Positions 1-64,000 of a stretch of 64,000 bases of DNA are shown here, one piece after another. Under the pieces are notes generated by a model. That model was not told the DNA's origin. It worked only from the letters and a program-made list of their open reading frames with translations, and did not search any database. The stretch is taken from contig CAYQCK010000003.1 in assembly GCA_964415965.1 (NCBI GenBank), positions 67,426 to 131,425 of the forward strand, read 5' to 3'. A program made the position numbers and the translations under genes. Position 1 is the stretch's first letter. Every line of letters begins with the position of its first letter. This stretch comes from an uncultured Gammaproteobacteria bacterium (GTDB lineage: Bacteria > Patescibacteriota > Patescibacteriia > 2-12-FULL-60-25).

Positions 1-89
1 TCAGGACTGAAGCGCCGATTTGGGCCGCGAGCTTGCGGGCCGCGATGCTTTTTCCGATGCGGGGAGCGCCCCCGATGAGATAAATCATA
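1..89 (-). CDS. Partial CDS (N-terminus only, runs off the window edge): P-loop NTPase/kinase-like protein
   Basis: Minus-strand ATG at ~89 translates to MIYLIGGAPRIGKSIAARKLAAQIGASVL..., with a Walker-A-like GxxxxGKS. The ORF continues past position 1. Confidence 0.4.
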
Positions 90-152
90 TGTTTCAAGAT
101 AACCGATAATCCGAGTTTATTCCATGGACCGGTCTCTCGCGGCCTAAGCGCG

Positions 153-1757
153 TCACCAGTATCCGGCTTCGGAATACATGGCCAGACTCTCGTAATCGGC
201 CGTGCCGGCGTCGTCGGTCCAAGGCTTCCCGGCTTCGGGCGTAGGCAGCGCCACGGCCGCCGCAACGCCGGATTTCTCCCGGATTTCCCGAGCCAAGTCA
301 GCGGCCTTGGGACCAGCGCCTTGCCCGGCGAAAATCAGGACGTTCGCGACCTTGTCCGGGGAAGGGCCGTTGCCCATGCTGACGATAGCCAGCCAGTCGA
401 AGCCGGTGCGGAAAGTCCCGACCAGCCGCGCCTGGAAATTTTTTCCGTCTTCGCCGCTCGGCAGCGGAGGCATGATCATGTTGGCCACCAATACGCCGCC
501 CGGCTTGAGCGCCCGGCGGTAGTCCGCCACGGCTTCCCGCGTCAGCAGCTGCCAGGGCACGCAATGGTCTCCGCCGAACGCGTCGGCCGCGATGATGCCG
601 TAGCGGCGATCCAAACGGCGCACCGCCGGACGCGCATCATCGACGATGACCTTGACCCTTTCGGGATAGGCCGTGCCGTACGCCTCTTGCGCCGCCCGGT
701 AGACCGCGGGATCGATTTCGATGGCGTCGACGGTGGCCTGCGGATGGCGCGCCGCGAACTCGTCCGCCATCTGCATCCCGCCCGCCCCGACGAGCAGCAG
801 GCTGTCCGGCTCCGCCACCAACCCGTCGGCCGCCCTCATCCCGGCGACGTAATCGAACAACGAAACATGCGGGGAGTCTGGCCGGGCCGCGGAATGGTAA
901 CCGGAATTGATTTTCAGGAACCTGGCCGGGCCGCCTTTGAAGGTCGCGTCCTGGATGGATACATGGCCGTAGGCCGAGGGGATTTCCCGACCGCCGACCG
1001 GGCTGTCCGCGGCCGGGACCAGTCCCGGCGCCAAGACCATGCCCATGGCCGCCAAGGCGGCGTACGGCTTGCGCACCCGGTTCCTGGCCGAAAAACCCAG
1101 ACCGCACAGGACGAGCAGCGAACCGATGGCGAAGACGAGATGCGTGACCGGCAAAAGCGGCAGCAGGACATAGCCCGTGACATAGGTGCCGCACAGACTG
1201 CCGATGGTCCCGACGGCCGACAGGAAACCGGCGATGCGGCCGCTCTGCTCGAGCTTGTCCACGGTGAGGCGCAGGACCGCCGGGGCGACCGCGCCCAATA
1301 GGAACGAAGGCGGCGCGAACAGCAGGAGCGAGGCCAAAGGCACGACGGTTTGGAGCGGCCAATCGGCGACTTTGCCCAAAAACGGACGGCTGGCCAAGGC
1401 CAAGCCGATGGACCAAACGCCGGCGAGCAGCAGGAACGACGCCACGGTCGAAAGCCGCGGCCGCTTGTCGGCCGCGATGCCGCCGAGCCAGGCGCCGAGC
1501 GCCAAAGCCACGAGGATTACGCCGATGATGTTGGTCCAGACCAGGATGGACGTCCCGAAATACGGCGCCATAAGCCGCGCCTCGAGCAGTTCGAGGCTCA
1601 TGACTGCGAATCCGCTCACGAAAGCGGCAGCGACGGCCGGCCAATGTCCCGTGAGGACGGCGGCTTTGGGCGTGGACGCGACCGGCTCGCTACAAAGCAC
1701 CCCGCCCTCACGGGCTGGGTGCTGCTGTTGGATGTTTATTTGTCCGGTCTGACCCAT
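153..1757 (-). CDS. Membrane-anchored spermidine synthase-like (polyamine aminopropyltransferase family) fusion protein
   Basis: 534-aa ORF. The N-terminal half is polytopic hydrophobic. The C-terminal half has an aminopropyltransferase-like LLLVGAGGM ... VIVDDA pattern. It overlaps the gyrA stop by 1 nt (operon). Confidence 0.5.
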   Translation of the reverse strand: MGQTGQINIQQQHPAREGGVLCSEPVASTPKAAVLTGHWPAVAAAFVSGFAVMSLELLEARLMAPYFGTSILVWTNIIGVILVALALGAWLGGIAADKRPRLSTVASFLLLAGVWSIGLALASRPFLGKVADWPLQTVVPLASLLLFAPPSFLLGAVAPAVLRLTVDKLEQSGRIAGFLSAVGTIGSLCGTYVTGYVLLPLLPVTHLVFAIGSLLVLCGLGFSARNRVRKPYAALAAMGMVLAPGLVPAADSPVGGREIPSAYGHVSIQDATFKGGPARFLKINSGYHSAARPDSPHVSLFDYVAGMRAADGLVAEPDSLLLVGAGGMQMADEFAARHPQATVDAIEIDPAVYRAAQEAYGTAYPERVKVIVDDARPAVRRLDRRYGIIAADAFGGDHCVPWQLLTREAVADYRRALKPGGVLVANMIMPPLPSGEDGKNFQARLVGTFRTGFDWLAIVSMGNGPSPDKVANVLIFAGQGAGPKAADLAREIREKSGVAAAVALPTPEAGKPWTDDAGTADYESLAMYSEAGYW

Positions 1758-1758
1758 G

Positions 1759-4257
1759 TCATTCGTCCTTAGCGTCCCCGCCGACGAGCGCCACGCTCGA
1801 AAGCATGTCGCCCTCTTCCTTGAACCGCATCACCCTTACTCCCTGGGTGTCACGGCCGAGCGACGGCACGCTCTTGAACGGCAGGCGGATGACCACGCCC
1901 TTCTTGCTCATGCACAGGAGGTCGCGTTCTTCGTCCTTCGATGTGACATATGCCGCCACCACCCCGCCGGTCTTGGGCGTGACCTTCATCGTCCGGATGC
2001 CCGAGCCGCCGCGCTTCTGGACCTTGTATTCGGTCAGGTTGGTGCGCTTGCCCAAACCGTTTTCGGCGATGGTGAATAGCTCGAGATGGCCTTTCTTGAC
2101 GAGCGACGGCAGGACGATATCCATCCCGACGACGCTGTCGCCCTTTTTCTTGAGATTGATGCCGCGCACGCCGGCCGCGTTGCGCCCCATGGCGCGGACG
2201 TCCGACTCCTTGAACCGGATGGATTGTCCCTGGCTCGTCACCAGCATGATGTCGTCGGATCCGGAGGAGGGCTTGACCCACTTGAGGTCGTCGCCTTCGT
2301 GGAGGTTGATGGCGATAAGCCCGGAACGCCTGACGTTCTCGAACTCCGCGAGCTCGGTCTTCTTAATCGTACCCTGGGTCGTGACCATCACCAGGTTCTT
2401 GGCGCCGTCCATGTCGCCCATGGGCAGGACCGTCGCCACCTTCTCGCCCGGCGCGAGCTGGAGGAAATTGACGATGGCTTGGCCCTTGGCCGTGCGGCTC
2501 CCCTGCGGGACGTCGTACGCCTTCATCCGGAAGACGCGGCCGCGCGTCGTGAAGAACATGATGTCGGCGTGGGTGTTGGTCGAGAAGACGTGTTCGACCT
2601 GGTCCTCTTCCTTGGTCGTCAGCCCGGCCACGCCTTTGCCGCCGCGTCCCTGGGTGCGGAACATGTCCGGCGGCACGCGCTTGACGTAGCCGTCGGCCGT
2701 CAGCATGACGAGCGTCGGCTCGTCCGGGATCAGGTCTTCGGTCGAGAACTCCCCGACCGGCGACTTGATGACCTGGGTGCGGCGTTCGTCGCCGAACTTC
2801 TCGGCCATCTCCTGGACTTCCTTCTTGATGATGGCCAGCATCTTCTTGGCCGATTTCAGGATCGATTCCAGCTCCTCGATCAGGTCCATCTTCTCCTTGT
2901 ATTCCTGCTCGACCTTGAGGCGCTCAAGGTTGGCCAGCTGCTGCAGCCGCATCTCGAGGATGGCCCCGGCCTGGATCTCGGACAGCTTGAACTTCTTGAC
3001 CAGGTTGATCTTGGCCTCGTCCTTATCCTTGGATTTCTTGATGGTCGCGATGACCTCATCGATCTTGAGGATGGCGATGCGCAGGCCTTCGAGGATATGC
3101 GCCCGTTCCTTGGCCCGCGCCAGCTCGTATTCGGTGCGGCGGCGGACGACGTTCTGGCGGTGTTTGACGTACTCCTCGAGGATGTTCTTGAGCGTCAGGA
3201 CGCGCGGCTGGATGCCGTCGACCAGCGCCAGCATGTTCACGTGGAACGTCTCCTGGAGCTGGGACATCTTGAAGAGCTGGTTCAGCACTTTGCGCGGATA
3301 GGCGTCCTTCTTGAGGTCAATGACGATGCGCAGGCCATCCTTGTTGGATTCGTCGCGCAGGTCGCGGATGCCCTCGATCCGCTTGTCCGTGACCAGCTCG
3401 GCGATGTGCTCGATGAGCGTCGCCTTGTTGACCTGGTACGGGATCTCGTTCACCACGATCTTGAACTGGCCGGCCTTGTCCTCGACGATCTCGGCCTTGG
3501 CCCGCATCACGATACCGCCCTTGCCCGTGGCGTACGCCTGCTTTATCTCATTGATGTCGTAGACGATGCCGCCGGTCGGGAAATCCGGTCCTTTGACGAA
3601 CTGCATCAGCCCTTCGACCGTGATGTCCGGGTCATCCATCAAAGCGCAAGCCGCGTCGCAGACCTCCTTCAGGTTGTGCGGCGGGATATTCGTGGCCATG
3701 CCGACGGCGATGCCGAGCGTTCCGTTCAGGAGCAGATTGGGCAGCTTGGCCGGCAGGACCGACGGCTCCTTGACCGAGCCGTCGAAATTGGGCCGGAAGT
3801 CGACCGTGTCCTTGTCGATATCGAGCAGCAGCTCGTCGGCCAGCGTCTCGAGCTTGGATTCGGTATAGCGGTAAGCGGCCGGACGGTCGCCGTCGATGGA
3901 ACCGAAGTTGCCTTGGCCGCGGACCAGCGGATAGCGCAGCGAAAAATCCTGCGCCATGCGGGCCAACGAATCGTAGACGGCCGAGTCGCCGTGCGGATGG
4001 TACTTGCCGAGCACGTCGCCGACGACCGTGGCGCATTTCTTGAATTTGGCGGTCGAACGCAGGCCGGTCTGCCACATCGAATACATGATGCGGCGGTGCA
4101 CCGGTTTCATGCCGTCGCGGACGTCCGGCAAGGCGCGGTCCACGATGACGCTCATGGCGTAATCGAGGAACGAGGTGCGCATCTCCTGCACGATGTCGTG
4201 CTGTTCGATGTTGCCGATGTATTGGAGCGGCTGTTGGTTCTGTTGTTTGTCGGCCAT
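1759..4257 (-). CDS. gyrA: DNA gyrase subunit A
   Basis: 832 aa. Canonical GyrA N-terminus ([24 protein letters not shown]..., catalytic Tyr region RYTE) and C-terminal beta-pinwheel repeats. Confidence 0.97.
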
Positions 4258-4263
4258 AGCTTC

Positions 4264-4854
4264 TTAGGGTTTGCTGGTTTCGGTTGGTTTTTCCGTCTGG
4301 ACCGCCGGCGTGCCGGTCACGACCGTCTCCGGGTTGAACAGGTCGCGCGTCCCGCTCGCCGCTTCGTCGGTCCCGGACAAGACGCGCTCCATGGTCCGTC
4401 GGGCATCGGCCTGGGCGGCCGCCTGCTCCTTGATGAGCTGCATCTGCCGGCTCGCCCCGTCAGCCGCGTTCCTGATGAGCTCGTTGCCCGTGGCTCCCTG
4501 CATCGAATCGCCGACCTCCGACGCCGTCTGGCTGGCTTCGGCCAAGGCCGGCTTGAGCCCCGCATCGAACCCTTTATTGATTTCTGGTTTGACCGCCCAC
4601 CACCAGCCGACGGCCACGATCACGGCGCAGACGGCGACGCCGAGCCACATGCTCGTGACCTGCACCGGATCCGTCGGGCGGCGTGCGGCGGCGTGGGCCA
4701 AGATGATCTGCCGCTTCTCTTCCCGGCTCAACAGCGTGCCGGACGCGTAGCTTTCCGGTTCGGGCGCGGCGATGGGCTGGATGTCGCTTGCCGGCGTCTT
4801 GGCCCTTCGGGGCGCGGCGCGGCGCGGCGCGGCGGTGGCTTTTTTTATGGGCAT
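4264..4854 (-). CDS. Hypothetical single-pass membrane protein
   Basis: 196 aa with a basic N-terminus and one TM helix (WLGVAVCAVIVAVGWWWAV). Tightly packed between the MBL gene and gyrA. Confidence 0.5.
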   Translation of the reverse strand: MPIKKATAAPRRAAPRRAKTPASDIQPIAAPEPESYASGTLLSREEKRQIILAHAAARRPTDPVQVTSMWLGVAVCAVIVAVGWWWAVKPEINKGFDAGLKPALAEASQTASEVGDSMQGATGNELIRNAADGASRQMQLIKEQAAAQADARRTMERVLSGTDEAASGTRDLFNPETVVTGTPAVQTEKPTETSKP

Positions 4855-4872
4855 ACGGTTTGGGATTTCGCT

Positions 4873-5553
4873 TTAGGCCCGCTCCAAGACCATGACGACG
4901 ACATCCTCGGCCGGAAGCTCCTTCTTGCTGATCTTGAGCTTGTTGGCGTCCTGGCGCTTGCATACCCCGAGCGCCTTGCAGAAAGTGTCGACTCCGGTGA
5001 GCTTGGTCTTGATGCCCGGCAGGTCGTAGTGGAGCGGCACCACGATGCGCGGTTCGATGACCGAAATGGTTTCGCTGGCCAGCTTCGAGTCCATGACCTC
5101 ACCGCCGCCGACCGGCAGCAGCAGGACATCCACCTCGCCCAATTCCTCGACCTCGAAATCCGTCAGCTTGCGCTTGAGTTGCCCCAGGAAAGCGACGTTG
5201 ATGCCTTCGGCCGTCAGCCGGTAAATGATGGGCCGCGCTTTTTCCCCGGCGTCGAGCGTTTTATCCTGGATGCCTTGGATGAAGACGTCCTTTATCTCGT
5301 ATTCGCCGGGGTTGCTGACGACGAACGGCTTGCCCTGGATATTCTCGAGGCTGAAGCGCTTCTGGTCCTGGTGCGAAAGGAGCAAGACATCCGGTTCGAC
5401 CGTGCGCGGCATGCGCAAACTCGCCTCGTTCGCGAAAGGGTCGGTCAGGACCGTCGCTTCTTTGTCGCCGCTCTTGGCTTCGATGCGGATGGTGGAATAG
5501 CCGTGCCAGAAAATCTGCATAATAACTATAAGAATTCGTCGATTTTTGCCCAT
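4873..5553 (-). CDS. MBL-fold metallo-hydrolase (likely true start at internal Met, ~5520)
   Basis: MQIFWHGYSTIRIE... N-terminus typical of the UPF0173/MBL fold, with a HxHxDH-like region (LLLSHQDQ). Standalone, not fused to ComEC. Confidence 0.6.
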   Translation of the reverse strand: MGKNRRILIVIMQIFWHGYSTIRIEAKSGDKEATVLTDPFANEASLRMPRTVEPDVLLLSHQDQKRFSLENIQGKPFVVSNPGEYEIKDVFIQGIQDKTLDAGEKARPIIYRLTAEGINVAFLGQLKRKLTDFEVEELGEVDVLLLPVGGGEVMDSKLASETISVIEPRIVVPLHYDLPGIKTKLTGVDTFCKALGVCKRQDANKLKISKKELPAEDVVVMVLERA

Positions 5554-5649
5554 CTAGATTACCACGCCCGGCGCGGATAAACAACCCCGCCGCGGCCCAT
5601 AAATCGGGCGCGGATCGGCCGTTTGTCAAGGCTTCCGAGGCGGGAAAAA

Positions 5650-6579
5650 CTAACTCCGGCAGAGCCTGTATTCGGCCGCCGCCTGTTCCGGCGAAACCGG
5701 GTTGATGAACAGCCCGGCGTCGAATTCGAAACCGGCCTGGATATTGCCGCGCGGGCAGAAACGGATATCGAACGGCTCGTTCCGGTCCTCGATGACGTCG
5801 TGGAAATGGAAGTTGTAGGCCAAACCCAACCGCCGGATGAGCGGCATCAGGCCGTGCAAAGCCCGGGCCAAAGACCGGCGCTCCGCTTCGGTCGTCTGCG
5901 TGATGTTGTCTACGGCTCGCCGCAACATCAGCCTGACGCCATAGGCGAAGGGCGTGAACGGATCGGCGAAAGCGACGGCCCTGGCGTCCCGGTAGACGAT
6001 GCGCTCCGGCGTCGCCTCGGCGAGCAGCACCGCATGCGGCGACGCCTTGACCTTCTTGGCCAGGGTTTGGCGGTTGCGCCGCATCCGCTCCAGGCGGTCC
6101 GGGACGAACGGCAAAGCGAAAATCTGCGAATGCGCATGCTCCTGCGAAGCGCCGGCTTCCCGGCCTTCGTTCTTGAACACGACGACGTATCTGAAATGGC
6201 GCTGCGTCTGCCGCAGGTCCTCGACCCTCTCGGCCATCGCCCCCAGGACGCCGGCCATCTGCGCGGCGCTGAAGCACGAGAATTTCCGGTTCGCCGTGCC
6301 CTCGACCAGGATTTCCTGATGGCCGCCCAGCGGCGACTCGGGACCGAAAACCGGGAAGGCGTTGCCGATGGCGGTTATCTTCTCCGCCCCGGAGCCGAAT
6401 TCGGCCAGCACGTCCTCGTGTTCGAGGTTTTTGGGCGAAAAACGGTCCTCCATCTTCTTCGGCCCGGAGGCATGGGGACGCCCTTGGCGCTTGGGCGCGA
6501 ACACGACGCAATCGCCGGCCACCGGTTCGCGCCGCAGGACAGGATATTCGACCGTTTGTTTCGCCATAATGTTTTTCAT
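5650..6579 (-). CDS. Galactose-1-phosphate uridylyltransferase family (HIT-like) protein
   Basis: The track ORF 5650..7110 has a 177-aa R/S/P-rich N-extension that overlaps ruvC in another frame. The plausible start is MKNIMAKQ at ~6579. It carries an HxHxQ motif (QEHAHSQ) of the GalT branch. Confidence 0.7.
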   Translation of the reverse strand: MKNIMAKQTVEYPVLRREPVAGDCVVFAPKRQGRPHASGPKKMEDRFSPKNLEHEDVLAEFGSGAEKITAIGNAFPVFGPESPLGGHQEILVEGTANRKFSCFSAAQMAGVLGAMAERVEDLRQTQRHFRYVVVFKNEGREAGASQEHAHSQIFALPFVPDRLERMRRNRQTLAKKVKASPHAVLLAEATPERIVYRDARAVAFADPFTPFAYGVRLMLRRAVDNITQTTEAERRSLARALHGLMPLIRRLGLAYNFHFHDVIEDRNEPFDIRFCPRGNIQAGFEFDAGLFINPVSPEQAAAEYRLCRS

Positions 6580-6794
6580 CGGGGCAGGACCAGGCCGCCC
6601 ATCGGCTGCAACCCCGGCTGCGAAACCATCAGGGGCGAACCGATGTTGGGGTTCAGGTTCCAATTCGCCTGCTGGCCTTCGATGACCGTGCCTTGGCTCT
6701 GGGTCGAGACGATGAAGCCGTAGCCGTCGCGCTTGATTTCGCAACCGGCGGCCAGGAGCGAAGCGGCCGCCAGCATGAAGATTAATTTTTTCAT
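6576..6794 (-). CDS. Small lipoprotein
   Basis: 72 aa with a signal peptide and lipobox (LLAAGC). ATGA-type overlaps with ruvC upstream and the galT-like gene downstream. Confidence 0.45.
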   Translation of the reverse strand: MKKLIFMLAAASLLAAGCEIKRDGYGFIVSTQSQGTVIEGQQANWNLNPNIGSPLMVSQPGLQPMGGLVLPR

Positions 6795-7315
6795 GAGGTG
6801 CGGCTAGTATAATTGAAAAGCGTGGCGCCGACGATGGCGATGGCCAAGGCATCGGCCGCGTCATCGGGACGCGGGACCTCGGCCAAGCCCAGCAAGCGTT
6901 GGACCATGCCCTGGACCTGCTTCTTGTCGGCCCCGCCCCACCCGGCGACCCCTTGCTTGATCTGGTTCGGCGTGGCCTCGACCATCGGGATGCCGGCATC
7001 GGCCACGGCCAGGACCGCGACGCCGCGCGCCATCCCGACCTTGATCGCCGTTTTGGCGTTGGTCTGGAAAAACAGCTGCTCGATGGCGACCGCGTCGGGC
7101 CTATATTCATCCAAAGCCCTCCGCAGCCCGTCGCGCGTCTCCTGGAGCCGCAGCGCGAATTCGTCCATGGCCGAAGTCTGGATGCAGCCGTGCGCTATCC
7201 ACTTGATCCGGCTCCCCTCCTGCTCGACGACGCCATAACCCGTCCGGTCGAAACCGGGGTCGATGCCGAGGATGCGCAGGGGTTTGGACGACATTGTTGT
7301 AGGGGCGCATGCCAT
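6791..7315 (-). CDS. ruvC: Crossover junction endodeoxyribonuclease RuvC (true start likely MSSKPLRILGIDPG, ~21 nt inside)
   Basis: RuvC catalytic N-terminus (LGIDPGFDRTGYGV) and C-terminal DAADALAIAI motif. Confidence 0.9.
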   Translation of the reverse strand: MACAPTTMSSKPLRILGIDPGFDRTGYGVVEQEGSRIKWIAHGCIQTSAMDEFALRLQETRDGLRRALDEYRPDAVAIEQLFFQTNAKTAIKVGMARGVAVLAVADAGIPMVEATPNQIKQGVAGWGGADKKQVQGMVQRLLGLAEVPRPDDAADALAIAIVGATLFNYTSRTS

Positions 7316-7348
7316 GCGCCCAGGGCGTGCGGCGCACGCCCCTACAAA

Positions 7349-8074
7349 TCACGCCAAATTGGAATATACGTGCGCCACGTCATCCAGCGCCTCCAGCTCC
7401 TCGATGAGCTCCGCGACCTGGGTCCCTTTCTCCTCGTCCGTCTCGACCAGGCTAGACGGGATCCACTCGAACTCGGCGCTTTCGACGTTCAGGCCCAACT
7501 TCGACGCCGCGTCCGCGACCTTGGCCAAATCCGTCGTCACGCAGGTCACCTCGGCCGTCTCATCCAAGTCCGCGATATCCTCGGCGCCCGCGTCGATCAG
7601 CGACAGCTCGACCTCTTCGCGCCGGTCCGCCGGTAGCCCTCCCGGGATACGCACCACGCCCTTCTTCTGGAAGAGATAGGTCACCGAACCTTGGTTGGCC
7701 AGGGACGCACCGTAATCGGACAAGGTGTGTTTGACGTCGTTCGCCGAACGGTTGGTGTTGTCGGTCAGGCACTCGATGATGAGCGCCGTGCCGCCCGGGG
7801 CGTACGCCTCGTACACCGGAGATTCGATGGTCGCGGCATCGGCGCCCGTACCGGCGCCGCGCGCCACCGCCCGCTCGATGGCGTCCTTGGGCATGGAAGC
7901 TTTCCGCGCCCGGTCGATGGCCACCCGGAGCCTGACGTTCATCGCCGGATCGCCGCCTTTTTCGCGGGCCGCGACCGAAATCTCGCGCGCCAGCTTGGTG
8001 AACGACGCCGAACGCTTGGCGTCGACGGCGCCCTTGAACTGTTTCACTTTGGACCACTTGGAATGACGGGACAT
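7349..8074 (-). CDS. YebC/PmpR family DNA-binding transcriptional regulator
   Basis: Start at MSRHSKWSKVKQFKG (the track ORF 7349..8425 carries a spurious 117-aa N-extension). Full-length YebC family match. Confidence 0.9.
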   Translation of the reverse strand: MSRHSKWSKVKQFKGAVDAKRSASFTKLAREISVAAREKGGDPAMNVRLRVAIDRARKASMPKDAIERAVARGAGTGADAATIESPVYEAYAPGGTALIIECLTDNTNRSANDVKHTLSDYGASLANQGSVTYLFQKKGVVRIPGGLPADRREEVELSLIDAGAEDIADLDETAEVTCVTTDLAKVADAASKLGLNVESAEFEWIPSSLVETDEEKGTQVAELIEELEALDDVAHVYSNLA

Positions 8075-8109
8075 AAAGATAGCTCCCAGCTTAGCCGACC
8101 CGGCCCAGC

Positions 8110-8137
8110 TTGACAAAGTCCGCCAGGTTGCTAGAAT
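8110..8137 (+). promoter_or_regulatory. Consensus-like sigma70 promoter (TTGACA-N16-TAGAAT)
   Basis: Read directly from the sequence, ~45 nt upstream of the Cys-rich ORF start. Confidence 0.5.
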
Positions 8138-8181
8138 CGCCAGGCTCTTTTGGCCCAACCCCAACCCGGAGACTCCGTTCA

Positions 8182-8502
8182 ATGCCCTGTGTTTTCTGCG
8201 GCCGCAGCTACCATACCTCGCCCTCCAAGGCTTTTTGCCTGGGCTGCCTGCAGCTCCTCGTGAATGTCCGCGTCGCCGAACGGTCAGACCCTGAAGATAC
8301 GGTCCGCCATCTGCGGCCGCTCGTGGTCCGCGGTTCCTGCGGCTTCTGCCGCCAGGAAAACTGCGGTTGCCTTTGCAACCTATGCGGCCTCGAGCACGCC
8401 GATTGCGCCTGTACCGCGACCGCAATCCTGGCGCACTACGGCATCGGCAGCGGGGATTCTTGCCGCCCGCCGCCGCTCAAACAGGCCGAAAACTTCACCT
8501 GA
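8182..8502 (+). CDS. Cysteine-rich small protein (multiple CxxC; zinc-ribbon-like)
   Basis: MPCVFCGRSYH...CLGC...CGFC...CGCLCNLC...CAC. GGAG lies 9 nt upstream. The track ORF 8110..8502 starts at the TTG inside the promoter -35 element. Confidence 0.5.
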   Translation: MPCVFCGRSYHTSPSKAFCLGCLQLLVNVRVAERSDPEDTVRHLRPLVVRGSCGFCRQENCGCLCNLCGLEHADCACTATAILAHYGIGSGDSCRPPPLKQAENFT

Positions 8503-8527
8503 CCGCCACGGCCAGGCCCTTCCCCAA

Positions 8528-8560
8528 CCGCCCCGACGCTCCCGCGCCGGGCGTTTTTTA
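8528..8560 (+). terminator. Intrinsic terminator (GC hairpin CGCCCCG...CGGGCG + T6)
   Basis: ccgccccgacgctcccgcgccgggcgtttttta. It is near-identical to the element at ~9008. Confidence 0.6.
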
Positions 8561-8654
8561 AACGGAAATTGACGCCTCAATCGGGCTTTGTTACGTTGAA
8601 CCGACGGACATTCGGACAATCTCACCTCTGACTGCACATCGAGGAGAACCCGCC

Positions 8655-8978
8655 ATCGACCAAGGACATTCCGCTGGGCCAGCCGCCGCACCGCCCCTGA
8701 CCAAAATCACTTGCCCGAACTGCAAAGGCCAAGGCAAAATCCATCGGTTCGAAACCTGCTCGAGATGCCACGGCGAAGGTGAAGTCGGACCTTGGGAGCG
8801 CGTAGGAGGCCCGGGCGATGATCATTTCTACGGCAATCCCTGCCCTGAATGCAGCGACCCCAACCCCGACGGCGTTCGCTGCAGCCGAGGTCAAGTCTAC
8901 CTCGGCCAAATGACTTGCGGCACGTGCAACGGCCAAGGCCACTATTGGCTCGACGCCGAAAAGCCGCCCGCCGCCTGA
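8655..8978 (+). CDS. DnaJ-type zinc-finger (4x CxxCxGxG) small protein ORF with no canonical start codon
   Basis: Stop-free frame 8562..8978 encodes CPNCKGQGK...CSRCHGEGE...CPECSD...CGTCNGQGH. There is no ATG/GTG/TTG before the motifs. GAGGAG sits 8 nt before an in-frame ATC at ~8655. Confidence 0.35.
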   Translation: MDQGHSAGPAAAPPLTKITCPNCKGQGKIHRFETCSRCHGEGEVGPWERVGGPGDDHFYGNPCPECSDPNPDGVRCSRGQVYLGQMTCGTCNGQGHYWLDAEKPPAA

Positions 8979-9007
8979 ATCACACATGTCCAACAGGCTT
9001 CTCACCA

Positions 9008-9040
9008 CCGCCCGACGTTCCCGCGCCGGGCGTTTTTTAT
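9008..9040 (+). terminator. Intrinsic terminator, a near-copy of the 8528 element
   Basis: ccgcccgacgttcccgcgccgggcgttttttat. Confidence 0.6.
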
Positions 9041-9157
9041 GTTGATACCGGATTTACTTGCTATGCCTTGACCTTATCCCGATAATCCGATATGCAATTA
9101 GCGAGGGTAATTCGGCCCTCGCTGTACATTGACAACCCAATCTTTGGGAGACTTGTC

Positions 9158-21926: not shown

Positions 21927-22008
21927 AAACAAAAGGCAAAAATACTATTTTTATACCGCTCAACCCAGCACCGGCCCGAGCCCGCCAAAACAAGCGTCCG
22001 GCAGAGGC

Positions 22009-22037
22009 TTGACAAATCCGGTATTTTCTGTTAGATT
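22009..22037 (+). promoter_or_regulatory. Consensus sigma70 promoter (TTGACA-N17-TAGATT)
   Basis: ggcTTGACAaatccggtattttctgtTAGATTagc. About 320 nt upstream of the 22358 ORF. Confidence 0.55.
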
Positions 22038-22357
22038 AGCCCATTGCTTAGACAATCCAGAGTGTGTCCCAAGGGAATGGAGGCTTCTTTGCCGCCTGCG
22101 GCTCCGGATCAATCTGGACCCGCGCCAGCGGCCATCTCTCTCTTCCGTTCGCGCCAGGCCATGTGCCGAACCGCGAACGAACCAATCTTGGGCTCGCGCC
22201 AAGCTTTTGCAGACGCGCGAGCCGCCTCCAGCCCCTTGGGCCAGACCGGGCTCTCATGCCCGGTGGGCGTCGGGCTTCAAATGGGCCAATTTTTATGCGG
22301 TCCGCACCCAGCCTGACGCCGCCGGACAAGAGAGCCTCAACCCAGGAGCACCTTAGA

Positions 22358-22636
22358 ATGAGGAAGGGCATCGTCCTGCTGACGGCCTGCATGTTGGAGA
22401 TCGCGTGGATTGCGCTGTGGCTTTACGCCCTGAACGGATTCCGCCGCGATGCGGTCATCTTCTTCGAAATCCTGATCGTCGGCCTCTTCGTCATGGGATA
22501 CATCCCCTGGCGGGCCGCGCAGCTCTCGGACAAGCCGAGCGTCTACGGACGCCTCGCTTCCCGCATCGAGGAATGGCAAAAACTCCAGGCAGTGATGCGC
22601 GACGAAGAACAGCAACGCCGCCGCCACGGCATCTGA
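22358..22636 (+). CDS. Small two-TM membrane protein
   Basis: MRKGIVLLTACMLEIAWIALWLYALNGF...ILIVGLFVMGYIPW. The track ORF 22064..22636 has an implausible N-extension. Confidence 0.45.
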   Translation: MRKGIVLLTACMLEIAWIALWLYALNGFRRDAVIFFEILIVGLFVMGYIPWRAAQLSDKPSVYGRLASRIEEWQKLQAVMRDEEQQRRRHGI

Positions 22637-23032
22637 TTCCCATCCTCGACTCCGGCCAGCTCGGTTCCGACCGACTGGCCTTCCGCACCAGTTCCCGTGC
22701 CTGAGACGCACTGGACCTGATGCGGGCATGGATATCCGCCGCAAGTCGCCGGTGACAGCCTTCGCCGTCGGCTTGGGGCGGACCTCGCGGTCCGTCGCCG
22801 ACGCACTTCAAAAGACGTTCCTGAACCATCCCGTCCGACGGGACTAAAGCCTTGGCTGAACCAGGGCCCGGACAGGCAACACTTATTTCAACCAGCGTCA
22901 GCCTCCCCAAACAGCCAAGCCGCAACTTCACAACCGAACAACTCTCCGCATCTCGGGCCATCAGACAGCCCGCCAAGATCGGAGCTAACAGGCGGGAAAC
23001 CGCCTTAGGAACAGTTTCCAAGGAGGAAAAGC

Positions 23033-24313
23033 ATGCACCAGAACCTGATCGACAGTCTCGCCGTACGGATGAACGTGGAAGCGCACGGCCAGATCGAGTC
23101 CTACTCCACCCCGTTCAACAACATCGTCGTGACCGGACCGGACGGCGAAGACACGCACTACATGCCGCCCGCGAATCTCCGGCTGATGATGTTCAACATC
23201 CCGGCCGTGAACCGCGACGGCGAACCCGTGATCATGAGCAAGGACGAGATCGTCCTCTGCCGCCTCGGGCTCCCCCGCGAAATCCTGAGCAAGTCCCGCC
23301 GGGCGTCCATGGATCCGAAGCTGCGTCGGGACCTCGAATTCTACGAGAGCCTCGACGTCCTGGAGTACCAGGCCCGGATCGAGATCGCCTACGGCAAGTG
23401 CGACATGGTCGCGCCGCAGGAGGCCCTCGAACGCCACGAGCTCAGCTACTTGGGACCGGACCTGGAGAAGATGGTGCTCGACGGCGTCATGGACACCATG
23501 TTCGTCGACGACCGCAACTACCACGGCGGCGGCGGACGCTCCGGCCGGCCCCAGAAGACGAGCATCGACCTGTACTGGCTGCGGCGCATCATCCGCAAGC
23601 AGAAGCCGGGCGACAAGCTCACCTTCGGGCGGTACTTCGTGAAGCTCACCGGCGATATCCGTCAGACCATCGCCGGCGACTCGCGGTTCATCACCCACGT
23701 CATCTTCGGCCGGCTGCCAGACAAGAACGCGCGGGTCCGGCCGCTCGACCGCATCTCCGGTCGTCTCGGCCAGGACGGTCGCGGCTTCATCGCCGTGCTG
23801 CAGATGCAGGACATCCGGCACGGCATCGAGACGTACACGAGCCAGATCGTCCCGGAGCCAGAAGGTCGAGGCACGATGCACGAAATCTGGCTCATCGACC
23901 ACCCGACACCGATCTGCATGGACGATCCGGGCCTGGACAAGTTCTTGGCCCATTTCGCGCCCCAGCAGACCGTCCCGGAGCCGGAAGTCCTCGCGGAGGA
24001 AGCCGGAGGCGAAGCCGAGGCCGAACAGGCCGAAGCCGAGCCCCAGGCGGAAGCCGAGACCGAACCCCCCGTTCCCGAGGCGACGACGTCCGAATCCGAA
24101 GGAGCGGCAACCTCGACCGAGGAGCCGCAGCCTGATCCGGAATCCGGAGCGACGGAACCCGCGGAGGAAGCCGAGGCCGAACAGGCCGAAGCCGAGCCCC
24201 AGGCGGAACCCGTGTCCGCCCCGGAAACGGTCCAGGAAGCTCCTGTTGCTGCCGCTTCCCAGACGGCCGACGAGGACCTGCCTCCGGAAGTCCGCGAACT
24301 CCTCTCCAACTGA
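23033..24313 (+). CDS. Hypothetical protein with a C-terminal acidic tandem repeat (AEEAEAEQAEAEPQAE x2)
   Basis: Perfect RBS (AAGGAGGAAAAGC ATG). 426 aa. The DNA-level direct repeat is at ~24010-24060 and 24168-24215. No known domain. Confidence 0.7.
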   Translation: MHQNLIDSLAVRMNVEAHGQIESYSTPFNNIVVTGPDGEDTHYMPPANLRLMMFNIPAVNRDGEPVIMSKDEIVLCRLGLPREILSKSRRASMDPKLRRDLEFYESLDVLEYQARIEIAYGKCDMVAPQEALERHELSYLGPDLEKMVLDGVMDTMFVDDRNYHGGGGRSGRPQKTSIDLYWLRRIIRKQKPGDKLTFGRYFVKLTGDIRQTIAGDSRFITHVIFGRLPDKNARVRPLDRISGRLGQDGRGFIAVLQMQDIRHGIETYTSQIVPEPEGRGTMHEIWLIDHPTPICMDDPGLDKFLAHFAPQQTVPEPEVLAEEAGGEAEAEQAEAEPQAEAETEPPVPEATTSESEGAATSTEEPQPDPESGATEPAEEAEAEQAEAEPQAEPVSAPETVQEAPVAAASQTADEDLPPEVRELLSN

Positions 24314-24325
24314 CCCCGCCTGCAC

Positions 24326-24352
24326 CCGCGAAGCCGATCTTCGGCTTCGCGG
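24326..24352 (+). terminator. 12-bp perfect hairpin (CCGCGAAGCCGA/TCGGCTTCGCGG) after the 23033 gene
   Basis: Read from the sequence. No U-tract follows. Confidence 0.4.
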
Positions 24353-24508
24353 ATTCCCTCGATGACTGCATCCTTGCCAAAACCGGCGAATAGGGCTATG
24401 GAGTTATTGAGGGAATCTTATTTCGGGAGTCTCCGCCCCCTGCGCCGCGACGGCCTTGCGCCGCTGTGCAGGGGGCGGAAACGCCTTTGACAAGCAAGGG
24501 GATGCATC

Positions 24509-25105
24509 ATGCGTAACGGGGCTGCCAAAAACGGCAAGTTCGGCAATGGGATCAAGCGTCTCAAGAACCGGGGCGAGGCGGTCATCGATGCCTCCGACCG
24601 GTTCCGGGCCAGGCGCGCCGAAGCGGACAGCGAACGCGCTGCCGCCGTCCTGCTCCCGGCTTGGATCCCCATCCAAGCCGGCAACCGGGACGCGGCGCGA
24701 CCCCAGGCGTCAGTCGGACCGGGCCGGGACCCGGGACCCGCGGCAAATAACGTGCAGGCGCTGCGGCCGCGCGTCGAAGTCGACCCGAAGCAGGTCTTCA
24801 TCCTAGCTAAGGACGAAGAAGTGCTCGACGAAATCGGCGTCCGTTGCGTACCGTTCACGGTATTGCCGGCGCCCCTCGACCCCGCAGACGACCTGCCCTA
24901 CCTGACGCCCTACCTCCTTCGAGGCTGGGATTGCGTCTTGTTCCAAGATCCTGACGACCCCGACTTGCCCCGCGCCCTGCAGAGGCATGAAGACCCTTAT
25001 CGGACATTCGATGCGGCCCTCGAAGGCCTGCCGGCGGAAGAACGGGCCAAGTACCGGCGAGGTGATTACAAGCTGTACCACTTCGTCCCCGACCCGCTTG
25101 GCTGA
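24509..25105 (+). CDS. Hypothetical protein
   Basis: 198 aa, AAGGGGA upstream. The upstream region carries an 11-bp inverted repeat (CCGCCCCCTGC...GCAGGGGGCGG, ~24433-24478) and a TTGACA hexamer at ~24486. Confidence 0.5.
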   Translation: MRNGAAKNGKFGNGIKRLKNRGEAVIDASDRFRARRAEADSERAAAVLLPAWIPIQAGNRDAARPQASVGPGRDPGPAANNVQALRPRVEVDPKQVFILAKDEEVLDEIGVRCVPFTVLPAPLDPADDLPYLTPYLLRGWDCVLFQDPDDPDLPRALQRHEDPYRTFDAALEGLPAEERAKYRRGDYKLYHFVPDPLG

Positions 25106-25212
25106 CCCGCCCTTTGACCGCTTTCCCGACTGGTTCCCCCTAAACCGGTCGGGCATTCTCTTCGAGAGCTCCGGACACGGAGCCGCGAAGCCGAATGGAG
25201 CAGTCTTGAGCC

Positions 25213-25241
25213 TTGACAGTCCGGCCCCCGGAACCTACGCT
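25213..25241 (+). promoter_or_regulatory. sigma70-like promoter (TTGACA-N17-TACGCT)
   Basis: gccTTGACAgtccggcccccggaaccTACGCTgg. Confidence 0.4.
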
Positions 25242-25247
25242 GGATAA

Positions 25248-25426
25248 ATTCCCGGCACGGGAACTGCGAAGCGTTGCACGTGTCCGATGGTCGCCGCTGT
25301 GGCTCCCTTGTGCAAACGAGGGAATCTCTCTCCTCCCACGGCTACCGCTATCACTTATACGTGGCAGCGCTTTGCAGCTCCGGTGCCGGAAATTGAAAAA
25401 TGCCCCAAGGGGGCTGTTTTTATTTT
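25248..25426 (+). ncRNA. Candidate ~180-nt sRNA between convergent genes
   Basis: Bounded by the 25213 promoter and a strong bidirectional terminator (GCCCC-aag-GGGGC + TGTTTTTATTTT at 25402-25426). No convincing ORF. Confidence 0.3.
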
Positions 25427-25445
25427 CGGCGGATGCCTTTCGGCC

Positions 25446-26213
25446 TTACTCCGCCGTACCGGTCGCGGTCGATGTCGCGGGCAGCGCGACTCCGGTGGTC
25501 GTCGCCGTGCCGGTCGACGATCTCGAAAAATCCAAGCCGTCGGAGCGTTCGAACAGCACGTGCCGCTCGATGGTCGTCGGCGCGCTGTAGCGGCGTCGGG
25601 CCTGCACCAGGATGGTCGACAGCCCGGGCGGCGCATCCACGGACGCGCTGAACGAACCGTCGCGCCCGACAATCACGGACTCGCCGTTCACGGTCAGTTT
25701 GGCCGCTGCGTCCGTCGAACCCCTGACTTGGATCCGTGACCGGTCCAGACGCTGGCCCTCGGTCGGTGAAATGACTTCGAGCTGGGGTAGTTTCGACATC
25801 TGCATCGCCTGGAAAACCAGGTATCCGCCGATAGCCGTGACCAGGACGCAGGACGCCAACAGCACCGTCAATTTGGAGCTGACGAGCAGGTCGCGTTTGT
25901 TGATGCGCGGACGCAGCATCTCGTGGGGCTCGACGCTTAAGCCCTGCCGCAACAGCAGTTCCTGGTACTTGTCCACGAAGAAATCCACACTTCCCTCAAG
26001 TTGGGCGGCCAACACCCGCACATGCCTTTCGGCATACAGCGGATCGGTCAGGTCGATAAGCCGCTCCTCCTCTAGGGCGGCTATGACCAAAGAGTGGATG
26101 CCCGTCAGCCGCGCCAAAGACTCCCGCGTATAGCCCCGCAGCTCTCTGAGTTCGAGGAGATCGTTGCCGAAACCCGTCTCGCCTCGATAGATTTTTTTTC
26201 GGATGAAAGGCAT
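25446..26213 (-). CDS. RodZ-like helix-turn-helix membrane protein
   Basis: N-terminal XRE-type HTH (LRELRGYTRESLARLTGI), one TM, and a periplasmic C-terminal domain with an S/T/A-rich tail. Immediately downstream of ftsK. Confidence 0.6.
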   Translation of the reverse strand: MPFIRKKIYRGETGFGNDLLELRELRGYTRESLARLTGIHSLVIAALEEERLIDLTDPLYAERHVRVLAAQLEGSVDFFVDKYQELLLRQGLSVEPHEMLRPRINKRDLLVSSKLTVLLASCVLVTAIGGYLVFQAMQMSKLPQLEVISPTEGQRLDRSRIQVRGSTDAAAKLTVNGESVIVGRDGSFSASVDAPPGLSTILVQARRRYSAPTTIERHVLFERSDGLDFSRSSTGTATTTGVALPATSTATGTAE

Positions 26214-26253
26214 GTCCGGGATTTGGCGTCGGGCGGTCTGGGGTTTTGGCCGC

Positions 26254-28491
26254 TCACTCTTCCTCGATATCCGGTATCTCGCGGTTCACTTGCTGCAACG
26301 CCGGATGCTGTTCGGCTGCGGGCTGGGACGGGATCTGGTCCATGCCCTTGGTGAATTCGACCTTGAGGATCTCACGCGGTTTGGCGCCGTCGCCCGGCCC
26401 GATGAAACCTTCCTGTTCGAGCAGGTCCAGGATGCGGGCCGCACGGGCGTAGCCGACCTTGAGGCGACGCTGGAGCAACGAAGCCGAGGCTTTGCCGGCG
26501 CGGATTATCTCTTCTTTAGCCTCCGGCAGGAGCGGGTCGCCGTCGCCTTCGTCGATGCCGTTGCGGAACGATGTCTCCCCGCCCTGGCCGCGCGCCTCGA
26601 CGACGCTCGGGTCGTATTCGGCCGGCTCGTACTTTCCCTTGAGGAATTCGACCACCCGGCCGATCTCGTCGTCGGCCACGAACGAACCCTGGATGCGGCG
26701 CGGGCTGGCCATGTCCGAGGTCTGGAACAGCATGTCGCCGCGGCCGATGAGCTTTTCGGCGCCCATCGAATCCAGGATGGTGCGTGAATCAGTCGACGAT
26801 GCTACCGCGAAGGCGATGCGCGCCGGGATATTCGCCTTGATGAGGCCCGTCAGGACGTCGACCGACGGCCGCTGGGTGGCCAGGACCAGATGGATGCCGA
26901 CGGCACGAGACATCTGGGCCAAACGCACGATCGGCCCTTCGACTTCGGCCATGGCCGTGACCATCAGGTCGGCCAACTCGTCGACCACGACCACGATGTA
27001 CGGCAGCTTGTCCTGGGTCCGGGCGTTGTACGATTCGATGTCGCGGGCGCCGAACTTGGACAGCACGTCGAACCGCCGATCCATCTCACGTAACGCCCAT
27101 TTCAATGAATTGACCGTCTTGTCCACGTCCGTGATGACCGGCGTCACGAGATGCGGGATACCGTTATACACCTGGAGCTCGACGCGTTTCGGGTCGACCA
27201 TGATGAGCTTCAGGTCGTCAGGCCCGTTGGCGTAGAGCAGCGATACGATGAGGGTGTTGAGGCAAACCGACTTGCCCGAACCGGTGGCGCCGGCGACCAG
27301 TAGGTGGGGCATGCGGCCGACGTCGGCCATCCAGGCCTTGCCCGAGACATCGCGGCCCAAGGCGAAGCACAGGTTGCTCCGGCGGTCGCGCCATTCTTTC
27401 GATTCCAACAGCTCGCGCATGCCGACCGTGGCCACGCTCTGGTTCGGCACTTCCAGGCCGACCAAGGATTTTCCGGGGATGGGCGCTTCGATGCGGATGG
27501 GGTGCGCCGCCAAAGCCAAAGCCAAATCGTTATGCAACGCCGTGATGCGCGACAGTTTGACGCCCTCGGCCGGTTTCAGCGTGAACTGCGTGACCGTGGG
27601 GCCGACCGCCACGTCGCCCATCTCGACCGGGATGCCGAATGTCTCGAGCGTGCGCTGGATGACGTATTGGTTGCGCTGGATGTCGCCCGATGTCGGCTTC
27701 TGGTCGCGCTTGGTCAGGAGCTCATACGGCACCTCGATCTTCGGCTGGCGACGCTTGGGCTTCGGCGGAGGCTCATGCCCGGTTTCCTCGTCGCCCTCCT
27801 CTTCGCCGGACGGCTCGGCCTGTTTCGGCCTGACCGGCGGCGGCAGGGGCTTCTCGACGATCTCCGGCTGTTTGGTGACCTGGGCCCGGATCTTCTCTTC
27901 CTTCAGGCTGGCTTGCTTGGCGAAAATCCATTTGAAAGGCGCCAGCAAAGCCGACAGGAACTTCCTGAGGTAGCCGAAAATCACGTTCAAAATCTGGACC
28001 ACGCGCTTGAGCGAAGTGTTGAAGATGAGCAGGAGGGACACGACGAACAGGGCCATGAACAGGGTCCCGGCCCCGAACCTGCCCAGGAGCGAAATCATGG
28101 GCTCGGCCAAGAGCGAACCGAGTTTGCCGCCCAAGGTCGCGAGCTTTTCCGGCAACTCGGCCGCATCCGCATTCGCCACGTGGATGAACGGATTAAGCGA
28201 AGCGAAGAACAGCAGGAACCCGACGTAGTTGGTCGTCTTGAGCGGGAATTTCTGCGGGGTCAGCTCATGGATGCCGATGGCGAACAGGATGAATGGCAAG
28301 GCTATCCGGTCCCAACCCAGCACGTGGGATAAGGCTTGGTCGACCGATATCCCGACCTTGCCGGCCAGATCGAACGTGGCCAACAGGCTGAAAGTCGCGA
28401 CCGCGAAAATCGCGACCGTGAGTATCCCGTGGGCGGTCTCGGGGTCGAGCGACAAGTCTGGGAATTTGAATCCTCGGCGTCTGCGTGGCAT
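26254..28491 (-). CDS. ftsK: DNA translocase FtsK
   Basis: 745 aa. N-terminal TM segments, Walker A (GATGSGKS), and a C-terminal winged-helix gamma domain. Confidence 0.95.
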   Translation of the reverse strand: MPRRRRGFKFPDLSLDPETAHGILTVAIFAVATFSLLATFDLAGKVGISVDQALSHVLGWDRIALPFILFAIGIHELTPQKFPLKTTNYVGFLLFFASLNPFIHVANADAAELPEKLATLGGKLGSLLAEPMISLLGRFGAGTLFMALFVVSLLLIFNTSLKRVVQILNVIFGYLRKFLSALLAPFKWIFAKQASLKEEKIRAQVTKQPEIVEKPLPPPVRPKQAEPSGEEEGDEETGHEPPPKPKRRQPKIEVPYELLTKRDQKPTSGDIQRNQYVIQRTLETFGIPVEMGDVAVGPTVTQFTLKPAEGVKLSRITALHNDLALALAAHPIRIEAPIPGKSLVGLEVPNQSVATVGMRELLESKEWRDRRSNLCFALGRDVSGKAWMADVGRMPHLLVAGATGSGKSVCLNTLIVSLLYANGPDDLKLIMVDPKRVELQVYNGIPHLVTPVITDVDKTVNSLKWALREMDRRFDVLSKFGARDIESYNARTQDKLPYIVVVVDELADLMVTAMAEVEGPIVRLAQMSRAVGIHLVLATQRPSVDVLTGLIKANIPARIAFAVASSTDSRTILDSMGAEKLIGRGDMLFQTSDMASPRRIQGSFVADDEIGRVVEFLKGKYEPAEYDPSVVEARGQGGETSFRNGIDEGDGDPLLPEAKEEIIRAGKASASLLQRRLKVGYARAARILDLLEQEGFIGPGDGAKPREILKVEFTKGMDQIPSQPAAEQHPALQQVNREIPDIEEE

Positions 28492-28509
28492 GTGTTTTTC
28501 CCTCTTATC

Positions 28510-29328
28510 CTAGCGGACAATCGTCGCCCTGTCACGCCTCACGCTTCTGGCGATGAAGACCGCGCACGCGGCGATTACGGCCAGATACAACGCCGGATAG
28601 GCGAACTCGACCGCGAACCGCGGGTACGGCAGGACACGCAGGGAGTGGTTAGCCAGACGGAAAACCGTCAGCCCAAGCAGGAATCCGGCCGCCGGCACGC
28701 CGCGTGGCGCCTGGCGTTTTCGCAGCCACACGGCCAAACCGGAGCCGGCCAAGGCTGCAGCGCCCTCGTACAGCTGCGTCGGATGGACCGGCAAGACAGC
28801 GAACGGCCCGGTCAGCCCCTGGGACATCTGCGCCAGATGGGCCTGGCTGAACAACGGATATTCCACGGCCCAAGGCAAGCCCGTCGGCCGACCGAAACAG
28901 CAACCATTCAGGAAACAGCCGAGGCGCATCACGACCAAACCAACGCCGAACGCCGGCGCCGCGGCGTCGGCGAAACGCAAACCGTCGAGCTTCAGCCGGC
29001 GGGCTACGACCCAAGCTGCGGCCGCGGCGGCGGCCAATCCGCCATAAAGCGAAAAACCTTCGGCCTCCAAAGCCACGGCCCGCCAGGGCTGGCTAAGGTA
29101 AAAATCCGGACGGAGCAGGATATTCGCCAGTCTGGCTCCGACCAGGAACGCCAGGACGGCCGCGCCGAGGACAAAGGCCGCCTGCCGGCCGCGGACGCCG
29201 TCTTGCCGCCATGACCAGACCGCGAGTCCGCCGGCCACGACCAAAGCCGCCGCCAGGCACGACCGGTAATATCCGACCTCCCCTGCCCCGAACGGCAGGT
29301 CGAGGTAGCGCGGTCCGGCTTGGATCAT
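28510..29328 (-). CDS. lgt: Prolipoprotein diacylglyceryl transferase
   Basis: Lgt signature HPTQLYE and a polytopic membrane profile. Confidence 0.88.
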   Translation of the reverse strand: MIQAGPRYLDLPFGAGEVGYYRSCLAAALVVAGGLAVWSWRQDGVRGRQAAFVLGAAVLAFLVGARLANILLRPDFYLSQPWRAVALEAEGFSLYGGLAAAAAAAWVVARRLKLDGLRFADAAAPAFGVGLVVMRLGCFLNGCCFGRPTGLPWAVEYPLFSQAHLAQMSQGLTGPFAVLPVHPTQLYEGAAALAGSGLAVWLRKRQAPRGVPAAGFLLGLTVFRLANHSLRVLPYPRFAVEFAYPALYLAVIAACAVFIARSVRRDRATIVR

Positions 29329-31406
29329 TTTTTGCTGGCCGCGACGCTCGCTTTGATCTTCAGCATGCCTTTGTAGTCGATGCTCAAACCGCCGCCGATC
29401 TTGGGCTTGTCATCATCATCCTTGCTGGCATCGAAGGCGATGGTGGCCACGGCTTTGTCCTGGGTGAACGAACCGCTCAAGACGCCCTGGTCGTAGGTGA
29501 TGGGCACCTCGCTCGTCTTGTCGCCGTTCTTTATGGTCAGGGTGCCGCCCGTCTCGCCGCTCGCCTTGAGGTTGAACTCCATGGGCGATTGTTTGCCCTT
29601 AAGCTTCTCGAAATCGATGTCCAGGTCGCAGCCTTCATCCTCTTTCTTGCCGCTCGCCTTCTGTTCCTCCTGGGCTTTCTTGAGCTCGTCCGAGACGATG
29701 ACGTCGGTGATGGTCATCTGCCCGGACCAGGCGCCTTCCAGCTCCTTGAGCGTCGGGTAGAGCGAGACATTGAACCGGTCCTTGAGGAACTTGGCGTAAT
29801 CCTTCTTGCCGTTCGGACCCGAGAAGTAGATGCGCACGCCCTGCACCAGGTCGTCGACCGACACGGCCTTCTCGGCGACGAGGCCGGCCTTGTCCGTCAG
29901 GTCGAACCGGTTGATGTCCTTCATCATCTTGTCGATGAAATGCCCGACGACATCGAGCTTGGTCTCGTGGTCGAAACCCTTATCCAAACCGATCGGGCCG
30001 GTCGCGGAATCGAAGATGCCGCCGGCTTTGAGTCCGTCCATTATCCGGATAAGCTTCTTTTCCTGCTCGGCCAATTCGTTCTCGCGCTCGAGCCGCGTCG
30101 CGAACTGTTTACGGTACTGCTCCTTGAGCTGGTTGCGCAGGGCGTCGGCCTGCGCCTCGCTCAGCGGCTCCATCCCGGAATCCCGGCGCACCGCGTTGGC
30201 CTGCCGGATAGCCTCGAGCTCGATCTGGCGGCGGATGCCGCGCATCTGGTCCCAGACCGCGTCGAAGTCCTTGGCGTCGTTGTTGTAGCCGTAGAAATAT
30301 CCGCTCGAACCGTCGCGGTAGGCCTTGAACGCCGCCTCGACCTCTGAGTTCTTCCAGGTCCTGATCTCGTAGTTCGTGATGGCGACCGCCGCCTTGCCGG
30401 CCACGCCCAGGATGAACTGGTTCGTGATGAAGTCGCCGATCTCCTTGGCCGCATCCTTATACTCGCCCTCGACCGCGTTGCCCGCCGCCTTGCTGATGGC
30501 CGCGGTCGCGCCCGTGACCTTGAGCGCCTTGAGCGCGTTCTTGATGAGGGGCGCCGGCACCTGCCCGACGATCTTCTTGCCGATGAGCGTCTTGAGCTTA
30601 TCGTCGAAGACCTGGTTGTTCGTCTTGTAGTAGCCCTCCATCGCCTTGTATTCCGGATCGTCCAGCATCGACCTTAGCACCTGGTTCTTGGTTTCCGTGT
30701 CGTTGATGCCGAGCTTTTCCATGCTCAGGTCCAAGGCCTGGGCGCTGTAGGCGTCGTGCGGCTTGGCGATATCCTTATTGAGGCCGTCCTGCAGGGCCTT
30801 GGCCTTGATCCAATCATTCGTGATCTTGTCGTCGCCTTTGAGCTTGGTCGGGGCCAGAAGGCTGAAATGGTACAACCCCAAGGTCATGACCCCGGACGTC
30901 ACGTCCACGTTGTCCGGTTTGAGGTAATCCCACTCCTGGCCGTTGTAGTAGGCCACACGGAGTCGGGCGATGTCATCGGCCGAAGTCGTGCCGGCCGGAA
31001 TCTTGAACGCGACCGTCGCCTTATCCTCGAGCCGCACCGGCTTTCCGGTGGCCGCGATCTCGATGGGCGCTCCCACCATCTCGGCCGTATCCTTGTCGTA
31101 GGCCGGGATTTTCTCCGGCGTCACCAGTTCGACCTTGGTCGACGTGCTAAAGCTGCCTTTGGCCACGGTGACCGAAGCGCCGTCCTTTTCGGTCCGGCCG
31201 AGCAGGACGTCAGCCTGGCCGGTTTCGCCTTCCAAAGGTTGGGCGATGGGGCGCTCATCGATCGCGAGCAGATCGCTCTCAAGATTCGGCTTGGCCGCCG
31301 GACTCGGGACCGGTTTTTGGCCGCCACGCGGCATTAAAAAATAAACCGCCCCGGCTATCAGGCACAGCCCGACGGCCCCGGCGACGGCGATAAGGGGTTT
31401 CTTCAT
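29325..31406 (-). CDS. Large secreted/membrane-anchored hypothetical protein (693 aa)
   Basis: N-terminal signal anchor (MKKPLIAVAGAVGLCLIAGAVYFL). K/D-rich, no recognisable domain. Overlaps the lgt start by 4 nt. Confidence 0.55.
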   Translation of the reverse strand: MKKPLIAVAGAVGLCLIAGAVYFLMPRGGQKPVPSPAAKPNLESDLLAIDERPIAQPLEGETGQADVLLGRTEKDGASVTVAKGSFSTSTKVELVTPEKIPAYDKDTAEMVGAPIEIAATGKPVRLEDKATVAFKIPAGTTSADDIARLRVAYYNGQEWDYLKPDNVDVTSGVMTLGLYHFSLLAPTKLKGDDKITNDWIKAKALQDGLNKDIAKPHDAYSAQALDLSMEKLGINDTETKNQVLRSMLDDPEYKAMEGYYKTNNQVFDDKLKTLIGKKIVGQVPAPLIKNALKALKVTGATAAISKAAGNAVEGEYKDAAKEIGDFITNQFILGVAGKAAVAITNYEIRTWKNSEVEAAFKAYRDGSSGYFYGYNNDAKDFDAVWDQMRGIRRQIELEAIRQANAVRRDSGMEPLSEAQADALRNQLKEQYRKQFATRLERENELAEQEKKLIRIMDGLKAGGIFDSATGPIGLDKGFDHETKLDVVGHFIDKMMKDINRFDLTDKAGLVAEKAVSVDDLVQGVRIYFSGPNGKKDYAKFLKDRFNVSLYPTLKELEGAWSGQMTITDVIVSDELKKAQEEQKASGKKEDEGCDLDIDFEKLKGKQSPMEFNLKASGETGGTLTIKNGDKTSEVPITYDQGVLSGSFTQDKAVATIAFDASKDDDDKPKIGGGLSIDYKGMLKIKASVAASKK

Positions 31407-31491
31407 AGTTTTCGGCGGGATTTTAGCATGTCGGTTTCAGGCACGGAAAGACGGGCCGCGGCCCGTCTCGGGAACATGTCTTGATCGGCGG

Positions 31492-32583
31492 CTATTCCTC
31501 CAGCGGAGGCAATTCTTCGCCTTCTTCGGCCGGCGCCGGCGGCAAGCGCGACGAGCTGCCGTTCTCGGCCAGTTCGCGTTCGCGCCACAGGGCGATGACC
31601 TTATCGCGGATTTCCTTGTGCAGCTGGGGACGCTCGCGCAACCCCATCTTGGCGTTCTCGCGGCCGATGCCCAGCTTCTCGGCGCCGTAGGCGTACGAGT
31701 TGCCCGACTTCTTGATGACTTCGTATTCGGTCCCCAGGTCGAGCAGGTCGCCGACCAGCGAGATGCCTTCGTTGTACATGATGTCGAATTCGCAGGTGCG
31801 GAACGGAGCCGCCACCTTGTTCTTCACGATCTTGCACTTGACCCGGTTGCCCAGGATCTTCTCGCCCAGCTTGATCTGGGCCGAGCGCCGGACCTCGACG
31901 CGCAGCGAGGAATAGAACTTGAGGGCCACGCCGCCGGTCGTCGTTTCCGGGTTGCCGAACACGACCCCGATCTTTTGACGCAGCTGATTGATGAAGATGA
32001 CTACCGTCTTGGTCTTGGACACGATGCTCGTGAGTTTACGCAGCGCCTGGCTCATGAGCCGGGCCTGGAGCCCCATGTGCGACTCGCCCATCTCGCCCTC
32101 GATTTCGGCCTTCGGCGTCAGGGCAGCCACGGAATCGACCACGACGACATCGACCGCGTTGGAACGGACAAGCGTCTCGACGATATCCAACGCCTGCTCC
32201 CCCGTATCCGGTTGCGAGATGAGGAGCTCGTCGACGTTCACCCCGATCTTCCGGGCGTAATCCGGATCCAGGGCGTGTTCCGCATCCACGAAAGCCGCGA
32301 TGCCGCCCATCTTCTGCACCTCGGCGATGATATGCTGGGCCAGGGTCGTCTTGCCCGAGGCTTCCGGACCGAAGACTTCGATGATGCGGCCGCGCGGAAC
32401 CCCCAGGACGCCCAATGCCAAATCGAGCGACAGGCAGCCAGTAGGCACGGCGTCCACGGCCATCTTCTTGGCCTCGCCGAGCCGCATGATGCTCCCCTCG
32501 CCGAAGCGTTCCTTGATCTGGTCGATAGCTTCTTGCGCCGCTAAACGGCGTTCGTCGCGCTCATCAGTTGGTTTTTTCGCCAT
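31492..32583 (-). CDS. recA: Recombinase RecA
   Basis: Full-length RecA with Walker A (GPEASGKTT) and L1/L2 loops. Confidence 0.98.
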
Positions 32584-32611
32584 AGTGTTTTGGAACTTGC
32601 GTTTCTTTAAG

Positions 32612-32630
32612 GTGTTCTAATTTTGTTCTA
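32612..32630. promoter_or_regulatory. Putative SOS (LexA) box upstream of recA: TAGAACAAAATTAGAACAC (minus strand)
   Basis: About 29 nt upstream of the recA start. 18/19 identical to the motif upstream of lexA (GTTC-N7-GTTC direct repeat). Confidence 0.55.
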
Positions 32631-32747
32631 CTCTCTCATATCCCACCTTACCATGCAAGAATCCGGATGTGGATAAAATAAATCAAGAGTAACGACCCCG
32701 AGCCAATGGCGCTCGGGGTCGAAGTTTATGAAAGCCAGCCTATTGGG

Positions 32748-34976
32748 TCACGGCACGGTCTCGATCCGGCCGTTGTAGTACGGCGGACCGTATTGGTTGG
32801 GCACCAGGACAAAAGCCAGGCCGCCTCCGGGCCCGGAAACCGTCAGGCTCCCGACCGTGGACCCGCATCCGCCGTTCCAGCACGACTGGTCGCCCCAGAA
32901 CTGCCCATTTGGCAAATCTATCTGGAACTCGAGCGGCGAACTTCCGGATTCGACGGTGAATTGACACTCGAGCTTGCCGTCGCCGGGAACCGCATCGGCG
33001 CAATCCGTGACCTGGCCCCAGGCCCGGACCGACTTGTCGGGCCGCTGCCACCAAGCGTTGAGCTTAATGGCACCGGGTGTGGCCGGACCGGTGTAGGCGA
33101 AACGGAGCATGGTCATCCCGTCCGGCGCCGGCTGGTCGGCGTCCGTCGTCCCGGCATCTGGCTTGGCCTGGCAAGCCGCGTCGTCCGCGCAAGCCGGATC
33201 GGCGCAATCGATGAATCCGTTGCAGTCGTCGTCGATGGTGTTGGCGCAACCCTCGGCGAACGGCCGGCAAGCTCCCCATGAACAGTCCGGCGCGTCACAG
33301 CGCTGTTGGCCGACCGTACCGCATTCCGAGACGCAGACCGGTCCGTCGAGCGCGCCCAGCCGGCAGAGGAAAATCTCGTCGACGGCTCCGTTGCCGTCAT
33401 CGTCAAGGCCGTTACAGGCCTCGGCCGGCTGATTGCCCGAACCCGCTTGGCCCTGTCCGGCATCGGCGTCCGCGGCCGGTTCACCATCGTCGTCCTCGCC
33501 CGGATAATCCTCCGGGTCGGCGCCGCCGCCGCAATCCCCGTCCGAAGGGCAGGGCGCAGGCAGAGCGCAGTCGAAGATGGAATCCCAATCCACGACTCCG
33601 GATTCGCGCGGCCCAGCCACGGCGTCGAGCACGTCGGCCGGGATGGCGACAACGCGTTCCCAGGCGTAACCGAGCTTCTCGAACACCTCGCCGCTCGCGA
33701 TGGGCCGCCGCGTCTGCCACGGCGTGACGATGCAGACTTCGCTCGCCTCGACCGCCTTGACCAGGCTCCCCGGCCGCAACCGGCGGAAGCCCTGTGCCGC
33801 ATACTTCGTCTCGGCCTGCTGGATCTTGGCCGCGTCCTTGGTCAGCTCGCTGAAATTGTAGCCCCAGGAGAACAAGGCCTCCTGGCGGATGGCGTCGAAC
33901 CGCTGGAGCTTGGCGTCGTAGGCCATGACCACGGTCGACGAACCCGGGCGTTGGTAGAGCGTCACCGGGCCCGCCGAGGCGACATCGCCGCTGCGGGCAT
34001 AGCATGCCAGCTCATCATCCGAGGCGCGGACCGCGCGCGATACGTCATATCGGTCTGACTGCATCACGGCCTCCGGGAGGCTGGCGAGTTCGGCTTCGCC
34101 GGAAACCAGCCAGTGGCCGCCCTGGGAATCCTCGAGGAGCGAACCCGGCGGATGGTGGCGCACGCCCACGTCCGGCGTGAGCGCCGGATCGCCGAGCGCC
34201 TTCAGCGTCAGCACCGGATCGCTCCATTCCGGATGGACGAGCTTGCCGGTCTGCGCATCCTTGGTGAACTCGCTCCGCGCCGCGTAGCCGCGCACCCATT
34301 TGTAGACGCCGCTGCGCGTGTAGCTCGCGGCCTGGTAGCGGCCCTGCCGGATGCCCCAGTGCAGATGATGCCAGTCCACGCTCTTGTCCGCGCCGTACCA
34401 GTAGTGACCGACGCGCCCGAGGTATTGGCCGCGGCGGACCAACGTCCCCCGCTTGGGGTTGCCGATCCGGGCGCTCGGGTCGTACGCTTGGCCGCTTTCG
34501 CATCTCACGTGGCCGAGGAGCGTCGTGAAGGCCTGGCCGTTCTGCAGCTCGTGTTCCAGCACGATGACGCAGCCGTAATAGTCCGGGTTGTAACGGCTCG
34601 TGGAGCCGTAACCCTTCAGCGTGATGTCGGTCGTGACGCGCACGATGCCGTCGGCCGGCGCCAGGACCAAAGTGCCGAAGGGCGTCTTGCCGACCTGCGT
34701 GTCGCGGGCCAGGTGGTAGCCGTAGGCCAGGCAGTTGCCATCGGCGTCTCGGGCCATGCAGATGAGCGTGTTCATGCTCCCGAAACCGAACCCGAGATCC
34801 GAGGCGTTCAGGCCTTGGAGCGGGAACTGGTAAGTGAAGGCATACGGGATGCCGGTCGCCGGGTCGGTCTGGATGCCCTGCTGGGCATTCTCCGATATTT
34901 CGCCCCTGTCCCCCGCCTGACCGCAGGCCGCCAAGCACACCGAACCAACCGCCAGAAAGAATCGCGTCAGTCTCAT
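32748..34976 (-). CDS. Lipoprotein with an M23-peptidase-like region and C-terminal Cys-rich MopE-like putative metal-binding repeats
   Basis: Lipobox LAACGQ. HHLHWG resembles the M23 HxH motif. Repeated C..DDDxNGxxDE / DDDCNGFIDCADPAC motifs. Confidence 0.55.
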   Translation of the reverse strand: MRLTRFFLAVGSVCLAACGQAGDRGEISENAQQGIQTDPATGIPYAFTYQFPLQGLNASDLGFGFGSMNTLICMARDADGNCLAYGYHLARDTQVGKTPFGTLVLAPADGIVRVTTDITLKGYGSTSRYNPDYYGCVIVLEHELQNGQAFTTLLGHVRCESGQAYDPSARIGNPKRGTLVRRGQYLGRVGHYWYGADKSVDWHHLHWGIRQGRYQAASYTRSGVYKWVRGYAARSEFTKDAQTGKLVHPEWSDPVLTLKALGDPALTPDVGVRHHPPGSLLEDSQGGHWLVSGEAELASLPEAVMQSDRYDVSRAVRASDDELACYARSGDVASAGPVTLYQRPGSSTVVMAYDAKLQRFDAIRQEALFSWGYNFSELTKDAAKIQQAETKYAAQGFRRLRPGSLVKAVEASEVCIVTPWQTRRPIASGEVFEKLGYAWERVVAIPADVLDAVAGPRESGVVDWDSIFDCALPAPCPSDGDCGGGADPEDYPGEDDDGEPAADADAGQGQAGSGNQPAEACNGLDDDGNGAVDEIFLCRLGALDGPVCVSECGTVGQQRCDAPDCSWGACRPFAEGCANTIDDDCNGFIDCADPACADDAACQAKPDAGTTDADQPAPDGMTMLRFAYTGPATPGAIKLNAWWQRPDKSVRAWGQVTDCADAVPGDGKLECQFTVESGSSPLEFQIDLPNGQFWGDQSCWNGGCGSTVGSLTVSGPGGGLAFVLVPNQYGPPYYNGRIETVP

Positions 34977-35070
34977 GGCCGATCACCTCTTATGTTGTGT
35001 GCCCTCGTTTTGAAGGTGCACCGTTTCCCAACTTCCGCCCGCTATGCATCCCGGGCGCAAACAGGAACGG

Positions 35071-35712
35071 CTAGGGCACGTCCACGGTCCGGACGTACAT
35101 CTCGATTTCGGGATGGAGTTTCTCGGGCCAGTTCGCGGCGTTCGGGTCCTGCAGGATGAGCACGCTCGTGGAGCCGACCAGGAGCAAGGCGGTGCCGCCG
35201 GCCAAACCACCCATCGGGATGAGGTAGGCCGTCTTGCCGGCCACGGTCGTTTTGGCAACGTCTTTTGATTTCAAAGCCTCCTCCAGCATCTTCTTGTCAG
35301 CGATGCGCGATTCCTCGATGACCAGGCCGACGCCCTTGTCGGCGACGAGCCGCACGACCGACTCGCGGTCCGGCGCCGTGCCGGCGACGTAGCTCATGCT
35401 CAACATCTTTTGGTCCTGCTGTCCGACAAACGTCCAGTTGGGCCCGAGCCCGCGCAGCACGTCGCTGCCGACGAACGCGGCGCTGGTCGGTTGCGGCAGG
35501 GCGAGCGGCTCATCGGCCGCATCCCCTTCGGCCGGCGAATTCTCCTGAAGATCCGCCTCCTGGAGGAGCCGACTCTGCTCTTCGGTCGAATACGGTTTGG
35601 CAATCGGTTTGCCCAAGCCCGGTATGTAGCGGTAGGCGACAAAAGTCAGCATGAGCACGCCCGCGCAGACGGCGAGGACTGTCTTGAAATCGTTGAACTT
35701 GATGGTCTTCAT
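35071..35712 (-). CDS. Hypothetical membrane-anchored protein
   Basis: 213 aa with an N-terminal TM (VLAVCAGVLMLTFVAY). No known domain. Confidence 0.5.
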   Translation of the reverse strand: MKTIKFNDFKTVLAVCAGVLMLTFVAYRYIPGLGKPIAKPYSTEEQSRLLQEADLQENSPAEGDAADEPLALPQPTSAAFVGSDVLRGLGPNWTFVGQQDQKMLSMSYVAGTAPDRESVVRLVADKGVGLVIEESRIADKKMLEEALKSKDVAKTTVAGKTAYLIPMGGLAGGTALLLVGSTSVLILQDPNAANWPEKLHPEIEMYVRTVDVP

Positions 35713-36185
35713 AGGGAATTAATGATACCTGATGCGCCGCCTGAGGCGAATATCCCGCGACAGGACATCGGACAAGGTTGGAAGCGGTCTGCATTCGCGC
35801 CGAGACGGGTTTGGCTTGGGACCTAAGTCCGGCCTGCCGTCTGCACCGGCGGCTGGCTTGCGCCGCGGTTGTCGAGACCGTCCGTGAGGCGCCGCTGGGG
35901 CGCGCGTCCGGCATACGTAGCTCTCTCCTCTGGTTCCGAGACCGGCTTCCCCGACATTGCCTGCGCCGACCCAGTTGCCGTACCAGGACGGGGCGCGCAC
36001 CAGGGCCGCTTGGTTATCTCTCCCTGGCCGCGCCCGGCAACTCCGGCCTCGGACCGCTTCCAACCTCTCCGTTTGTCTAGGTGCAGGATCTTGGCGATCC
36101 ATGCTTACACGCTAGCCCGCGCCGGTCGGCCGGGTCAAAGATTCTGTCTGTCGGCGCCGACAAACAGAACCACCGACGGGAAACC

Positions 36186-37748
36186 TCATCTTGGAATCAG
36201 GTTGAAACGGCTGAAATCGCTGTCGGCCGAGTCCGACAGATACGCTTCACCGACAGCGGTATCCACAGCCTGGTTTTGGGCTTCCGGCTTCTCCGCCAGC
36301 GTCTTCCACCAAAACCCAAGCCACAAATAGCTCGCGACGAGCATCAACCATTCCATCTTCGGCACCTGCCAATCCAACCACGGAACCAAGCGGCTTGCCC
36401 GGCTGATGAGGATGATGAGATGGGTCAAACCGTACGCCGGCAAGGACGCCAGCAGACCGCCTGGCCAGTCTCCCCAGACCGCCGTGACCGAACCCCACAG
36501 CATGGCCCACGGAACGAGCGGCAACGCCAAGGCGTTGGTCATGAGTCCGGCCAGGCTCATCCGGCCGAAAGCCCAGGCCAGATACGGCGAGGTCATGAGC
36601 GTCGCCCCGAAGGTCGTGGCCATAGTCTCGCGCAAACCGAACGTTTCGGGCACGCGCTCGAACCATCTTGAGAATATCGGCGTCCAGGCCAATAGCCCCC
36701 ACGTCGCGAGGAAGGACAGGGCGAAGCCGGGATCGAACGCGAGCAGCCACGGATTCGACAGGTTGAGGATGGCGGCCGCCATGAGCAGCAAGCGCCAAGT
36801 CCGGGCCATCCGGCCGACATGCCGCGCCAGGATGACGAGCCAACCCATGAAAGCCGCGCGCAAAACCGACGACGAAAAGCCCACGAACCCGACGAACGCC
36901 AGCAACGCGATGGTCACGAACCAGAACGCCTGCCGCCGCCTGAGGCCCATGCCCAAAGCCAGCGCCAAGCACATGCTGACCACGATGGTTACGTTCGAAC
37001 CCGACACGGCCACGAGATGCATCAGCCCGGCGCGCTTGAAATCCTCGTTCAATTCATCCGAAAAATCCTGTTCGCCGTAAAGTATCCCGGCGACGAGCGC
37101 CGCCTCATCCGGCGGCAGCACCCGCTGGATGCGCCCGGTCAACGACTTCCGCCAACGCGCGAGCCAGGTCAAAGGATTGAGCGATGACGGCGGCTCCAGC
37201 GTCCGCACCTCCGCTGCCGAACCGCACTCCGACCACACGCCCTTGCGGGCCAATGACTTGCGGCGCACGGCATTCGACGAGGATATCCCGGGGATCTTGG
37301 CCGTGCAGACGAAAGAGATTTTTGCTCCGACTTCAAGCCCGACGCCCGTCTTCATGGCTAACCTCTCCCCCGGCGACCTGACCACGGCGCCATTCACGGT
37401 CTCGAGTCGGACGACATGCGTCGCCGTCTTGCCCTGACCGGATACGGACAGCACGCGGCCGACGAAAGCCGCCGATGTATTCATCCAAAACAACTGCTTC
37501 GTCTCGGGGATGGTCGCATCGAAACGCCATATCCCGAACGCAAGACATGAACCCGCCACAAAGATGAGCCGCGCGACGCGGCGCTTAGAGGAATAGGCGA
37601 TCAAAAAACCCACGGCCGCCGATAGAGCGAACGGCCAAGCCGCGAAACGGACGAACGGCGCCAAGCCGTGGAGCGCGACGCCTGCCAAAAAAGCCGCCAT
37701 GCCCAAACCCAGGCTGCCCAACCTGTCCGGCAGACTCCGCCACCGCAT
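36186..37748 (-). CDS. comEC: ComEC/Rec2 family competence protein (no C-terminal MBL domain)
   Basis: Polytopic, with the competence motif LMHLVAVSGSNVTIV. The 520-aa length means the MBL nuclease domain is absent. Confidence 0.8.
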   Translation of the reverse strand: MRWRSLPDRLGSLGLGMAAFLAGVALHGLAPFVRFAAWPFALSAAVGFLIAYSSKRRVARLIFVAGSCLAFGIWRFDATIPETKQLFWMNTSAAFVGRVLSVSGQGKTATHVVRLETVNGAVVRSPGERLAMKTGVGLEVGAKISFVCTAKIPGISSSNAVRRKSLARKGVWSECGSAAEVRTLEPPSSLNPLTWLARWRKSLTGRIQRVLPPDEAALVAGILYGEQDFSDELNEDFKRAGLMHLVAVSGSNVTIVVSMCLALALGMGLRRRQAFWFVTIALLAFVGFVGFSSSVLRAAFMGWLVILARHVGRMARTWRLLLMAAAILNLSNPWLLAFDPGFALSFLATWGLLAWTPIFSRWFERVPETFGLRETMATTFGATLMTSPYLAWAFGRMSLAGLMTNALALPLVPWAMLWGSVTAVWGDWPGGLLASLPAYGLTHLIILISRASRLVPWLDWQVPKMEWLMLVASYLWLGFWWKTLAEKPEAQNQAVDTAVGEAYLSDSADSDFSRFNLIPR

Positions 37749-37831
37749 ATCCCAGAGCTACCACATCCGAAACCGACGTCCAGCCCATCCGGAACTGTGG
37801 ACGCCCGGCGCCTCGGTCAGACCAAACCGAC

Positions 37832-38797
37832 CTACAAGAGGCTATTGAACAGATAACCGATAAACGTGATCCCGATGCCGACAGTGGCGGCGAATATCAG
37901 GATAAGCTTAGGCTTCATCACTTTCTTCAGGATCATGAACTCCGGCAGCGATAAGGCGGTCACCGCCATCATGAAAGCCAATGTGGTCCCCATGGCCACG
38001 CCTTTCTGCGTCAATACGGATACGAGCGGGATTATGCCGGCCGCATTGGAATAAAGCGGGATGCCGACCAAGACAGCGAGCGGAACCGCGTACCATCTGC
38101 CGCTGCCGGCATGGTTAACCAAAAAATCAGCCGGCACGTACCCATGGATCCATGCCCCGACCCCGATACCGCTGAGGACATAAGGCCAAATTTTCCTGAG
38201 GACGTCGGACGTGTATCCCGCGGCATGCGACGCCCTTTGCCTTAAATTTGGCTTGGGCGAATCGACACCGGACTTGGCCTGATGCCGGAACACGAAAGGC
38301 TCGACCAGGTTCTCGACCTTCATCCGGCCGATGGCGACGCCCGCCCCGACCGCGATCGCCAAACCGCTGACGACGTAGATAAACGCCACCTTCCAGCCGA
38401 ACATGCCGAACAGCATGGCTAACGCGACTTCGTTGATCATGGGCGAAGCCACGAGGAACGAAAACGTGACGCCCAGCGGGACGCCGGCTTGGACAAAACC
38501 CAAAAACAACGGGACGGCCGAACATGAGCAGAATGGCGTGACGATGCCCAAGAGCCCAGCCGAAATATGCCCGACATACGGGTTTTTGCGCGCCAAGGCA
38601 AAGCGGATCCTCTCGGGCGGCAGATAGGAACGGATCACGGAGACGATGAAGATGATGGCAGTGAGGAGAATGAGGATTTTCACCGAATCGTAAATGAAAA
38701 ATACCGAAGCTTCAGCCAAGGGCGTTCGGCTCGGCAATCCGACAACGCTTAAGATGAACCACTCCGCCAAGCGATGCAGTGGCCAAAATATGTCCAT
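37832..38797 (-). CDS. Permease (COG0701/DUF318 family)
   Basis: Polytopic, with a CSCS motif (TPFCSCSAVPLF). Typically associated with redox-active disulfide protein 2 and ArsR. Confidence 0.75.
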   Translation of the reverse strand: MDIFWPLHRLAEWFILSVVGLPSRTPLAEASVFFIYDSVKILILLTAIIFIVSVIRSYLPPERIRFALARKNPYVGHISAGLLGIVTPFCSCSAVPLFLGFVQAGVPLGVTFSFLVASPMINEVALAMLFGMFGWKVAFIYVVSGLAIAVGAGVAIGRMKVENLVEPFVFRHQAKSGVDSPKPNLRQRASHAAGYTSDVLRKIWPYVLSGIGVGAWIHGYVPADFLVNHAGSGRWYAVPLAVLVGIPLYSNAAGIIPLVSVLTQKGVAMGTTLAFMMAVTALSLPEFMILKKVMKPKLILIFAATVGIGITFIGYLFNSLL

Positions 38798-38800
38798 AAC

Positions 38801-39058
38801 TCAACCGACGATGCGCCGGCCGATCAGCTCGACGATTTCCTCGGTCTCAGGCACTGAACCGGCCCATACCGGTTCTCCGTCGATCGCCAACACCGGACTG
38901 GACATGACCCCCATCTCGACTATCCTCTGGAGGTCGGTGACGTATTCGACCTCTGTAGCCAATTTCAATTCTGCGACGGCCGCCTGGGTCCTTTCGAACA
39001 GCCTTTTGCAGGACGGGCAGCCCGAACCGAAAACCTCGATCTTGACGTCAGCCTTCAT
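38801..39058 (-). CDS. Thioredoxin-family small protein (redox-active disulfide protein 2-like)
   Basis: 85 aa, CxxC (GCPSC). Confidence 0.75.
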   Translation of the reverse strand: MKADVKIEVFGSGCPSCKRLFERTQAAVAELKLATEVEYVTDLQRIVEMGVMSSPVLAIDGEPVWAGSVPETEEIVELIGRRIVG

Positions 39059-39365
39059 ATGTTTCGAAAAACGATTTAAGCGAAGAGTTGAATTTTGAAA
39101 CCGCCGATCTATCCATCGAATAGTAGGCCCTCAAACCATCCTTCCGTGAGCTGATGAGCCCCGCGTCCTTCAGGATTTTGAGGTGATGGGAAATCAGGTT
39201 TTGGGGCAGCTTAAGGAACCGCCAGATGTCGCATACGCACCTTTCACCCTCCTGCAGCATGCACAGGATCTTCAGCCTATTCGGTTCCGCCAGGACCTTG
39301 AAGGATTCCGCGGCCAAGGCGATTCCCCTGGCCGTCACGTTTTTCGCGCAGCATTTCGGCTTCAT
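39048..39365 (-). CDS. ArsR/SmtB family transcriptional regulator
   Basis: Start at the internal MKPKCCAKN (the track ORF extends to 39488). HTH segments LAEPNRLKILCML and SHHLKILKDAGLI. Cys-rich N-terminus. Confidence 0.75.
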   Translation of the reverse strand: MKPKCCAKNVTARGIALAAESFKVLAEPNRLKILCMLQEGERCVCDIWRFLKLPQNLISHHLKILKDAGLISSRKDGLRAYYSMDRSAVSKFNSSLKSFFETYEG

Positions 39366-39382
39366 ATCGGCATGTCGCGGCA

Positions 39383-39406
39383 ATATATCAATATAAATTG
39401 ATATAT
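39383..39406. promoter_or_regulatory. Perfect 10-4-10 inverted repeat ATATATCAAT-ataa-ATTGATATAT (candidate ArsR operator)
   Basis: Sits 18-41 nt upstream of the arsR-like start codon, between the kamA-like stop and arsR. Confidence 0.55.
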
Positions 39407-39426
39407 GCAAACTCCCGACGTCGGTT

Positions 39427-40497
39427 CTATGACGGCTCCCGATATTCCGCCTTTTCCCCGGACAACGTCTCGACGATCCAACCGCCACCTACTTTCTCGA
39501 GATATTGGTGCCCCAACGGCACCTTCCCCTTCCCGCCCGGCACGTCGAGCATGTAGCGCGGCAACGCGATGCCCGTCACTTTACCCTGCAGCCTCCGCAT
39601 GAACTCAAGACCCTGTTCGAGCGGCACCCGGAAATGGTTCGTACCCTCGGCCAAATCGAGCTGGTGCAGGTAATACGGCAAGACACGGATGTCGGTAAGC
39701 TTTTTGAACAAATCTTCGAGGACATTCGCGCTGTCATTCACGCCCTTGAGCAGCACGCTTTGGTTGCGCACGACGATTCCGTTGTCGACAAGCTTGGCCA
39801 CGGCCGCGACGTTCTCCTCAGCGATCTCGCGCGGATGGTTGAAATGCGTGACGACGTAAATCGGATGCGTCGCGTCCATGTGCCGGCGGAAAACCGCAAC
39901 GAGACCGTCGGTAATCCGCGACGGAAGATTCACCAACACCCGCGAATGGATGCGGATGCGCCGGATGGACGGGATGGCACGCAGGCCGCCGAGCCACTTC
40001 TCGAGCTGGCCGTCGGTCAGCGTCAGCGGGTCGCCGCCGGACAGGATGGCTTCTTCGATTTCCGGATGCTGCCTCAAATACTCGAAGATGCGTGCGACCT
40101 CGTCCGGCGTCGGGCCGGGTTCAACCGCGCCGGTGCGGCTGCGCCGGAAACAGAATCGGCACGATTGCGCGCAAAAAAACGTGCATAGGACGAGCGCCCG
40201 GTCCGGATACCGATGGACCAGGAACGGAACAGGCGACTTTTCACGGTCGCCGATCGGGTCAGACAGTTCGCCAACACAGGCCTCAAGTTCCCGCGTCTGT
40301 GGCAAACACATCCGGAGGAGAGGATCTTCATGATTCGTGAAATCAATCAGCTTCAGGGTATGCGGCGTGATGGCGAGCCGCATCTTAGCCACGACGCGGC
40401 GCAAGCTCGGCTGGTTGTCGAGCGGCACATGGCGCTCGAGGTCTTCGAGCGTGCGGATAGTGTCCCGCAGTTCTGTTTGCCAGGTTTCGGGAGGCAT
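39427..40497 (-). CDS. KamA-family radical SAM protein (lysine 2,3-aminomutase/EpmB-like)
   Basis: CxxxCxxC (CAQSCRFC) and KamA-family conservation. 356 aa. Confidence 0.85.
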   Translation of the reverse strand: MPPETWQTELRDTIRTLEDLERHVPLDNQPSLRRVVAKMRLAITPHTLKLIDFTNHEDPLLRMCLPQTRELEACVGELSDPIGDREKSPVPFLVHRYPDRALVLCTFFCAQSCRFCFRRSRTGAVEPGPTPDEVARIFEYLRQHPEIEEAILSGGDPLTLTDGQLEKWLGGLRAIPSIRRIRIHSRVLVNLPSRITDGLVAVFRRHMDATHPIYVVTHFNHPREIAEENVAAVAKLVDNGIVVRNQSVLLKGVNDSANVLEDLFKKLTDIRVLPYYLHQLDLAEGTNHFRVPLEQGLEFMRRLQGKVTGIALPRYMLDVPGGKGKVPLGHQYLEKVGGGWIVETLSGEKAEYREPS

Positions 40498-40613
40498 AGG
40501 GTTTGTTCATGATAAACACCGCCAGATTCTCTCGACATCCCGGCCAAGCGCAGCGCGAGCCGGGATCCACCGAGACCCCGGGTCGCGCCTTCAGGCTTGC
40601 CCGGGGTGTCGAT

Positions 40614-40644
40614 ATATTCAATAAACCGTGTTTATCACGGTTTA
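40614..40644. other. 13-bp perfect hairpin TCAATAAACCGTG-tttat-CACGGTTTATTGA between ugd and the kamA-like gene
   Basis: Read from the sequence. A second hairpin, GGCCCCG-tca-CGGGGCC, lies nearby at ~40672-40688. Confidence 0.4.
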
Positions 40645-40722
40645 TTGATGACGGAACCAAAATCTATCCGGCCCCGTCACGGGGCCGCCTTGGGCGGATT
40701 GAAGACTGATTTCGTCACCATG

Positions 40723-42009
40723 TCATTTGACGCCGATGCGCAGGTACCTGAACCCGTGCTTGTCCGCCGCATCCTTGGCGATGAGGTTGCGCGCGTCCAA
40801 GAGGAGCGCATTCGCCATGGCTGCTTTGAGCTTAGCCAAATCCAATGCCCGGAACTCTTCCCATTCGGTCGCGACAATGGCCGCATCCGCGTCCTGCGCC
40901 GCCTCGTACGGCGAAGCCGTGTGTGGCACGTCGAACCCGTGCGTCTCCGGCACCACCCGCGCTTCCGGATCGTAGACTTTGACCTTGGCCCCGCGCTCTA
41001 TGCAGTGCCGGATGATATCGATGGCCGGCGACTCGCGCGTGTCGTCAGTATTGCCTTTGAACGCCACGCCGAGGATGCCGATGTTCTTGCCTTCCAATCC
41101 CCCAAGCTCCCGCTCCAACCGCTCGACCACCCGCGACCGCGCCAACTTGTTCATGGCCAAAGCCGCGTTCGTCACGGGCATCGGATGCCCGTGAGCCTCG
41201 CCGAGCTTGAGGAAGGCCTTCACGTCTTTCGGGAAACAGCTCCCGCCCCAGCCCGGACCCGGTCTGAGGAATTCCTTGCCGATGCGCGGGTCGCTCCCCA
41301 TGCCCGCAGCCACAGCCTCGACATCCGCGCCCACCGCCTCGCACAGGTGCGACACCTCGTTGATGAAGCTGATTTTGGTCGCCAAAAAGGCGTTCGAGGC
41401 GTACTTAGTCAGCTCCGCGCTCCGCGTGTCCATGATGAGCTTGGGGCAATCAATGTGGGTGTAGAGGCCGCGCATGACGTCGGCCGCGCGCGGCGAATCC
41501 GCGCCGATGACGATGCGCGCCGGTTTTGAGAAATCGAAGATGGCATGGCCTTCGCGCAGGAACTCGGGGTTCGAGACCACATCGAACTCATGCGCCGTGT
41601 ATTGCCGGACGATGTCGGCTACATGCTCGGCCGTGCCGACCGGCACCGTACTCTTGTCCGCGATGACCGCATAGCCGACCAAGCTCCGGCCGATCATGGC
41701 CGCGGCCGCATCGACATAGCTCATGTCGACCGACCCGTCTGCCGCCGACGGCGTGCCGACCGCGATCGAGATGACCTCGGCGCCCGGAATGCCGTCCACG
41801 AACGAGGTGGTGAACGCCAACCTTCCGGCCTGGACGTTGCGCCGCACGACCTCCTCGAGTCCCGGTTCATAGATGGGCATCACGCCCTGCCGCAGTTTGG
41901 CGATTTTCCCCTCGTCCGTGTCGATACACGTGACCGTGTGGCCCAAATCAGCCAGACACGCGCCCGACACCAACCCGACATATCCCGAACCGATGACCGT
42001 GACTCGCAT
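40723..42009 (-). CDS. ugd: UDP-glucose 6-dehydrogenase
   Basis: N-terminal Rossmann fold (GSGYVGLVSGACLA) and catalytic GGSCFPKD. Confidence 0.92.
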   Translation of the reverse strand: MRVTVIGSGYVGLVSGACLADLGHTVTCIDTDEGKIAKLRQGVMPIYEPGLEEVVRRNVQAGRLAFTTSFVDGIPGAEVISIAVGTPSAADGSVDMSYVDAAAAMIGRSLVGYAVIADKSTVPVGTAEHVADIVRQYTAHEFDVVSNPEFLREGHAIFDFSKPARIVIGADSPRAADVMRGLYTHIDCPKLIMDTRSAELTKYASNAFLATKISFINEVSHLCEAVGADVEAVAAGMGSDPRIGKEFLRPGPGWGGSCFPKDVKAFLKLGEAHGHPMPVTNAALAMNKLARSRVVERLERELGGLEGKNIGILGVAFKGNTDDTRESPAIDIIRHCIERGAKVKVYDPEARVVPETHGFDVPHTASPYEAAQDADAAIVATEWEEFRALDLAKLKAAMANALLLDARNLIAKDAADKHGFRYLRIGVK

Positions 42010-42182
42010 AGTGAAAGAAGCTTAGCGCCTAGCCCCGATGCAGACAACCCCATTTGTCATTGCGAGGAGCTCCAAGCGACGAAGCAATCTCCGGAGATTG
42101 CCGTGCTCTCCAGTCGCTCGCAATGACACAAAAACAACACCCCGCGCATCCAAGACGGATACACGGGGCGTAAAGAGGCTGG

Positions 42183-42623
42183 CTAACCGCGGCGCTTCGA
42201 GAATTCGCCCCAGCGCGGAGCCAATCCGCGCTCTCTCGCTTCGCCAGGCTCCCTGCCGGATGGGAGGTTGCCGAGCGTTCTCTGGAACACCACAGCGCTG
42301 GACGGTCTTCCGGGACGGAGACTTGCGGCATGCGCAGCCAGCTTGTCGGCAGCCGCACGACGCGCCGCTTCCGACCTCTGGATGACCGACTCTGCATCAC
42401 AGCCTTCAGCGACCGGGCCCTTAGATTCTGCGACAGCAGCGTAAATACGCTCCATGTTGCTGTCGATCCGCTCGATCTGCGCCTCCAGGCTTGTTGAACT
42501 CTGAAGGCGTGAGATGAGAGTCTGCAGCTCCTCCCGCAGTCCCGGTTCCCCTCGCCGCATCCGTGCTCGTTCAATCTCCCGGAGTTTCGCGATCTGATCG
42601 ATGGTGAAAGTACTGTCCTTCAT
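42183..42623 (-). CDS. Hypothetical coiled-coil protein
   Basis: Start MKDSTFTIDQ with GGAGGA 5 nt upstream (the track ORF extends to 42713). Confidence 0.45.
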   Translation of the reverse strand: MKDSTFTIDQIAKLREIERARMRRGEPGLREELQTLISRLQSSTSLEAQIERIDSNMERIYAAVAESKGPVAEGCDAESVIQRSEAARRAAADKLAAHAASLRPGRPSSAVVFQRTLGNLPSGREPGEARERGLAPRWGEFSKRRG

Positions 42624-42736
42624 CTTATCCTCCATCCGAGGCACGCCGCGTGGAAGCCTTTGGCCGACACGCTGCTTAGCTTTTGGATAGACTCCCCTGT
42701 TCCGCAGGGGCACGGCGCCTGATTTTCAGACAAATT

Positions 42737-42775
42737 AATATAACACAATTAAGCCAAAAAGTCAAGCCTCTCAAG
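42737..42775 (-). terminator. Intrinsic terminator downstream of leuS
   Basis: Minus strand: AAAAGTCAGGCC-ttgaga-GGCTTGACTTTTT. Confidence 0.5.
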
Positions 42776-42806
42776 GCCTGACTTTTGTCTTATTTTAGCC
42801 CAATTT

Positions 42807-45362
<2,556 letters not shown>

Positions 45363-45468
45363 ATTTCGTCACCTAACGCTATCAATTTTGCGTAATTTGC
45401 ACAATATTCCGCAGCTTGGTGTAATTCTTTCGGATAGCTGGCGTTAAACGCCCAAAAACGTAAAAACT

Positions 45469-46044
45469 ATGGACCAATACAAGACAAACCCCTGGCTCGT
45501 AGCGACGGTCGCGCTCCTGGCCACCATCATCGGCGCCGGCGCCATGTATTTTTTGAAACCTACTCCTCCGCCGTCGCCTTTCCAACCGCTGACGGTCCGC
45601 GATGCCGTGGCTCCGGCGGCCGAAAAGCTATCCCCGACCCAAGCGAACGAATACCGCAACGAAAAGCTCGGCCTCTCGCTCACGGTCCCCGAGGGCTACC
45701 GCGTTGTCGAACATGACAACCGCCTCGACATCGTGAAAAAGCCGACTCCGCAGGACGAAACGCCGATGCCCGACCTGACCGTGGACGTGGCCAAAGGCGA
45801 CCAGACTTACGTTTTGGGGGAAAACGAAAAATTCGAGACCGCGGAGGATTTTCCGGTGAACGGCATCCCAGGCAAGCGCTATAAAGTCGTCCAGATAAAT
45901 CCGCCATCGAACGTCAACATCGAATACTGCGACTTCTACCGCTTCGCCGGCACCGGGTACCGCGCCTATGAATTCCGCCGCTGGGAATGCCTCGAGTCAC
46001 CGATCTTCGACCAGGTCGTGAAAAGCCTCAAGCTGCTGAAGTAA
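45469..46044 (+). CDS. Hypothetical membrane-anchored protein
   Basis: 191 aa with an N-terminal TM. No domain. Confidence 0.5.
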   Translation: MDQYKTNPWLVATVALLATIIGAGAMYFLKPTPPPSPFQPLTVRDAVAPAAEKLSPTQANEYRNEKLGLSLTVPEGYRVVEHDNRLDIVKKPTPQDETPMPDLTVDVAKGDQTYVLGENEKFETAEDFPVNGIPGKRYKVVQINPPSNVNIEYCDFYRFAGTGYRAYEFRRWECLESPIFDQVVKSLKLLK

Positions 46045-46127
46045 TGACCTCCTCCCGGGTTACGGCTACGTGTCGCGGTACGTCAGTTTCCTAAAACCGC
46101 CTCCACCCAGGATTTCCTAGAAAAGAA

Positions 46128-46158
46128 CGACCCGCAGCTGAACCGCTGCGGGTCAAGG
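46128..46158 (-). terminator. 10-bp perfect hairpin (GACCCGCAGC/GCTGCGGGTC), T-rich on the minus strand
   Basis: Downstream of the 46246..46437 minus-strand gene. Confidence 0.45.
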
Positions 46159-46245
46159 TATGTGCCGCCTGGTTGGCGGACCGTAGGCGAGCTGCCAAAA
46201 CGGTTTTAGGCGTCGCTCATGATCCGCAACCCACCGCATCGAGAA

Positions 46246-46437
46246 TCAGTCATCGCAACCATGGATCTTGAACCATTCATTCATGGCGATCTCATGTTCC
46301 CTTTGCTCCTCCCACCATCTCTTCCTCTCCCTCTCCTCCTTTGCCCTTTCCTCGGGACTTTTTTTCGGCTCTGCGAGAGCGCTCCCCGCTGCGGCACCAA
46401 CGACACCTGCAACACCGAGTATGATGAGTTCGAGCAT
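46246..46437 (-). CDS. Small membrane protein (63 aa)
   Basis: AGGAGA 8 nt upstream. One TM followed by a KE-rich tail. Confidence 0.45.
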   Translation of the reverse strand: MLELIILGVAGVVGAAAGSALAEPKKSPEERAKEERERKRWWEEQREHEIAMNEWFKIHGCDD

Positions 46438-46899
46438 GTCCCTAGTCTCCTGTAACTAACGCGGATTTCTTCATGGCCACGCGGCTTAGTCCATGTGGCT
46501 CTTTTTCCCGGATAAGGAAAGGCCGATTGTCACACAGCCTTAAAAGCTTGGCTTTTCACTTACGCTCTGTCGAAACCAATTCCATCCGGACACTTACGTC
46601 GCCCATGTTGCGGACTTTACGCGCCGGATCCCGCCCGTGAGACACTCGCCAACTTCTTTTTTTAAAGTGCTCCGTCAACCTTAGCGCTACTCCGCATCGG
46701 GGTGATGCGATGACGGTTTTGATATATTGACTATACCGACCACTAAGTTCGAGAGTCAATCAATGACGGAAAAAATGACAAACTCACGTAAACTTAGCCC
46801 ATTTGTTGATTCGAAAATTTTCAACAATATATTAGGTATTTTTAAGCGATGGAAAATATATGAACCTTGAGCTATAATGTTGTCAAAAATATCGACACT

Positions 46900-47658
46900 A
46901 TGAACCGCGTGCTTATCACTCAAACTCTCGAAAAATTTGGCTTGGACAAGAAAGAGGCTGCCGTATATCTGGCTAGTCTGGAATTAGGCTCGGCCAGCAT
47001 CCAGCAATTAGCCAAGAAAAGCACGCTCAAACGAACGACGCTATACCTCATAACCGAATCTTTGAAATCCAAAGGTCTGATTTCAGAATCCAAAAACCGC
47101 CGTGGGATGCAGTTCGTGCCGATCAAGCCCAATCAACTCATAGATATGCTCGACGAACGCAAAGCGGCGCTACAGAACGCGATACCCGAACTCCTTGCCT
47201 TGACGCACATCCAGACGGAAACCAAGCCATGCGTCAGATATTATGAAGGCAAGGACAGCCTACAAACCGTCGAAAGCGAAACCTTGGAAGGTACCGATGG
47301 CGAAATTCTTCTGATGGGCTCATTCTCGGACGTTTTCCTGTTTTATGCATCCCCCAGCTTGTATGACGATACTTACCGGAAGGCACGCATCAAAAAAAAC
47401 ATTTTCTTACGCATGCTCGTCCTCAAAGAGCCGCGTTCGGTAGCTCTCATACCGCGCGATAAAGCCGAATTACGCGAAACCCGTTTTCTACCGAAAGATA
47501 CCAAGATGAATACCATTCAATACATCTACCAAAACAAAATCGCATACATCTCCCCAAGCAGGGAGGTGATGGGGCTCATTATCGAAAGCAACGACTTGGC
47601 GACCATGGAACGCCAAAAATTCAACTTGCTTTGGGACGCATGCAAGAGCCCTTGGTGA
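46900..47658 (+). CDS. TrmB-family transcriptional regulator-like protein (AT-rich gene)
   Basis: N-terminal TrmB-type HTH (LEKFGLDKKEAAVYLASLELGSASIQQLAKKS). Perfect TATAAT at ~46874. GC is far below the window average. The track ORF starts at a TTG at 46867. Confidence 0.6.
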   Translation: MNRVLITQTLEKFGLDKKEAAVYLASLELGSASIQQLAKKSTLKRTTLYLITESLKSKGLISESKNRRGMQFVPIKPNQLIDMLDERKAALQNAIPELLALTHIQTETKPCVRYYEGKDSLQTVESETLEGTDGEILLMGSFSDVFLFYASPSLYDDTYRKARIKKNIFLRMLVLKEPRSVALIPRDKAELRETRFLPKDTKMNTIQYIYQNKIAYISPSREVMGLIIESNDLATMERQKFNLLWDACKSPW

Positions 47659-47664
47659 ATCAAT

Positions 47665-48276
47665 TCAGCTCATCAGCCTAATGAGTGCCTCGCTATACGG
47701 ACCAAATTCCATTTTTTCATCTTCCTCGGTCGCGTCGCAGGTGAATTTTCCGGTGGTTTTGGAGTAATACAGGCTGCGCATCGGGAAAAAGTCGTCGACC
47801 TGGCCATGGACTTTATCCGTCAGGACGACTGGCCGGATGCCTTCGGACGTCTTCTCTGTCCCGTCAGTCATGACCAGGACGAACACGTCTTTCCAATACG
47901 CCTCAGCCTCTCCGCCGCGCTTCCTGGCCAACCCGATGTAGAAATCCAGGATGGCTTGTTTGGTTTCCTCCCGCGTCAGGCTGGCCTCATCCCGTCCGCC
48001 CAAGGCGTTCCGTTTGACCATGGCCGGATCCAGGATTTCATTATCCAGGAAAAATCCGGTGTCGGTCCCGAGGATGGGCAGATCCGTCTTGCCAAGATAC
48101 GCCCGCGCTTTATCCCGCGCGTTCGCCAAAAGGTCGCTGCCCTCCTCTGTTTCGACCGGCTCGATGCCGAGGTCGGTCGGGGTTTTCGCCTCGACATCCG
48201 ACCCGAAGGCCTTGAGCAATTTACGTATGCGTTCGACCTTGGACTTGTTGGTCGTAGCCAATAGAATCGCGGACAT
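47665..48276 (-). CDS. Non-canonical purine NTP pyrophosphatase (RdgB/HAM1 family)
   Basis: Start MSAILLATTNKSKVERI (ATxNxxK motif) and ILGTDTGFFLD. Confidence 0.6.
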   Translation of the reverse strand: MSAILLATTNKSKVERIRKLLKAFGSDVEAKTPTDLGIEPVETEEGSDLLANARDKARAYLGKTDLPILGTDTGFFLDNEILDPAMVKRNALGGRDEASLTREETKQAILDFYIGLARKRGGEAEAYWKDVFVLVMTDGTEKTSEGIRPVVLTDKVHGQVDDFFPMRSLYYSKTTGKFTCDATEEDEKMEFGPYSEALIRLMS

Positions 48277-48332
48277 AAGGATGAACCAACATTGACACAA
48301 TCGACGGCTTAACGTCTACTGTTACCAACCCT

Positions 48333-49121
48333 ATGAAGAAATCCATCTACTTGGCCGTCGGGGCGTTTTTTGCCCTCATCCTGCTCTCGATAGCCTGGCC
48401 GTTCGGCACCATCGGCGCCGGTGAACGCGGCGTCCTGCTGCGTTGGAACGCCGTGACCGGCAAGGTCTACGGCGAAGGCCTGTACGTCCGCATCCCGGTC
48501 TCGGACCGTGTCATCGTATTGGACGTCAAGGTCCAAAAGGAGCAAATCGAGGCCACGGCGGCCTCGAAAGACCTGCAGAGCGTCAGCAGCATCGTCGCGC
48601 TGAACTTCCACATCAACCCGGACAAGGTCGCCAACATCTACCAGGATGTCGGGACCGAGTACAAATCCCGGCTCATCGATCCGGCGCTCCAGGAATCCGT
48701 CAAAGCCTCGACCGCCAAATATACCGCCGAGGAGCTCATCACCAAACGCGAACAGGTGCGCGAGGAAATCCGCAACCACGTGAAGGACAAGCTCGCACCG
48801 CGCGGCATCGAGGTCGACGACTTCAACATCGTGGACTTCAGCTTCTCGCGCTCGTTCAACGAGGCCATCGAAGCCAAGGTGACCGCCGAACAATCGGCGC
48901 TCGCGGCCAAAAATAAGCTGGAGCAGATCAAATTCGAAGCCGACCAAAAGATCGCCGAAGCCCGCGGCAAGGCCGAAGCCATGCGCGTCGAGTCGGAAGC
49001 GCTCAAATCCAACCCGCAAGTCCTCGAGCTCCGGGCCATCGAAAAATGGGATGGCCGCCTGCCGACCGTCACCGGAGGCGCCACGCCGTTCGTGAACCTG
49101 CAGACCATAACCAACCGCTAG
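48333..49121 (+). CDS. SPFH/Band 7 domain protein (prohibitin/HflC-like)
   Basis: N-terminal TM, full SPFH domain, and a C-terminal coiled coil. Confidence 0.9.
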   Translation: MKKSIYLAVGAFFALILLSIAWPFGTIGAGERGVLLRWNAVTGKVYGEGLYVRIPVSDRVIVLDVKVQKEQIEATAASKDLQSVSSIVALNFHINPDKVANIYQDVGTEYKSRLIDPALQESVKASTAKYTAEELITKREQVREEIRNHVKDKLAPRGIEVDDFNIVDFSFSRSFNEAIEAKVTAEQSALAAKNKLEQIKFEADQKIAEARGKAEAMRVESEALKSNPQVLELRAIEKWDGRLPTVTGGATPFVNLQTITNR

Positions 49122-49170
49122 GGTAAAGGCATAAAAATCGCCCCGGCCAAAGATGGTCGGGGCTTGTGTT

Positions 49171-49725
49171 TCAATCCTCCGAATATCTGACCCCGGGCCA
49201 AACCGCCAGCCAACCTTTTTCGGCTTGGCGCTCGCGGAAGATATCCATCTTGGACCTGAACCGCGGGGTTGGACGAATGATGCCGGCGGACAAATCCGCC
49301 AGGCCGAGCGGAGCCAAGAGCTCCAAATTCCCGGCGGCATCCAGCTTCACGGCCACGGCCGAAGCCGTCTCGGGCCAGCACCGGATGGCGTCGGCGCACG
49401 AGGCGTACGGCGCATCGCCGTTGCGCAGATGCATCCGCGCCTGGTTCTTGACCGACCATGGCACTCCTGGTGACAGGCGCGCCAGTTCTTCTTCATGGAC
49501 CTTTTCGGTCTCCTTACTCATGTCACTCGAATCGAGGTAGATGACGTCCACGTCCGGCAGCACCGTCGTCCTGCCGGACATCGCATCCCACGCCGCGGCC
49601 CGGACGAATCCCGAACCGATCCACCAATCCGGCAAGCCCAAACAGGCTGCCGCCTTGAGCACATCCATGCGCCAACTGTCACGACGGATGAGCTCGAGGA
49701 TGTCTTCTTCGTCGGAAATTGCCAT
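49171..49725 (-). CDS. Nucleotidyltransferase family protein (PF06042-like)
   Basis: LGLPDWWIGSGFVRAAAWD...LPDVDVIYLD matches the NTP_transf_6 pattern. Confidence 0.6.
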   Translation of the reverse strand: MAISDEEDILELIRRDSWRMDVLKAAACLGLPDWWIGSGFVRAAAWDAMSGRTTVLPDVDVIYLDSSDMSKETEKVHEEELARLSPGVPWSVKNQARMHLRNGDAPYASCADAIRCWPETASAVAVKLDAAGNLELLAPLGLADLSAGIIRPTPRFRSKMDIFRERQAEKGWLAVWPGVRYSED

Positions 49726-49737
49726 ATTTCCTCCAAG

Positions 49738-51072
49738 TCAAAAAACCTTATTCATCGGCTCGACCCCTTCCACTTTCCTGAACCCGATGCGGTCCGGCGC
49801 CTCGTCGCCCAGGCCCAACATCTGCCCGAACACGATGGCCTCGTCGCCGTAGCGGTCGCGGATGGTATCCGCAGCCAACGACGCCTGCCGCTTGCGGTCC
49901 ATGCGTCGATCCCACGGTAGGGGCGATTCATGGATCGCCCCTACCGTGGCCAACCTCCGTTGCCCCGACGGCGGCGCTAGGTTGGTCAGCGTCACGGCCA
50001 AGAAGTTGACCCGCTCGCCGTGCCACAACTCGCGCAGGAGCCCGGTCGCGGCGCCGACCAGCGAGAACGAATCCGCGGCCGGTTCGTCGAACAGGGTGTA
50101 GAGCGTCCCGCCCTCGCCCGCGCTTGGCGTCCAGAATGGCCCGCGCGGCAGGCCGTAATTATCTTCACGGAACCCCACACTGACGTACACCGCCCCGGCA
50201 AAAAGCCCCACGGCGCGCAACCGCCGGCCGGCTCGTTCGGTCAGCTTGACCAAAGTCGCCAGCACCTTGCCCTCGCGGTTCACCCGATCCGGCACGCAGT
50301 ACGAATGGCCGACCGACTTCGGGAGAGGCGCCGCGTCGGCACCGACCACGTCCTCGACCTCCAGGCCGTTGACCTTGGACCACAGGTAGAATCCGTTCTT
50401 GCCGAAGGCGCGCATCAGGTTGCCGACCGGATAGCGCTTGAGCTCGAGGAGCGTCCGGATGCCGATGCGGTTAAGCCGTTTCTTGATGCGCGGCCCGATG
50501 CCGCACACGTCCTCGAGCTCGAGCTCGGCCAGGACTTCGTCCAGGTTGCCGTGGTCGATGACGACCAAGCCGTTCGGTTTTTCGAGGTCCGACGCGGTCT
50601 TGGCCAGGAAGCGCGTCGGCGCGATGCCGATGGAGCAGCGCAGCCACTCCCCGACCTCATCGCGGATGCGCCGCCGCGCTTTACAGAGCGCCCAGGCCGC
50701 CTCAGCCGGGTCGCGGTACCAGCCGGTGAGATCGAGGAAGGCCTCATCGATGGAATAGTGCTCCACCTTGTCCGAGAGCTGGTGCAGGATGCCGAACACG
50801 CGCGAGGTCACGGCCCGGTACTTGGGCGGGTCGTTTTGGACGAAGACCGCGCCCGGCACGGCTTTCTTGGCCTCCTCGACCGACATCCCGACCTTCATGC
50901 CCAGCCGCTTAGCCTCGATGGACGCCGCGATGACGCACCCGGCCTTGTGCAGGTAGGCGCACACGCCCAACGGCCGTCCGCGCAACGTCGGGTTGGCCTG
51001 CTGCTCCACGGACGCGAAATACGAGTTCATGTCCACGTGGGCGACAAGTTTCTTGGACGGTTGGAGGGACAT
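49738..51072 (-). CDS. dinB: DNA polymerase IV (Y-family)
   Basis: HVDMNSYFASVEQ N-terminus, catalytic SIDEAFLDL, little-finger domain. Confidence 0.92.
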   Translation of the reverse strand: MSLQPSKKLVAHVDMNSYFASVEQQANPTLRGRPLGVCAYLHKAGCVIAASIEAKRLGMKVGMSVEEAKKAVPGAVFVQNDPPKYRAVTSRVFGILHQLSDKVEHYSIDEAFLDLTGWYRDPAEAAWALCKARRRIRDEVGEWLRCSIGIAPTRFLAKTASDLEKPNGLVVIDHGNLDEVLAELELEDVCGIGPRIKKRLNRIGIRTLLELKRYPVGNLMRAFGKNGFYLWSKVNGLEVEDVVGADAAPLPKSVGHSYCVPDRVNREGKVLATLVKLTERAGRRLRAVGLFAGAVYVSVGFREDNYGLPRGPFWTPSAGEGGTLYTLFDEPAADSFSLVGAATGLLRELWHGERVNFLAVTLTNLAPPSGQRRLATVGAIHESPLPWDRRMDRKRQASLAADTIRDRYGDEAIVFGQMLGLGDEAPDRIGFRKVEGVEPMNKVF

Positions 51073-51194
51073 AAAAATAAAGAATGATGTCGTTCTCGAG
51101 GGAGCGCAGCGACCGAAGAACCTTCAAATTTGGAAGGTCCTTCGCTTCGCTCAAGGACGACACTATTTTTTATTTCAAAACATGAAGCGCGGCC

Positions 51195-51440
51195 TCACAG
51201 CGTCGCCATCTCCTCGAGCTTCCAAGTGAGGGCATCCGTCGAGAACGACAGCCGATAGGCATTCGCCTCGTCCGAGACCGAAAAAATCACCACCTTCTCG
51301 CGGCCGCGGCGCTCGCTGTGCACCAGATTCACCTTCCGCACCTGGTAATAATGCCCGTTCCACTTGAAAGTCATGGGCTCCACGCCGTTCTTGCGGAAGG
51401 CAACCAGGACGTCGATTGTCTGCGCGATTTTTTCGTACAT
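51195..51440 (-). CDS. Small hypothetical protein between lexA and dinB (81 aa)
   Basis: In-operon position, same strand. No known domain. Confidence 0.45.
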   Translation of the reverse strand: MYEKIAQTIDVLVAFRKNGVEPMTFKWNGHYYQVRKVNLVHSERRGREKVVIFSVSDEANAYRLSFSTDALTWKLEEMATL

Positions 51441-51486
51441 AAACCAAGGCCGTCATTAAGATGGAATCCCGGAAAAACCTTGCTTT

Positions 51487-52107
51487 TTATCTGAACTCAA
51501 ACTTCCGTATCACCGCCCTCACCACACCCTGGATGAGCGGGTCAAAGCAGTAGATGGGCTTCATCGTGGAGTTGGCCGGCTGCAGCCTGATGCGGTCGCG
51601 TTCGCGGTAGAACCTTTTGAGCGTGGCGTATTCGTTGTCCAGGAGCGCGACGACGACATCGCCGTTCTTGGGCGAGGGATTCCTCTCTACCACCACGTAA
51701 TCGCCGTCGAAGATGCCGTCCTCGATCATGGAATCGCCTTTGACGCGCAGGACGTACGAATTGGCCGAATCCGGGGCCAAATCCACGGGCACGGCGAAGG
51801 TCTCGCGCTCCTCCACGGCTTCGATGGGCGCTCCGGCCGCGATCAGGCCCTTCAGAGGAAGCAGGACGCTCTTGCCCCACATCACAGCCTTGTCCGTCGG
51901 CTCGAGGTTGCGCGCGCCCGGACCCGCTCCCCCGCCTTTCAGGAAACCGCGCTCCTTGAGCGCCTGGATGTGCACATGCACGGTCGAAGGCGAGGCTAGC
52001 TCCAATCCGTCCGCGATCTCGCGGAACGACGGCGGATAACCCTTGTCGTTGATGAAGCTCACGATGTAGTCGAGGACTTCTTTTTGTTTGGGGGTTAAAG
52101 GAGGCAT
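51487..52107 (-). CDS. lexA: LexA repressor
   Basis: N-terminal wHTH, Ala-Gly cleavage site region, and an S24 peptidase domain with Ser/Lys dyad. Confidence 0.95.
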   Translation of the reverse strand: MPPLTPKQKEVLDYIVSFINDKGYPPSFREIADGLELASPSTVHVHIQALKERGFLKGGGAGPGARNLEPTDKAVMWGKSVLLPLKGLIAAGAPIEAVEERETFAVPVDLAPDSANSYVLRVKGDSMIEDGIFDGDYVVVERNPSPKNGDVVVALLDNEYATLKRFYRERDRIRLQPANSTMKPIYCFDPLIQGVVRAVIRKFEFR

Positions 52108-52118
52108 ATGTTTGATGT

Positions 52119-52145
52119 TTGTTCGTTAGAACAAAAATAGAACAC
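52119..52145. promoter_or_regulatory. Putative SOS box upstream of lexA: TAGAACAAAAATAGAACAC, overlapping the palindrome TTGTTC-gtta-GAACAA
   Basis: About 20 nt upstream of the lexA start. 18/19 identical to the recA-upstream motif. Confidence 0.55.
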
Positions 52146-52387
52146 TTGCAACCATCTGTCAAACTCCATATTTCCATGGGAAAACATGCTTTTTCCACAC
52201 CTCCAACCAGCGGTTGACGCCTAGCGATGGCCACGACCCCGTTGGATCGGACAGGTGCCCTACCCCATCGCGCATCTGCGCACGGCATACCCGCGCAGCG
52301 CATGCTCCCGCAACCCATCCTGCAGTCCGGGCCTCGATTTCGTCGGGGCATTTTTATTCCGCCGGTTTATTGGTACGCTGATGGCAT

Positions 52388-52900
52388 ATGTGCCACGCTA
52401 AGCTTATCCGCAATAAATTTCCTGCGCTCCTAGCCGCTTGCTTGCCCCTGAGCGGCTGTTCCTTGTTCCAACCACAACGCGCGGCTGACACGACCCCGGA
52501 CCAAACCGTCGGCCAGGAACGGAACACCGCCAGGCTCGACCTGAGCAACAAAAGCATGGAGAAGCTCCCGGCGTATGTTTTCGGCCTAGCGGACCTGGAA
52601 ACGCTGGATGCGTCGAACAACCGCTTGACCGGGGCGATCCAAGCCGAAATCAGGCAGCTGAAAAACCTGAAGTCATTGGATCTGAGCCACAACCGCTTGA
52701 CCGGCGTGCCGGCCGAAATCGGCCAGCTTCCCCTCTTGGAATCACTGGACCTGTCCTATAACCGGCTGACCGGATTGCCGTACGAGCTCGGAAACCTCAA
52801 GAGCCTGAAGAGGCTCGACCTTACGGGCAATGACGTCTCCGAGACGGATCTGGAGATCATCCGAAAAACACTACCCGGCAACGCCATCATCACCCGATGA
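52388..52900 (+). CDS. Leucine-rich repeat lipoprotein
   Basis: Signal peptide and lipobox (LSGCS), then ~5 LRRs (LxxLxLSxNRLTG). Confidence 0.7.
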   Translation: MCHAKLIRNKFPALLAACLPLSGCSLFQPQRAADTTPDQTVGQERNTARLDLSNKSMEKLPAYVFGLADLETLDASNNRLTGAIQAEIRQLKNLKSLDLSHNRLTGVPAEIGQLPLLESLDLSYNRLTGLPYELGNLKSLKRLDLTGNDVSETDLEIIRKTLPGNAIITR

Positions 52901-52928
52901 ATCAACGCGACGCTCAGCCGACACCGCT

Positions 52929-53231
52929 ATGCGCTACGACAAACTCGTCCGCGACAGGATCCCGGACATCATCCGGGCCAAAGGCCAGACGGCCGTGACG
53001 CACGTCGCGGATGAAGCCGAGTACTGGATCAAGCTCAAGGAAAAACTCCGCGAGGAGGTCGATGAATTCTGCGCCGCCGAGAACCTCGAGGAACTAGCCG
53101 ATGTGATGGAAGTCATCCTGGCCATCCAAGCCCACAAGGGCTTCGACCCCCAAGCCGTAGAAGCCGAACGCCAAGCTAAAGCCGACAAGCGCGGCGGTTT
53201 CGTCCAGCGCATAATCCTCGAGGAATCCTGA
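52929..53231 (+). CDS. MazG/HisE-like all-alpha nucleoside triphosphate pyrophosphohydrolase family protein
   Basis: Start MRYDKLVRDRIPDII, with EEVDEF...ELADVMEVILAI (EExxE/ExxD metal motifs). The track ORF begins at 52830. Confidence 0.5.
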   Translation: MRYDKLVRDRIPDIIRAKGQTAVTHVADEAEYWIKLKEKLREEVDEFCAAENLEELADVMEVILAIQAHKGFDPQAVEAERQAKADKRGGFVQRIILEES

Positions 53232-53236
53232 CACCC

Positions 53237-53443
53237 ATGCCCGACCTCGACCCGACCCTCCGCCGCAACATCCGACCGGGCTTGGTCGTGTTCGTCGTCA
53301 AGAAGGAACACCAGCCCACCGGCGAGCTGACCCAGGGCATCGTCCAGGACATTTTGACCAACGCGGCGATCCACCCGCGCGGCATCAAGGTCCGGCTCGA
53401 CACCGGCGAAGTCGGCCGGGTACAGTACATCCAGACGGAATAG
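53237..53443 (+). CDS. YwbE family protein (DUF2196)
   Basis: 68 aa. GELTQGIVQDILTNAAIHPRGIKVRLDTGEVGRVQ matches YwbE. Confidence 0.7.
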   Translation: MPDLDPTLRRNIRPGLVVFVVKKEHQPTGELTQGIVQDILTNAAIHPRGIKVRLDTGEVGRVQYIQTE

Positions 53444-53489
53444 ACGCCGGCCACTCAGCGGCGGCATCGGTTATCGGAACGCTGTTTTT

Positions 53490-54452
53490 TTGTTAATCTC
53501 ATGTCAGCGGTCCCTCCCCACCATGTTCCAGGACATCTTCATCTTCGCCTGCGCTTTGGCCCTGGTCATCCGCGGCGCGACATACGCCACCCGCTATGCG
53601 GCGCGCTTGGCCGAAAATTACCGCTTATCCAAATATGCGGTCGGCTTCATCGTGGTGGCCGTGATTTCCATCCTGCCCGAAGGGCTCATCTCGCTAAACG
53701 CGGCGGTCAGCGGCCTGCCGGCGATGGGCTTGGGCACCCTGTTCGGTTCCAATGTCGCCGACCTGACACTCGTCTTCGCCCTCGTGACCTCCCTGGCCGG
53801 CCGCGGCATCAAAATCGAAAGCAAGATACTGAAAAGCAGCTTCATCTATCCGCTGCTCCTGCTGTTCTCGCTCATCCTTGGCCTCGACGGCTACTATTCG
53901 CGTCTCGAGGGGCTTGCCCTGATCCTGGCCGGCGGCGCTTTCTACTACTTCTCGCTGAAAAACGGCCTGGACGGACCGACCGTCCAAACCCAAACCAACG
54001 GCAAAGCCAAGAACGCCGCCCTGCTCCTGCTCAGCATGGCGCTCCTGCTCGTCGGCGCGCACTATACCGTCGACTCGGCGGCCTCGCTGGCCGGCCGCTT
54101 GGGGGTCAGCCCCATCCTCATCGGCATGCTGATCGTAGGCCTGGGCACCACCATCCCGGAATTGCTGTTCTCGCTCTCAGCGGTCAAAAAACGCCACGAC
54201 TCCCTGGCCGTCGGCGATATCCTGGGCACGGTCCTGGCCGACGCCACGGTTCTGGTCGGGCTCATCGCCCTCATCAGCCCGTTCTCGTTCCCGCGCACCA
54301 TCGTCTATTCGACCGGCGCATTCATGCTTTCGGCCTCGGTCATCCTGTTCTACTTCATGCGTTCCGGCCGCTTCCTTTCGCGCCGCGAAAGCCTGGTGCT
54401 GCTGGTATTCTGGCTCTGTTTCATCGCGACGGAACTGGCTTTGGCCGGCTAG
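53490..54452 (+). CDS. Ca2+/cation antiporter (CaCA, YrbG-like)
   Basis: Two alpha-repeat motifs (GSNVADL, GTTIPEL), ~10 TM helices. Likely start MFQDIF (~53523). Confidence 0.8.
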   Translation: MLISCQRSLPTMFQDIFIFACALALVIRGATYATRYAARLAENYRLSKYAVGFIVVAVISILPEGLISLNAAVSGLPAMGLGTLFGSNVADLTLVFALVTSLAGRGIKIESKILKSSFIYPLLLLFSLILGLDGYYSRLEGLALILAGGAFYYFSLKNGLDGPTVQTQTNGKAKNAALLLLSMALLLVGAHYTVDSAASLAGRLGVSPILIGMLIVGLGTTIPELLFSLSAVKKRHDSLAVGDILGTVLADATVLVGLIALISPFSFPRTIVYSTGAFMLSASVILFYFMRSGRFLSRRESLVLLVFWLCFIATELALAG

Positions 54453-54467
54453 ACTGAATGGCGAATT

Positions 54468-54851
54468 ATGAAAACCAGCAAGGACCGACTCATCTATTGG
54501 GTCCCGCGCATCCTCTCCATCCTGTTCCTGCTCTTCTTGGCCCTATTCTCTCTCGATGTCTTCGACGGGGATTACGGTTTCTGGGGCACGCTCCTGGCCC
54601 TGTTCATGCACAATATCCCGGTTTTCGTCCTGGCCATCGTCCTGGCCGTCGCCTGGAAGCGCGAAATCGTCGGGACCGTCTTTTTCGCCCTCGCCGGCTT
54701 GGCTTACGTCGTCTCTTTGGCGGTCGGCATGAGGGGCGACTTCCAGCCCTTCATGATTTCCTGGTCCGTCATCATCGCCGGCCCCGCCTTCCTCATCGCC
54801 TGGCTGTTCCATCTCGGCTGGCGCAAACGGAAAGCCGCGAAAAAATCCTGA
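54468..54851 (+). CDS. Small polytopic membrane protein, hypothetical
   Basis: 127 aa, 4 predicted TM helices. Confidence 0.5.
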   Translation: MKTSKDRLIYWVPRILSILFLLFLALFSLDVFDGDYGFWGTLLALFMHNIPVFVLAIVLAVAWKREIVGTVFFALAGLAYVVSLAVGMRGDFQPFMISWSVIIAGPAFLIAWLFHLGWRKRKAAKKS

Positions 54852-54855
54852 ATCT

Positions 54856-55362
54856 ATGCGTAAACAAGTCACGGTCAGCGACAAGATGCAGAAGCGGTAT
54901 GTTTATTTCTTGACCGAGCCGGCCGGCCGCAATTTCCATCCCGACTTCAAACCCGACCTGTCGCCGCGCGAGATGCTCGAGCTCGGCGTGTTCGGCGGCA
55001 AATACATGACGGATTGCCGGAAAGAATTCCCGGCTTCATGGTTCAGACGGGCCAAACTCTGCGCCGAAAAACACGACGCCAAACTCAACTTCTTCAAGGT
55101 CAACGCCAGCCAGCCGCTCGGCGAGTGGAAGAGAAAGGGCTGGATCTCCAAAGAAGACCCGCGCGGCTGGTTTCAGTGGTATTGCCGCTATTGGCTGGGC
55201 CGCCGCATCCCTGACGAGGACGAGCGCCAAATCAAACGCTGGAAAGCCATGCGCCGCCACATCGCGCAGATAAAAAAGAACTGCCGCAGCCGCGACTTGG
55301 ACTGCCACCGCAAACAGCGCCAGGCCCTGCTCCACTGGGCCTACGACAGCCGGAAGATGTAA
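54856..55362 (+). CDS. Hypothetical protein (basic, W/C-rich)
   Basis: 168 aa. A WFQWYCRYWLGRR segment and a basic C-terminus. No known domain. Confidence 0.5.
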   Translation: MRKQVTVSDKMQKRYVYFLTEPAGRNFHPDFKPDLSPREMLELGVFGGKYMTDCRKEFPASWFRRAKLCAEKHDAKLNFFKVNASQPLGEWKRKGWISKEDPRGWFQWYCRYWLGRRIPDEDERQIKRWKAMRRHIAQIKKNCRSRDLDCHRKQRQALLHWAYDSRKM

Positions 55363-55467
55363 GGTGACGGAATGTGATGCCATCCCTGCCCCGAAGGGCG
55401 GGGTTTTTGTGGGGGTTGAAAAATGCCGCAGTGCCGCAGGATGCGCTATACTGTAGACTGTATCAAT

Positions 55468-56391
55468 ATGAAGAACTTCAACCAGCCCTTGACCCAGAAT
55501 CCCTTCGCCGCGAAATCCGGCCGGCCCGAAGCGCCGAAGACGCCAGGCGTCCAGCCGGAGCTCGATCCCAAGCTCCAGACCAAGCGTTGGGAAAACCTGA
55601 CCAAGGGCGAGATAGCGCGCCTGTCCGAGCTCGGCGCGGATAAGCTGCGCTTCGCCCCCGTCCATCTGCCGACGACGCTCGGCGGCAAATCGCTCGACTC
55701 CGTCCGGGTCGGCCTCATGGGCATGGATCCCGCCACGGCTAAGGAAGCGTACGTCCACCTCTGGCTGAACGAGGACAAGAAGGGCGAGACCAAACTGGAA
55801 TTCACCATCCGCGCCGACGGCACCATCATGGGCCGCATTCCCACTGCCCTGGCCGGCGCATTGACGCATGAAGCCGTGATGCGCGAGGTCCTGGAGCAGT
55901 TCGAGAGCCTCAAGCCCGAATCCTGGTACTACCTGGACGAGGCCGTGCTGCCGCCGGGCGAAGGCAGCTCGGCCGGAGGCGGCGAAGGCGGGGGCAAGAA
56001 GAAAAAACGGCCGATGCCGACCGAAGCCGATCCGCGCCGCGTCGCCTTTTACCAGGAACAGCCCGAGGCCATCCTGCGCCTGACGAGCAAGGACCGAGGC
56101 GGATTCAGGGGCTACCTCGTCATCTTTTATCCGGGTTTCGCGCTCCTCGACAATGTCGCCTACGAAAACGCGGCTTACATCATCGATGGCACGCCGGACA
56201 ATCTCGAGCTGCCCATCGGAGCCACCGAAGAGGAGGTTCAAGATGCGGTGAAGAGGCTCCCGGTGCATTCCTGGTTGACCCGGCCCAAGATCGAATTGCG
56301 TCGCGCCGGGGCCGCCCGCATCCAACACAAAGGCGACGAATGGGAAAAGACGCTCAAGGAGGAAATCGAAAAACGCCTGAAGAAAAATTGA
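55468..56391 (+). CDS. Hypothetical protein
   Basis: Start MKNFNQPL (the track ORF begins at 55423). Followed by a terminator (CCCCGCC...GGCGGGG + T). Confidence 0.5.
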   Translation: MKNFNQPLTQNPFAAKSGRPEAPKTPGVQPELDPKLQTKRWENLTKGEIARLSELGADKLRFAPVHLPTTLGGKSLDSVRVGLMGMDPATAKEAYVHLWLNEDKKGETKLEFTIRADGTIMGRIPTALAGALTHEAVMREVLEQFESLKPESWYYLDEAVLPPGEGSSAGGGEGGGKKKKRPMPTEADPRRVAFYQEQPEAILRLTSKDRGGFRGYLVIFYPGFALLDNVAYENAAYIIDGTPDNLELPIGATEEEVQDAVKRLPVHSWLTRPKIELRRAGAARIQHKGDEWEKTLKEEIEKRLKKN

Positions 56392-56476
56392 CGCGACCGC
56401 CGCCGACACCCCGCCTTCCGAGGCGGGGTTTGGCTTAAAAAAACACCCGACGGAAGGCCGTCGGGCAGGCTTGAGG

Positions 56477-56998
56477 TCACGCCTCGTTGACGGACGCCAC
56501 AGCCTGGCTGATGAGGCACAGGCGCAACGAAGCCGTCCGTTTCTTGAGGCGATGGTATTCGGCGATGACCTTGAACAGTTCCGGCCAGACGCTCTTCGTG
56601 GTCATCTTGGCCCACAGATGGAGCTCGGCCAGGACCCGTTCGATGACGAACTGGTTACTCTTGCGTTGGAACTTCTGGGGCTCTCTGCGCTCCCAGCTCC
56701 GGACCATATCGAGGCCGACCTGCAGCTGTCGGATGGCCAAATCCCGATAAGCGGGATCGGCCAGGATGATGTCCAGGTCACGCCGCCGTCGCGCCGTCTC
56801 TTCGGGCGCCAACAAGCGCCTCTCCAAGGACTGCACGTCCCCTCCCCAACTGACGGCCGGTTCGTCCAGACGTCCGAATGGAAGCTGGACTTTGCCGTCC
56901 TCGTCGGTCGGCAAGCAAGGTCGTCTGGCGGCCCGGGCATTCCTGCCGCCGGTCGCCGTATATCCAGGTTTCTTCAAAGTACACCTCCGATATCCCAT
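56477..56998 (-). CDS. Hypothetical protein
   Basis: About 173 aa from the internal Met, basic. Preceded on the minus strand by a terminator-like hairpin, CCCGACGG...CCGTCGGG. Confidence 0.35.
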   Translation of the reverse strand: MGYRRCTLKKPGYTATGGRNARAARRPCLPTDEDGKVQLPFGRLDEPAVSWGGDVQSLERRLLAPEETARRRRDLDIILADPAYRDLAIRQLQVGLDMVRSWERREPQKFQRKSNQFVIERVLAELHLWAKMTTKSVWPELFKVIAEYHRLKKRTASLRLCLISQAVASVNEA

Positions 56999-57128
56999 CC
57001 AACCACGCCCCATCGGGGGCGTCAAGGCCAACCGGTCGTCCCATTTCCAGCAACCCCAAAAACCCGTCGGACAATCCGGAACTCACCCTTCAGCCCATTG
57101 AACAATCCCCGGTTCAACAGGGATTGCT

Positions 57129-57803
57129 TTATTTTTTGGCGTTTTTCTTCTGCCGCGCCAACAGGTATGAATACACGATTGGCGCGATGACGACGCTGGC
57201 CATCACGACCGCGAACACCGGCAGGATGGCGAACCAGACCACGCCCTCGACCATGAACGCGAGCCCAGCCAGGACGAATGCCCACCCCGCCACGCGCTGG
57301 CTCTTCTGCCAGACCTCCGGGTCGCTCAGCGTCCACGGCGTCTTGAGCCCGACGAAATAGTTCTGCCGCACCTTGCCCATGACGTTGCCCAAGATGACGA
57401 ACAGGATGCCGATGCCGAACGTCACCATGCGGCCGACCGAGGAATTGTATTGCGGACGGAACGTCACATACATGGTCACGCCGTACATATAAGCCATGAA
57501 CGCCACGAGCGACGTCTGGATCACGCTCCACGGTTTCTTGAAATTCTCGTAGTTCTCGCGCTTGGGGTCGAGCTTCGGCAGGACCGGGAAGAGGACAAGG
57601 AACAGGAGTGCCATGAGCGGGATGATCCAGGCGCCCGAAGCCTTGGGACTCCAGGCGTTCGGTTCACCTTCTATCCCCCAATGCGTCGGCACCATGTCCG
57701 GCAAGTACGGATACAGGACGGCGCCGGCCGCGAACATGAGCGCCACGATGACGATGCGCACCGCGGCTTGCGTATCGATGGTCTTAATTGTCGCGTTTGT
57801 CAT
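57129..57803 (-). CDS. sdpI: SdpI/YhfL family immunity protein
   Basis: Polytopic, with the DUF1648 + SdpI pattern (GLKTPWTLSDPEVW). Confidence 0.75.
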   Translation of the reverse strand: MTNATIKTIDTQAAVRIVIVALMFAAGAVLYPYLPDMVPTHWGIEGEPNAWSPKASGAWIIPLMALLFLVLFPVLPKLDPKRENYENFKKPWSVIQTSLVAFMAYMYGVTMYVTFRPQYNSSVGRMVTFGIGILFVILGNVMGKVRQNYFVGLKTPWTLSDPEVWQKSQRVAGWAFVLAGLAFMVEGVVWFAILPVFAVVMASVVIAPIVYSYLLARQKKNAKK

Positions 57804-58056
57804 AGTTGAAGTAGTTCATGACGGCGTTCGCGATCTCGTCGAACACCGAAGTATTGAGCGAATAGATGATGAACTGGCCGCGCCGCTCCGTGATCACCAG
57901 GTCAGCCCGCCGCAGGATATCGAGATGATGCGACAGCGAGGCTTGGGTGAACCCGAAATGCTCCTGGAGGTCGGATACGGACATATCCTTTTTTTTGAGC
58001 AGATCCAGGATTTTCCGCCGACTCGGGTCAGCTAAGGCTTTGAATATGCTATCCAT
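57784..58056 (-). CDS. sdpR: SdpR-like ArsR-family autorepressor
   Basis: 90 aa. ADPSRRKILDLL...SLSHHLDILRRADLV. Overlaps sdpI by 20 nt. Confidence 0.8.
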   Translation of the reverse strand: MDSIFKALADPSRRKILDLLKKKDMSVSDLQEHFGFTQASLSHHLDILRRADLVITERRGQFIIYSLNTSVFDEIANAVMNYFNYDKRDN

Positions 58057-58177
58057 AGATAATTGTCTATATATTAAAATACTCCCCAGAATCTGTCAAG
58101 AGCCTATCTGCGCCCTTGACATACGTCCCGATATTTGGCAGCAGTGGAGATGAAGGGAATTAACCCATCCCACAACT

Positions 58178-60616
58178 ATGCGGAGGAAAAACGCTTATTT
58201 TAGGCGGCTGGTTTGGTGCGTCCTGCTGGCTGTCGCGACCGTGCTTAACCCGATTTTCGCCTCGGTCGCCCAGGCCTCCGAGACCAGCCCCGTGGTCATC
58301 GGCGAAGTCGCTTGGGCCGGTTCCACGCTCTCCACGGCTGACGAGTGGATCGAGATCTGGAATGTCTCGGACGCGCCGGTGGCCATCGGGAATTGGAGCC
58401 TGCGCGGCATGGGCGAAAGCGGCCGTCTGATTCCCCTGCCGGCCGACGCGGTCGTGCCCGCGCGGGGAACTTACGTCGTGGCGAATTACGGACCAGGCGA
58501 AACCAAAAGCGACCTCGCCACTGAACCCCAAGTCGTCACCACGACGGTTTCGCTCTCGAACTCGGCGTTGCGCATCGACCTGGTCGACGCCGCCGGGAAT
58601 TTGGTCGACAGCGCGGGCACGGGTGGCGCGCCGCCCGCCGGTTCGTCCGGCGCAGCCAAAATCACGATGGTCAGGACGGATATCCGTCTGGCTGGCGCGA
58701 CCCCTACCGCCTGGTCCGACCAGACGGCCGGCGCCAACCTTAAACCCGGGACACCGGACTTGGGCACGCCCGGCGTATGCGACGCCTGCGCCGCTTCCGG
58801 ACTGTCGCCGGAAAGCCCCACGGAACCGGTCGCCACGACCTCGACCGTCGCCGTGGAGCCAGGACCGGACATCGCGACAACCACAACCGGCGACGCGGCG
58901 TCATCCGTCACGGAGCCTTCGGCCGCCTCTTCGGCCCAGCCGGACGTCGTCCAAGAACCCGCATCCGGCTCGACCGAGATCATCCTCGATGCCACGACGA
59001 CCGCATCCGTTGATTCCGCCGGGCCAACGTCCACGCTGCCCATCGTCGACGCGCCCACCTCTACCGGATCCGGCGCGGCTTCGGCGTCATCGACAGCGTC
59101 CGAAAGCATTTCACCTCCGATGCTCCAGGCCGCGACCGTCCCGGCCGTCGCCCAAGATGCCGTCAGCGACGCCACGACTCCTCCAGCCGAGCGTAAACCG
59201 CCCTACGGCATGCTCCGCCTGAACGAGATCTCGCCCTATCCGCCGTCCGGCAAGGAATGGGTCGAGATCGCGTCCCTGGATGGGGCGAACGCTATCCCGC
59301 TCAAAGGCTGCGAACTCCACGACCGCCAAGGCCGCCTCCTCACCATCGGCGCCGTGACGCTCGACCCGTCGCAAAAACCGTACGTCGTGATCGACCTTTC
59401 TTCGTCCCGGCTGAACAACGATGGCGATATGGTCGCGCTCTATTGCGACAGCCACCCTATCGACGCCATGAACTACGGATCCTCGGCCAAAGGCGAAACC
59501 TGGATCCGCCTCCCCGACAAAACCGGCCCCTGGCGCCAGAGCGCCAAGGCGACGCCGGCTGCGGAAAATATCGCGGCCTCCGCGGAAACGCCGGCCATAC
59601 CGGCAAAAAGCCCCGCCACGACGCCCATCCTGAAACCGACGGCTCCGAAGACCGTCAGCGTCTCCAAAGCGTCCGTTGCGGAAAAATCCGCGTCAGCCAC
59701 GGTAACGGCCGACGGAATGCCGAAGTACCAGCCGATCACTGAGGATTACCCCAGCCTCGAAGACCTGCTCGATTCGGCCGAGTATGCGGACGACGAAGGA
59801 AGTCCGGCATCCAAAAGCCCGGCCGCCGAAAAATCCGCGAAAACCACGAATTCCAAAAAGTCCGCCGAAAATCCGATAATCCCTTTCACTTTCGATATGC
59901 TCAACGATTTCGACAACTCGCCGATCCGCGTCCGTCTGGAAGGCGCCGTCGGTTCGACCGCCGGGCTCCTCCCCTACCACTCTTTCGTCCTGCTCTCGCC
60001 CGAAGGCCGCGGCCTCCAGGTCCGGGTCCCGACCGGCAAGAAGTTGCCGGAAATGAACCTGATGGTCAGCGTCACCGGCAACCTGCTGGTCGACGACCGC
60101 GGCCGCCCCTACCTCAAGATGACGGCCAAAGACGAACTGCTGCTCGGCCTGCCCGTCGAGAGACTCACGCCGCGCATCGTCGACATCGAGCTGCCGGCCA
60201 ACGAGGACGCCTGGGCCTACATGTCGGTCACCGGCACGGTCAAGAGCGTCAAAGCCCGCAACATCACGCTCGACCTCGACGGCGTCGAACTCGTCATGGC
60301 CATCAAGCCCTCGGTCAGATACCGGCCACAGCGGCTCGTGGCCGGAGACGTCATCCGTGCCGTCGGCCTGCTCGACCTGACCGGCGACGAACCCCGCCTC
60401 CTGCCACGCTCGGCCGACGACATCAGCCTGCTCAAACACGCCGAAGTGAAGACGGCCGCCGCCCCGGCTTCCGGACCGACCGTTCCCGGCTGGGTGCCTT
60501 TCGGCGCCGCTGCCGGCGCGGTCGCCCTGACCGAGGGGACGAAGCACTACCGCAAGCGGCGGCAGCGGAAAATCCTGGAACGCAAGCTCGACGAACTGAC
60601 GTCCGTCACCGCTTAA
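58178..60616 (+). CDS. Large secreted lamin-tail-domain (LTD) protein with an S/T/A/P-rich linker and a C-terminal TM anchor
   Basis: Two LTD-like segments (VVIGEVAWAGS...DEWIEIWN and LRLNEISPYPPSGKEWVEIAS). Signal peptide. C-terminal hydrophobic stretch plus KRRQRK. Confidence 0.7.
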   Translation: MRRKNAYFRRLVWCVLLAVATVLNPIFASVAQASETSPVVIGEVAWAGSTLSTADEWIEIWNVSDAPVAIGNWSLRGMGESGRLIPLPADAVVPARGTYVVANYGPGETKSDLATEPQVVTTTVSLSNSALRIDLVDAAGNLVDSAGTGGAPPAGSSGAAKITMVRTDIRLAGATPTAWSDQTAGANLKPGTPDLGTPGVCDACAASGLSPESPTEPVATTSTVAVEPGPDIATTTTGDAASSVTEPSAASSAQPDVVQEPASGSTEIILDATTTASVDSAGPTSTLPIVDAPTSTGSGAASASSTASESISPPMLQAATVPAVAQDAVSDATTPPAERKPPYGMLRLNEISPYPPSGKEWVEIASLDGANAIPLKGCELHDRQGRLLTIGAVTLDPSQKPYVVIDLSSSRLNNDGDMVALYCDSHPIDAMNYGSSAKGETWIRLPDKTGPWRQSAKATPAAENIAASAETPAIPAKSPATTPILKPTAPKTVSVSKASVAEKSASATVTADGMPKYQPITEDYPSLEDLLDSAEYADDEGSPASKSPAAEKSAKTTNSKKSAENPIIPFTFDMLNDFDNSPIRVRLEGAVGSTAGLLPYHSFVLLSPEGRGLQVRVPTGKKLPEMNLMVSVTGNLLVDDRGRPYLKMTAKDELLLGLPVERLTPRIVDIELPANEDAWAYMSVTGTVKSVKARNITLDLDGVELVMAIKPSVRYRPQRLVAGDVIRAVGLLDLTGDEPRLLPRSADDISLLKHAEVKTAAAPASGPTVPGWVPFGAAAGAVALTEGTKHYRKRRQRKILERKLDELTSVTA

Positions 60617-60624
60617 ACAAAAAA

Positions 60625-60655
60625 ATACCGCCCGCTTCTGCGGGCGGTATTTTTT
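60625..60655 (+). terminator. Strong intrinsic terminator (ATACCGCCCGC-ttct-GCGGGCGGTAT + T5)
   Basis: Read from the sequence. Confidence 0.75.
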
Positions 60656-60661
60656 CCCGGC

Positions 60662-61408
60662 TCAGACTTCGACCTTCGAGAACAGGTAGCTGCCGATGCC
60701 CACGAACAAGGCCGTGGCTCCGGCCAGCACGGCGAAATCCTGCAGCGGCCCGAAATGGCTCGAATTTATCAATGCCCAGCGCAAACCGTCCACGCCGTAC
60801 GACATGGGGTTGAAATGCGTGATCGCGCCGATGGCGCTCGGCAGGTTCTCCAGCGGGAAAAGCGCCCCCGACAGGAAGAAAATCGGCATGATCAGGAAAT
60901 TCATGATGAGCTGGAAGCCGTGCATGTCCTGCATCTTCGATGCGATGGCCGTGCCCAGGGCGGTGAACATCAAAGCGATCAAGAACATGAAACCGACGGC
61001 CGGCAAGATTCCCCACCAAGCTACGGGACGGAAACCGGCGACGAACGAAATCAGCAGGACCGCGACGCCCTGCATGGTCGCGACCGTGGCGCCGCCCAAG
61101 GTACGGCCGAACATGATCCGCCAACGCGGCACCGGCGCCACCATGGTTTCCTTCAGGAATCCGAACTGCCTGTCCCAAATCATCTCGATGCCCATGAATA
61201 CCGCCGTGAACAGGATGCCCATGCCGATGATGCCTGGCGCCAGGAACTGCAGGTAGTTACCGCCGCCCGCCTTCTGGTAGATCGGCCCGAAGCCGAAACC
61301 CAGCGCGACCAGGAACAGCACGGGTTGGCCGAGCGAACCGATGAGCCGCGGCGTGGACCGCAGGTAACGTTTCAGCTGGCGGAGCCAGAGGATGTAGATA
61401 GCCATCAT
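60662..61408 (-). CDS. ABC-2 type transporter permease
   Basis: Start MMAIYILWLRQ, 1 nt after the ATPase stop. 6 TM helices. Confidence 0.8.
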   Translation of the reverse strand: MMAIYILWLRQLKRYLRSTPRLIGSLGQPVLFLVALGFGFGPIYQKAGGGNYLQFLAPGIIGMGILFTAVFMGIEMIWDRQFGFLKETMVAPVPRWRIMFGRTLGGATVATMQGVAVLLISFVAGFRPVAWWGILPAVGFMFLIALMFTALGTAIASKMQDMHGFQLIMNFLIMPIFFLSGALFPLENLPSAIGAITHFNPMSYGVDGLRWALINSSHFGPLQDFAVLAGATALFVGIGSYLFSKVEV

Positions 61409-61409
61409 A

Positions 61410-62195
61410 TTATCTGCGCCACATGCGGCCTCCCGCCCGCAGGTTATCCATGCCCGTCGCGTGCTCATCGCGCAATTCCTTGCCGGTCAAAGACAGGAAA
61501 GCTTCTTCCAGGGAGTCCGTGTCCGTCAGCTTCTTGAGGTCCCACGGCGTGCCCTGGGCCACGATCTTACCGTGGTCGATGATGGCGATACGGTCCGCCA
61601 TCTTCTCGGCTTCCTCCATGTAATGCGTGGTGAAGAAGATGGTCGTGCCTTCCTGGCGGCTCATGTCCTTGATGTATTGCCAGATGTGGTTGCGGGTCTG
61701 CGGGTCGAGGCCGAGGGTCGGCTCGTCCAGGAAGAATATCTTCGGATGGTGCAGGAGTCCGCGGGCTATCTCGAGGCGCCGCTTCATGCCGCCGGAAAAC
61801 GTCTTGACCAGGCTGTCCTTGCGGTCCCACATCTCGACGAACTTGAGCAGCTCCTCGATGCGCCGGCGCCGCAGCTTCTTCTCGACTCCGTAGAGGGCGC
61901 CATGGAATTCCATGTTCTCCCAAGCCGTCAGCTCGTCGTCCAGGCTGGGGTCCTGGAACACGATGCCGAAGGATTTGCGCGCGTCCGCCGGATCGCCGAC
62001 CGGATCGAAACCGTTCAGCCTGACCGTCCCTGACGTAGGATGGGCCAGCGTGGTCAGCATCTTGATGGTGGTGGTCTTGCCCGCGCCGTTCGGTCCCAAA
62101 AATCCGAAGACTTCCCCCTTCTGCACCTCGAAACTGACGCCATCCACGGCCGTGAATTCGCCGTATTTCTTGACCAGATTATCGACCTTGATCAT
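61410..62195 (-). CDS. ABC transporter ATP-binding protein
   Basis: Walker A (GPNGAGKTT), signature LSGGMKRR, Walker B (FFLDEPT). Confidence 0.92.
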   Translation of the reverse strand: MIKVDNLVKKYGEFTAVDGVSFEVQKGEVFGFLGPNGAGKTTTIKMLTTLAHPTSGTVRLNGFDPVGDPADARKSFGIVFQDPSLDDELTAWENMEFHGALYGVEKKLRRRRIEELLKFVEMWDRKDSLVKTFSGGMKRRLEIARGLLHHPKIFFLDEPTLGLDPQTRNHIWQYIKDMSRQEGTTIFFTTHYMEEAEKMADRIAIIDHGKIVAQGTPWDLKKLTDTDSLEEAFLSLTGKELRDEHATGMDNLRAGGRMWRR

Positions 62196-62196
62196 A

Positions 62197-62964
62197 TCAT
62201 CGCACCATCGCCTTAATCCTTTCGGCGGCGTGGACTATGGGTTTAAGCGACACTTCCTCGGTCGGATCCTTTTTTGAATAGTGGAAAGGGTTATCCAAAT
62301 CCTTTATCAGGTAGATCATATAGATCATGATCAGCGAGACGAAAGCGACGAAAAATACGCTTTCGGAATATGGATCATATTTGAGGAATATCAGGCCGAA
62401 CACCAGCACCGCGGTGATGATCTCCGAGATGGCGTAGCCGGAGGAGATGAACGAGGTGTCGCGCACCGCATCGACCCGGGTGACAAGCCTCCGCAGGCTG
62501 CTCTGCTCCTGCTTGAGGCGCACGATGTAGTTGGCTTGGGTATAGGGTTCGATCCTGACGAAGCCGTCGGCTAAGGCCGCGATCATCGCCAGCATGTCCT
62601 GCGTCCTCACGTTCCTATGGAACCATCCCGGGGTCGCTTCGGCCAATTTAGAAACCGCTTCGACGCACTCTTTGGATTCTTCCGCGCCCTTGCTTTTCCA
62701 GATGTTCCGGCATTCTTCGGCGATGGCCTCCAGGCTGACCGCGATCTCACCCGGGAGTTTCTCGCTCTCCTTGTAGTCCGCCAACACGCCGGATATCAGG
62801 AAACCGATGAGGAAGGTGTTGGCCGAAATGATGGCCGTGAACAGCGGGTTCAGCGTCAGGAATTCCCAACCCAACTCATGGATGAGCAGCTTGGCCAGCA
62901 CCGTCATCACTACCAGGGGCAAAACCTTGGATAGCAGGCGCCATTTGATGGGCAATATCCTCAT
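62197..62964 (-). CDS. Hypothetical membrane protein
   Basis: Likely start MRILPIKW. 4 TM helices. Abuts the ABC ATPase gene. Confidence 0.5.
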   Translation of the reverse strand: MRILPIKWRLLSKVLPLVVMTVLAKLLIHELGWEFLTLNPLFTAIISANTFLIGFLISGVLADYKESEKLPGEIAVSLEAIAEECRNIWKSKGAEESKECVEAVSKLAEATPGWFHRNVRTQDMLAMIAALADGFVRIEPYTQANYIVRLKQEQSSLRRLVTRVDAVRDTSFISSGYAISEIITAVLVFGLIFLKYDPYSESVFFVAFVSLIMIYMIYLIKDLDNPFHYSKKDPTEEVSLKPIVHAAERIKAMVR

Positions 62965-63048
62965 ATATGCGGGAATTAAGATAACCGAGTTCCGGTTCTT
63001 TTTCAACCCGCAAGACCGCCACCCTGACCTGGCCGTCAGGCTTTATCG

Positions 63049-63080
63049 CAAAGCAAAACACCCGTTTCCGGGTGTTTTGC
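63049..63080 (-). terminator. 14-bp perfect hairpin (AAGCAAAACACCCG/CGGGTGTTTTGCTT) immediately 3' of tRNA-Gly
   Basis: Read from the sequence. Confidence 0.55.
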
Positions 63081-63082
63081 TT

Positions 63083-63157
63083 TGGAGCGGGTAGGGGGAA
63101 TTGAACCCCCCTCTCCACCTTGGCAAGGTGGCATAATAGCCTCTATACGATACCCGC
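63083..63157 (-). tRNA. tRNA-Gly (GCC)
   Basis: Minus-strand cloverleaf GCGGGTA...CCACC-TTGCCAA-GGTGG...GGGGGTTCAATTCCCCC-TACCCGC-U-CCA. Anticodon GCC, encoded CCA. Confidence 0.9.
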
Positions 63158-63229
63158 CTAAATTGCGGTGTTGAGATTATCAAACAGCCGCCAAATGCGC
63201 AAGAGGCGGGGCAGTGCTACCATGTACCC

Positions 63230-64000
63230 ATGACCAAACATGACGAACTAGCCAAAATCCTGACCGAATTCAGCCTGCGCGAGGAGATGCTTGGCACGCC
63301 ATTCAAGCCGCGCGCCTACCAGCTGGCGGCCGAATCGGTCTCGGCCCTCAAGGACGAGGTCGCGGAGGCTTGGCGCAAAGGCGGAACCAAGGCTCTCGAG
63401 GACCTGCCTGGCATCGGCCCGAGCATCGCCGAAAAAATCGACGAATACTACCGCACCGGCAAAATCAAAGAATACGATCGGATGAAGAAGGCCTTCCCGG
63501 TCGATATCTGGGGCCTGTCGCGCATCGAAGGCATGGGGCCGAAACATATCCTCGACCTGTATAAACGGCTCAAAATAAAAAATCTCAAGGAGCTCGGCCG
63601 GGCGCTAGCCAAACACAAGATCCGAGCCATCCCGCGCTGGGGCGAAAAAAGCGAAGAGAAACTCATGCGCGGCCTCGGCCTGCTCGAACGCGCCTCCGGC
63701 CGGCGCCTGCTCGGCGACATCTTGCCCATTGCGGACGCGATCGTCGGCGCGCTCGAGAAGACGCGGGGCGTTAAGCGGGTCGCGGTCGCCGGCTCCCTCC
63801 GCCGACGGCAAGAGACGGTCGGGGACATCGACCTCCTGGCTACTTCCAGCGACCCGGAACGGGTCATGAAGGCCTTCACCGACCTGCCGCTGGTCGAGAC
63901 GGTCCACGAACGCGGCAAGACACGGTCCTCGGTCAGGCTCAAGATCGGCATCGACGCCGACCTACGGGTGGTCCCGGACAAAGTCTACGGCGCTGCTCTC
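63230..64000 (+). CDS. DNA polymerase X family protein (partial, continues beyond the window)
   Basis: MTKHDELAKILTEF... with HhH motif (LPGIGPSIAEKI) and Pol-beta nucleotidyltransferase motif (GSLRRRQETVGDIDLL). Confidence 0.8.
   Translation, partial: MTKHDELAKILTEFSLREEMLGTPFKPRAYQLAAESVSALKDEVAEAWRKGGTKALEDLPGIGPSIAEKIDEYYRTGKIKEYDRMKKAFPVDIWGLSRIEGMGPKHILDLYKRLKIKNLKELGRALAKHKIRAIPRWGEKSEEKLMRGLGLLERASGRRLLGDILPIADAIVGALEKTRGVKRVAVAGSLRRRQETVGDIDLLATSSDPERVMKAFTDLPLVETVHERGKTRSSVRLKIGIDADLRVVPDKVYGAAL

Follow-up and report, generated by a model that had tools for sequence, protein, structure and literature searches.

A probable natural ATG to ATC start-codon allele in a small zinc-finger gene of a Patescibacteria bacterium

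How can a reading frame that carries the cysteine pairs of a DnaJ-type zinc finger be without a start codon? The question was raised by a sequence-only reading of a 64,000-nucleotide stretch of DNA (the window, 64 kb) from a Patescibacteria (CPR) genome. Two small cysteine-rich frames, here termed ORF A and ORF B, lie in tandem between yebC and rpoC, and for the start-less ORF B three explanations had been offered: a non-canonical initiation codon, a recent loss of the start codon, or a sequencing or assembly indel. We consider it quite probable that ORF B is a real zinc-finger gene, that its ATC is a natural allele derived from ATG, and that its terminator was copied from that of its neighbor. 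Polymorphism of a start codon is nothing new in kind, and such an outcome is ordinary biology that does not overturn current understanding.

Two cysteine-rich genes between yebC and rpoC

The locus was found to consist of two autonomous single-gene units, each with a promoter, a Shine-Dalgarno element, an ORF and an intrinsic terminator. The yebC gene (positions 7352-8074, minus strand; NF001030, 280 bits) is divergent from ORF A. The promoter-like sequence TTGACA-N16-TAGAAT that had been reported upstream of ORF A is present at 8110-8137 on the plus strand, where it matches the consensus at 11 of 12 positions and includes a TGc extended -10; ORF A starts 45 nt 3' of it. Upstream of the ORF A homologues on two other contigs (L018 and L019) the TTGACA, the 16-nt spacer, the TGc, a 'gctctttt' leader and the GGAG are all kept. 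The GGAG is the Shine-Dalgarno element of ORF A (8168-8171, plus strand, 10 nt before the ATG) and is conserved on a third contig (L035) as well.

The coordinates proposed for ORF A, 8182-8502 on the plus strand, were borne out. The frame starts with ATG and encodes 106 aa with 13 cysteines (GC3 0.77). The claim that it holds at least five CxxC pairs was too generous, as we counted four strict CxxC motifs (CVFC, CLGC, CGFC, and CNLC) and three CxC motifs (CGC, CLC, and CAC). Twelve cysteines (C3, C6, C19, C22, C53, C56, C61, C63, C65, C68, C75, and C77) are invariant, and so is H72, in four full-length homologues and one partial one. The nucleotide sequence of ORF A was identical, with zero SNPs, in all same-species assemblies compared. 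Searches of Pfam, NCBIfam, PHROG, PADLOC, and PDB with ORF A gave no match, a profile search of PDB gave hits of E = 0.5 at best, and the AF2 model (pLDDT 40) was unusable. By these comparisons ORF A represents a conserved, uncharacterised protein family without a match to any known family, and its product is presumably metal-binding. No similarity between ORF A and ORF B was detectable. We therefore rejected the idea that they are duplicates of each other; they are tandem genes, not tandem duplicates.

The frame of ORF B is open from 8562 to 8978 and, as had been noted, is without ATG, GTG, or TTG ahead of its motifs; the first such codon in frame is a Met codon 21 codons before the end. Read from 8655, ORF B (8655-8978, plus strand) would encode a stand-alone DnaJ-type cysteine-rich zinc-finger protein of 107 aa with four cysteine pairs. 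Four canonical CxxCxGxG repeats had been claimed, one too many: repeats 1, 2, and 4 are canonical (CPNCKGQG, CSRCHGEG, and CGTCNGQG), while repeat 3 (CPECSDPN) is a CxxC without GxG. The three canonical repeats are the sole CxxCxGxG motifs in the six frames of the window.

A word-indexed search of 5.8 billion proteins gave a single relative of ORF B, P0001, which has 107 aa, is 98% identical and begins MDQGHS. Five full-length homologues (92-110 aa, 38-51% identity over the matched stretches) were found with HMMER among 1.84 billion representatives, and a profile search added two of 112 aa. One homologue stems from a 'Patescibacteria group bacterium' MAG, where it is listed as a hypothetical protein. 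The full-length homologues are approximately 33-51% identical to ORF B and keep the Cys and Gly of the motifs. The family alignment has 16 invariant columns, among them seven fully invariant Cys and the motif Gly; the eighth Cys, C66, is subject to a register shift in two family members. The N-terminal part differs among members: the first Cys is preceded by 19 residues in the window and in four homologues, and by only 10 in homologue P0016. GC3 is 0.66 within 8655-8975 compared to 0.45 in the open frame upstream of 8655. A metagenome scan (JGI) returned two ORF B loci only, one on contig L023 and the other in the known MAG. PHROG hits were weak and PADLOC gave none. Viral contigs gave just partial motif matches (ORF B residues 16-57, approximately 30% identity), and we rejected a phage-borne origin on that account.

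The proposal that ORF B is under coding constraint is supported by its homologues, its GC3 and the pattern of SNPs described below, and they identify ORF B as a real gene of a rare family of proteins of about 100 aa. It is hardly conceivable that ORF B is instead a chance open frame with chance motifs in GC-rich DNA, or that the antisense ORF which overlaps it (8622-9008, GTG start, 128 aa) is the real gene: start-less open frames of at least 90 codons are indeed common in the GC-rich window, but all motif Cys and Gly are kept in the full-length homologues, the CxxCxGxG motifs are unique within 64 kb, and the synonymous SNPs lie at third positions of the plus frame, corresponding to first positions in the antisense ORF, and thereby rule the latter out. 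We regard this reading as refuted by the homologues and the SNP pattern.

With respect to fold, all 10 ORF B family members analyzed match PF00684 (best E 1.5e-8). ORF B itself scores 29.1 bits as the open frame and 29.8 bits (E about 1e-6) as the 107-aa product, which is below the gathering cut-off of 32.7. The family profile matches the CR domain of E. coli DnaJ (1exk) with E = 4.7e-5. The AF2 model (pLDDT 80.2) has six beta-strands in hairpins, and the structures closest to it are those of BSD2, DnaJA2, the DNAJA3 zinc finger, and anti-TRAP, with 6ekb as the best by Foldseek. ORF B resembles the DnaJ CR domain (PF00684, 1exk) in its repeated CxxCxGxG, its four Cys pairs, and its predicted beta-hairpin architecture. 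It differs from that domain in that repeat 3 is without GxG in the whole family and in the spacing between repeats, which is 7 residues between repeats 1 and 2 but 20 or more between repeats 2 and 3 and between 3 and 4. Compared to DnaJ/Hsp40, ORF B is without J domain, G/F region, and C-terminal substrate-binding domains; a comparison with full-length DnaJ gave no J-domain hit, and the NCBIfam DnaJ models scored 9-17 bits against cut-offs of 338-619.

In being small and essentially a CR-type zinc finger, ORF B is more like BSD2 (6ekb), PSA2, ZnJ6, and anti-TRAP (RtpA, 3ld0/3lcz), which bind other proteins. In stand-alone DnaJ-like zinc-finger proteins four CxxCxGxG make two zinc fingers (PMC7865324), and such proteins have roles in assembly or chaperoning (PMC4806229). 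The scores for these named families were below their cut-offs: 28.3 bits for NF058604 (cut-off 65) and 17.7 bits for PF15777 (cut-off 32), both anti-TRAP RtpA, and 12.6 bits for BSD2_CRD PF25436 (cut-off 27). Anti-TRAP of Bacillus has 53 aa and half the repeats of ORF B, and in contrast to both BSD2 and anti-TRAP, ORF B is found in a CPR organism, in the yebC-rpoC interval and paired with ORF A. By these scores ORF B would be classed as a stand-alone CR-type zinc finger, a known kind of protein, that falls below the curated thresholds of every named family. All eight Cys of the four CxxC pairs are present, seven of them family-invariant, and on the model of the DnaJ CR domain they would be arranged as two Zn(Cys)4 centres, with beta-hairpins as the scaffold. 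We infer that ORF B may act as a small protein-binding or holdase-type module, like BSD2, anti-TRAP, and the plant DnaJ-like zinc-finger proteins.

The start codon of ORF B and its two haplotypes

The sequence-only reading had singled out a GAGGAG 8 nt ahead of an in-frame ATC. Both were confirmed on the plus strand, the Shine-Dalgarno element at 8641-8646, which does not differ between the haplotypes described below, and the ATC at 8655-8657, and the ATC turned out to be the right codon, as sister strains have ATG exactly there. The contig that encodes P0001 (L001) aligns to the window without gaps at 99.4% identity and reads ATG in place of the window's ATC. The more distant homologues, seven in number, likewise all start with ATG, and a GGAGG-type element (GGGG in L037) precedes it by 5-8 nt; no ORF B homologue in any lineage examined was found to have a non-ATG start. 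These alignments place the true start of ORF B at 8655-8657. Since the sister haplotype and the seven outgroup lineages all have ATG, we take ATG to be ancestral and the ATC to have been derived from it by a single G→C change at 8657. This direction is given by parsimony, with a nearest outgroup that is only approximately 43-51% identical (51% over the HMMER-matched stretches, 43% in the family alignment), and the other six SNPs linked to the change are therefore not polarisable.

A candidate weak promoter of ORF B, TTGACG-N17-TACGTT with a preceding TGt (extended -10), may be located at 8569-8597 on the plus strand; its -10 matches at 3/6 positions and it was not flagged by the consensus scan. 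In either haplotype, the initiation region 8600-8700 carries less structure than shuffled sequence does (z = +1.4 and +2.0). Rfam gave no match on 8050-9200, so no known riboswitch or leader precedes ORF B. We rejected both an out-of-frame start and coupling with ORF A: ORF A is in another frame, a TAA is located at 8559-8561, and the frames opened by the out-of-frame TTG codons at 8569 and 8596 are closed by stops. A window-wide scan for other start-less coding frames, meant to reveal whether odd starts are frequent in this organism, was uninformative, with shadow frames of real genes dominating the GC-rich DNA.

Contigs of the same species were retrieved from 15 independent sequencing runs or assemblies by exact-protein look-ups on ORF A and YebC. 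ATG was found at 8655-8657 in 11 of the 15 and ATC in the remaining four (SRR21076690, SRR21798932, SRR25213505, and ERR14947318), in addition to the window. Both alleles were found in runs with neighboring accessions (SRR21076675, SRR21076688, SRR21076689, and SRR21076690). The ATC and ATG haplotypes are separated by seven perfectly linked SNPs in a block at 8617-8789 (plus strand). The SNP at 8617 lies in the 5' UTR, where a C/T difference alters a -10-like hexamer (GACAAT vs. GATAAT), the SNP at 8657 distinguishes ATG from ATC in the start codon, that at 8682 changes Ala/Thr, and those at 8681, 8753, 8780, and 8789 are synonymous. None of the linked SNPs makes a compensating in-frame ATG, GTG, or TTG.

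The haplotypes diverge by 4% over the 173-bp block compared to approximately 0.3% in the flanks. A second group of SNPs (8955, 8966, 8982, and 8989) assorts independently of the block, and flanking SNPs are common to both the ATC and the ATG class. Of the 18-26 differences over 6.3 kb, 11 fall in the ORF B region (Poisson P = 7e-7 to 2e-8). Within ORF B the haplotypes differ by five synonymous and two non-synonymous changes (pS = 0.069, pN = 0.008; binomial P = 0.008). The resulting pN/pS of about 0.12 covers the whole haplotype divergence, not the time since the ATC arose, and the synonymous excess is therefore no proof of continued translation of the ATC allele. All complete copies of ORF B are intact, with no stop and no indel, and among the ATC copies the complete ones (window plus three samples) carry no second disabling mutation. 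The ATC allele was found on at least three flanking backgrounds, a count weakened by the fact that metagenome contigs may be strain-consensus chimeras.

A sequencing or assembly error in one record is a reasonable prior for a single MAG, but we found nothing in its support and regard it as extremely unlikely: the window aligns to its sister contigs without gaps, and the ATC recurs in the assemblies of four other sequencing runs, each time together with the same six linked SNPs. The proposed indel is thereby refuted, and at the level of the assembled contigs the recurrence demonstrates an ATC allele that segregates in nature and is not an assembly error. It had been anticipated that orthologues with a normal ATG at the homologous position would reveal an indel in this genome; the orthologues do have that ATG, whereas the window has a substitution and no indel.

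Strains with the ATC could in principle translate ORF B from another near-cognate codon, either the CTG that had been pointed out at about 8700, which we found in frame at 8697-8699, or an upstream ATT or ATC, and would then produce a protein with a different N-terminus. This CTG is six codons short of the first Cys, the family shows no conservation over its N-terminal 14-19 residues (10 suffice before the first Cys of P0016), and in E. coli CUG and AUC are equally good near-cognate starts. However, neither the CTG nor any in-frame ATT, ATC, or CTG codon of the upstream stretch has a Shine-Dalgarno-like element ahead of it, the sole such element suits 8655, and the low GC3 upstream of 8655 makes that stretch look non-coding. 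We consider initiation at these codons very unlikely.

Expected effect of the ATC allele

In E. coli, initiation at AUC reaches 0.1-3% of that at AUG and produces an N-terminal Met, and non-canonical starts have been confirmed there only for infC and pcnB, both with AUU (bioRxiv 10.1101/063800). In the course of events that we propose, one G→C change at 8657 would have turned the ancestral ATG of ORF B into the ATC of the window's haplotype, and initiation in an ATC strain would occur only through near-cognate pairing of AUC with the initiator tRNA on the retained GAGGAG. The level of ORF B protein would then drop roughly 30- to 1000-fold, an estimate built on the E. coli figure, which may not apply to CPR ribosomes or IF3. 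The ATC allele is most likely a strong hypomorph or near-null with weak translation from the retained Shine-Dalgarno element, and it would be tolerated because ORF B is dispensable or replaceable. As to the earlier choice between a recent start-codon loss and a non-canonical initiation codon, the first part stands in that the canonical ATG has been lost; the two are otherwise descriptions of the same allele and inseparable by sequence.

The ATC allele resembles infC and pcnB in having a near-cognate AUH codon behind a normal Shine-Dalgarno element, for which low-efficiency reading by the initiator tRNA is expected. The AUU of infC is conserved and used for autoregulation, whereas the non-AUG codon of ORF B is confined to one haplotype of one species with relatives that have ATG; the conservation of a near-cognate start among orthologues that marks infC was not found for ORF B. 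With the start-codon-loss alleles, or incipient pseudogenes, that segregate in bacterial populations it shares an ATG lost through a single base change while the rest of the ORF is intact, a polymorphism between strains that are nearly identical, and the disappearance of the gene from annotation. As in a pseudogene, the canonical start has been lost relative to the ancestor (ATG→ATC at 8657). ORF B differs from such alleles in that the complete ATC copies have acquired no second lesion and in that the surrounding block is unusually diverged, mostly at synonymous sites.

Alternatively, the ATC allele may be a functional expression variant that is maintained, either by efficient reading of AUC or as one of a pair of low- and high-expression alleles under balancing selection. 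The two haplotypes are deep, with zero intermediates among the 16 sequences and with flanks that share SNPs between both classes, and the peak in diversity is centered on the expression signals of ORF B. The ATC is present in 5 of the 16 sequences, and both alleles are represented among runs with neighboring accessions; the ATC copies retain an intact ORF and the Shine-Dalgarno element, and the linked SNP at 8617 changes the -10-like hexamer. However, recombination with a diverged lineage, bringing in a short tract, would yield the same pattern without selection, the use of ATG by the ORF B homologues of every other lineage gives no precedent, ATC-specific evidence of constraint was not found, and 16 consensus sequences are not population data. 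Maintenance as a functional variant is therefore unlikely. In its boldest form, the start codon and the promoter-region SNP would together constitute an old balanced polymorphism between high and very low expression of a zinc-finger regulator or chaperone in CPR populations, which is a doubtful proposition; in this scenario, an unusual tolerance of AUC starts in these reduced-genome bacteria might contribute.

The ATC allele also bears on annotation. Where NCBI and JGI records include ORF A and the neighboring genes, their protein sets omit ORF B, which was called only in ATG assemblies. Therefore, a one-base start-codon polymorphism looks like presence or absence of a gene in pangenome and metagenome catalogues. 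The locus defines two small uncharacterised families of cysteine-rich proteins, ORF A and ORF B, which are candidate zinc-dependent regulators or mini-chaperones in minimal-genome bacteria. In the ATG and ATC alleles, nature has supplied a test system for near-cognate initiation in a CPR lineage.

The ORF A-ORF B pair and its repeated terminator

The pair of ORF A and ORF B was found in five Patescibacteria lineages, that of the window and four others, with the yebC/rpoC flanks in three. A 1.36-Mb Patescibacteria contig (L019) has the order gyrA ... RuvC, YebC, A, B, Exo_endo_phos, rpoC. The order A-B is also found on contigs L023 and L035; in L035 the gene caller took an antisense ORF in place of ORF A. 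The order is reversed in L017/L018, where a zinc-finger gene lies upstream of an ORF A that is 74% identical to that of the window. This zinc-finger gene belongs to another subfamily (that of P0021), is 36% identical to ORF B and has an unrelated terminator. ORF B appears from this arrangement to be replaceable, with a zinc-finger gene of another subfamily beside ORF A.

Both ORFs of the window are followed by near-identical terminators, as had been noted, that of ORF A at 8530-8559 (a GC hairpin followed by T6) and that of ORF B at 9009-9038 (a GC hairpin followed by U6), both on the plus strand. The shared module is 29 nt long and 97% identical (8532-8560 vs. 9011-9039), with the copies 479 nt apart. 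No such repeat was expected from 100 shuffles, and the 64 kb hold no further copies. Each copy forms a hairpin of 8-9 pairs with internal mismatches before the U6, as is characteristic of an intrinsic terminator; the terminator scan flagged the second copy and missed the first, which has a one-base bulge.

The suggested duplication of the 3' module was supported, and a direction can be added to it. The ORF A cassette of promoter, ORF, and terminator (window 8109-8558) aligns to positions 446-898 of L018 with 80.6% identity, and both end in the terminator. Every strain of the window's species has two copies of the repeated terminator, and L017/L018 have a single one, behind ORF A. This points to the terminator of ORF A as the original and to that of ORF B as a lineage-specific copy of it. 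The copying could have occurred by gene conversion, or by a rearrangement that moved or replaced ORF B. We rejected the terminator as a dispersed repeat or mobile element, as there are two copies in 64 kb, one per mini-gene, and a single one in the related species.

In L019 and L023 the homologues of ORF B end in a different terminator that is conserved between the two. ORF A and ORF B there (and ORF A in L035) each have a terminator of their own, conserved between lineages, and the two are unlike each other. Outside the pair, other members of the ORF B family adjoin unrelated genes, such as those for L31, YbaB, and a Mur ligase.

Contents of the yebC-rpoC interval

A 487-aa ORF is located on the forward strand of the window (9158-10621) and is preceded by a promoter-like site of its own, TTGCTA-N17-GATAAT (9058-9086). 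The protein gave no matches in Pfam, NCBIfam, PHROGs or PADLOC. The ORF was missing from the equivalent position both in L018, a Logan contig of a related species, and in L019, a 1.36-Mb contig from a Patescibacteria MAG, and the yebC-rpoC interval is therefore a variable spot.

In L019, yebC and the ORF A homologue have between them about 380 nucleotides without a called gene (L019:4040-4431). This stretch carries a TTGACA promoter-like site of its own and a terminator consisting of a strong hairpin plus a T7 tract. The only Rfam match to this region was sub-threshold (anti-hemB, 25 bits compared to a threshold of 49.5), and no counterpart was found in the window. The region may represent an unknown small RNA.

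ORF A homologues and an unrelated cysteine-rich ORF

In L017, the JGI contig of the same species as L018, the ORF A orthologue carries an insertion of 24 nucleotides (cggagggataaacatggataatgg; L017:3015-3040), which contains an in-frame TAA, and consequently only an 80-aa fragment of the orthologue was called. The insertion is absent from the L018 copy (L018:565-580); it may genuinely disrupt the gene or may be an artefact of assembly. In L035, another lineage with the A-B gene order, the public gene call is an antisense shadow ORF of 123 aa (L035:15-386, reverse strand), while the real ORF A homologue (L035:33-356, forward strand; 107 aa), with all 12 cysteines conserved, was left uncalled.

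A 742-aa ORF on the reverse strand of the window (32748-34976) has 10 cysteines within 60 residues around position 33335 (CVSECGTVGQQRCDAPDCSWGACRPFAEGCANTIDDDCNGFIDCADPAC...), and is related to neither ORF A nor ORF B.

Sequence variation and internal repeats

ORF A (8182-8502) was completely conserved at the nucleotide level among the same-species assemblies examined, whereas the adjacent ORF B region had a SNP density approximately 10-fold above that of its flanks. One SNP in the 5'-UTR, at position 8617, is linked to the start-codon SNP, the ATC haplotype having GACAAT and the ATG haplotype GATAAT. The latter is identical to the -10-like hexamer that precedes the 487-aa gene, but the hexamer at 8617 has no good -35 upstream of it.

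Within ORF B, zinc-finger repeats 1 (8704-8735) and 4 (8908-8939) share 78% DNA identity across 32 nucleotides. This likeness is presumably the remnant of a duplication inside the gene.

Follow-up and report, generated by a model that had tools for sequence, protein, structure and literature searches.

The recA and lexA genes of an uncultured bacterium of Candidatus Uhrbacteria (Parcubacteria, CPR/Patescibacteria) are each preceded by a copy of the same direct-repeat motif, and the two copies are very probably the operators (SOS boxes) of the bacterium's own LexA, which would control the recA and lexA promoters through them. This reading of the sequence brings together the autoregulatory position of the site upstream of lexA, the overlap of the sites with core promoters, the occurrence of such sites at recA and at polymerase genes, their conservation among relatives, and the presence of a cognate LexA. 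The analysis concerns a 64-kb stretch of DNA, referred to below as the window, together with related loci from other genomes; the features of the window are collected in the table.

Each box consists of two exact TAGAACA heptads arranged head to tail with a start-to-start register of 11 bp, the recA box reading TAGAACA-AAAT-TAGAACA-C on the recA strand. The two boxes are identical at 18 of 19 positions; the recA box ends 28 nt before the recA start codon, and the lexA box 19 nt before that of lexA. Relative to its own gene, the box at recA lies in the orientation opposite to that at lexA. A shared 19-nt motif in these two places, with this degree of identity and with the opposed orientation, had been reported in a preliminary description of the window and was found as described. 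The core was there assigned to the GTTC-N7-GTTC direct repeat, i.e., the alphaproteobacterial arrangement, and this agrees with the lexA promoters of S. meliloti, Cereibacter, and Sphingomonas. It was also correctly distinguished from the Gram-positive palindrome, as no GAAC-N4-GTTC is present at either promoter. The search pattern given there, TAGAACA-N5-TAGAACA, requires correction, since the heptads are separated by 4 nt and not by 5 nt.

The extended pattern, with up to two mismatches allowed, was found twice in the window and not once in 100 dinucleotide shuffles. A weight matrix was also derived from 42 sites upstream of lexA in other species, with the nearest relative left out; in a scan of the window with this matrix, the lexA and recA boxes scored far above both the next best site (10.8 bits) and the maximum reached in shuffled sequence (13.8 bits). 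The lack of matches in the shuffles and the distance of the two scores from the next best rule out chance as the source of the boxes. The weight-matrix scan indicated no further regulon members in the 64-kb window. No enrichment was seen for the bare core GAAC-N7-GAAC (4 occurrences in the window against 2.7 expected), and the signal therefore resides in the extended heptads. A structured-RNA reading of the sites was dropped, as a scan against Rfam returned no RNA family at the recA or the lexA site and a single tRNA elsewhere. An inverted repeat, TAAGGTG/CACCTTA, surrounding the recA box of the window is not kept in relatives and was also dropped.

Table. Features of the 64-kb window at the recA and lexA loci (positions are those of the window)
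Feature	Position	Strand	Details
recA	31492..32583	-	TIGR02012, 523 bits
recA SOS box (predicted)	32612..32630	-	TAGAACAAAATTAGAACAC on the recA strand; weight matrix 28.6 bits
Putative recA promoter	32630..32658	-	TTGCAT (32658-32653), 17-nt spacer, weak -10-like GAGAGT (32635-32630)
DnaA-box-like TTATCCACA	32668..32676	-	9 nt upstream of the putative recA -35
Terminator-like hairpin of the gene upstream	32693..32721	-	Bounds the recA promoter region
Y-family (DinB/Pol IV-like) translesion polymerase gene	49738..51072	-	IMS domains
orf81	51195..51440	-	Small gene between lexA and the polymerase gene
lexA	51487..52107	-	TIGR00498, 168 bits; PF01726 and PF00717
Degenerate inverted box copy	52108..52127	+	GAAC-N7-AAAC on the lexA strand; overlaps the lexA start codon
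lexA SOS box (predicted)	52127..52145	-	GTGTTCTATTTTTGTTCTA on the lexA strand, equal to TAGAACAAAAATAGAACAC on the plus strand; weight matrix 35.7 bits
lexA promoter	52134..52162	-	TTGACA (52162-52157), 17-nt spacer, TATTTT (52139-52134); promoter scan, 10/12 matches
One-mismatch DnaA-box-like TGTGGAAAA	52191..52199	-	Read on the lexA strand; 56 nt ahead of the first GTTC in the lexA box

The LexA protein encoded in the window (206 residues) combines an N-terminal winged-HTH domain with an S24 peptidase domain. Its alignment to the E. coli and T. maritima LexA proteins locates the cleavage site at Ala91-Gly92 (AAG) and the catalytic residues at Ser126 (GDSM) and Lys164 (TLKRF), and by these features the protein looks complete and cleavable. 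The -10 hexamer of the lexA promoter coincides with the spacer of the lexA SOS box. At recA, a -10-like hexamer and the box overlap by one base, the final T of the hexamer. A consensus promoter scan called no promoter at the recA site, where the -10 is weak, and the recA promoter is treated here as putative, on the basis of the layout cTTGCrT-N17-nAnrAT-AGAACA kept in relatives.

Two genes follow lexA on the same strand. The first, orf81, codes for 81 residues and is present downstream of lexA in 67 of the 80 species compared; its only family match, to DUF6504, is sub-threshold (18.4 bits against a cut-off of 24.2), and it may act as an accessory factor of the SOS polymerase. The second codes for the Y-family polymerase, a homologue of which follows lexA in 53 of the 80 loci, as far as the fetched flanks extend. 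orf81 probably belongs to the same operon as lexA, with the polymerase gene probably being the last gene of that operon. Downstream of recA lies an ORF of 693 residues (29325-31406, minus strand) giving no NCBIfam match at E <= 0.001, while the relatives' gene at this position is FtsK/SpoIIIE-like.

With one genome per species scanned, the best relatives of the LexA protein come from metagenome-assembled genomes named Candidatus Uhrbacteria or Patescibacteria group (up to 98% identity), and the names attached to the RecA and LexA homologues are likewise Candidatus Uhrbacteria or Patescibacteria. The host had been described as an apparently non-alphaproteobacterial organism of high G+C content, which is consistent with this affiliation and with the 61% G+C of the window. 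The lexA comparison comprised 80 loci, one per species, with 483 kb of related DNA in total; 79 of the loci were assessable and one was incomplete. GTTC-N7-GTTC is present upstream of lexA, on the lexA strand, in an exact form in 76 of the 79 species and with one mismatch in three more, and the 11-bp direct register is invariant across the lexA promoters. In the closer group (LexA identity of 67% or more) the consensus is TTGACn-N13-GTTCTATTTTTGTTCTATAt, with TTGAC fixed 13 nt before the first GTTC and the box spacer serving as the -10 (TATTTT or TATATT). The distant group (LexA ca. 65% identical; L051-L080) has the lexA promoter consensus cTTGCGTTCGGTTTTTGTTCggtTATAATacGAACAnnnnnnGAACA and a different layout, with one box in the spacer between -35 and -10 and a second, inverted box downstream of the -10, at the expected transcription start. 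Seventeen lexA promoters of this group have GTTC-N7-GTTC followed, after 2-20 nt (ca. 12 nt), by GAAC-N7-GAAC, the two boxes lying around TATAAT.

Some local variation was seen among the lexA loci. The first box of the distant group overlaps the -35 (cTTGCGTTC, e.g., L053, 2940-3000), whereas the closer group has a single box. In L003, L005, L015, L019, L022, L027, L031, and L034, the SOS box and lexA are set apart by an additional 230-730 nt, and some of these insertions carry short tandem-looking repeats, e.g., ttggcattcgtaattcgtaatt.

The distribution of the motif over the related DNA follows the same genes. The 483 kb contain 125 occurrences of GTTC-N7-GTTC or GAAC-N7-GAAC; 93 of them fall in the 200 nt upstream of lexA, and some 13 others are found at displaced lexA or dinB promoters. 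In four species dinB is split from lexA by more than the small gene, and there a further box is located just upstream of dinB or of orf81-dinB. The orientation of the box is fixed for each gene across species: GTTC for lexA and dinB, GAAC for recA.

For recA, eight other RecA lineages (79-87% identical) were found by a RecA homologue search and their loci obtained by exact-protein look-up. All eight carry TAGAACAnnAnTAGAACA in the GAAC orientation, as in the window, with the second heptad changed to TCGAACA in one of them. In most of these lineages a -10-like hexamer follows 17 nt after cTTGCrT, and its last T is where the box starts. The T-rich spacer of the box is kept at recA, where the orientation precludes a role as -10, and it is for this reason taken to be part of the operator itself. 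In the recA promoters of L083, L084, and L089, the sequence TTGCrTGnTAAGGTTCT right after the -35 places an extra GTTC half-site in the promoter spacer, ca. 14 nt before the main recA box; the version in the window is degenerate (GGTAAGGTGGGAT, 32641-32650). A gene of the PF05635 family (23S rRNA intervening-sequence protein) is located just upstream of the recA promoter in L088 and L092-L094.

The most likely circuit, of the classical type, would operate as follows. The two TAGAACA heptads of each box, being one helical turn apart (the 11-bp register), are expected to lie on the same face of the DNA. The lexA box spans the -10 of the TTGACA-N17-TATTTT promoter, which probably drives a lexA-orf81-dinB operon, while the recA box, which shares its first base with the end of the -10-like hexamer, would extend over the transcription start. 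A LexA dimer seated on the box would occlude the -10 at lexA, or the -10 and the start at recA, and would block RNA polymerase because of this overlap, i.e., by classical promoter occlusion. After DNA damage, RecA filaments would trigger self-cleavage of LexA at Ala91-Gly92 via Ser126 and Lys164, and this would de-repress recA, lexA, and the translesion polymerase. An SOS circuit of LexA, RecA, and a translesion polymerase would thus appear to be intact and tightly wired in an uncultured CPR bacterium with a reduced genome. The detail added here is the promoter anatomy: the placement of the box on the -10 or on the transcription start, and its gene-specific orientation.

Other readings of the motif have to be weighed against this one. 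In the window, the lexA box and the degenerate inverted copy that follows it (TAAC-GAAC-N7-AAAC) make up a 46-bp imperfect palindrome (52104-52149) with 21-nt arms and 76% complementarity, and the 17 distant-group promoters with oppositely oriented boxes around TATAAT also have an inverted layout. Both could be taken to mean that the functional unit is a palindrome, with LexA binding either GTTC-N4-GAAC, in a Verrucomicrobia-like manner, or larger pairs of inverted boxes. This is quite unlikely, as most lexA promoters of the closer group and the recA site of the window have no inverted copy, and the gap between the inner half-sites varies (4 nt in the window, 12 nt in the distant group) while the direct register of 11 bp is invariant. 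With 10.8 bits, moreover, the additional copy in the window does not reach the best score from shuffled sequence (13.8), and apart from the window only its nearest relatives, L001 and L002, have it. A reading of the inverted second boxes as tandem operators is preferable, and by analogy with the distant group, where the second box is also inverted, the copy in the window may represent a weak additional operator. The inner junction of the window's pair, GTTC-TAAC-GAAC, resembles the Verrucomicrobia-type TGTTC-N4-GAACA. It is highly improbable that the motif is bound by another regulator, or that it is a mere AT-rich promoter element of two strongly expressed genes. The T-rich spacer at lexA does double as a -10; the same spacer is nevertheless kept at recA, where its orientation excludes this role, and the motif is confined to the promoters of lexA, recA, and dinB. 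GAAC is also the classical LexA half-site, and autoregulation of lexA is a hallmark of LexA boxes.

The SOS box of Alphaproteobacteria is of the GTTC-N7-GTTC type (PMC4951493, PMC9578287), and in Rhodobacter, Rhizobium, and Caulobacter it is located upstream of lexA and recA and occurs in both orientations, as it does here. The lexA promoter of S. meliloti carries GAACACATATGGAAC, that of Cereibacter GAAC-N7-GAAC-N7-GAAC, and that of Sphingomonas GTTC-N7-GTTC-N7-GTTC. The core geometry is identical to that of the Uhrbacteria box, both orientations are seen among the alphaproteobacterial lexA promoters, and a precedent for lateral transfer has been proposed in Acidobacterium capsulatum (Mazon 2006). 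LexA and its box might on these grounds have been acquired laterally from Alphaproteobacteria, i.e., be literally the alphaproteobacterial system; we consider this quite unlikely. In pairwise comparison the Uhrbacteria LexA shows no special affinity to the alphaproteobacterial proteins, being 42-43% identical to three of them and 42% identical to a Bacillus LexA. Counted from where helix 3 begins up to the Ala-Gly site, there are 51 residues here, 52 in Bacillus, and 74-85 in Alphaproteobacteria, whose linker is 25-35 residues longer. Helix 3 itself reads SPSTVHVHIQALKERG, compared with SSSTVHGHLSRLEEKG in Bacillus, and lacks the alphaproteobacterial signature. The operators differ as well: alphaproteobacterial lexA promoters often have three GTTC in tandem, and the spacers of their boxes are variable and GC-rich, whereas the Uhrbacteria spacer is a conserved T-tract. 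The preliminary description had implied a link to the alphaproteobacterial LexA and had suggested a comparison of the recognition helices; with an identity no higher than that to Bacillus, a short linker, and a different helix 3, the link is not supported at the protein level, and the comparison of helices itself speaks against it. As judged from these sequence features, an independent origin of direct-repeat binding is favoured over lateral transfer from Alphaproteobacteria.

A further element accompanies the two promoters. The DnaA-box-like 9-mer TTATCCACA upstream of recA is the only exact TTATCCMCA in the 64-kb window and a perfect match to the DnaA-box consensus TTATNCACA; in some relatives the 9-mer is TTATCCCCA, with a deviation from the consensus at position 7. 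Each of the eight other recA lineages has exactly one TTATCCMCA in ca. 3 kb, located 42-74 nt (mostly 46-50) before the operator. At lexA, the position of the element, -55 to -57, recurs in 18 related promoters, and in the 483 kb of lexA loci 36 of the 46 exact copies lie within 200 nt upstream of lexA, with about five of the remaining ten adjoining displaced lexA operators. When one mismatch is allowed, the 9-mer is found not more than 75 nt upstream in 56 of 78 operators, compared with 57 of 2000 random windows, and its positions cluster by group. Separately promoted dinB genes have no such 9-mer. TTATCC(A/C)CA thus accompanies the recA and lexA promoters across Uhrbacteria (the window, L051-L080, and L081-L094). 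A role of TTATCCACA as a general promoter element was rejected, given its single copy in the window and the location of 36 of the 46 related copies near lexA.

The factor binding this 9-mer could, by its sequence, be DnaA; neither a dnaA gene nor an origin is present in the 64-kb window. A combination of LexA and DnaA sites is known from the uvrB promoter of E. coli (PMC6015884), which likewise is an SOS promoter with LexA boxes and a DnaA box. The difference is that uvrB is one peripheral SOS gene, while here the predicted element accompanies the core genes recA and lexA throughout the lineage. A literature search returned no paper linking TTATCC(A/C)CA to Patescibacteria and no description of such a dual input, and the presence of the DnaA-box-like element beside the recA and lexA promoters may be a new side observation. 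That the core SOS promoters of this lineage receive two inputs, LexA and DnaA, is put forward only tentatively; a second and milder proposal is that a short-linker, Firmicutes-like LexA may have gained head-to-tail binding independently of Alphaproteobacteria. If DnaA does bind the 9-mer, recA and lexA would in an entire CPR lineage be under joint control of the initiator of replication, and if head-to-tail binding did arise independently, the Uhrbacteria LexA would be a good subject for studying how a dimer reads a direct repeat.

LexA proteins recognizing direct repeats have been described in several groups. Kilic et al. 2020 (PMC7739468) state that the recognition of direct repeats by LexA arose on several independent occasions, with reference to Erill 2016, Sanchez-Osuna 2017 for Patescibacteria, and Mazon 2006 for Acidobacterium capsulatum, and they add a direct repeat of their own from Balneolaeota. 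The system of Sanchez-Osuna, Barbe and Erill 2017 (Environ Microbiol 19:3465; PMID 28618189) concerns the same superphylum and is cited for a direct-repeat motif; the Uhrbacteria box, TGTTCTA-N4-TGTTCTA, is likewise a direct repeat. Table S2 of Sanchez-Osuna 2021 (PMC8565304) names two LexA proteins validated by experiment in the 2017 study, one from Microgenomates and one from an unclassified Parcubacteria genome. The validated Parcubacteria LexA is not among the best 120 LexA homologues listed here, all of which are close Uhrbacteria relatives. The core LexA regulon across phyla comprises lexA, recA, and error-prone polymerases (PMC8565304), and these match the genes seen in Uhrbacteria.

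Acidobacterium capsulatum (Mazon et al. 2006, Microbiology 152:1109) is similar in being a non-alphaproteobacterial organism with GTTC-N7-GTTC. Its lexA was attributed in that paper to lateral acquisition from Alphaproteobacteria, while the Uhrbacteria LexA has no alphaproteobacterial features. PMC4951493 cites Mazon 2006 as one of the reports on groups whose LexA does not control recA, and unlike those groups Uhrbacteria carry the box at recA. The preliminary description had regarded the occurrence of the motif in a non-alphaproteobacterial lineage as notable, which can hardly be maintained when direct repeats have already been published for Acidobacterium, Balneolaeota, and Patescibacteria. 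Because direct-repeat LexA sites outside Alphaproteobacteria, Patescibacteria included, are on record in this way, the finding is sound but ordinary, and on the present evidence it amounts to the correct recognition of an already described system, providing confirmation and detail and not a discovery. What remains of interest is a short-linker LexA dimer on head-to-tail half-sites and the DnaA-box-like element at the recA and lexA promoters.

At the level of the half-site there is a likeness to Firmicutes. The box of Firmicutes and Actinobacteria, CGAAC-N4-GTTCG, has inverted half-sites and a 4-nt spacer, whereas the Uhrbacteria half-sites are placed head to tail in the 11-bp register. Both systems nonetheless share the monomer half-site GAACA, and their recognition helices resemble each other in the N-terminal half (S-x-S-T-V-H-x-H). 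The Uhrbacteria half-site (T/C)(A/G)GAACA, which takes the form TAGAACA in the window and CGAACA in the distant group, matches the CGAACA of Firmicutes. A Firmicutes half-site set in a direct repeat fits the idea of an evolution of LexA motifs through the rearrangement of similar monomer sites into different structures (PMC4951493).
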